This document shows, one piece after another, positions 1-64,000 of a stretch of 64,000 nt of DNA. The DNA comes from Octopus bimaculoides (taxonomy: Eukaryota), in the NCBI RefSeq assembly GCF_001194135.2, contig NC_069003.1, positions 35,914,284-35,978,283 of the forward strand, written 5' to 3'. Position 1 is the stretch's first letter. Each line of letters starts with the position of its first letter. The position numbers and the translations under genes were made by a program. Below the pieces are notes generated by a model. The model was not told where the DNA came from, made no database searches, and saw only the letters and a program-made list of their open reading frames with translations.

Positions 1-1
1 A

Positions 2-82
<81 letters not shown>

Positions 83-83
<1 letters not shown>

Positions 84-300
84 GGCAGCAAGCTGGCGAA
101 ATGCTTAGCGGTATTTCGTCTGCCACTGCATTCTGAGTTCAAATTTTGCCAAGGTTGACTTTGCCTTTTATCCTTTCGGGGTTGATAAATTAAGTACCAG
201 TGAAACACTGGGGGGTCAGTGTAATTGACTTGTCCCCTCCCCGAAAATGGCTCCCCTTGTAGCAAAATTTGAAACCATTATTATTATTATCATTATTATT
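83..300 (+). mobile_element. tRNA-derived SINE, family A (internally deleted, CpG-decayed copy)
   Basis: Same sequence family as 28873, 34890 and 63765; B-box-like GAGTTCAAAT; ends in (ATT)n. Confidence 0.8.
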
Positions 301-1309
301 ATTACTNNNNNNNNNNNNNNNNNNNNNNNNNNNNNNNNNNNNNNNNNNNNNNNNNNNNNNNNNNNNNNNNNNNNNNNNNNNNNNNNNNNNNNNNNNNNNN
401 NNNNNNNNNNNNNNNNNNNNNNNNNNNNNNNNNNNNNNNNNNNNNNNNNNNNNNNNNNNNNNNNNNNNNNNNNNNNNNNNNNNNNNNNNNNNNNNNNNNN
501 NNNNNNNNNNNNNNNNNNNNNNNNNNNNNNNNNNNNNNNNNNNNNNNNNNNNNNNNNNNNNNNNNNNNNNNNNNNNNNNNNNNNNNNNNNNNNNNNNNNN
601 NNNNNNNNNNNNNNNNNNNNNNNNNNNNNNNNNNNNNNNNNNNNNNNNNNNNNNNNNNNNNNNAAAACATTATTATTTACAAATACAAAGTTTCTTAAAA
701 TACTTTTAGAATATTAAAAATTCTGACGTATTTTGATAATGTGTAAAGCAAGTTGTTTTACAGATAAATAACAGTTAAAATGGATTGGGTTCGCATTGAA
801 TTTTTCCCAATGGAATTAATATAATTCTTGTATACATTTTTCTTTTTTTTTACTTGTTTCTTCATCTTAATTGTTGTTTGAATTTATGTGTAAACAAGAC
901 TCCCTTTGCCACAAATGTGTGGGTGGGTAATATTAGAATGCAAAGCAGAGTTGGATATCTTGAGGAAAAAGAAAAACCTCCAAGTTTATTGTTTTCATAA
1001 ATTTACAACTCTGCTACAAATATTCAATGCCAATCACATTCCTTTAAAATTTGCAATAATACAAGAATACCATCTCATCTTACATAGTTTATAAAACTAT
1101 GCAATGCATTGTTTGTGAAACTATGTGAGACTATAACTATAAAAGCATTACTGTTGTTGTTTAATAATTTTAATAGTAATACAACAAAATTTTTAACCAT
1201 AATTAACACTATAGCAAAATCAAAATCAAATAAGCTGTCCATGTATATTTTGAAAGATAATCATATAATCACAAAATACACACTCATATATAGATATATA
1301 TAAACTTAC

Positions 1310-1399
1310 GCTTTGGTGGCAGAAAACAATATTCCTCGTCATTAGTTAAACCTTCGCAAGGAATAAGAGTTGAGTTTGGTCCACATTCTTGTTGTACGG
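1310..1399 (-). CDS. Exon: FZ-CRD5 part b
   Basis: gtttttag|CC...AAGC|GTAAGT, 90 nt; VQQECGPNSTLIPCEGLTNDEEYCFLPPK. Confidence 0.88.
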
Positions 1400-2898
1400 C
1401 TAAAAACAGTAAAAAGGTGAGAAATAATTTTAAAATGCTTTCAAAAAGTCCCCCTGATTTTCCAACTTCAAAAGTTAGAAAAATCATGCAAGCTTTATTT
1501 ATCTATTTTGAGAAATATTAAATTTTGGTCTTTCAGACAAAACAAAACAAATAAAAAATATATATTTAAAAAAAGACGGAATTTTTAAAAAAATCCTTTT
1601 ATCTGATAATTGTGCTTTCAGTTTACTTTTGAAATAACATTGTCATTGTTTTGGATGAAATTTATATTTTTACAGATGAAACAATAATAGTGTGTGTGTG
1701 TGTGTACATATATACATCCCCATAACTGAGAGGCTCGACAAAAAGAGAACGAAATAAATGCCATGTTTGAAGTAAGTAGTGGAGTTGATTTGATGAAGTA
1801 AGACCTTAAAGATGCTATCCAGCATTGTAACAAAACAAAAAGAGTAAAAACTTTTATAGAATAAAATAATACATGCATGTACACACAGACATACATACAT
1901 GCATGCATAAACAGAGAGCGTTCTCTAAATGAGAGAGGTCCTTAACTGTGGTACCACAAAGATCGACCAGGGGTGATGTTAACATGTNNNNNNNNNNNNN
2001 NNNNNNNNNNNNNNNNNNNNNNNNNNNNNNNNNNNNNNNNNNNNNNNNNNNNNNNNNNNNNNNNNNNNNNNNNNNNNNNNNNNNNNNNNNNNNNNNNNNN
2101 NNNNNNNNNNNNNNNNNNNNNNNNNNNNNNNNNNNNNNNNNNNNNNNNNNNNNNNNNNNNNNNNNNNNNNNNNNNNNNNNNNNNNNNNNNNNNNNNNNNN
2201 NNNNNNNNNNNNNNNNNNNNNNNNNNNNNNNNNNNNNNNNNNNNNNNNNNNNNNNNNNNNNNNNNNNNNNNNNNNNNNNNNNNNNNNNNNNNNNNNNNNN
2301 NNNNNNNNNNNNNNNNNNNNNNNNNNNNNNNNNNNNNNNNNNNNNNNNNNNNNNNNNNNNNNNNNNNNNNNNNNNNNNNNNNNNNNNNNNNNNNNNNNNN
2401 NNNNNNNNNNNNNNNNNNNNNNNNNNNNNNNNNNNNNNNNNNNNNNNNNNNNNNNNNNNNNNNNNNNNNNNNNNNNNNNNNNNNNNNNNNNNNNNNNNNN
2501 NNNNNNNNNNNNNNNNNNNNNNNNNNNNNNNNNNNNNNNNNNNNNNNNNNNNNNNNNNNNNNNNNNNNNNNNNNNNNNNNNNNNNNNNNNNNNNNNNNNN
2601 NNNNNNNNNNNNNNNNNNNNNNNNNNNNNNNNNNNNNNNNNNNNNNNNNNNNNNNNNNNNNNNNNNNNNNNNNNNNNNNNNNNNNNNNNNNNNNNNNNNN
2701 NNNNNNNNNNNNNNNNNNNNNNNNNNNNNNNNNNNNNNNNNNNNNNNNNNNNNNNNNNNNNNNNNNNNNNNNNNNNNNNNNNNNNNNNNNNNNNNNNNNN
2801 NNNNNNNNNNNNNNNNNNNNNNNNNNNNNNNNNNNNNNNNNNNNNNNNNNNNNNNNNNNNNNNNNNNNNNNNNNNNNNNNNNNNNNNNNNNNNNNNNN

Positions 2899-2952
<54 letters not shown>

Positions 2953-5326
2953 AGGAAGGTGCAAGTATTTGAGGAAGGTGTGTATAGGTCGACGAATGGA
3001 TGGATAATTTGATAGATAGATGCAGGTATGGCTATGTGAGTAAGAAGTTTGCTTTGCAAACACTTGGTTTTAGGTTCAGTTCCACTGCTCCCTAGAAAAC
3101 CCTCCTTTCTTTGTATATGGCCGATAATGTCTGTGTATGCAGCAAGCAAATCACCATCTCATATATGGGAACAGTATCCCATTCTGAATCAGGCATAAGC
3201 TTTGTAGAGGCAAGATTAGTTGATGAAAAGCCATAACAGAACTAGCTTTCTATTATGAAACAAAAAATGCATTAGGCCCATGAATGGAATACTTACTTAG
3301 ACATGTACTTTTACAGGAGAATTTGGAAATGCCTTTTACACATTTGGGGAATAATAAACCACAGAAGTAATGAGCAGCCAACGCGGAACAATTCCTGGCC
3401 AGCACTGGTTCAGCATTTTTTTGGAAACTACGTTTCATAGATTCTAAATCATTATCATTGAGAAGATTTGGAGCCATTGTCTTAGAATAACCAGCTTCCA
3501 CACATGTTGGGAAGTCCAACACAATACACAAATCTGGTGAAAATAAAATGTAAATGATATTACATATAATATGCAAACAATGAAAATGAGAGAACGCATA
3601 TACATATATGCATACATATACATATACATATACATACACATATACATATATGCACACACAATGTATGTAATACAGAAAAATATTGCAAAGTAAAATTCAA
3701 ATCTCTATTGCTCCTTATAAGCAAAGCAGTGTGATTAAGGTAAGTATAAGCACAACTATGTGTTTAAGAAGTCTTACAAAGACCACATCAATCTCACTGT
3801 GTCGGATCCTGGCTAGCACCTCACTGTTTCAGCCTCAGCTGGATTATCCCTCTCCTGTGAATGACTTTGCAAATGGCAGTGGTTGTAATTTCACTAAGAT
3901 GCTAAAACAGTTTTATTAGGATTTGAAGCTATAACTGTAGGTACTGAGATGATTACCAGAAGTTATTAATTACTTACCCAGCACCAATTATGCCACCCTC
4001 ATCTACAAGACCACCTACATTTACATCAATTATGCCACCCTCATCTACAAGACCACCTACATTTACATCAATTATGTCACCCTCATTTATAACAATTATG
4101 TCATCCCCATCTACATCTATTAGGCCTCCATTAGCTAAATTAATTATACCATCCTCATTTAAATCCTCACCTATTATGTTGCTCATATCAACAATAAATA
4201 ATCTAACCTGGAGTTAATGTTGTAACCTCTGCTTTTGTTGTTGTGGTTGTGGTTGTTGTAGCTGTTGTTGTTGTGGGTGTAGGACCTGTAAAGGAAAGGA
4301 AAACCATTTAATTGATTTATTTATAACTAACAAAAAAAAAAAACAGGAATGTGATTGTAAAACAAAGAAAACAATGAAAAGAAAAAAGAAACAAAGAGGA
4401 ATATTTACGGTCTGTTGTGATATTTGGTGGAAGAAAGCAATACGCTTTGTCATCAGTTAAGAAATCACAATCAAAGATGATTGCCGATTTTCCACAGGCT
4501 TGTTTCACGGCTGAAACAGGAATAACACTTTATTTAAAGAAATTCTGGTTTATTATAGAATGTGATTGTAAACGAGAAGCTGCATTTTATCATTACGAGG
4601 TGGTTTCAAAGAGTTCCAGGAATAGCTCTATCGCGTGTCAACAGATGGCAGCACATGGTTGCAGGCACAGTGAGAAGCAGTGTGCCAAGTGACATCACTG
4701 TGTTTACTTGGCAAGTTGTGAAATTTGTGTTTTTGTGATCAAGTCTATGCTGTAGTCTGTGATTTTGTCGTGGAAGGGAACAAAAAGCCAATGTGAAATT
4801 TTGCATTAAACTTGGGATTTTGCTACAGAGACATTGGGCATGCTTCAGCAAGCTTACAGTGATGAGGCAATGGATCGTATACAATGTTCGAGAAAGAGCA
4901 TCCCTGGAAGATGATGAAAAATCTCAAAGACCTGCTATGAATGTCACCTCCAGAAATGTGGTATTGTGCATCACAAATTCATTCCCCGGGGTTGGACCAT
5001 CAATCAAGAGTCCTACTGAGACGTTTTCTCTCTCAAATCACTTATGCTCTATCGTATATGCACACTTACTTTACCCATCCAGTGGAGCATACTGACTCCA
5101 TTTCTTTTTAGCCTTCGAATGTCCTCAGTTGTCAGTCGACATCTCACTGCCATCTAGAATAGCTGTTTGTACACAGGCATCATACAATCTGCCTTTCACT
5201 GCATTTATGGATGGATGGATGGATGGATGGATGGATGGAAGATTTTTTTTTGTGTGTATGTATGTGTATACATGAGTGTGTATGTATGTGTATATATGAG
5301 TGTGTATGTATGTATAGATTACCCAA

Positions 5327-5364
<38 letters not shown>

Positions 5365-8300
5365 TCAGAGAAACAGAATGAATTTGAAATTTGCTAGCAC
5401 ATCTCTGGGAATTATCTGAAATTATATTTACATGTCTTTGGAATAACGCAGAAATGTTATCACAAAAGTAAGCTTACCTAGACAAGTTGTTTGACATGAA
5501 AAACGAATTTGTCCCAAAGTATTGCATTGTGGGAAAATGAGACCACACACATAGTGCAAGGCAAGTGGAGAGCATTTACGTTGGATAAGAGGCAAGGCCA
5601 GGGACTTGAAATTTTTCTCTGCTGATTGGTAGTCTTCATCACCAAAGACATTTGGAAACATGGTGTTGTTGTAACCAGCTTGTTCACAAACATGAGATTT
5701 CATATCAAAGCAAAGATCTACAAAGATGAAACAAAGAGAAAAAAGGAAGAAATGAAATATTAAAATGTGATGCACAGATACAGTGAATACATTATATATA
5801 TATATACACATATATATATNNNNNNNNNNNNNNNNNNNNNNNNNNNNNNNNNNNNNNNNNNNNNNNNNNNNNNNNNNNNNNNNNNNNNNNNNNNNNNNNN
5901 NNNNNNNNNNNNNNNNNNNNNNNNNNNNNNNNNNNNNNNNNNNNNNNNNNNNNNNNNNNNNNNNNNNNNNNNNNNNNNNNNNNNNNNNNNNNNNNNNNNN
6001 NNNNNNNNNNNNNNNNNNNNNNNNNNNNNNNNNNNNNNNNNNNNNNNNNNNNNNNNNNNNNNNNNNNNNNNNNNNNNNNNNNNNNNNNNNNNNNNNNNNN
6101 NNNNNNNNNNNNNNNNNNNNNNNNNNNNNNNNNNNNNNNNNNNNNNNNNNNNNNNNNNNNNNNNNNNNNNNNNNNNNNNNNNNNNNNNNNNNNNNNNNNN
6201 NNNNNNNNNNNNNNNNNNNNNNNNNNNNNNNNNNNNTGTGTGTGTGTGTGTGTGTGTGTGTATAAGAGAGAGAGAGAGAGAAATACAGATACATTTCCAA
6301 TCTTCTTATCAACTATTTCACATGAAATCACAGTCATCGATTTTTAGCTTCATGTTGATCTCAGTATTGATCTTTACTTTTTCTCACTCAACTTCTTATC
6401 CTTTGATTAGTATTCCAGACATTAAATATTGTTCGTGATGGATTTTTTTTGTTTGTTTGTTTTGGTAGTGAGCAGTTTAAGAAGGATTTGGTTGCAAATT
6501 TTAGCAAGGTAAACCCCTGTTTAGAAGCTTGCAAGGCTGGCCTAAACTTTTTAGTTATGGGTGGGTGGTGATGGTCGTTTTTATAGTAATAATGTTTATA
6601 GTAATGATGATGACCTTGAAAATGAAGAGGATAATGATGAAGAGGATGAAGATAATATTAGAGATAGCAACAATGATGACAATATAGAAAGTGAAGATGA
6701 TGATGATAATAAAGACAACATTGATATTATTAATAATGATAATAACATGGATAATGAAAATGTCAGCAATGCTCATTGCAACCAACTTGTCTAAGGTCAG
6801 GATGATAATTAATTGCAAAAATAATAATAGAATAATAAAGGTTATAATACCAGGTGCTGGAGTTTGTGACTTTGTTGTCTTACTGGAGACAGTGGCTGCA
6901 ACAAAAATAGATAGCATGTCACAGCAGTTTGGAAATAGATAAAACTCAGCAAACTATGCTGTCCACCTGATGCTCAACCATTCTCTAACAAACCAGTGTA
7001 ATGTTTCTTGGACACATCTACCCTCACAAACACACACATACTACATATATAAGAAAAATCAGGAATTTCAAAAATGATATCTACAACAATAGACTGTATA
7101 GAAATGAAAAGGAAAGCAATGAGAAATATGTGGGGGTGAACAAACATTATTTAATTAATATAATACATTATCATTAAGATAAATGTCATCAACTTCCAGG
7201 TGTTTAAAAGTCTACAGCCAGTCTGTGACAATTTGTTTATACCAGAATTATCTTCTAAGAGAAATATCATTAAATGATGCTAGACAGGTTGAAACGATTG
7301 TAGTGATCAATAAAGATTCTTATATCTTCTGTTCCTCTCATTAATTACATGCCCAACGGACATGCTTTACTGGCAAACTAATAGGTGTATACCACACGAT
7401 TTATTAACAATTACAAAGAATACGCAAACTGGTGCATCTTTCAAATTTTTCTTTTAATTTTACGGTTGGTCATACAGCATAATTAGTTGGTTAAAGTGAC
7501 CAATACTATGCTGTGTGACCAACTGTAAAATTAAAAGAAAAACTTGAAAGATGTACCAGTCTCTGAATTCTTTGTAATTGTTTGAAATTTACACTTTTGA
7601 AAATATGAATAATCCAGTGAAACGAACCCAGAGTAATCCATCAGAAGAATTGCAGTGAGATTGTTAATACTAAGTAATCACCAATGGTTATTACTACCTG
7701 ATGCAGTTAACCAAAACCTGCATGTGTATAATTTATTTAATGTGATAGGGTATGATTTGAAGGGGATTTGACTTCTATATCTAGCAGATTACACAATAAT
7801 CTACTTCAGTATAGGCAGAGGGGATAGTATTATACAATGTTCCTGCAATCCTACTAATTTCAGGATTAAAAATATTAACCAGTAAAGAATGTCATTTTAA
7901 TTGGTCAGGGACAACTGTTAGGAAATAGAAACAACAAACAGGCAGGACGTACTTGATGCAGTGGTGTGTGGTTCAGGTAGGAAACAGTACATCTCATCAT
8001 CAGTCAAATGTTCACATGGCAGGAGAGTTGCATTTTTACCACAGTTCTTTTCTATGGCTGGTATAAGAAAAAAAAAAAAAGAGAGAGAAAGAGGTAATAG
8101 ATTTGTGAATTTAAAACATGATGGTTCAGGCAACACTGTGCATATTTTGAGTGAGTAATTAATGTTTGAATTCAATCAGTTCTGCTTAATATTCTCATGT
8201 TGATAAACAAAGGAAATGCACCAAAACTAAGCATTANNNNNNNNNNNNNNNNNNNNNNNNNNNNNNNNNNNNNNNNNNNNNNNNNNNNNNNNNNNNNNNN

Positions 8301-11300
8301 NNNNNNNNNNNNNNNNNNNNNNNNNNNNNNNNNNNNNNNNNNNNNNNNNNNNNNNNNNNNNNNNNNNNNNNNNNNNNNNNNNNNNNNNNNNNNNNNNNNN
8401 NNNNNNNNNNNNNNNNNNNNNNNNNNNNNNNNNNNNNNNNNNNNNNNNNNNNNNNNNNNNNNNNNNNNNNNNNNNNNNNNNNNNNNNNNNNNNNNNNNNN
8501 NNNNNNNNNNNNNNNNNNNNNNNNNNNNNNNNNNNNNNNNNNNNNNNNNNNNNNNNNNNNNNNNNNNNNNNNNNNNNAAGAAAATTTTGCTTGACCATTT
8601 TCACATTTTGGGAACAACAAACCACACATATAATGTAAACTGAGGGGAGAACAACCACTGTTTATGATGGGAAGTGCAGAAGTATTAAATGATATTATGG
8701 CTTCTTCAGCAGTTTCATCTTTGAAATTTGGGAACATGGTTCGAGAATAGCCAGCATCAAGACATTTCTGGAACTTCAGTGGGAAACAGTTGTCTGTCAA
8801 AGATATAAAAGAGTTTAGAAAATGTAGTTGGCTGTTAATTTCCTTTAAACGTTTATTATTTGGTGTCAAAATGTTCATTGCAGCAACGGCAACATGGTCA
8901 CAGACATGATTACACTGCATTGGCTGCAGTTGGTGCAATGAACATTTGTATATTCTTTACTGATAACACCTCAAAACATAGTCTGGCCTAATATCTTAGA
9001 AATCCATTGAAATAACTTACAACCCACAATGACAATGATGTGACAATGACAATGATGATGATGATCTAGAAAAATAAAAGTATAATTTACCATTTACATC
9101 TGTAGTTTTGTGTGTAGTTAGTGTTGTCTGATGAACAGGGTAGGTAGACCTGGCAGGAACTGAAGAATGAAAAAACATTCAGAGATAAACAAAACCAATT
9201 CCTTTGACAACACTATCACCACAATTGACTGATTGGGGGAAAGAAGAGAGAGGGAAAAGCAACAACATGTGGGGTGGGGGAGAGAATGGAGAGAAGAGAG
9301 AAGAGAAAAAGTTACAGATTTTGATTTTAGATTGTATCGTCTTTGGACAACACATTTATTACTGATAATCTTGCAAGAAAAAGTAAGCTGTTATATAATT
9401 GTGAAAATATACACAAATACATACATCGTAAAACTAAAGGAAACATAAGAACAGAAATTGCTAATACGAGAACAAAAGAACACACACATACACACACACA
9501 CACACATCATGATATATCTCGACTTTGCAAAAGCCTTGATAAAGTCAACCATGGCATGATATGTCACAAGCCTTCATGATCTCAGCATAGTTGGAAAACT
9601 TGGAGAGTGGCTACATGACTTTCTAAAAGATGGAAGTCAAGCAATGGTGGCCAATGGAACCACCTCTAAGGAAACACAAATAGTGAGAGGTGTTCCCCGA
9701 CGCACTCTCTTAGGGCCACTGATATTCATAATGGTCTTCTCAAATAAGCCTTCAGCTGCTCAGAAAGCTACCCTTGTTAGCTATCTAGACAATAAAAAGT
9801 CTCTTGGAGGAAACAAAACCCTGAAAATGTTGCACACCTGCAATCAATCCCCTGTAAAGACTTTGAAGTCTTAGTTTGAATTTTCTTAAGCATTACTAAA
9901 TGTCTTCTATACTGAGAATTCCTGGATCTCTTCTGGGGACTATATCCCCTTTGCTCAGTGGAGCGCTACCTATAAATCACATCCATGGATAAGCAATTGT
10001 TGGGCACATCTACAAAGAATATCCCACTGGCTAATTTTGAAAAAGATTTACGACATATGATAACCCCCTCCCTCTTCCTGAACTAGCTCTCTTATCTCCT
10101 CTCACTATTCCCCGTCTTAACCCCCATAACCCTGCCAACCTTCCCACTGCTCCCCTCTAATACAGCTAGCTCTCCACATTTAATCATTCCATCCTGGAAC
10201 TTCTCTACATTAAGATCTGAAATGTAAAATCTTCTCTACCCTGATGACAGAGGCTCATTTTATCCTATGTTGATTGTATCCCCTATGGCCACATATTGTG
10301 ATCGACCACATCTACCAACATTATTATGGATCTCCAAGCCCCCAGAAACAACTGTTGGACTTATAACACCTTTCTTTCACCCCTTTAATTGCCTCTGTCA
10401 TTTGTACTCTGTGTAAGTTAGATGTATTAATATAAATCTCTAGATATCTATACTTAGAAATCCTTCATTTGAAAGTCTCCACCTTTTGCTTTCTCTCATT
10501 TTTCATGTATACATATTTTGCTTCATATCCAAACTAGTATATTTAATATATCTAATTTGTTTATCTGCATAATTGCCTCTATATACGTAAATATATGTAT
10601 ATATATATCATTGCTATTATTTTGAACTGTCATATGTCCAAATTTGACCAAATGCATTTTTTTCAATATCTCTTTTTGCTTGCAGTAGCCACTAATCTTG
10701 ATCAAACTATTGCCTCTCCAGCTGCTTCAGATGCCAAGATAACAGAAATCGTCAAAGTGTATTAAAATGCTTTTGCTATAGAATGGTGAAACTTTTTTTT
10801 GTTTTGTTTTTTTGTTTCTGAAAAAGCAACATTTTGGACTAATGACATTTTTGCATAACAGCAGTGACATATATGAATTATAGGTATAAGTAGGTATGTG
10901 TATGTGTATATATATATATATATTATTTTATTTTATTGAAGCTGAAAAACTTTATAAACTATTAACTCAGAGTTTCCTGACTCCATTCATCAGACAGTCA
11001 GCAGCATTCAGAACATACAACAGTTTAATAGTTTATAACTATTTATATGTATTCATGATTGTAAGTAGATACATAAAATTGGTTACCTGGAGTTGTTGTA
11101 GAAGACACAGGAAGGAAACAATGTTCTTCACTGTCAGACAAGTTTTCACAATCAATAATTGTACTGTTAGAGCCACAGCCCTTTTGAACAGCTAATAGTT
11201 TAAAAAAAAAAAAAAGAAAACAATCATCAAAAGATTAAAAAATATGCCTAAATATTTGTTTTGTTTATTGCACCTTTTGAGCGTTTTTGCCCCAAAATGC

Positions 11301-14300
11301 AGCCTTAAATATTTAGCATAAAAATAAAATAAAATAAAATATAGTTAAAAAATTCAATTTATAGATTGAAGGAATGTTTGAAATGTATGCATGTAGAAAT
11401 GGATTGTAGAAGAACATGGATTGGACCAGAAATCCTGTAAAGAACCAAGTGAGTCTGATATATTAATGACTGATCTGTTGTTTCAAAGCACATGGCCAGC
11501 AGCACAAGACCACCTTGACCAGTAAGATCAATGTAACTGATGCTCTTCTTCAACAGCTACAAGTTGACAACTGCAGGAAAAATACAAGCAAGGGCTCCAT
11601 TTCCAGAAGGTTGACAGACCCACAACACAGGACTGAAACTAGTGATTAGAATAGGGATTGGAGGAGGGTATTATGGTGGGGATGAGAGAAGCAGAGATAA
11701 GTGAGTTGGAGTTAAAGGACCCTCCAATACCTGTAGAATTGGTGGAATAAGGATACCGTATATTTGTAGAGCAGAGGTTGGAGTGGTAACTTCATGCCAA
11801 CTAATCAGGTGGTCTTTATATTTTGGATGAATGGTTTCAGGTGCAGTCCCATTCTGTAGTTGCCTGGAACAAGGGTCTCCTGTAACGGCTCCAGACCAAC
11901 AAACAAAGACATTGAAATTCTGCCATGACAAATTCTGTCTGACAGATGCAAGCATGAGAAAATGGATGTAAAAATGGCAGCAATAGCAGCAGTGGTAATG
12001 ATGGCAAGGACAATAATGACAACAAAGAATCTAAGGTGCCAGTGAGGGATATTGGTGCACCATACCAGATCTTTAAAGAGAGGGAAGGTGGGGGAAAGGA
12101 AAAGAGGAAAGAGAGAGCATGAACAAGATATTGCTGACTTACCAAGACAAGTGGACTTGCAAGAAAATTTTGCTTGACCATTTTCACATTTTGGGAACAA
12201 CAAACCACACATATAATGTAAACTGAGGGAAGAACAACCACTGTTTATGATGGGAAGTGCAGAAGTATTAAATGATATTATGGCTTCTTCAGCAGTTTCA
12301 TCTTTGATATTTGGGAACATGGTTCGAGAGTAGCCAGCATCAAGACATTTCTGGAACTTCAGTGGGAAACAGTTGTCTGTCAAAGATATAAAAGAGTTTA
12401 GAAAATGTAGTTGGCAGATTTAAACAATTCAGTTTCAATTGTTAATTCAAATATTATTTAAGCAACATGTTAGAGAAAGTCCAAATTAGAAAGTACAATT
12501 GATCTTTGACAGATCAGTCAAGAGGAGTCGCTTAAATATATTCATATGCTGATGGTATTTAGAACTTTAGAGATTCCTAACTTCCCCTGGACAAAGATCA
12601 GTCTCTCACCAAGTCGCCGATGTATGGATTTCAGCCCACTACTCTTAGCTAAATGAAACACTTCACAATTATAAAAGACCCCAGCCATATAGTGCTGGAG
12701 TGTTCTTTTCCATAATTGCTATTTCCAGGTATATCAAGTGAGTAATAGAGATATCTTCCCGGGAAACAGCAAAGTTTGTATGACAAGTCAGAAAAAATTG
12801 TTCCTATACAACTTGGTTTGCAGTAATTCAAAATCCTAACAGCTTGGGTAGCAATAATTTCTCTTAAAACAATTGGTGTATTTAGAAACCAAGCGTGGGC
12901 CATGTTAAACTTAGCCAGGAGATGCATGAAGAGACAGAGGATGAATATAGGAAAATATAAGTAGTTTACCATTTGTTTGTGTTGTCGTCCATGTAACATC
13001 TGTTGCTGTTGTTTGATGGCGAACGCTGGAGGGTCTGATGCTACCTGAAAAAGGAAAAAAATTAAAGCATAAAGAAAACAATATTTTATTTAACAACAAT
13101 ATCACCATAGGGCCATTAAGTGTTAATATCCTCTCTTGTCACATCTAAAGCTACCACAATAGTGTATGGTTAGAGGAGATACTTGTAATTTCATTCTTTG
13201 GCACAAATTAATTGAAACCAATTGCTTAAATTAGTTTGAAAATATATTTAAAACAAAAACAATGAAAAATATCAAACAATGTTTGATAGAATGTACTTTT
13301 ATAAAGGCTATTTTGAACAAGTAGATTTATTAAATTATCAGACTATTCTCAATTTATCTTCAGAGACTGAGATAGCATACAAATCTATACAAATTCCCCT
13401 TAAATTATATTTTATATTCTAAAGAATCATTACAAAATGTAATCCTAGATAAACTACAAAAAAAAAACTTTTGGATAGAGACAACTAGAGCAATTTTGGT
13501 TACATGTTGATGATAGATGACCTGGGGTTAAACAACAATTAGTTTCATCTAATGATCCCGGCAATTATAAGAATACTGGTCAGTATAGACGTGTTCTATG
13601 GTAGATATCCCCAATGTCAACCCTAGTTTCTTTCACTGTCCTATAGTCAATAAAATAATTAAAGGTAATATAATGATGTGATCCAATTAGTAATACCATC
13701 TTTCTGCCAAGACATCAAAGTGGCCACCTGTCAAGTGAAATTGTAAAAAATAACAAGTCTTTGGGACATACTGCAACAATGATGGTAGGGTTTCATTACA
13801 TGAAATAATTTAAGTTAGGGCTGAGCAGCTGGGGAAGGAAGACGTACTTGATGCAGTGGTGTGTGGTTCAGGTAGGAAACAGTACATCTCATCATCAGTC
13901 AAATGTTCACATGGCAGGAGAGTTGCATTTTTACCACAGTTCTTTTCTATGGCTGGTATAAGAAAAAAAAAAAAAGAGAGAGAAAGAGGTAATAGATTTG
14001 TGAATTTAAAACATGATGGTTCAGGCAACACTGTGCATATTTTGAGTGAGTAATTAATGTTTGAATTCAATCAGTTCTGCTTAATATTCTCATGTTGATA
14101 AACAAAGGAAATGCACCAAAACTAAGCATTATCTCCTGATTTCTTCCAGAAACTCCCTTACACTTTAGTGCCCATGACACAAGCAATCCAATAAGCTAAT
14201 CCAATAGCTACCTGTTTTGGAAATCCCTGTTCTAGGCACTACATCACACCTAATTACTTTATCCTAAATTCCAAATTTCACCAACCTTCTCTTTGACTCA

Positions 14301-17300
14301 TCACGTAAACTCTTCCAGCATTTACTTCCTTTATTTTATCTCCCAGAAACAACAGAACACATTTAAGTTCTTAGCTTTACCCCAGAAAATTCTTTACAAT
14401 CATCATAATCAAAATAATTAGCAAGTGAAATAATTAATGAAACAACTTCAACAAGATATTGCTGACTTACCAAGACAAGTGGACTTGCAAGAAAATTTTG
14501 CTTGACCATTTTCACATTTTGGGAACAACAAACCACACATATAATGTAAACTGAGGGGAGAACAACCACTGTTTATGATGGGAAGTGCAGAAGTATTAAA
14601 TGATATTATGGCTTCTTCAGCAGTTTCATCTTTGAAATTTGGGAACATGGTTCGAGAATAGCCAGCATCAAGACATTTCTGGAACTTCAGTGGGAAACAG
14701 TTGTCTGTCAAAGATATAAAGGAGTTTAGAAAATGTAGTTGGCAGATTTCAACAATTCAGTTTAGTATGATGTATTGAATGAGAAATATTAACTTAGCAG
14801 AAACATTGATAAAATGAAAAAAAAACATTAAAGAATATGGACAGATATATGTTGGAAACCATCAAGCTTTGGACATATATTGGGGAAGGATGATACATTC
14901 TAGGGTAAAGCTATACTGATTTGAAGTTGAGAAATAATGATAGTAGGGATATATAAGGGGACGGTTTCAGAAGTTGTTAGGGGAGGCCTATAAAAAAAAT
15001 AAGGTAAGATAAAGCAAAAGAGAATGAGGTTTTATTTCAAGTATTACCATCATCACCACCATTTGACTGTTGTTCAGATAGCCACACAGCTTGTCTCTAA
15101 TCAAGGATGCTTTCAAGACCTGTGTCCATGGTGTCAAAGCAGGTTTGGCGTGTGTTGTGTTTTTGTTTATATAAAGTGAAAATGGAATAATATAGACAGA
15201 AAGAGAAGCCATGACTAAAACTGAACATGAGTGAGGTTGAGTAATGGAATTAATTGGAAAGTTTAAATAATGTATGGAGATTTTTGAACAATGAGGAATT
15301 CTTGGGATAATGGGTTGAAATTTGGGTTTAAATAGGAATCTAATGTTTAGAATTGGTTAGAAAGTTAAGAAGCAGATGACATATGGATAAAAGAAAAACA
15401 AAGAGATGAGAGGAAGGTGAGATTTATGACAATGAAACATTTTCTACCCTTTATACCTGTAGTTGTTGTTAATTTTGATGTTGTTGTTGTTGTTGGCACT
15501 TCTGTTGTTGTTGTTTTTGTTGTTGGCACTTCTTTTGTTGTTATTGATGTTGTTGGCACTTCTGTTGTTATTGTTGTTGTTGGCACTTCTGTTGTTGTTG
15601 TTGTTGTTGGCACTTCTGTTGTTGTTGTTGTTGTTGGCACTTCTGTTGTTGATGTTGTTGTTGGCACTTCTGTTGTTGTTGTTGTTGTTGGCACTTCTGT
15701 TGTTGATGTTGTTGTTGGCACTTCTGTTGTTGATGTTGTTGTCGATTTTGTTGTTGTTGTTGGCACTTCTGTTGTTGTCGATTTTGTTGTTGGCATTTCT
15801 GTTGTTGTTGTTGTTGTTGTTGTTGGCACTACTGGTGTTGTTGGATAGTTTGTACTGAGTGTGGTAAACTGACCTGTAAGATGAAATAAAAGATTCAGAG
15901 AGAAAATCCTCCACAAAGACAACCAACAAACAGTCGAAAAAAAAAAAGAATTATTTTACATATTAACCTCCACTGATTTCAGTTGACATTTCATTCTACC
16001 TGTTCCATCATCAATCACCAAACGATTCCCTTTTATCTTGATTGTTGTATTTACACATTTCCTTTGACTGCATCTGAATCTTTATTTCTAATACATTTTC
16101 CATAGTTTTAGTTGTTTGATATGAATTCCGACAACATTTTACAGCACAGTAATATAAATAAAAGAGTCATGCTTAGAAGATTGAACCTACCATCCTAGAT
16201 AGGCTACTGCCATCTTGTGAGTTTATTTAACCCTTTAACATTCAGATTTCTTTGATTAATTCAGAACAATGGGAATAAATAAGCATTACATTTAACATAC
16301 ATTATCCTGTAACTTTGAGATTTCAATGGTGTGTTTGTATATTTTGAGAATGACATTGTAGGGTAGGTGTGAGAGGCTGGATCTGGTCAGTTTTAACATA
16401 ACACAAGTAGAACATTTGGGCCAAATATGGCTGGATTAAATGCTAAAAAGTTAAGCAAGACGAGTTGAATTAGCAAGTAATAACTTTGCTCACCACCTAA
16501 AAGCATTATTGTATGGACAATCAAAGCAATACTCTTCACAGTTTAGCAGATGGTACACACCATACATCTACTGAACTTTCTACATATCTTTTTTTCCCAA
16601 ATTTAGCAGCCACAATTAACCTGTTCTAACATACTACGTATCTAACCTGTTGTGAACAGCTCGAATACCATACAATATCATACAAAGTGTGCAATGTTTC
16701 ACTTGACTGAAGTGAAGTACAGCATATTTAGTTACTGCTCCAAAATGTTTGGAAATCATATTCAGGCCATAGATCTGTCCACTATAAAACTGCAATCACT
16801 TTCTTCCCCACAAATCTTACCACCGACAACAACAACAACACAACTATCACAGAAAATTCAAATAAATAAGCTGAAATTCAAAGCTTACCATCAATAGAAA
16901 TGTCGCTATCAGGAAAAAACTTTTGGATTAAGGTAAGCAGATTATTAAATTGTTTCGTTATAGTGTTCAGGATTATTCGATATAGGATAATCACACTTCC
17001 TGGCCTGTAATGAGAACAGAATTGTTGTTGAGAATTATGTAGATATTTGCATAAATATAGATTGATAAACATGAAGTTATCCATGGTAATTGATAATCAT
17101 AAAATTATCCATGGTGATTGATAAGAATACATGTATCTATAATGAATGATGGGCAACTAAAATGAATGCTCATAAAATGGTTCAGCAACAGGCAAACTTT
17201 CAAATTTCTGATGTCCACAAAAAAAAAAAATTCTTCAAAGAATTTTAAATATTCACTGAATATAAATGTTTGTTTTTATTGAACGGTAACTTTACAGAAG

Positions 17301-20300
17301 AGGTAACTTTTGGCAGTCTTCACACATAATGACAGAAAAAGTACAGAACAAACAGCCATGCTATATATCAAAAGATATGCTATATGTCTTCAACAAAGTG
17401 AGGAGGAGGAGGAAATTGTTTTGTGATACAAACCTAACAGTTAGAATTTCAGTTCGATTATAGTCAGCTGCGAAGGAACTATTCTTGAAAAGCAGGTCCA
17501 TCTGAATAAAATAGAACAAATGAATAATCATTACAGTATCAACTGATGATGATGAGAAGAAGAAGAAGAAGAATCCTTTCTACTATAAGCATAAGGCCTG
17601 AAATTTTGGGGAGGGGACTAGTCAATTACATTGACCCCTGTGTTCAACTGGAACTTAATTTATCAACTCCAAAAGGATGAAAGGCAAAGTCAACGGTGGC
17701 GGGATTTGAACTCAGAATGTAACAATGGGCAAAATACCACCAGGCATTTCATCCAGCATGCTAATGATTGTGCCAGCTCACCACCTTGATAATAATAATG
17801 ATAATAATAATAATAATAACCCAAGGCGCACAGAGCTGCGCTCGGTAGTGAAGTGAAAGCACGTTATAAAAATAAAACTACTGAACAATAATAATAATAA
17901 TACTAAAGTCAAACCAAACATTGATATTTCGAGTGCATTTAGTTCACATATTTCATTGCAAGATATGTTAAGATATTTCACAATCATAACTTCTGTTACA
18001 AAGCTTTAAATTTAAGGTCACATGAAAGAAATTGTCTAACATACTTTCATGGTGAATTCCTGCACAAGCTGGTGGTAATCTGCAGTAGAATGGTTGAAAT
18101 AGGTTGCTTTCCAGGTTTGGTTTAATACAGTATATCCAAAAAACTTGGGTTTTTCTTCATCTAGAGAAAAAAAGAAACAGAAAACTGTATAAGTAAAGTT
18201 GACACCAGAAAAAGAAATATAAACCGTGTTGCTGTTGCTAAGTAGCCCTATATTACCGTTGTTGCTTGGGAGACCCACAGATTTTACAGTAAGTCAGTCA
18301 GTTTGTCAGCTACCACTCTGGTGCATATGATGAACTTTATAAGGAAATAAGGCCAGTCATCATATTATTTCATATAATATTCCATAAAGATAAAACAGCA
18401 ACAATAAAGAGCGGAGATAGCTTTACATGGTTTCTCAACCTGCTAGACATAGCAGTCAAACTACCTTCAAATTACAACCCACCATCTTAAAAATGGAAGG
18501 ATACTAGATACACACTGGAAGCTTTAATCAGAGCTTTTCTCAGTCAGGGTTAATCTACAAGAGGGTGCTGAAAAGTTCCTGACTTTAAGGGTATCATGAA
18601 AGGCCTAGGTGGAGGTCCAATTTTCCAAGTTCTTTCACAAAGCTTATAGAAAAACTGAAGGACCACTGCAATAAGTGTGTGAATCTGAGAGGAGGGGAAT
18701 ATGATGAATAAAATCGTAATTAACTGATCCTTTTTCTTTAACCCAAAGCCAGGAACTGTTCAGTACCCTCTCATATATCTAAACAACAACAACAACAAAC
18801 ATGTTTAAAATGTATACATACCTTTATCAGTCATTATCACTGCTAAAGCAGCTGCCGTAGCAATCACTGAAACGAGGAATAAAACAAGCAATGGCACGTA
18901 TGTTGACCTGGAGCAGCCATTCCTTAACATATCTTCATCTTTGGGTGAAGGGTTCACTTTTGGGTGACTACCAATGTCTTTATGGCTAATTTCTGAGTAC
19001 TCTGCGAAACCATTGTTATCATAGGCATGATCCAATTTCTTCAACTTTCTTCCTTCTCCTCTAATTGATGGATCAGATAGTTCTTCCTAAAAAGAACAAT
19101 AATAATAATAATGTTGATTATCAGAATGATTATTTATTGATATATATGTCACAGATTGCTAGAAAAAAATGAGGAATAATGATTTCCAACTTGAGTACAT
19201 ATTCTATCAACCCCAAGGGGGATGAAATGTAACTATAACAAGATTTGAACTCAAAATGTAATTATATATGTCAAGCTATTTTCAGATTTGATCCAATCCA
19301 CAGCTGTTTCAGTTACCATATTGGCACATCCATCCCTACAATGTCAAAGAACCATCCACTGTGCCACTTCATCTTGCTTTGTAAGAATTTTGGTTCATAA
19401 TCTGCAAAGCATCAGCCTGCAGTAGATGTGTTCATTTCTGGCTAAGTGGTTGGAGCAACATGGAAGGAAATTCTTTGCCCAAGAAGGACACAAAATCACC
19501 AGCTGGTTCTGGGAACTGAACCAACGATCTTACATTGATGAGCGGATCACTTTAATTGACTCTTTAGTTTCAGCATACCAACTCAGATCAACACATTTGC
19601 TATGCCAGTAGACCTCCGTAATTTATTATTATTTTTTTTACATCAATCGAGAGAAATTCTTCTTCAGTGTTGATTAAAACCAAGTTAGTCGCTCTTGCAA
19701 CATGGTAGGCCCCGGATATGGTTTTATTAATTTCACCTTTGAAAACGCGACTGTAAACAGTAATATGTATACAATGTAGAGCGCAGGGAAGGGAGAGTGT
19801 TGAAAACGGAAATGAGTCCCATGAGATTCTTGAATGAAATGAAGCTGAAGTAAAAGATGGTGTGAGAACAGCAGAGAATCAGAATATGATATTATCTCTC
19901 CTCAGTTTCTTTGTCATGATGAAGATTCAAGTGAAGAAGATAAAAGAAATTTTTAGCATATTTTTACACATAAACGATTTGGACGTATTTGCAAAATCTG
20001 GTTTCAGTTAATTTGAAGAAGGCAATAAGTACAACATGGCTCGGAAAGATACCAAAATAAAAACAATCCGTTTGCTGGGGAGAATGACATCCTTTTCCAA
20101 ACAGTAGAGAAAGCTTCAACAAACGGAGAAATTATGGGGAGGAAACTGTTGTTATACTTTCCGTAAAGGAAAGATGCTACCGTGTTGTTTGCTTTTTGTT
20201 TTCAAAGGAACAGTGGTCGTTAATGTTAAAACAAAGAAGAAGGGTCCCCTGGCGAAAATTGAGACCGCGAATACTTGACCATAAAACAAGTCCTTGTTGT

Positions 20301-22873
20301 AGTTTACATGAAGGAATAACTAATGCTTCAAACCAGAGAAAAAAGTCTTTGTCTGATCACTCGAATTGTTAGAAATAATAGCTAGTCTCTCTAAAATCAC
20401 ACCATATTGTCTTAAACATACATGAGACATGCATATGTATGCATGATCCAGCGGCGGAGACCGCTACATGATAGCTGGATTTGCTACGTCAAACTTTATC
20501 GTCATTAAGAAGGATACGTTGAGTAATGCGGTCTTGTGATTTTTGCACATAGAAAAAAAGACGGGATAATCATGACAAGTCTAGACTAACTTGGCTTTAA
20601 TATCTTTGTCTACTTGAGTACAGCCGACCGAAGACTTAACAGCAATAGCACACAGAACAAGCATACGACACATACATGGACACAACACGCATACTACATA
20701 ATTTCCGTCCTAAACAGACGTACGGACTGAGAGCATCTCTACACAAATCGCTTGATCCGCTAGAACTAGCAAAGCACACACTACTACGTTGAATGAGATC
20801 CAAAGTTCACTGTACATAGTAGAAAAGGAGGGACGGTCATGTCTCGAATATCATTCACCATAGATTTATTCGAACATGGTCTTCCTACTCACGGCTATAT
20901 TTTGGAAGGGGTGGGGTTATAAACCTAATATTTTTATCTTTTCTTAATACCGGTTCCCATATTAAATTCATATCTGCACCAGGTCTGCTTAGGAGGTTAT
21001 TGTTCTCCTTTTTTTCCATACATTATCAGCTATACCCGATTTTTCCTCTCGTGTCACAACTTTACGATGTTCCTCTACATTTATTTTAAAGGGGCGACAT
21101 GTTTCGCCTTTGGGTAACCTACCGAAAATGCATAGGATGGAGTACACACAGTTTTTGGTCATATTCTCTTCTATAGGAGGGTTTAGTCGAAGGAAATATT
21201 TGCGAAGTGTTGTATTACTTCTGAATATTGTCCTGATGTCATAAGGACCGCATCTCTTTCATATCTTTTCCAAGTGGCCTTCAACAGAATAGACAGACAG
21301 TGGTCAGTTCATGGGTTTCCTCTTCTCTCCTCTTCCCAGTTGGAGTGGAGAGTATGTTTTCTGGGTAGTTATTGCATAGTAGATTGTTTCTTAGTCAAAT
21401 AAAAGGTTGGGCTCGAAATCCCACCAGACCAACTGATGAAAGCCGCAGAGCACATCAGCCGAAACGTTGTGGAAACAACAAACAAGGTGAGAACACCTAT
21501 CCGTCCATTGTAAATAAAGTCGAATCATAATGTTTAATAATCTTCGCATCAGCTGAGACAGTGTTAAAATCTGCTTTTCCGGAATTAAGTGATATTACTG
21601 ACCGTTCTTGCAATGGTTCAAAACACCATCACCGAAATCGTGTTCATATTTTGCAAGACAATAAGAACTTCTTGCAATATCCCGACAGATTTGACGATTG
21701 GTGATTTGGTCGACCACGAACTTTTGTAGTTGATCGAGATTTTCACTTTTCTTGCCATGTGCAGACGAGAAGCTTTGGATCTCTGTCAGCGCTAATAGCT
21801 TTAGAACTGTGCTGTGAGGATGCTTCGATGCTTGCGAACGCATCACATCATGTCTAAGTCATTTTAACCAGTCCTAAGCAATCATCCGCCTGTTCACGCA
21901 GGTTTTGTTTTTCAGCCTGGTGGAAGGTTTTGCTGCAATAAATTGGTTTTCAACCAGCTAGAAAGAGATGAATATATTTGTGATCGCTGCAAGTATCGTG
22001 AGGTGAATGCAGAAAATCTCCTGTCGCCTAAAGTTTAGTCAAAGTACGGTAAATTGCTGCTACCTTTGCATATCCTATTCAGCAGTGATATATCTAAGGC
22101 TAGGATGTGGCTCGTTTCGTTAATAACATTTCGTCACAATGATTCCGCAATCCCACAACAACCCAATATAATCGAGTTAACAACTTATGTCATGCAAAAC
22201 AGTTCTTAATTCACGATAATTATTAAAGGATACAGTATTGAAACTGTCTCAATTTTAGCTACTTGGTCCTGTACACACACACATAATATATATATATATA
22301 TATATATATATTTAAATATATTTTTTTACACCAAAAATTGGGCAAAAGAATATAGTATCTGTTAACAATCTTAGAAAAATACTCACAGTTGAGTTTTTNN
22401 NNNNNNNNNNNNNNNNNNNNNNNNNNNNNNNNNNNNNNNNNNNNNNNNNNNNNNNNNNNNNNNNNNNNNNNNNNNNNNNNNNNNNNNNNNNNNNNNNNNN
22501 NNNNNNNNNNNNNNNNNNNNNNNNNNNNNNNNNNNNNNNNNNNNNNNNNNNNNNNNNNNNNNNNNNNNNNNNNNNNNNNNNNNNNNNNNNNNNNNNNNNN
22601 NNNNNNNNNNNNNNNNNNNNNNNNNNNNNNNNNNNNNNNNNNNNNNNNNNNNNNNNNNNNNNNNNNNNNNNNNNNNNNNNNNNNNNNNNNNNNNNNNNNN
22701 NNNNNNNNNNNNNNNNNNNNNNNNNNNNNNNNNNNNNNNNNNNNNNNNNNNNNNNNNNNNNNNNNNNNNNNNNNNNNNNNNNNNNNCTAGGTGTTTTCAG
22801 CTTACCACAGAAGGGATAAATATCAATAGTTTTACTTTACCTTTGTACGTGTATAAATAAATTCTGTAGGCAT
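1310..22873 (-). CDS. Gene model: type II transmembrane SEA-mucin protein with five tandem Frizzled CRDs (distantly corin/MFRP-like; 3' end unresolved)
   Basis: Hand-joined exons (minus strand): 22873-22841, 19086-18822, 18160-18045, 17501-17434, 17004-16889, 15873-15457, 14704-14471, 13952-13848, 13044-12970, 12376-12143, 11191-11087, 9159-9091, 8793-(gap), 8057-7953, 6895-6851, 5717-5478, 4510-4409, 4285-4208, 3533-3297, 1399-1310. All visible junctions are GT-AG, phases match and the frame stays open. Confidence 0.88.
3297..3533 (-). CDS. Exon: FZ-CRD5 part a
   Basis: tttcaccag|AT...CTAA|GTAAGT, 237 nt; DLCIVLDFPTCVEAGYSKTMAPNLLNDND...CSALAAHYFCGLLFPKCVKGISKFSCKSTCL. Confidence 0.92.
3985..4085. 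repeat. 42-bp tandem repeat, two copies plus a partial third
   Basis: Unit caattatgccaccctcatctacaagaccacctacatttacat. Confidence 0.85.
4208..4285 (-). CDS. Exon: Thr linker 4
   Basis: cctttacag|GT...CCAG|GTTAGA, 78 nt, phase 1-1; PTPTTTTATTTTTTTTKAEVTTLTP. Confidence 0.72.
4409..4510 (-). CDS. Exon: FZ-CRD4 part b
   Basis: ctgtttcag|CC...GACC|GTAAAT, 102 nt; AVKQACGKSAIIFDCDFLTDDKAYCFLPPNITTD. Confidence 0.88.
4594..5135 (+). mobile_element. Mariner transposon relic (internally deleted, frameshifted)
   Basis: TA+CGAGG-type end; fragments VKFCIKLG..ATETLGMLQQAYSDEAM..RASLEDDEKSQRP match the mariner transposase N-terminal HTH region. Confidence 0.75.
5478..5717 (-). CDS. Exon: FZ-CRD4 part a
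   Basis: ctttgtag|AT...CTAG|GTAAGC, 240 nt; DLCFDMKSHVCEQAGYNNTMFPNVFGDED...CSPLALHYVCGLIFPQCNTLGQIRFSCQTTCL. Confidence 0.92.
6851..6895 (-). CDS. Exon: Ser/Thr linker 3
   Basis: ttgttgcag|CC...CCTG|GTATTA, 45 nt, phase 1-1; TVSSKTTKSQTPAP; the donor is weak. Confidence 0.6.
7406..7582. repeat. Foldback inverted repeat (76-bp arms, 25-nt loop), intronic
   Basis: Arms 7406-7481 and 7507-7582 match at 68/76 positions by manual alignment. Confidence 0.9.
7953..8057 (-). CDS. Exon: FZ-CRD3 part b
   Basis: 105 nt, identical to CRD1b including the splice sites. Confidence 0.85.
8237..8577. other. Assembly gap inside the duplicated CRD segment (other gaps: 307-663, 1988-2898, 5820-6236, 22399-22786, 33741-34037, 37933-38662, 47142-47208, 62675-63623)
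   Basis: Run of 341 N; the equivalent interval in the other copy (14132-14488) is 357 nt. Confidence 0.97.
8578..8793 (-). CDS. Exon: FZ-CRD3 part a (3' end lost in the N gap)
   Basis: Visible 216 nt are identical to CRD1a; the donor falls inside gap 8237-8577. Confidence 0.85.
9091..9159 (-). CDS. Exon: Thr linker 2
   Basis: ttcttcag|TT...AATG|GTAAAT, 69 nt, phase 1-1; VPARSTYPVHQTTLTTHKTTDVN, paralogous to linker 1 (HQTT and the N-G|GTAAA end). Confidence 0.78.
9508..9820 (+). mobile_element. CR1/L2-type LINE reverse transcriptase relic
   Basis: Frameshifted MIYLDFAKA.DKVNHG...GKLGEWLHDFL...VRGVPRRTLLGPLIFI, matching RT motifs YLDFxKAFD and GVPQGxVLGP. Confidence 0.8.
11087..11191 (-). 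CDS. Exon: FZ-CRD2 part b (absent from the ORF track)
   Basis: T-tract...ctattag|CT...CCAG|GTAACC, 105 nt; AVQKGCGSNSTIIDCENLSDSEEHCFLPVSSTTTP. Confidence 0.88.
12143..12376 (-). CDS. Exon: FZ-CRD2 part a
   Basis: 234 nt; same splice sites as CRD1a and only 3 nt differences (F>I, P>S, one synonymous). Confidence 0.9.
12970..13044 (-). CDS. Exon: Ser/Thr linker 1
   Basis: tttttcag|GT...AATG|GTAAAC, 75 nt, phase 1-1; SIRPSSVRHQTTATDVTWTTTQTN. Confidence 0.75.
13848..13952 (-). CDS. Exon: FZ-CRD1 part b (Cys8-Cys10)
   Basis: ataccag|CC...TCAA|GTACGT, 105 nt; AIEKNCGKNATLLPCEHLTDDEMYCFLPEPHTTAS completes the 10-Cys domain. Confidence 0.88.
14471..14704 (-). CDS. Exon: FZ-CRD1 part a (Cys1-Cys7)
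   Basis: ttgacag|AC...CTTG|GTAAGT, 234 nt; C-x7-C..GY..T.FPN..C-x8-C-x6-C..C-x3-C Frizzled spacing. Confidence 0.92.
15457..15873 (-). CDS. Exon: Thr-rich mucin-like tandem repeat (EVPTTTTTT)
   Basis: cttacag|GT...ACAG|GTATAA, 417 nt, phase 1-1 (alternative in-frame donor 9 nt further on); 10 EVPT units with a core period of 27 nt. Confidence 0.85.
16889..17004 (-). CDS. Exon: SEA domain part 3 with G|SVI autocleavage motif
   Basis: cattacag|G CCA GGA AGT GTG ATT...GATG|GTAAGC, 116 nt, phase 2-1; (R)PGSVIILYRIILNTITKQFNNLLTLIQKFFPDSDISID. Confidence 0.85.
17434..17501 (-). CDS. Exon: SEA domain part 2 (absent from the ORF track)
   Basis: tttattcag|ATG...GTTAG|GTTTGT, 68 nt, phase 0-2; MDLLFKNSSFAADYNRTEILTV(R); bridges the phases of the two flanking exons exactly. 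Confidence 0.82.
17581..17788 (-). mobile_element. SINE family A, intronic copy
   Basis: Reverse complement of the family A head and body; all 8 head CpGs converted to TpG/CpA. Confidence 0.8.
18045..18160 (-). CDS. Exon: SEA domain part 1
   Basis: ctctag|AT...ATGAAA|GTATGT, 116 nt, phase 1-0; DEEKPKFFGYTVLNQTWKATYFNHSTADYHQLVQEFTMK matches the SEA N-terminal pattern. Confidence 0.85.
18556..18775. mobile_element. Mariner-derived MITE
   Basis: About 30-bp imperfect TIRs (caagagggtgctgaaaagttcctgacttt / aaagccaggaactgttcagtaccctctca) flanked by TA on both sides. Confidence 0.75.
18822..19086 (-). CDS. Exon: cytosolic tail plus transmembrane helix (type II signal-anchor)
   Basis: ttttag|GAA...GATAAAG|GTATGT, 265 nt; EELSDPSIRGEGRKLKKLDHAYDNNGFAEYSEI...RNGCSRST-YVPLLVLFLVSVIATAAALAVIM-TDK; no N-terminal signal peptide. 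Confidence 0.88.
20880..21540 (-). mobile_element. Penelope-like retroelement relic (GIY-YIG endonuclease fragment and terminal motif)
   Basis: Minus strand reads VYSILC..G..KGETCRPFKINVEEHRKVVTR..KSGIAD.VWKK; the ctgatgaa...gccgaaacgttg...aataaa motif typical of Penelope termini lies at ~21434-21520. Confidence 0.7.
22841..22873 (-). CDS. Candidate first coding exon (MPTEFIYTRTK)
   Basis: ATG preceded by an in-frame TAG; ends AAG|GTAAAG in phase 0, matching the phase-0 acceptor of the TM exon. No homology evidence. Confidence 0.5.
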
Positions 22874-23391
22874 GCAGGCTTTTTGTAAATATTTTTCCTT
22901 CTATTAACCACAATTTGATCCTGCCGTAATCTGATAAAGTTTGCCGAATAAAATCCCGTGTTATTGTCAATGGTTTTAACGTCTGTACAATCTGGTTTCA
23001 AATGGCGTGAACATGTATTTGTGCGTTTGATTTGGTTTATCTTGTTTTGTGAGTAAATAGTTTTGTATGAATATAAACAAATGAATTGACAGATATAGGA
23101 ATTAAATAGCAATAAATAAATAGATAGTTAGATAGATAAATAAATAAATACATAAATAAATAAACTGGTGTAAATAAATAGGTGTTTGGAAGGAATATAT
23201 TATTGTGTGAGGTAGATTGTCGACATGTTTTGTGTAAAGTTTGTAATGTAACTAAATCAAACTATTTTTACATCGTATAATCTCCACTTGTTGTCCCCTC
23301 CCACTACCTCTCATTCTAATTCTTATTGTTTTCCGGATTTTTCCAGTGTGTGTGTGCGTGCGTGAGTGTGTATGTGTAAGTCCTTCTAAAC

Positions 23392-23421
23392 GAGGCGCGG
23401 AAGTCCGCTGAGTGTGACGTA
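23392..23421. promoter_or_regulatory. Candidate promoter motifs (ETS-type CGGAAGT and CRE-like TGACGT)
   Basis: CpG-rich patch about 520 bp upstream of the candidate ATG; motif matches only. Confidence 0.3.
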
Positions 23422-25157
23422 CTTGTCAATTCAAGTGTGTAAATATTGACTTTTGAATCAATTGTTGTTGTAGATGATGACAATTGTTTATTTAAACAGG
23501 ATTTTAGCGAAGTGGAGCCCAGATTCAAGTTAACAATGCTGACATTATCATAGTGGCGACACGGATATTGTGAAGATATAAATATAAGAGACGAGTCATT
23601 TTTGGAATGGTCCTTTAAGTTTCAGCAGCCTGCAACTTTAAACTGTCGCTATCATCGCTCCTTAGGCTAAGACTTGCGGGTAAATGTAAAATCTCAACAG
23701 CATCATAGCAAGGAGTGTGACCTAAACACTGGTCTTTCTCTTCTGGTTACCAAACTAATGTTGGGTCTCAGGGAAGGACAAACGTTCTAAGTGAATGCAA
23801 TTCTGTGCAGTATTTCACTGTCTGCAACCAGTTCCATAGGAACTTCCTAAAACTATGGTGACCCACGTGGCTGTCTCTTCCATTGCTACTACTCTTTAAG
23901 GTATACCATCGGGCTAGAGATGGTATATTGCTTAATCTCCCACTGAACGTATTCGGCTTTAAAGCTATTCATCTTCCCTGAGATATAGAATCTCTAAGCA
24001 ATTTCTTCAGTTTTTTCCAAAGATGCCATAGATGTACGGTGAAATTTACACCTCATGATAGTGTCGAAATGATTGATTTTGCGGCTTATGTTGGTTAATT
24101 CATTGTTAGGTTGACTACAGGTGTTATAGCCAATGTAAACTGACAGGTGTCATCGAGTAGGTTGTGCCACAATTCTAACATCGTCGATAAATGATTTGTT
24201 TCTTACTTTCCTTAACTTTCATAAAAAGAAAAAAGTGATGTTTACTAATATTTCAAGAATTTAAAAACAATATATAATCGCTGTTCCGTTGGATATTTTA
24301 AAGTTGTATTTACGTATTATTACGTATTACGTTTTCTGTTCTGTCGGAGTGGCTTTACTACAAAGGTTACTGGGTGCAGCTTGATGAAGCTGGAAATATG
24401 TTTACATTCTGTCGTACATTTCAATAGGATTTGGATCTCTTCAGGCATTCAGCAAGCATTTACGTTAGAGACAATTTATGCCTCTATGACCGCGGTTAAC
24501 GGCGCTATTTTGGAAGTAGATGTGCATGTTTTCCTTTGTAGAAATTTATGTAATTGTTCTTCGAAGAATTCAAGCCCATCTCAAACAAAACTTCTTAGTT
24601 CGATTCAAGGCAGTTCCAGACCTTTGTGAATGGTATGTATGTACGTACGTATATATGTATATGTCTGAATATATAAATGTGCTTATATGTAAAGAAATTG
24701 AAGGCTACGCTTTAGCTGCTGTTCTCTCTAGCAAACAAAACACGGATTATTTAACAAAGCAGTTAGTATTCCACATTATGCCTCTGTATTGTACTTTTCG
24801 TTCTTCAACATATCATACACGGTAGCCCTACCTCTAAATTTAGGGCAAATACACTTGAGTCACCCTTTGTATGATCTCACCGCCCCCTCTCTCCATCCTT
24901 CTCTTTTCTCCCTCCCTCTCATACATATAAACACACGCGCACATATTTACATACTTCTATCTGTAAGTACATAATTGTGTAGACAAGCACATACGCGTGT
25001 ATGTATATATGTCAGCAACATTACATTTTATCTACTCTGTCAATGAATGATAATTTTATTTACATCACTCGCTCTCAAGTTTCTATATTTCTTTTCTTTA
25101 CCCCAAATGGTCTTTTTAGTTGCATGTACGTGTGTGTGTGTGTATACACACACACAT

Positions 25158-25213
<56 letters not shown>

Positions 25214-25494
25214 CACTTTAATTGAAATACAGTTTCCTCAAAATTAAACATATCTAAGATAATAAATGTGAATGTCAGTGTGTCACACTTTTTCAACTTT
25301 ACTCCTAGAGGCCGTAGCCCAGCATATCATACCATTTTGGAATCAGGCTGACTCCGTGAATAAATTAAGAACATTCCAGGCCGAATCCGGACCTGCGATC
25401 CTGAAATTTTGGATTCCTATGTTTGCATTACTGCGATTGTTTTCGGCGATTTTTTTTTACATGATATTTTGCAACGAATAATGTAATCTATATT

Positions 25495-25562
25495 TATCAA
25501 GGTTAAGAACAATAATCCTACTTTTCGGATCCTTTTTTTATTTATTGTACTTAACCTTGATA
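25495..25562. repeat. Short inverted repeat (21-bp arms, one mismatch)
   Basis: tatcaaggttaagaacaataa ... ttattgtacttaaccttgata. Confidence 0.75.
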
Positions 25563-27870
25563 TCTTGTGTCACTTCTATCTTATATCCTAGATGTATAGA
25601 AGGTCAATGAGGTAGAAATCGAATAAAAATAAAACATGGGGTTGTTAAAAGCTGGTTAATATAATAGTTTTAGCTTTTACTTGGTTCCCCGTGACTCTTA
25701 ACCCTATTTTCCAATGAACATGTATATAACAATACATCCAACACCTACAGTCGCATTTTCTAGGGGTGGGTACCAGATTAACCGACATTAAAGTACGGAT
25801 TAGAAAAACTGGATGGCTTAAACCACCAATATTCCCGGTTGTACTCTGCAAGTAGATGATCTCTAAAACTCACAGTAACTTTAAGCCGATGCTATTTCCC
25901 AACAGGTAGTACACAAATCCCTAATTAGTAGGCGAGTGACTACTTCTTTGAAGTCACACTTGCAAGATTACAACTTCAAATTAAGCACATCTCCTGCTTC
26001 AGTATCCTTTTGAATTTACCCCCAATGAATCCTTTCTCAAATTTAGTGTAGATCTTCGCCGGAGTTTTTATACAATAAATCTTAACTTAAATTCTTGCAC
26101 GTGATTATTTTTCAAGAAGAAACCCGATTCTTACAACTGGTAGATGTATACAGAACTGTATACATTCATCAGAAGATGTATACAAAACTGAACTGAGTTG
26201 CATTCCATGAAGTTTACAATGGGAAAATTTGAAGTTTAACAGATCTACATTAGCAATTAATGTATCACTTGTTCTTCTCTTTGCTTACTATCTTATAAGT
26301 TTAATATTTCCAATTTATTTATTCTAAAATTTAAAAACAAATTGTCTGAATATGTAAGCTTTACATGTATATTTGTACCTAATAACATCTGCTGACGGCC
26401 AAAAATAATAATCTTTCTATAAACATACTTATAAGTTATAATTCTTCCACTGATTCGCTAATCATTTTAACCACAAGTTAAAACCTACATTTTAAACACC
26501 CCCTCTTTCACATAAGATATAAATGAGCCGTTAAATGTTACTTTATGAATCTATAAACACCTACTGCTGTCAGATAATACGGATTACAAAGGCAAAAGCA
26601 ACACTATATTTAAGTGAGGTTACTTACTATCTACCTTATAATCATATTTCCTGTTTGTAACGCATTTAAATAGTCCTACCTCAGAATATATAACCAACAA
26701 GCACAGGTACGGAGAAACTCAATTCTTTTTTTTTTTTTCATTAAAAACCACGAAACAGCATCCATCTAAATCTCGGGGTGACAACTAAGGACATGTTTCG
26801 ACTTTATTGCACTTCGTTGGTGGAACAGTTGAACTTGAACCTGGTTGAACAGTCATCAAAGGATTTTGCATATAGAAAAATAGTAAGAAAACCTTTGGCT
26901 AGAAGTAATCGATAAAATTAAAGGAAAAAGGAAAATGGAGCACAAACCAATTGATTTTTTGAGATGTATTCTCAAAATAAAAACTGTGGGTCAAGGCTAT
27001 ATGAACGTTTTTCTTGATGCTGTCCAAACTGAGATAGTTATAACAAGCCCCCCCTTCCCCCACCCAGATCTCTTTATAGGAAGACCAAGTGAATCTGTTT
27101 TACTTATATTAGTAGTTATGATTTTAAAAGACTATCAATGATGGAAGGGGTCCTTATTGATATATGTTAGTTTTCCGCGAGGTTTATAAAATGGTTTGTA
27201 TGAAGAATGATTCAAAGCCCTCTATTCTCTGTCTTCTTGCAGGTGTTTGCTGAAATCATTGATGGTTTTTTTTTCTGCATTTTATCCTGTTAAATCATTA
27301 TCATTGTCAAAGCGGTGCAACTAACTCTATATTTCTTCCTACAATTTACTGAAATTGGTAGAGGAAACAATACATCATTGTCTAACACCAACTGTTGTTT
27401 TAAACCGATGTTTTGCATGTTCAACCAAGAATGTTTTAGCATTTACTAATGGAAGACTGATGTTTTCCGTAGTACATGGGCTGTACTCATCGAGGTTATC
27501 TTTTGTAGTTCACCGAGTTACCAGGACGTGGCTTAATATACTTCTCAGCTCCCTTATTATTATTATTATTATTATTATTCAGTATAATTACTCAACATTT
27601 TACCATTAGAATCGGTAATTGGAGCATAGATTTAGATGAATAGGATATTAAGATATGGCAGAGTTTAGTTGCCATTCTTAATGCGCATATTATGCTGGAA
27701 ATCGGTGCGCAATATCTCACTGACTTTCATAAAGTATTGCATACACCCTGACAACTCTTTTCATATTCAATTTCATCTCGGTTTCCTCCCGGCTAAACCG
27801 TATTTTATGCCTTTTCCCCTTCGGTTCACCACATTTTGTTCTAGCTTTCAGCAATCAACACACACACGCA

Positions 27871-28038
27871 CACACACGATAGGCTTCTTTCAGTTTCCGT
27901 CTACCAAACCCACTCACAAGGCTTTGGCCGGCTTGGGACTATAGTAGATGACACTTGCCCTGATACTGCGCAGTAGGGCTGAACCCGAAGCCATGTGATT
28001 GGGAAGCCAGCTTCTTAGCACACAACCATGGCTACGCC
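27871..28038 (-). mobile_element. tRNA-derived SINE family B, 5' part
   Basis: Reverse complement of the 32147 element head. Confidence 0.75.
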
Positions 28039-28074
28039 TATTTTATATATGTGCATATATATATATGTGTTTAC

Positions 28075-28111
<37 letters not shown>

Positions 28112-28800
28112 TTACATACACACACACACATGGGTGTGTGTGTGTGTCTCCTCGTTCATCAAAGTGAACTCCCCGCCGCCATTATGTATGCATGTATGTG
28201 TGTATGTGAAAGGCACATTGGCCAAAATACTAAAACTGAATCTCTTTCACATATCATGAGTAGATGTCATTCAAAATGAGAAATTTCCCCTTGTTTACTG
28301 TATTTAAGAAAATGGGCGACATGAGGTTCATGTCTTTCCTTGTGTTTCCCAAACCTACCAACCCAAGTCGGTAACTAAATTGCGAAAGCTACAATTAGGA
28401 TTTGAAAGTGGATCTTAGTCTCGCTTCACTGGGTGTTTACCTCGTTTAGTACAGAGCTCGCACACACGCACACACGTGAGAGTTATGTCAGTGTGAGAAT
28501 GTGCTTCTGTGTCGGCATGTGTGACAGAGTGTGTAGGAGAGAGAGAGAGAGAGAGATGGAGAGGATATGGGGAAGCGAGAGGAAACGACGATTGCTAAAA
28601 ATGCTGAAAAACATTTTTTTTTCTTTTCTCTGCCGTTTGTCTGAGGACCAATAACATCTAGGATTGCGCTTAACAAGTGGTTTATGTTGATGTAAAGGAA
28701 CACATCGTGTGAATTAGGTTGAAATAAGCTACTGTCGACAATTCATCTGATTAGCATAGAAAAATTCCTTACCAAAGAAGAAAACAAGTGTTGATAAAAT

Positions 28801-28832
<32 letters not shown>

Positions 28833-28833
28833 A

Positions 28834-28872
<39 letters not shown>

Positions 28873-28874
<2 letters not shown>

Positions 28875-29090
28875 GGCGGCGAGCTAGCAGAATCGTTAGC
28901 ACGCCGGGTGAAATGCTTAGCGGTATTTCGTCTGCTGCTTTGTCCTGAGTTCAAATTCCGCCGAGATCAACTTTGCCTTTCACCCTTTTGGGGTCGATAA
29001 ATTAAATACTAGTTGCGTACCGGGATCGTTGTAATCGACTTAACCCCTCCCCCAAAATGGCTGCCATTGTGGCAAAATTTGAAACTAATA
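28873..29090 (+). mobile_element. SINE family A, near full length
   Basis: A-box-like TAGCAGAATCG and B-box-like GAGTTCAAATTCC; flanked by (ATT)n. Confidence 0.85.
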
Positions 29091-29638
29091 TTATTATTGT
29101 TGTTGCTGCTACTGATTTTTTTTAAATCTCCTTTTTGAGATATTATTAAACTCGACTCTCAATGAAACAAAAAAAGACTCGAATCCAGCGTTATTTTTGA
29201 TAGAGTCTTAGCATAGTAAAAGCTGGATACAAATTTCATTTAAAGCAAAGTTTTCTCTGGTCGATTCAATTCAACAAGATTCCAGGGCACCAATCGATAG
29301 AACGCATTTCTTTAAACTGTACTATTCAATCCCCATGAAAAACATAACTTTGCTGCTGAATTTACTCAGATATTGTAAGCTTATCATGGACAGTCACACA
29401 ACTATAATTACTATAATTAATAGAGAATAGTCTAAAAGCCTCATAGTGGTGTAGTGGCGGTAAACGGGAATGGATGAAGTAATATTCATGCCTAACCCGA
29501 TGACAAGTGACACAAGTAAAGTGAGATTACAACAAGATTGTTAAAACTGGGTGTGAAAATGCTTCGCCGAGAATTTATCTCTTTATCGGCATTCATTATT
29601 ATGTTGCTTTGCACGATCACGATCTATAGCTGAAAGAA

Positions 29639-29682
<44 letters not shown>

Positions 29683-31119
29683 CATACACACACACCCAAG
29701 AATCTCTGCAGGAAAGTGAAATCGAGTTATGTGACATTAATTCTTCAGTTGAGACCACCCTACAACTATTTCGCATGTGAGCACGTACATGCATGCATAC
29801 ATACATACATACATACGTATGTACATACATACATACATACATACATACATACATACATACATACGTATTAAAAACGCGTAAATTCAGTCTCTCTCTCACA
29901 CATACGCAGACACAATACGACTGATTTCTCAGAAGAGCACAAGTCTGTAGTTGAGTGATACAAGCGAGTGAATAGAATCTGCTAAATGTCTGGCAGGACC
30001 GAACTTGTGGCATAATTAGAAGCCCAGGGAAGGAGCTAGACATTAATTAAGTAAATTATAAACAAAGATTTATCAATATGAGACGATATGTAAAAGCATT
30101 GTTTGTGTACGGATATTGTGTACGCAAATAAGAAAATGTTTGCGTACATAATATACGTACACACACACACACACACACACATTTATATACATCCATATAA
30201 ATATACACCTACATACATGCATACGTACACACACATATGGTGGTGTACCAGTATGATTGCAGCCGCAGGGCTGAAACGAATAAAAGTATTCGTTGCCACC
30301 CTTTCTTTTTTTTTTTTTTCATACATTCGCGAAAAATAAAATGTCTCTAAAATAAGCGCAGGCGCCACGTTTAAACATTGTTATATTCTGCGCACCCACC
30401 ACACTTTCCCCAATGAAGTGACGCAGAACAACATACAGTGATAATTCAGCCTGTATGACCATGACCGATGCACTTCGGAGCTGAACTGATGTCACGCAAT
30501 TTAATATTGACAATTATGTGTGCGTGTGTGTGTGTGTGTGCGTGCGTGTGTGTGTGCGTGTGTGCGTGCGTGCGTGGTAAAAAACATTGCACAGAAGGAT
30601 GACAAAGGAACGCACAGAAAATCACACGTGGTGCATGCACATGCTCATCCCTCATCAGTTATCGGCCAGAAATCATCATAATTTCGCGCCACTATCGTCA
30701 AGGAAGAGGCAAGCAGAAAGGTACAATGACATTGTGCCTATCTAACAGCAAAATGTTGGTCATTTCTTTGAGTTATACAATGAACCACATAGACTGATTT
30801 AACATAGTTTCCAATAAGTTGGAAACTTAATACTGACTCACACAACATTTAACAAAGAAGTGGCCACAGCTCTTCAGTCGAAACATGTAAGGGAGTAAAT
30901 GGTTTTATTTGGCGCATTATTTTATCAATTGAATATAACATTTGCTAACCTTATACAGGAAACCGACAGAAATCTGTACTCGTTCCAAAACTGATGAAAA
31001 TATGAAATAAATATAGCGGTTTCTCCGTTTCTACACCCACCCCGCAAAACGATTTTTGCAGACGAAGTTATTATGTCAAATTAAATAATTCCAACATATT
31101 GCTATCTTTTTTATCATGG

Positions 31120-31262
31120 TGTATGGTAAGAAGCTCGCTTTCCAATCACATGGTTCAGGGTTCAGTCCCACCCCGTGGCAAATATCTTCTACTGTAAGTT
31201 CGATCCGACCAAAGCCTTGTGAATGGATTTGGTAGACGGAAACTGAAAGAAACCCGTCGTAA
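31120..31262 (+). mobile_element. SINE family B, 5' part
   Basis: ggtaagaagctcgctttccaatcacatggttcagggttcagtccc...gtagacggaaactgaaagaaacccgtcgt. Confidence 0.75.
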
Positions 31263-31548
31263 TAAAAATATATAAAGTATCCTAAAACATAAGGCCCGAC
31301 GCTTAACTTTTCACCAAGGCATCTCAATATCCTCTTCTAAAGTAAGCAGTTGTGTTGTTATGGTTCTCTTCAAATAAAATAATAAACAAGTGAATAGGAA
31401 AATACTCATCAACATTCGAGTAATTCTATCAGTCACACTCTCCCACTCACCTTTCCCCTCTCGGTTTGCATGTAAGTGTATGCGCGCGCGCACATTCATT
31501 TAAATATAAAGTTGTACGTCTATACTAACTATAAATATCAATTCTAAT

Positions 31549-31758
31549 ATATTGGCACAAGGCCAGTAATTTGGAGGGGGAGAGCGGTAAGTCGGTTACA
31601 TCGACTCCAGATTTCAACTGGTACTTATTTTATCACCCCCCACTAAAGGATGAAAGTCAAAGTCGACTTCGACGGAATTTGAACTCACAACAAAGACGGG
31701 CGAAATACCGCTGAGCATTTTGCCCGGCGTGCTAACCATTCTGCCAGCTCTCCGCCTT
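31549..31758 (-). mobile_element. SINE family A
   Basis: Reverse complement of the family A sequence. Confidence 0.8.
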
Positions 31759-32146
31759 ATCAATTCTACTATATTATGCACTGTTTGTTTTATCTCGAGC
31801 TTTCCCTCCTTCATGTCATAAACATGTCTGGTATGTTTTCAAAGCGTCTAAATGTAATTAACACCTGTAATTTCATTCTAACTCCTGATGAGTTTTTTTT
31901 CCAGCAGAAGCTTTTAAATGTGTAATACATTTATAATCCTCCCATACAGCCTCCACTGCTCAAAGGTTGAAAAGTGGTATTAAATCTCGTATCGTTATTT
32001 TAACACAACAGGGTTCTTCAGACACACAGTATGGTGGAAAATTTGATAGGATTTTGTTGGCTATTAAATATTCTTTTCCGGAAAATGCTTGCCTTTCCTG
32101 AACTCAACATAACACACACACTTTATATATATATATATATATACAT

Positions 32147-32557
32147 AGGCGTAGGAGTGGCTGTGTGGTAAGTAGCTTGCTTACAAACCACATGGTCCCG
32201 GGTTCAGTCCCACTGCGTGGCATCTTGGGCAAGTGCCTTCTACTATAGCCTCGGGCCGACCAATGCCTTGTGAGTGGATTTGGTAGACGGAAACTGAAAG
32301 AAGCCTGTCGTATATATGTATATATATATATATGTATGTGTGTATGTGTTTGTATGTCTGTGTTTGTCCCCCCAACATCGCTTGACAACCGATGCTGGTG
32401 TGTTTATGTCCCCGTAACTTAGCGGTTCGGCAAAAGAGACCGAAAGAATAAGTACTAGGCTTCCAAAGAATAAGTCCTGGGGTCGATTTGCTCGACTAAA
32501 GGCGGTGCTCCAGCATGGCCACAGTCAAAAGACTGAAACAAGTAAAAGAGTAAAGGA

Positions 32558-32558
<1 letters not shown>
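32147..32558 (+). mobile_element. tRNA-derived SINE family B, full length
   Basis: A-box-like TGGCTGTGTGG, B-box-like GGTTCAGTCCC, internal (TA/TG)n, (TAAAAGAG)-type tail; lies between (TA)n tracts; paralogous to 39850. Confidence 0.88.
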
Positions 32559-32597
<39 letters not shown>

Positions 32598-33123
32598 TGT
32601 TACTAATTTCACTTAATTGTCTATTTTGGAACTCCAGCTTCAAGCTTTTTCCTACTGTGTGACACAGCTGGATGTTCAGCCAGTGGTTGGTAGGAATGAT
32701 GTGGCGATGACCACTCGGTCTGCTATTGAAATTATTTAGGTTATATTTGTTCATAGACAAGCACGCAGACGATATTTTGAATGTCCGGTTTAATATATTA
32801 ACATCTCAAATCAAAACATTTAACTATTCTGCAAAACAAAGGCTACTTAACCTCCCCCACCAAATCCGGCGACTGTACATCAACCAAAACAAACTCGAGT
32901 CATTTTTAGTTTTCTCCAGGTTGACTTCAAGGTTTACGTTTCTGCACATTGAATGGTATCTGCGCCTTTGGAGCTAGTCACGTGAGCATTAACAGCTACC
33001 TTAAGAGAAAATGGCTCCAAACGGAAGTCTTCATACCACTTTGTCAAAAAATCAACACTGTAAGCCATCGGCTTTCTCTACTGTTCTTTATGGAATTTAT
33101 GTCATACTTACTCAACTCATAAG

Positions 33124-33280
33124 TACCACTTTAAAATCCCTCTAAACATACGTGTCTATAAACTGCTTGTCACACGACTCTATCTTATAGGCATTACTAT
33201 TCTTAATAGTAATGCGTATTTGATAGAGCCGTGACAAGCAATCTATAGACACGTATGTTTAGAGGGATTTAAAAATGGTA
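33124..33280. repeat. Palindromic foldback element (about 77-bp arms, 3-nt loop), probable MITE
   Basis: aaatccctctaaacatacgtgtctata...gcattactatt-ctt-aatagtaatgc...tatagacacgtatgtttagagggattt. Confidence 0.88.
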
Positions 33281-34442
33281 TTTATGTCTGTTATAATGAC
33301 ATATATATTCATCTCTGTTCAAATAGGAGGGAAGGCATTTTACTTGTGCTATTAACATTTGATGCGGCAAATAGATTACGAACTATGCAGCAAATAATTT
33401 TACACTCTAAGCTGAAATTCTCAAATCCTAGTAATCTCTATTTTATTGCTTTAAACCTTTAAAAGGTAAATTATTTCAGTCTACTGAATCAGTCTGGTCA
33501 GTTGAGTGCGTTTCCATCCACATCCACCAACAGATGGCACAGACAGCAGAGCTGCTTCATTACATCTCTCTTAAATAATTCATACAAATCTCCAAAGATT
33601 AAGGATTCCATCACTTTGCAGTCATAAAACAATCCCTTGGACGGTTATTCACTTCTGTGGTCTACACTTTTTACCATTTCCTTCCAATCAGTTTTTTGTT
33701 TGTTTGTTTTGCTTTATTTATTTTTTTTTTTTTTTTTTTTNNNNNNNNNNNNNNNNNNNNNNNNNNNNNNNNNNNNNNNNNNNNNNNNNNNNNNNNNNNN
33801 NNNNNNNNNNNNNNNNNNNNNNNNNNNNNNNNNNNNNNNNNNNNNNNNNNNNNNNNNNNNNNNNNNNNNNNNNNNNNNNNNNNNNNNNNNNNNNNNNNNN
33901 NNNNNNNNNNNNNNNNNNNNNNNNNNNNNNNNNNNNNNNNNNNNNNNNNNNNNNNNNNNNNNNNNNNNNNNNNNNNNNNNNNNNNNNNNNNNNNNNNNNN
34001 NNNNNNNNNNNNNNNNNNNNNNNNNNNNNNNNNNNNNCCCCCATTTTGTTTCGTTGGGTTAAATTGCAACATTCCGTAGCGGTAAGCTATCTGCAGAATT
34101 TTTGATCGGATTTCAATTCCTAATTAGACCCGTTTCACTTAGGCTGCTAATGTACTCTACAGCTGGTGTTTCATGTATCTAGAAGCTATCCTTTTAAAAG
34201 ATGGGTGTGGTGATAGAAACACAGGAGCAACTTTATTGTCAGAAACCAATACAGTTTTCTGACATTCAGTTCCACCCATTGAAAACACAAAGATTTTAAG
34301 GTAACATTCCGACTTTCGACTTGCACTGGCTGCATTGGTTTATAATCATTGAACCTTGAGAAAATGGAATCCCATAATTTCATTATATTTATATGATGTG
34401 AAAACATTATCTAGAACGTACGTATGTTTTATATAGCATGAA

Positions 34443-34495
<53 letters not shown>

Positions 34496-34889
34496 TTCCA
34501 AGTTTCAAACTGTTAAAAACAAATTATTTTTAAAAATCTGTGATTGAGATGGAATAGATCCAAAATTATTATTAATATAAATAATAATTATAATTATTTT
34601 TGATGTCTGGCGGAGTGGATAGGTAGAATAAGGATGTCGGACAAAATACCATCCAGTATTTATTGACGGATTTTTATGTTCTGAGTTCAAATTCCGCTTA
34701 AGTCAATTTCACTTTCATTTTTTCAATGTTTGTATTAGATACTGCGGTTGATTTAATCAATGATAACTTCTCTACAAATTTACAATATTGCACCAATGAG
34801 TGAAACAGTAATTAATCAGTTATAACCTACTTTTAAAATGTGTGACCTTGTACCAAAGATATTGTTGTTGTAGTTATTATAATAGATAA

Positions 34890-35115
34890 CATGGCGGCGA
34901 GCTGACAGAATCGTTGGCACACCGGGCAAAATGCTTGGCGGTCTTTATGGTCTTTACGTCCGTCTTTACGTTCTAAGTTCAAATTCCACCGAGGTCGACT
35001 TTGCCCTTCATTCTTTCGAGATCGATAAATTAAGTACCAGCGAAACACTGGGTCGATGCAATTGACTAGTCTCCTCCCCAAAATGTCAGGCTTTGTGCCT
35101 ATAGTAGAAAGGATT
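34890..35115 (+). mobile_element. SINE family A
   Basis: ggcggcgagctgacagaatcgttggcacaccgggc...; a more degraded copy precedes it at ~34600-34790. Confidence 0.8.
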
Positions 35116-35689
35116 ATAATAAGTAATGTGGCACGTCTATAGAAATGGTAGATCAACAGCCTAACTGCCTTTATAACTTCTAATTTTGACTGCCTGAGTT
35201 TTGAGCTAAAATTTTAATGAGGCTGGTTCTGCTTTTCACCCATTTGAGAGTCGACAAAACATGCACCAGTCAAATGTTGGAATCGAGTTAATGGACTGCA
35301 CAAACCCTTTGAAAGAATGGGGGTTGATATGAAGACAAAAGAAATCAATAATTATCGATATATATTGCAGCAGTTTGTGGGTATTGGCATTGATATGTTT
35401 GGTGCCCATTTCATAAGTTGTGTGTGTATTTTTTTATTTAGTTTTTTTCCTCCCTGAGGAGTTGGGGATTCCTTTTCTCTCAAATAATATCAAGAAAGAC
35501 AGTAAAATATTCCAAAAAATTCAGATTATATAACTCTTTTCGTCATTCTGTCTAATTATACATGCTTTAGTGGATTTAATGTTGCCATCTGTGATATTCT
35601 ATAGAAAGTAACATTATGTAATAAAGAAACAGACCGAGATACGAGATAATGAAAGAATAACAAGTTTTAAAACTAAAAGAAGTAAAAGA

Positions 35690-36110
35690 ATGATATAAAG
35701 AAAATAGAAGGGTGGAAATGAGAGAAAGAAAAGAGACACAAAAAAAGAGATAAAAAATTAAAAGGAACGGGAGAAATTTGATGAAAGGGAAAAAATATGG
35801 GTAAAAGAAGTTTGTAAAAAAGAGAAAATGGAAGGGAATGAAATAAAGACGAAAGAAAGTAGAAAATAAAGACAACAAAAGAAGAAAGATGAAATAAAAG
35901 AGGAGAAAAGAAAAACAAGCAGAAGGAATGGGGTAAAGAGTTTAGAAAAGTAACTGAAGGAGAATAATTAATTGAAATAAAAGAATTAATGGAAAGAATG
36001 CAAATATGTAAAAAAGAAAAAGTTTCAAGAAAAAAAAATTAAAAGTAAAGATGAAAATCTTAACAAAAAAACTTGAAATAAATCAAATTCTGAAGTGTTA
36101 ATTTACTTGC
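35690..36110. repeat. Purine-rich low-complexity tract (degenerate GAAA/GAA)
   Basis: Very strong A/G bias on the plus strand. Confidence 0.75.
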
Positions 36111-51166: not shown

Positions 51167-51689
51167 CTTACGTAGATACGCACAACTATACTGTACACAC
51201 GCACACACACAAACGCGAGTTTGTGTGTGTGTGTGTGTGCGTTGTTTATGTTTGTGGGTTTTAATATTTATGTACAGAAGCAGGCAAAAGTTTCCTGAAC
51301 TGTTGAAAGCAACTGAAGCAATCTCCGTTGCGATTCTGCTACTTTTATAACATTCACATGCTATGTGTTATTTTATGAAACTAATTCGGAATATTTACTA
51401 GGAAGAAACCTTGTATGCTACAGTAAACCTATAATTAAACATATTTAAAATATTTCTTCCTGCTGCTTATTATTATAAATTATAAGTACGTATGTATTTC
51501 ACTGACATATTTGCGAGAAAAACAAAATTTCCACAGATAAAAAATAATCATAAGATTATTTTTTATCTGTGGACACTATTAATAATGAACTTGTTTAAGA
51601 CAAAATATTTTTTTTTTAAATTGTGGTCTTCGCTTCTCTGTTGCCTGATACAGAACAATAATTTTGTACTCTGTGTACAAGGTTTGAAA

Positions 51690-52070
51690 CTTGAGGGAGT
51701 GGCTTAATCGATACCATCAATCTAGTACTTGACTGCTGCCTTATTTTATCTATCGGAAAAGGATGAAAGACAAAGCTGGCTTCGGCGGGGATTTGCAACC
51801 ACAACGTAAAGAGTCATTCATAACTGACTGAGGATTTGTGTTTTTTCTGACGCTCTAACGATTCTGCCATCTCAAATAAATATCATTATATCAAATTTAG
51901 ACATAAGGCCAGTAATTTGTAATACAGGGTTAGTGGATTATATCAACTGGTATTGAGTTTATCTAACCCTGAAGGCTGAAAGGGCAAAGTGAACATTGTT
52001 GAACTCAGAACATAGATATAACTAAATTGTTGAAGACGTTCGGCCGGTTCTGACGCCGCACTAATAATAA
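51690..52070 (-). mobile_element. Two degraded SINE family A copies
   Basis: ggatgaaagacaaagctggc...ctaacgattctgcc and gggcaaagtgaacattgttgaactcagaac motifs. Confidence 0.6.
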
Positions 52071-52495
52071 TAGCAGAAAGTATTTAGCCATTACTTCTTT
52101 ATGTTCTTAGTTCATAATTGAATGATGTCGACTGTGATTTTCTCCATCTCTAGCTCGATAAAATAAATACCAGTCATATACGAGAATTATTCAATCCATA
52201 ATTCTCTACCCTAAGCGCGTGTAGTCTCGAACCAACGTAATAAAGGATGGTTATTGTTGCTGTAATAGACACTGCAAAGTTCTTGACAGTTTTAGAACTA
52301 ATTTCAATCCATCGTGCGAAAACTACCTTTTATTTGTTGTATTTTCTATGTGTGTGTGTCTATATTTACACACACACACACACACATTGAACTAGTAAAG
52401 CTTCTTATTATTTCAAGCCCAGCACAAACATTGTGGTGTTATTGATAAAACGATTAAAACCTTATTCAAAGAAATCAATACATGTCGTGTTCAAA

Positions 52496-52543
<48 letters not shown>

Positions 52544-55500
52544 ACATTCTGTTTATCGGAAATTATGCAAATCGAAATATAATGAAAATGAAAACACTAA
52601 ACGCTGGAATATTAAAATCCTAAAACCACTTAAATAATACTACTTCTATAATAAATTCATCTCTGAAAAGCAAAAAAAAAATTTTTTAAAGTTAGGAAAT
52701 TGGAACGAATTTTCCGACATTTTTCTCTTTCTGAGAGGAAATTAAGTATTAAGAATATTTCAGCCATTCTCATCTCGACTTAGTTTTCTAAAATTCGAAG
52801 CACATCCTTCAAACTAATTCTATCATATACCCTAAATTCTTTAAAGACTTCACCACTAACTCGTAAAATGGTTTTGGTGTACAGCCTGAAATCTTGAAAG
52901 CCTTTCGCTTTTAGCTTTGAAATTTTCAACAAAGTGTTGGATTCAGCATATCAATCCAGAAGCATTAAAAGCAAAGCAGACCTGGGGAGGGAAATTAAAT
53001 AGAGAATGGAACCAGGTGTAGATATGGCAAGGTATTTGTGTGTGATGCACTCCTAATTATGCCAGTCTGTTTACGCTCACGCTTTCATTTCTGTGTTGGG
53101 GTGACGTGAAATTAAGCTAGCAAAATTAATTTATATCATTCGAAATTAATATAGGCAAAGCAAGGAGGAGTAGAAAAACATAAAAGTGCTGTAGAGTTTG
53201 ATATATGTTTATTCCTGTGTAAACATACTCTAAGTTTGATATATGCTTATTCTTGTGTAAGGTAAATAAGGATTAAATTTCCGAACCTCGGTTTCGTTCA
53301 ATCAGTTGTACACATCGACCAAATATGTTTCGTTTCCTGGAGATATGTTAGCACAATTACTGTGTTGATGACGCCTATCGAGACAGAAACACGTCTCCAC
53401 AGCTATCCCCAGTCTTCAGACAATTAGACTACCTTTTCTCGATGCCAATTTTGAAGAATTTTTAGTTCTTGAGATTACCTTCTCTTTCCATTTTGAGTTA
53501 GTCCAGCCTCCCTTGAAGCGGAGATACTTTCAATATTTCAATAGTTTATATTGTACGTTATTTAATATACCCTCATTCGTATAAATAAAATTTAAATAAA
53601 AAACATACAGACTTTTTGCGTAAGTTTTAAGTAGTTAGGTATTTCAGGTGATTGCTCAATGCCATCAGAACACCTGGCAGAGAAGCATGCTAATGGACTT
53701 TCCAATCCGATACACACATCTATCATGGTGTGAGAAAGTTATCATGTTTTTTGACGTCATTATAATGAAGGAAATAGACGATAAGAAGATGGTATTGGGG
53801 CACTGTTAGTGCTTATCGTAACAATACTGACTTAGCATTCAGGGGTTGAGTGGCTGGATATATTGCGATTGCATAAGTATATTCAATATTCTAAAGTGCT
53901 TCGTTGAAAGTGTGTGGAATCATCTGTATTATGTCCATAACCCATAGCCTCAGCTAATATTTTGGCCTTGTATGTGTATAGTTGGTCCTGCATCAGAGTG
54001 TCCGAATATCTCCATAAATTTTATGCATCAATGCCAATACTTATATACTTACGTATGCATAACTATGTGCGTGCGTGCGTGCGTGCGTGCGTGCGTGTGT
54101 GTGCGTGCGTGCGTGTGCGTGTATTTACGTATATGCTTGAAACTACTTTATCTAAAAGAATCCAGTTCTCAAGATAAAAAGAATGAAGTTTTATCTGACT
54201 GTTTCACGAACTCATAAACATCGTTATTTTTATTGTATATGAATGCGTTACTGTTATTGTATATGAATGTGTTTAAAATGGATGTAAAAGTCTGTTGTTT
54301 GTCTAAGGAGAATAGTTACTACAGAGAACAGTCCAAAGGTCAAATTAGAAATAGCTTCAAAGACATTACTCTGAGCATATTGACCCGTCCTATAAAGTGG
54401 ACTTTATTACAATGACCACTCATTTCTCCAGTGGATATTTGTGTCTTTCTACACACACACACACACACACACACTGAGAGACTCTTCGTCCACCAAACAT
54501 TTTGTCATCCTCCCTTTTGGTCAAGCTATTAATCTGCCTGAAACTGCCTCTGGTTCTTCGATACAAACTTCATAATCTATAGTGATCTAGATTAAATTTC
54601 ACGTTAATTTAAATTCTTAACACGAACTTAGTAGTCACGAAGATATTTAACTAAATTCTTCATTTTCAAAATTTATTGCAGCAAAGGGACAGTATTTCAA
54701 CAATAATGTGATAACAGGGTTAAACCGACCCTCCACTTCCGTAAAACGTTCGCTGTTTGAAGGAATGAAAAGGCCACCAGAAATATCGACATTTTTCGAT
54801 AAGGATCATGAACAAAAAGAAAACAAATGGCCATTCTTCTAGCAAGTGCACAGTCATTTAGGAAAGCTGCAATCTCTGACCCACCATCAACACCAACAAT
54901 AAAAAGTTTTTTTCAAGTTCTGCGGTGCTCGAAATGTGAGGACGCATACAGACCTGCAGGCACTGATGCTCTTCTTCTTCTTCTTCTTCTTCGGCCACGA
55001 GTGGACGGCCGTGATATGTCGTAATATACGTTCGTATGCATGTATGCTTATATACGGGCTTATATGCGTGTATGTATGCACGGTCATACATTTTTGTTTT
55101 TTATTCAAGTCTTCGCAGAGTCCAAACCGTTTACTAACAGAGAGGCATTTTTTTATCATTTGAAACAAGACAATTCCATGTTATTTGTGAATAAGTGAGT
55201 GAATGGATGTACATATATGTAGTAGATATATGTGTAGATATCATTTCACTCATATACTGGGTGTACATGGTTTTTCAAGTATCGATGTGAGATTGCTCAT
55301 GTGTGTGTATATCATACACACATATATGCCTGTGAGTATATGGTCATTCCAGGAAAGACAAATAGAAAATATTTGGAATGTTCTACAAATCGATTGGATT
55401 TGAAGGAGGTCTGTTTTCTTTGAAGTTTCATGAGAAACCTCACCATTCTCAGGCTTTTAAAACAAATAAATCTGTTGTTACAAAGCGCATTCTATCCGCA

Positions 55501-55734
55501 TTTGGTCATTATTCTATTTTTCCTCAACTTTAACCGAGTCATTCACATCTGCTAGGTTCCTGAAGCATATAACAATGCATGTCTTGTTTCATATTACATG
55601 GAATATCAGATCTGTTGTGCTTTAACCGGATTGCTGTTTCTATTACAATATTCCAAAGGTATTTCTTATTTTTAAATATGTGAATACATTTTTGTTTTGA
55701 TGTGACTTTAGTGTGGCTATCAGGATATTCCTCC

Positions 55735-56023
55735 TAACCCTAACTCATGGACACAAGCAACGATTTCTTTACCGAATCGTTACTGGCGACGAAAAATGGT
55801 GCCTGTACATCAATATGAAGCAGCGTAAGGAATGGCTTAGCCCCGGTAAACAAGCGACAAGTCGAAATACCAACGAGTTATTGAAAATCTTGTTGAACGA
55901 TGGGAAGAAGTTGTAAACAACAAGGGTGAATACATTATTGATTAATTAGTTGTTATTTTTTATTAAACCTTTTAAAAAATTTTAATTTTAAAAAACGGCG
56001 GGAACTTAGTTGCCAACCCAATA
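55735..56023 (+). mobile_element. Mos1-type mariner relic with right TIR
   Basis: FLYRIVTGDEKWCLYINMKQRKEWLSPGKQAT contains the first catalytic Asp (TGDEKW); ends gaacttagttgccaacccaa+TA. Confidence 0.85.
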
Positions 56024-58196
56024 TGATGTCACTATGTTAGGACCGTCTTGATTGATGTATCAGGTTTATTGGGAAATTTTCTCACCTAGCATAACAAGTA
56101 TGTTTAGTTACATTCTTATATCGATTATGAATCATGGGGATTCTTAATGACTGATGTTTTATTAATAATGTTTATTAAAGAGTTACTGGATGTAAATAAC
56201 ATTTACAAAGCCATAGAAATAACAACACAAATATATAAACAGATAATACAAAAAAATCTAGAATCTATTCAGCTATTTTGACATAAGACGGCACCAAGTC
56301 GTTTTCTACTTTTCTTATTGATGTCACTGATTCTTGTTTTGACAGTATTTTTCAACTATTCAAAAAATACTCTCTTGTTTCACTACGAACATCCCTTACT
56401 TTCTGACAGCTCTAATTAATTTTCTGTTAGAATTTTTATTCTAAATGTGCTATGAATGCGTTTTGAATCATAAATCTGACAATATGATAAAAACCACTAA
56501 ATATTATCAGCAGCATCCTGTTTGGCAAAATAAAAACACTATTGCGTTGACAGTTCTAATTTATGTATCTGATACCATTATTCAACAAGAAAACAGTGGA
56601 GGATGAGAGGGTAAATGCCTGATGTATAAATTGAGAATACAACACACATTCCCTGTACCAAGTATTTTACCAAAATCCTTTCTAGAAATGCAGCCCTTTA
56701 GAACCCTATCTCACATCGCATCTTCTCAGCAGATGTTAAAGTTGAACATCAATCAATTTCACCAGTGTAAGAGACTGCTACGCCCCTTACAATATATATA
56801 TATATATGAAACACACATATACAGTTAAAAAGCATATATCTTCATTAGTCCAAAAGTGAAATGGTATTGTTGTTTGTTTGTAATACACCAATATAAAGAG
56901 TTGGAGATTAATAAACCTCCAAGCTATCTTTGAGATTTGTTAAACGAACTATTGGTACTGGTACTCTGCTTCCGGAAAAACAAAGATTTATTATATTCGA
57001 CTTTGCTTCTTCGAATGATTGGCAGGTCGTAAGAGAGCCAGTCTACTTCGCCTGCGTACCTACAAATTGCTGATAATAGGTATGAACGTCGCTCAATTTC
57101 ATTTCCTTCCCCCCCCCCCGCCACACCATAAATCTACGTCTCGTGAATAAGAAATTCGAGATTATCTTATCTCATTGTAGAGAGCGAAGACGCTTAGATC
57201 AATAGGTTGTCCAGAGAGCTCGGGGTTTCATATTCTGTCACTGATATTGCGTTGCCACAAAGTATGTTTCCAAAACAGAATATCAGGCAACAGCGGCGGT
57301 AACATTGTGAAAAAAAAAAGATGAGTGAAAGACTGCACTATTATCTCAGCAGAAGAAGTTGCTTTCGATCAACCCTCGTTCTATCCAAGGAGAAAGAGCT
57401 TTATTTCCATTGGGTTTTGCATTACGGAAACCTGAAATAAGTAATTCCTTGTGCATCCTTCTGCTATAATATTAAACTTCTTATTTGGTTAACCCTTATT
57501 TGCATTTTCAAAAAATGGAGGGGACCGTAAGCATTGTAGAGTGAAGCATCAAATTGCGAACGAGCTGAATCCACGAACCGGTCACGATTTCATGCCGGAA
57601 CTGCTTCGTATAATTCCACGCTGCTAATGTCTTTCTGAACGACACAGTCTCGTTTTCCTCTTTGCATCTGTAAGATTTGGAGCAAATATAAGAAAACATT
57701 GGTAACAGGTCGTAAAAGAAAATAGCACAGGACTTCCCCTGGTTCGAATCCGGATACTGCTATCCCATTTGCAACTTTGTAGTCGAGTAAATAGAAACCA
57801 GTGACCGAATTGAATGTAAGCAGCAACATCCTGCCAAACGGCGAAAAGACACGAACTGTCAAAAAAATATATAAAAAGAAAAAAAAACATGTTTGCTGGT
57901 TTAATTGTAATAGATATACAGAATTCAACTTCAATCACGGAAATCAAGTGTGACTTTTAAATAGTACGTTTGCGCTCGCTCTCTCTTTCTCTCTCTCTCT
58001 CAAATATTTTGGTGTTTCACTGTCCTAAATTCTTACAAACATTCTATCCCTCTCTCTTTGTATGTTTCTCATCTTTTATTATTTGCCTCACAAACTCTCA
58101 CTCCAATATTTTCAATACAGAACAACATAGCGCTATCTTTAAAAACACACGCGTTTGTGTATGAGCCTATATGTACATCTGCCTAAATTAAACACA

Positions 58197-58239
<43 letters not shown>

Positions 58240-58755
58240 TCTATCATCGTTACAATCTGTGTTTGAATGGGAGGATATGTATGTGTATACGCGTGCATAC
58301 ATGTATATGCAAATAGCTATGCATACCTTTTTTTTATGTCAGCTCGAATATCTTTGTATATAAACTTGCATATATATATCTCCATGCATTTGTGTGATTT
58401 CACTGTATGTATGTATTTGCAATATGTATGTCTTTATGCATATGTCTCTACATACTCAAAGTGTGTGATCGCATGAAGTCCGACTCGGCTTTACACCATT
58501 TTTCATCTGGCGTAGCCTGCTGATTATTAAAAAGCCTGGCTGTTAACAAACCATCTGGCGAGACCAAAAACCGAGGGGAAGCAACATCCGAATTGCTCTA
58601 AACCATATGCATCCTCCTGAAAATCACCAATTTATGATCACAAGAGCAGGCAAGAAGGAGGTTCGTGTCATCTCTGAAGGAAAAGGAAATATAGCTTTAC
58701 GCACACGTATTTATATATGTGCAAGTCTATTTCACCTCAGTGTACGTATGTGAGA

Positions 58756-58817
<62 letters not shown>

Positions 58818-60039
58818 CATGTATTTGTTTGTACAGCCAGTTTACAAGGGTTCAAAGTGAGGGTGTGTGTGTGTGTTCAAGAATATGCGGTTATGTCTCG
58901 CTAAGAACCTATGTCTGTATGTATATGTGCGTGGTGCGTACGCGGCAGTGCGTGCATTGTGCGAGAGTATGTTTTTCTTGAGGAATATTACTATCGGGCC
59001 ATGTGAAAATAATAGTTCTTGGTGATGGCGGTGGTTGCTATGATGGTGGCGAAGGAGGAGGAGTAGAGGATTTCAGTAGTGACAGCGACGGTAGGGTCGT
59101 GGTGGTGGCTATGAAGGTGGGGAAGATGCGTTGATGTTAGTGATGAGGGTTACGGTAGTGTTGATATAGCAGGCGATGTCGACGGTGCAGACAACAGCGG
59201 TGAGGATCGTCGATGGATGGATGGATGGATTAGAGACACAGAGGAAACGAAAGCAGACATTACAGACGTCAGACACCCAAATGAATGGGAGGACAGAAAG
59301 TCAGGTCGAACGGTCGATCGGTGAAATCAATTCGAAGGCGTGAAAGATACAATACACAAACCAACAGTAATGAACGATTAAACAAATAAAAAACAAAACT
59401 GACAAATTTCTCTAATCTTTAGATAAGTGAAATATCCCTGAAGTACAAAAACGAATATATGGTTGGTTGGTTGGTTGGTTGGTTGGCAGACAGACAGACA
59501 GACAGACAGACAGATATAAGTATGCGAGTGTGTATGAGTGTAATTTGAAAGTGTGTGACATTATGGTTACAGTCTAGGGCTGGCGATCAAAAGGATGTGG
59601 ATTCCATTCCTGGACTAAGCAGCTGAAAACAAGTACCGGCTAAGTATAGATGCTGCCCTTTCTCCCTTCAGCTGCCAAACGTTTGATGTTCCACTGGCTC
59701 AAGGGGTGATGGTGTTGGTGACCGAAAGAGTGACTATGTCTACTCGCAAAACAACGAACTCTTGCAACAAGCTCCTAAGTCGTTCTCAAATAGAACGAAC
59801 GACATCTATAAGAGTAGAGCCAAACTAGGACAAAATACATCGGAAATAACCTTCGGTTTAAAATGTAAGACAGAAACCCCTACGATTTAAAAAAAGAAAT
59901 ATTAACAAATTACGTTTTTTGAGAGGAAAAAAATCATTAAACAATTAAGAATTCAATTAATTCATTAATTTTAGCTTTTAATGTAATTATAGAGAATAAA
60001 GACTACTAATGTTTTCGTTATGGAATATACATTATAAAC

Positions 60040-60500
60040 TGACACGCCGTCGGTTACGACGATAAGGGTTCCAGTTGATGCGATCAACGGAACAGCCTGC
60101 TCATGAAATTAACGTGCAATTGGCTGAGCATTCCACACACACACACACGTATACCCTCAACGTAGTTCTCATGGAGATTCAACGTGAAACAGTATGTGAT
60201 AATGCTGGCTTTTTGAAGTACAGGTGCTACTCTCCCTTGCTAGCCTAGTGGACTGGAGTAACGTGAAATAAAGCGTCTTGCTCAAGGACTCAACGCGTCG
60301 GTTATTCCACTCGAAAACTTGAAAAATAATCCTTTCAGCTATAGGCACGATGCCAGCAAGTCCGTGGCAGTGAGTAATTGACCTCATGTTCAATTTTATC
60401 GAACTCCGAAAGGATGAAAGGCAAAGTTGCCCTCTGTGGAATTTGAACTCAGAACGTAAAGACAGACGAAATACCGCTGAACATTTCGCTCGACATACTA
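60040..60500 (-). mobile_element. SINE-like repeat (family C, related to 19420-19560) followed by a family A head
   Basis: gtggactggagtaacgtgaaataaagcgtcttgctcaaggac resembles the 19450-19490 segment; 60390-60495 is the reverse complement of family A. Confidence 0.6.
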
Positions 60501-62379
60501 ACGTGTCTCAATGGAATAATGATTAGTCACAAAAGCTTTTTTTTTTTTTTTTAACCAAGGCTGTTTTATCTTTCTTTGGTTTTCATTGAGAGATACCTTG
60601 TTGAAAAGGTTTATTGTAACGGGTTTTGCCCAAAGGATTCTTTCCAGGGAAGAGTGTGTAAGATAATATAAAACAAAAATGTGGAACGAAAAGAGCGAGC
60701 GACACTGGATGCGTGCACGCTTCTCGAGATCGTTTTCGGGGTGAGAAGTCGGATGGAAAATTCGCCGAGAATTCATTAATTAAAAATTATTTTCCCCGTA
60801 ATAATTCACTTATCGCAGTATTTTAATATCTAACAGCATCCTAATACCTAACCAAACACAGAACCAAAGAATGAGCCTGGTCCAATTCACACCATTTGCA
60901 ATCAACAGACAAATGTTGGTACTTTTTTTTTTTCTTAGTAACATTTATGCCCGAGTAAGAGGTTCAGCATGATAGTAGCGTGTGTGTGCAGGTAGGTAAG
61001 TTTCGTAGGCGCTGATATGCGTCTCCATCTTCAGACTCACAACGGATTTTCATACAGATTACGTTATAAATCTTAACTGAAAAGGCATTGGGTGACCGGA
61101 AGGCAGAGAACACGCCTCTTGCCCAGAGTGGAGAGCAGGATCGTGCGTACCCAAAGCCACTTGGTTATACAGATATCTTTAGTCGTATAGCCAAGATAGT
61201 TAAGAATCAATAAAAGTACTCGATACTATTGAAGAGAGAGCGTCTAATTATATATTTCAGTGACTAATTGCAAATTGCAAGATGTTTCTTCTAGGACACA
61301 GGAAAATTTGCTTCTTGTGTCATGATTGAAAAGGAATAAAGTTAAAAGATAATCACAGGCTGGTGGGGTTACGTGTGTTTGTATGTGCTTGCATGTCAAC
61401 ACACACTTATTTCCTATAACATGGCCAGATGTTTCAACCCGCTTTTCAAGCGTTTTACTGACTGCTTTTTTGTGGATAAAACAATAAGTGGGCCAACATT
61501 TTACTCCCGATCTCTTTCTCTCCCTTCACTCCCCCTCCCTCTCTCTCTCTCTCTCTCGCTCTCTCTGTATATATGTATGTGTGTGTTGATATAAAGGAAG
61601 AGGAAAACATAATACCACGGTAGAGTAATTTATTTTGGTTATTTCCAATGGAGTTTTTTCCTCAGACAGGAGAATACTAGAACCAGTTTGGACTGCATTA
61701 TATCGATTGCATTTGTTGAATCGCTTTATGCATAAATAATGAGAGAGAGTTACCCATCCGTGGATCCATCCAGCATTCGCACATGTATAAGCACGTGAGG
61801 GGACAGAGAGCGGATCTCTCCCTCTCTCTTCCCTTCTCTCTCTTTCTCTCTCACTCACACAAACAAACACTGTGTGTGTGTACTCATACGCATACATACA
61901 CGTATAAACACGCACACGCAACCATATACACAAAACACAAGTACACACAAGGCGCATACACACTTCCTCCCCCTCCCCACACAAACATTGGTGTAACTGA
62001 AACATTATGTAAACATAACTAAATATTGATGAGGCGAACGTGTTCTTCTTGAAGTACAGAATGTTGCGTGTGGGGGGGGGGGGCGTGTGTGTGTGCGTGT
62101 GTGTGTATACATGTGCGCACACATACATACACACCAAAACCCTAGGATCTATTCCATCTCATTGAGATGGAATAGATCCAAACCCTACATACATGTACAC
62201 ATACACGAGCGCATACACATTATACATACATATACACATATATACATGTATATATGCACACATGCAGGTATACACACATACTAACAAACATACATTCATA
62301 AATTCATTCATACATACACACATATGCACCGATACACACATACACATTTACACGCATACAAACATTTACACGCATACAC

Positions 62380-62420
<41 letters not shown>

Positions 62421-62468
62421 CTTCTGCACATGCACAAATGTATACATATACACGCACAGAGCCCACAT

Positions 62469-62516
<48 letters not shown>

Positions 62517-63715
62517 CAGTGCTTACAGATCTAAGTATGTTTTTTCTCTCATGCTAAGAGGAGAATTTCAATAAAATAATCCAGTTTCACAACACTCCTT
62601 AAATTACAATAATGAATTCATGTCACTGAGAAGTTTTTGATATTTCATCAATAATAAAAATAAAAACGGTGGCANNNNNNNNNNNNNNNNNNNNNNNNNN
62701 NNNNNNNNNNNNNNNNNNNNNNNNNNNNNNNNNNNNNNNNNNNNNNNNNNNNNNNNNNNNNNNNNNNNNNNNNNNNNNNNNNNNNNNNNNNNNNNNNNNN
62801 NNNNNNNNNNNNNNNNNNNNNNNNNNNNNNNNNNNNNNNNNNNNNNNNNNNNNNNNNNNNNNNNNNNNNNNNNNNNNNNNNNNNNNNNNNNNNNNNNNNN
62901 NNNNNNNNNNNNNNNNNNNNNNNNNNNNNNNNNNNNNNNNNNNNNNNNNNNNNNNNNNNNNNNNNNNNNNNNNNNNNNNNNNNNNNNNNNNNNNNNNNNN
63001 NNNNNNNNNNNNNNNNNNNNNNNNNNNNNNNNNNNNNNNNNNNNNNNNNNNNNNNNNNNNNNNNNNNNNNNNNNNNNNNNNNNNNNNNNNNNNNNNNNNN
63101 NNNNNNNNNNNNNNNNNNNNNNNNNNNNNNNNNNNNNNNNNNNNNNNNNNNNNNNNNNNNNNNNNNNNNNNNNNNNNNNNNNNNNNNNNNNNNNNNNNNN
63201 NNNNNNNNNNNNNNNNNNNNNNNNNNNNNNNNNNNNNNNNNNNNNNNNNNNNNNNNNNNNNNNNNNNNNNNNNNNNNNNNNNNNNNNNNNNNNNNNNNNN
63301 NNNNNNNNNNNNNNNNNNNNNNNNNNNNNNNNNNNNNNNNNNNNNNNNNNNNNNNNNNNNNNNNNNNNNNNNNNNNNNNNNNNNNNNNNNNNNNNNNNNN
63401 NNNNNNNNNNNNNNNNNNNNNNNNNNNNNNNNNNNNNNNNNNNNNNNNNNNNNNNNNNNNNNNNNNNNNNNNNNNNNNNNNNNNNNNNNNNNNNNNNNNN
63501 NNNNNNNNNNNNNNNNNNNNNNNNNNNNNNNNNNNNNNNNNNNNNNNNNNNNNNNNNNNNNNNNNNNNNNNNNNNNNNNNNNNNNNNNNNNNNNNNNNNN
63601 NNNNNNNNNNNNNNNNNNNNNNNTGTGTGTGTGTGTGTGTGGTGCGCGCATGCGTGTGTCACTGGAACTATCTGAGCTCTACGTTTGTATTGAATACTCT
63701 TCCAGATCTTTACCC

Positions 63716-63764
<49 letters not shown>

Positions 63765-63766
<2 letters not shown>

Positions 63767-63950
63767 GGCGGCGAAGCTGGCAGAATCGTTAGCACGCCAG
63801 GCGCAATGATTAGCGGCATTTCGTATGTCTGCACGTTCTAAGTTCAAATTCCGCCGAGGTCGACTTTGCCTTCCATCCTTTTGGGGCCGATGTAATCGAC
63901 TAGCCCCTTCCCCCAAAAATCTTAAGGCCTTGCGCCTGTAGTAAAAAGAA
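63765..63950 (+). mobile_element. SINE family A
   Basis: aaggcggcgaagctggcagaatcgttagcacg...aagttcaaattccgccgaggtcgactttgcc; ends in (ATT)n. Confidence 0.85.
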
Positions 63951-64000
63951 TTATTATTATTATTATTATTATTGCTGTTGTTGTTATTATTATCGTTGTT

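What the first reader, a model, noticed from the sequence alone, without database searches (positions are those of the whole stretch)
7946..14763. Exon-bounded, mosaic homogenisation of CRD1, CRD2 and CRD3
Seen: CRD2a differs from CRD1a at 3/234 nt, and the similarity stops about 59 nt upstream and 21 nt downstream of the exon. Yet its partner CRD2b is strongly diverged from CRD1b (AVQKGCGSNSTIIDC vs AIEKNCGKNATLLPC). CRD3a-intron-CRD3b is identical to the CRD1 unit where visible, with identity ending 7 nt past the b-exon donor and 39 nt upstream of the a-exon acceptor. At the one informative upstream base CRD3 matches CRD2 (aaaag), while its exon matches CRD1. Linker exons and outer introns are unrelated or diverged. 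Inference: a simple tandem duplication would copy linkers and introns too, so this pattern suggests ongoing intragenic gene conversion (concerted evolution) among old repeats.
Basis: partly seen in the sequence, partly recalled or inferred. Interest (0 to 1): 0.72.

Follow-up and report, generated by a model that had tools for sequence, protein, structure and literature searches.

The report
Gene conversion among octopus Frizzled-domain repeats
Three neighbouring copies of a Frizzled-type domain inside one octopus protease gene keep overwriting parts of each other by gene conversion; comparison with Octopus vulgaris shows this is real, but it is a well-known kind of repeat evolution.

Summary
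The window is Octopus bimaculoides (CM046623.1). The finding lies on the minus strand in LOC106874472, a type II membrane serine protease named "corin-like". Its domains run SEA, mucin stretch, five Frizzled (Fz) CRDs, LDLa, SRCR, trypsin, MAM. Each CRD is split into exon a (234 nt) and exon b (90-105 nt).

- Unit 1 and unit 3 show 0 mismatches over 291 nt and 1 over 255 nt.
- Units 2 and 3 share a 314-nt patch around exon a with 5 mismatches.
- Exon b of unit 2 is only 55% identical to b1/b3.
- The gap flanks are collinear with unit 3 (341 N against 357 nt expected). The gap hides the last 18 nt of exon a1.

One reader detail is wrong. At base -17, CRD1 equals CRD2 and CRD3 is the odd one.

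The gapless O. vulgaris locus has the same five CRDs and the same mosaic, with all flanks orthologous by position. Inside the patches, paralogues group by species: 12 sites against 0 for exon b, and 4 against 0 for exon a. That is concerted evolution by gene conversion, not an assembly artefact.

"Exon-bounded" is only partly right. The 3' limits are old and shared by both species. The 5' limits in O. bimaculoides are indel junctions with 5-nt microhomology. This is a known phenomenon in a new gene.

The parts
13841..14743 (-). Unit 3 block (exon a3, 518-nt intron, exon b3), near-identical to unit 1
   Evidence: 291/291 and 254/255 identity to 7946-8236 and 8578-8832.
7946..8832 (-). Unit 1 block (exon a1, intron, exon b1), interrupted by the assembly gap
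   Evidence: Its downstream flank, 7719-7945, is orthologous to the flank of O. vulgaris unit III.
8237..8577 (.). Assembly gap of 341 N. It hides the last 18 nt of exon a1, its donor site and about 339 nt of intron.
   Evidence: Unit 3 has 357 nt in the same interval. The same gap is in GCA_001194135.2.
12122..12435 (-). Unit 2 converted patch: exon a2 plus 59 nt upstream and 21 nt downstream
   Evidence: 309/314 identity to 14450-14763. One search gives the variant sites.
14471..14704 (-). Exon a3 (234 nt, phase 1-1; first seven cysteines of the Fz CRD)
   Evidence: Pfam Fz, E = 3.9e-12.
13848..13952 (-). Exon b3 (105 nt; last three cysteines)
12970..13044 (-). Thr-rich linker exon between CRD3 and CRD2
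   Evidence: Read. Matches residues SSIRPSSVRHQTTATDVTWTTTQTN of XP_052831925.1.
12143..12376 (-). Exon a2. Differs from a3 at 3 sites: P to S, F to I, and one silent.
11087..11191 (-). Exon b2, not homogenised. It is 55% nt identical to b1/b3 and 100/105 nt identical to O. vulgaris bII.
9091..9159 (-). Thr-rich linker exon between CRD2 and CRD1
8578..8793 (-). Visible part of exon a1 (216 of 234 nt), identical to a3
7953..8057 (-). Exon b1, identical to b3
8828..8832 (-). GCCAA microhomology at the 5' limit of the unit 1 patch. It is the junction of a 1,015-nt length difference from O. vulgaris.
12433..12437 (-). TGAAA microhomology at the 5' limit of the unit 2 patch. It is the junction of a 484-nt length difference from O. 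vulgaris.
6851..6895 (-). Linker exon between CRD1 and CRD0
5478..5717 (-). Exon a of the fourth CRD (old, about 55% identical to a1-a3)
4409..4510 (-). Exon b of the fourth CRD
3297..3533 (-). Exon a of the fifth CRD
1310..1399 (-). Exon b of the fifth CRD
15457..15880 (-). Mucin-like exon (27-nt repeats, TTTEVPTTT) that splices directly to exon a3. The start coordinate is approximate.

Best explanation
The three N-terminal Fz CRD units of this protease gene are old tandem repeats. They have exchanged sequence by non-reciprocal ectopic recombination (gene conversion) between units 2-6 kb apart.

In O. bimaculoides at least two transfers are visible:
- An older one of about 314 nt covers exon a of unit 2. 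It shows 1.6% divergence from unit 3.
- A very recent one of about 900 nt covers exon a, the intron and exon b of units 1 and 3. It shows 1 difference in 546 readable nt.

Exon b of unit 2 lies outside any patch and evolves as an ordinary orthologue.

The patches stop where homology between units stops. Two 3' limits predate the split from O. vulgaris. The 5' limits in O. bimaculoides are indel junctions.

Shown: the mosaic, its presence in a second species, positional orthology of the flanks, and grouping of paralogues by species inside the patches.
Inferred: the molecular route (double-strand-break repair copying from a paralogous unit without crossover), the direction of transfer, and the number of events.
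For: 1. Mosaic in the window.
2. The same five-CRD layout in gapless O. vulgaris DNA, and in the O. sinensis protein XP_036368490/91.
3. Flanks, linker exons and b2/bII align by position at 86-92%. The bases just outside the 3' limits are position-specific in both species.
4. Inside the patches, the b core has 12 species-grouping sites against 0 positional and 0 cross. The chance that all 12 fall on one partition is 5.6e-6. The a core has 4 sites where all O. bimaculoides copies differ from all O. vulgaris copies, including a synonymous and two intronic sites, and 0 positional sites.
5. Paralogues are closer than orthologues. Within O. bimaculoides they differ by 0-1.4% and within O. vulgaris by 1-6%. 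Positional orthologues differ by 2.4-4.1% in the a patch and 6.8-11.2% in the b patch. Unconverted introns differ by 8-14%.
6. The result does not depend on the gap-broken unit 1. Units a2 and a3 lie in uninterrupted sequence, and the O. vulgaris paralogues alone show the pattern.
7. The copy number is five in all three species, which fits conversion rather than unequal crossover.
Against: - The 100% identity of unit 1 and unit 3 in O. bimaculoides rests on a short-read draft with a gap inside unit 1. Gap filling could have borrowed reads from unit 3, so the interior identity may be overstated.
- Only one other species could be compared at the DNA level, and there is no outgroup. Polarity of substitutions, direction of transfer and the deletion-or-insertion question are therefore open.
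- No population data exist to show conversion in progress.
- The a-exon signal rests on only four sites.
Confidence: 0.85

Rival explanations
1. Assembly artefact. The near-identity was made by the assembler collapsing or cross-filling a repeat around gap 8237-8577.
For: The gap sits in the middle of unit 1. The window has 9 gaps in 64 kb. The chromosome-scale release GCA_001194135.2 carries the same gap, so it is not an independent check.
Against: An independent, gapless assembly of another species has the same layout and mosaic. The unit 1 b1/flank junction is collinear with O. vulgaris unit III. Units a2 and a3 lie in uninterrupted sequence. The gap estimate (341) fits the 357 nt expected from unit 3. 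One base near the edge distinguishes unit 1 from unit 3.
Confidence: 0.04
2. Homogenisation by unequal crossing-over (repeated loss and regain of units) rather than by gene conversion.
For: Direct repeats 2-6 kb apart can recombine unequally. The O. vulgaris gene model with three CRDs looked at first like such a deletion.
Against: The O. vulgaris genome in fact encodes all five CRDs; the model merely skips exons. Crossover would duplicate or delete linkers, b2 and the introns between units. Those are single-copy and orthologous by position in both species. The patches are short (0.3-0.9 kb) and interstitial.
Confidence: 0.07
3. Independent recent duplications of the CRD in each lineage, with no exchange between old repeats.
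For: Paralogues are more alike within a species than between species.
Against: All flanks, both linker exons and the divergent b2/bII are orthologous by position. The 3' limits are the same to the base in both species.
Confidence: 0.02
4. Strong purifying selection alone keeps exon a identical in the three units.
For: Homogenised a exons differ less between species (2.3-3.0%) than a0 or a-1 (5.9-7.9%).
Against: Identity extends through intron sequence: 179 nt plus 39 nt in O. bimaculoides, and up to 480 nt in O. vulgaris. Species-specific shared changes include synonymous and intronic sites.
Confidence: 0.02

Closest known systems
Apolipoprotein(a) (LPA) kringle IV type 2 repeats (from my own knowledge, not tested here)
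   Same: A protein domain encoded by two exons is repeated in tandem within one gene. The units are kept near-identical, introns included, by recombination between units.
   Different: In LPA whole 5.5-kb units are identical and copy number varies greatly, which points to unequal crossover. Here the copy number is five in three species, and only sub-unit patches of 0.3-0.9 kb are homogenised.
Human fetal globin HBG1/HBG2 conversion with a fixed boundary in intron 2 (Slightom et al. 1980; from my own knowledge)
   Same: A non-reciprocal transfer with a sharp limit, beyond which the copies are old and diverged. The paralogues are closer to each other than their age allows.
   Different: Those are two separate genes, not domain repeats within one reading frame.
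Intragenic concerted evolution in repeat-rich genes such as spider silk AcSp1 (PMC3563967) and Schistosoma polymorphic mucins (PMC2576457); both came up and were not read in full
   Same: Repeats inside one coding sequence are homogenised within species.
   Different: Those repeats are mostly within single large exons or whole-unit arrays. Here the unit is a folded ten-cysteine domain split over two exons, and the two halves have different histories.
Vertebrate corin (atrial natriuretic peptide-converting enzyme)
   Same: A type II membrane serine protease with Fz, LDLa, SRCR and trypsin domains. NCBI names the octopus protein corin-like.
   Different: By my own knowledge corin has two Fz domains and no SEA, mucin stretch or MAM domains. 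The octopus protein has SEA, a mucin exon, five Fz and three MAM domains. Orthology was not tested.

Membership tests
Frizzled-type cysteine-rich domain (Pfam PF01392) | Profile match above the curated cut-off | tested here: met
   47.1 and 45.9 bits against a cut-off of 32.1; five Fz stretches in XP_052831925.1; the best solved relatives are the sizzled and Frizzled-4/2/7 CRDs.
Frizzled-type cysteine-rich domain (Pfam PF01392) | Ten conserved cysteines | tested here: met
   seven cysteines in exon a and three in exon b, in all five units.
Concerted evolution by gene conversion | Paralogues within a species are more alike than positional orthologues between species | tested here: met
   In the b core the distance is 0 within O. 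bimaculoides and 6.2% within O. vulgaris, against 6.8-11.2% between species. In the a core it is 0.4-1.4% and 1.0-3.4% within species, against 2.4-4.1% between species.
Concerted evolution by gene conversion | Species-specific substitutions shared by the paralogues | tested here: met
   12 sites in the b patch and 4 in the a patch, with no site supporting a positional grouping.
Concerted evolution by gene conversion | The repeats predate the species split (flanks orthologous by position) | tested here: met
   collinear 86-92% alignments of every flank, the linker exons and b2/bII.
Concerted evolution by gene conversion | Interstitial tracts without change of copy number, which separates conversion from unequal crossover | tested here: met
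   Five CRDs in O. bimaculoides, O. vulgaris and O. sinensis. The patches are 0.3-0.9 kb.
Concerted evolution by gene conversion | Conversion events seen segregating in populations or pedigrees | not testable with these tools
   No read or population data were available.
Collapsed or cross-filled repeat (assembly artefact) | The pattern is absent from an independent assembly | tested here: not met
   The pattern is present in gapless O. vulgaris OX597836.1.
Corin orthologue | Corin domain order (two Fz separated by LDLa clusters, SRCR, protease) and orthology by phylogeny | not tested
   Only the domain content was seen. It differs in having SEA, five consecutive Fz and MAM domains. The name is NCBI's.

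The most novel reading that the evidence does not exclude
The conversion limits are held in place by selection. On this reading the middle CRD keeps a private C-terminal lobe (exon b2, conserved between species), while its N-terminal lobe is kept identical to its neighbours. That would be concerted evolution operating at sub-domain resolution and maintained across the genus, implying that the three CRDs must share one binding surface but differ in another.
Probability: 0.15. Interest if true: 0.5.

Novelty: new member of a known kind. Interest (0 to 1): 0.35.

Why it matters
This is a clean, two-species case of intragenic gene conversion acting on parts of a folded domain, with limits mapped to the base. 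It has three practical consequences:
- It explains why three public gene models of this locus disagree. Identical exons and a gap mislead the annotators.
- It warns that domain trees of these CRDs will reflect conversion rather than duplication history.
- It marks a spot where the O. bimaculoides reference needs long reads.

It does not open a new question in biology.

Tried and rejected
- A word-index protein search with the CRD3-linker-CRD2 peptide found nothing, although orthologues exist. The exhaustive profile search found them.
- An exact look-up of a genomic ORF covering exon a2 found no independent contig.
- O. sinensis DNA could not be fetched. Isoform X2 is not on record and the gene range of X1 is too long. 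That species was used at the protein level only.
- Residual homology between the introns just outside the patches was sought. It was weak or absent, apart from about 75% identity hugging the two linker exons.
- Assigning the five octopus CRDs to the three CRDs of the decapodiform orthologue failed, because all pairs are about 50% identical.
- Paper searches found no earlier description of this locus.
- An ORF next to a reverse-transcriptase-like stretch in the intron (9644-9874) gave no Pfam hit.
- I first read the three-CRD O. vulgaris protein as evidence for a lineage-specific expansion or deletion. I rejected that once its genome was seen to encode all five.
Full report
**What is there**

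The window is a gap-rich draft of a eukaryote, with nine N runs in 64 kb. The finding lies on the minus strand. A translated search with one repeat found five Frizzled-type cysteine-rich domains (CRDs) in a row. Pfam Fz matches at E = 3.9e-12, and the best solved relatives are the sizzled and Frizzled CRDs.

Each CRD is split into two exons. Exon a is 234-240 nt and carries seven cysteines. Exon b is 90-105 nt and carries three cysteines. The CRDs are separated by short Thr-rich linker exons. Every exon is phase 1-1. Upstream lie a transmembrane exon, SEA-domain exons and a mucin-like exon of 27-nt repeats.

The sequence matches O. bimaculoides proteins XP_014777695.1 and XP_052831925.1 exactly. 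The locus in GCA_001194135.2 (CM046623.1) carries the same 341-N gap. The full protein has SEA, five Fz, five LDLa, SRCR, trypsin and three MAM domains. NCBI calls it atrial natriuretic peptide-converting enzyme-like.

**Check of the observation**

Self-BLAST and a base-by-base register confirm the pattern.

- Unit 1 (7946-8832) and unit 3 (13841-14743) are identical over 291 nt. They differ at one base over a further 255 nt.
- Unit 2 shares only a 314-nt patch with unit 3 (12122-12435 against 14450-14763, five mismatches). The patch runs from 59 nt upstream to 21 nt downstream of exon a.
- Exon b2 is 55% identical in nucleotides to b1 = b3. That is as far apart as any old pair in the array.
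- Three differences in 234 nt against 47 in 105 nt gives p = 1.6e-24.

Both sides of the gap align to unit 3 in the same order and orientation. Unit 3 has 357 nt where the gap has 341 N. The flanks are therefore consistent with one continuous unit. The last 18 nt of exon a1 and its donor site are unread, so the frame there cannot be verified.

- The -59 and +21 limits are those of CRD2 against CRD3. CRD1 stops at -39.
- At the single variable base, -17, CRD1 equals CRD2 and CRD3 is the singleton. All three O. vulgaris copies agree with CRD1 and CRD2 there.

**The decisive comparison**

An exhaustive profile search, followed by a search with its best hit, found the orthologues in O. vulgaris, O. 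sinensis and a decapodiform clade. The O. sinensis protein has the same five CRDs and the same mosaic. Its aI, aII and aIII are nearly alike, bI resembles bIII, and bII matches O. bimaculoides b2.

The O. vulgaris locus could be fetched as DNA. It is L001, 67.8 kb, with no gaps. It encodes all five CRDs, although its annotated protein skips six exons.

Alignment of the two species shows every flank, both linker exons and b2/bII collinear and orthologous by position, at 86-92% identity. The array therefore predates the split of these species.

Inside the patches the picture reverses.

- In the exon b patch (-97 to +7), 12 informative sites group the two O. bimaculoides copies against the two O. 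vulgaris copies. No site groups by position. The chance that all 12 fall on one of the three partitions is 5.6e-6.
- In the exon a patch (-39 to +21), four sites separate all O. bimaculoides copies from all O. vulgaris copies. These are an Asp/Gly codon, a synonymous site and two intronic sites. No site supports a positional pairing.
- O. vulgaris has its own internal mosaic. aII and aIII share two exon sites, while aI and aIII share the downstream intron.

This is the signature of concerted evolution. It holds even if the gap-broken unit 1 is left out.

**Where the patches end**

The 3' limits are the same in both species. They lie 21-22 nt after exon a for unit 2/II, and 7-8 nt after exon b for units 1/3 and III/I. 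The bases beyond each limit are orthologous by position. These limits are old.

The 5' limits differ between the species. They are at -59 and -39 in O. bimaculoides, and at about -480 and -188 in O. vulgaris.

The two O. bimaculoides 5' limits coincide exactly with junctions at which its introns lack 484 nt and 1,015 nt that O. vulgaris has. In O. vulgaris, a 5-nt repeat (TGAAA and GCCAA respectively) sits at both ends of the extra segment. The simpler reading is microhomology-mediated deletion in O. bimaculoides, possibly during repair. Without an outgroup, the direction is an inference.

So the "exon-bounded" appearance is partly a consequence of intron shrinkage and is not a rule of the process. 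In O. vulgaris a further 60 nt of 87% identity lies upstream of the 97% core between units I and II. That fits an old duplication whose edges are no longer converted.

**Mechanism**

Most likely (confidence 0.85) this is recurrent non-reciprocal copying between direct repeats 2-6 kb apart, without crossover. The copy number is five in all three species, and the sequence between the units is single-copy.

In O. bimaculoides there are at least two events of different age.

- The a2 patch shows 1.6% divergence.
- The unit 1/unit 3 block shows one difference in 546 nt.

Of the 13 sites at which O. vulgaris bI and bIII differ, O. bimaculoides carries the bIII state at 11 (distances). This hints that unit 1 was the donor, but the polarity is unproven.

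**Rivals**

- An assembly artefact cannot explain the pattern, because it recurs in a gapless assembly of another species. It remains possible only for the exact level of identity inside unit 1.
- Unequal crossover, independent duplications and selection alone are each contradicted. The evidence against them is the positional orthology of the intervening sequence and the identity of intron sequence.

**Comparison and novelty**

Intragenic concerted evolution of tandem domain repeats is well known. By my own knowledge, examples include the LPA kringle IV-2 repeats, and fixed conversion limits are known from the fetal globin genes. Silk and mucin examples turned up.

No description of this octopus locus was found. 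It is a new member of a known kind.

The one mildly unusual feature is that the two halves of a single folded domain have different histories, and that this split is conserved across species.

**Limits**

- Only one other species was compared at the DNA level.
- There are no reads, no population data and no outgroup.
- The signal in the exon a patch rests on four sites.

Noticed in passing
L001 13536-21108 (O. vulgaris OX597836.1): The annotated O. vulgaris protein CAI9739445.1 has three CRDs because the model splices exon aI straight to exon bIII. It skips six intact exons (bI, linker, aII, bII, linker, aIII) that the genome encodes.
   Followed up: yes
window 7953-12376: The two RefSeq models of O. 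bimaculoides disagree here. XP_014777695.1 joins a2 to b1, skipping b2, a linker and a1. XP_052831925.1 includes all exons but truncates a1 at the gap (ENGQAK|SIEKNC).
   Followed up: yes
window 15458-15843: A mucin-like exon of 27-nt tandem repeats (TTTEVPTTT) lies directly upstream of CRD3. The stretch is clearly longer in O. bimaculoides than in the O. sinensis and O. vulgaris proteins.
   Followed up: partly
window 7406-7582: A 179-nt inverted repeat (85% self-complementary) lies in the intron downstream of exon b1. It looks like a MITE-type hairpin.
   Followed up: no
window 9520-9760, + strand: A stretch in the intron reads like a degraded reverse-transcriptase fragment (DFAKA..DKVNHG..), judged by eye only. 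The neighbouring 76-aa ORF (9644-9874) gave no Pfam hit.
   Followed up: partly
window 95-246; L001 12341-12448, 15019-15151, 24187-24321, 35338-35573: A short interspersed repeat of about 100-240 nt at 74-84% identity recurs in several introns of the locus in both species.
   Followed up: no
L001 27537-28663; window 3982-4161: A long tandem array with register shifts in multiples of 42 nt lies after exon b of the fourth CRD in O. vulgaris. It is much shorter in O. bimaculoides.
   Followed up: no
window exons a1-a3 against a0 (5478-5717) and a-1 (3297-3533): The homogenised a exons differ less between the two species (2.3-3.0%) than the non-homogenised a exons of the fourth and fifth CRDs (7.9% and 5.9%).
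   Followed up: partly
P0153 / P0216 (Logan transcripts; Acanthosepion pharaonis CORIN): The decapodiform orthologue has three Fz CRDs where Octopus has five. Which octopus CRDs are the extra ones could not be resolved, because all pairs are about 50% identical.
   Followed up: partly
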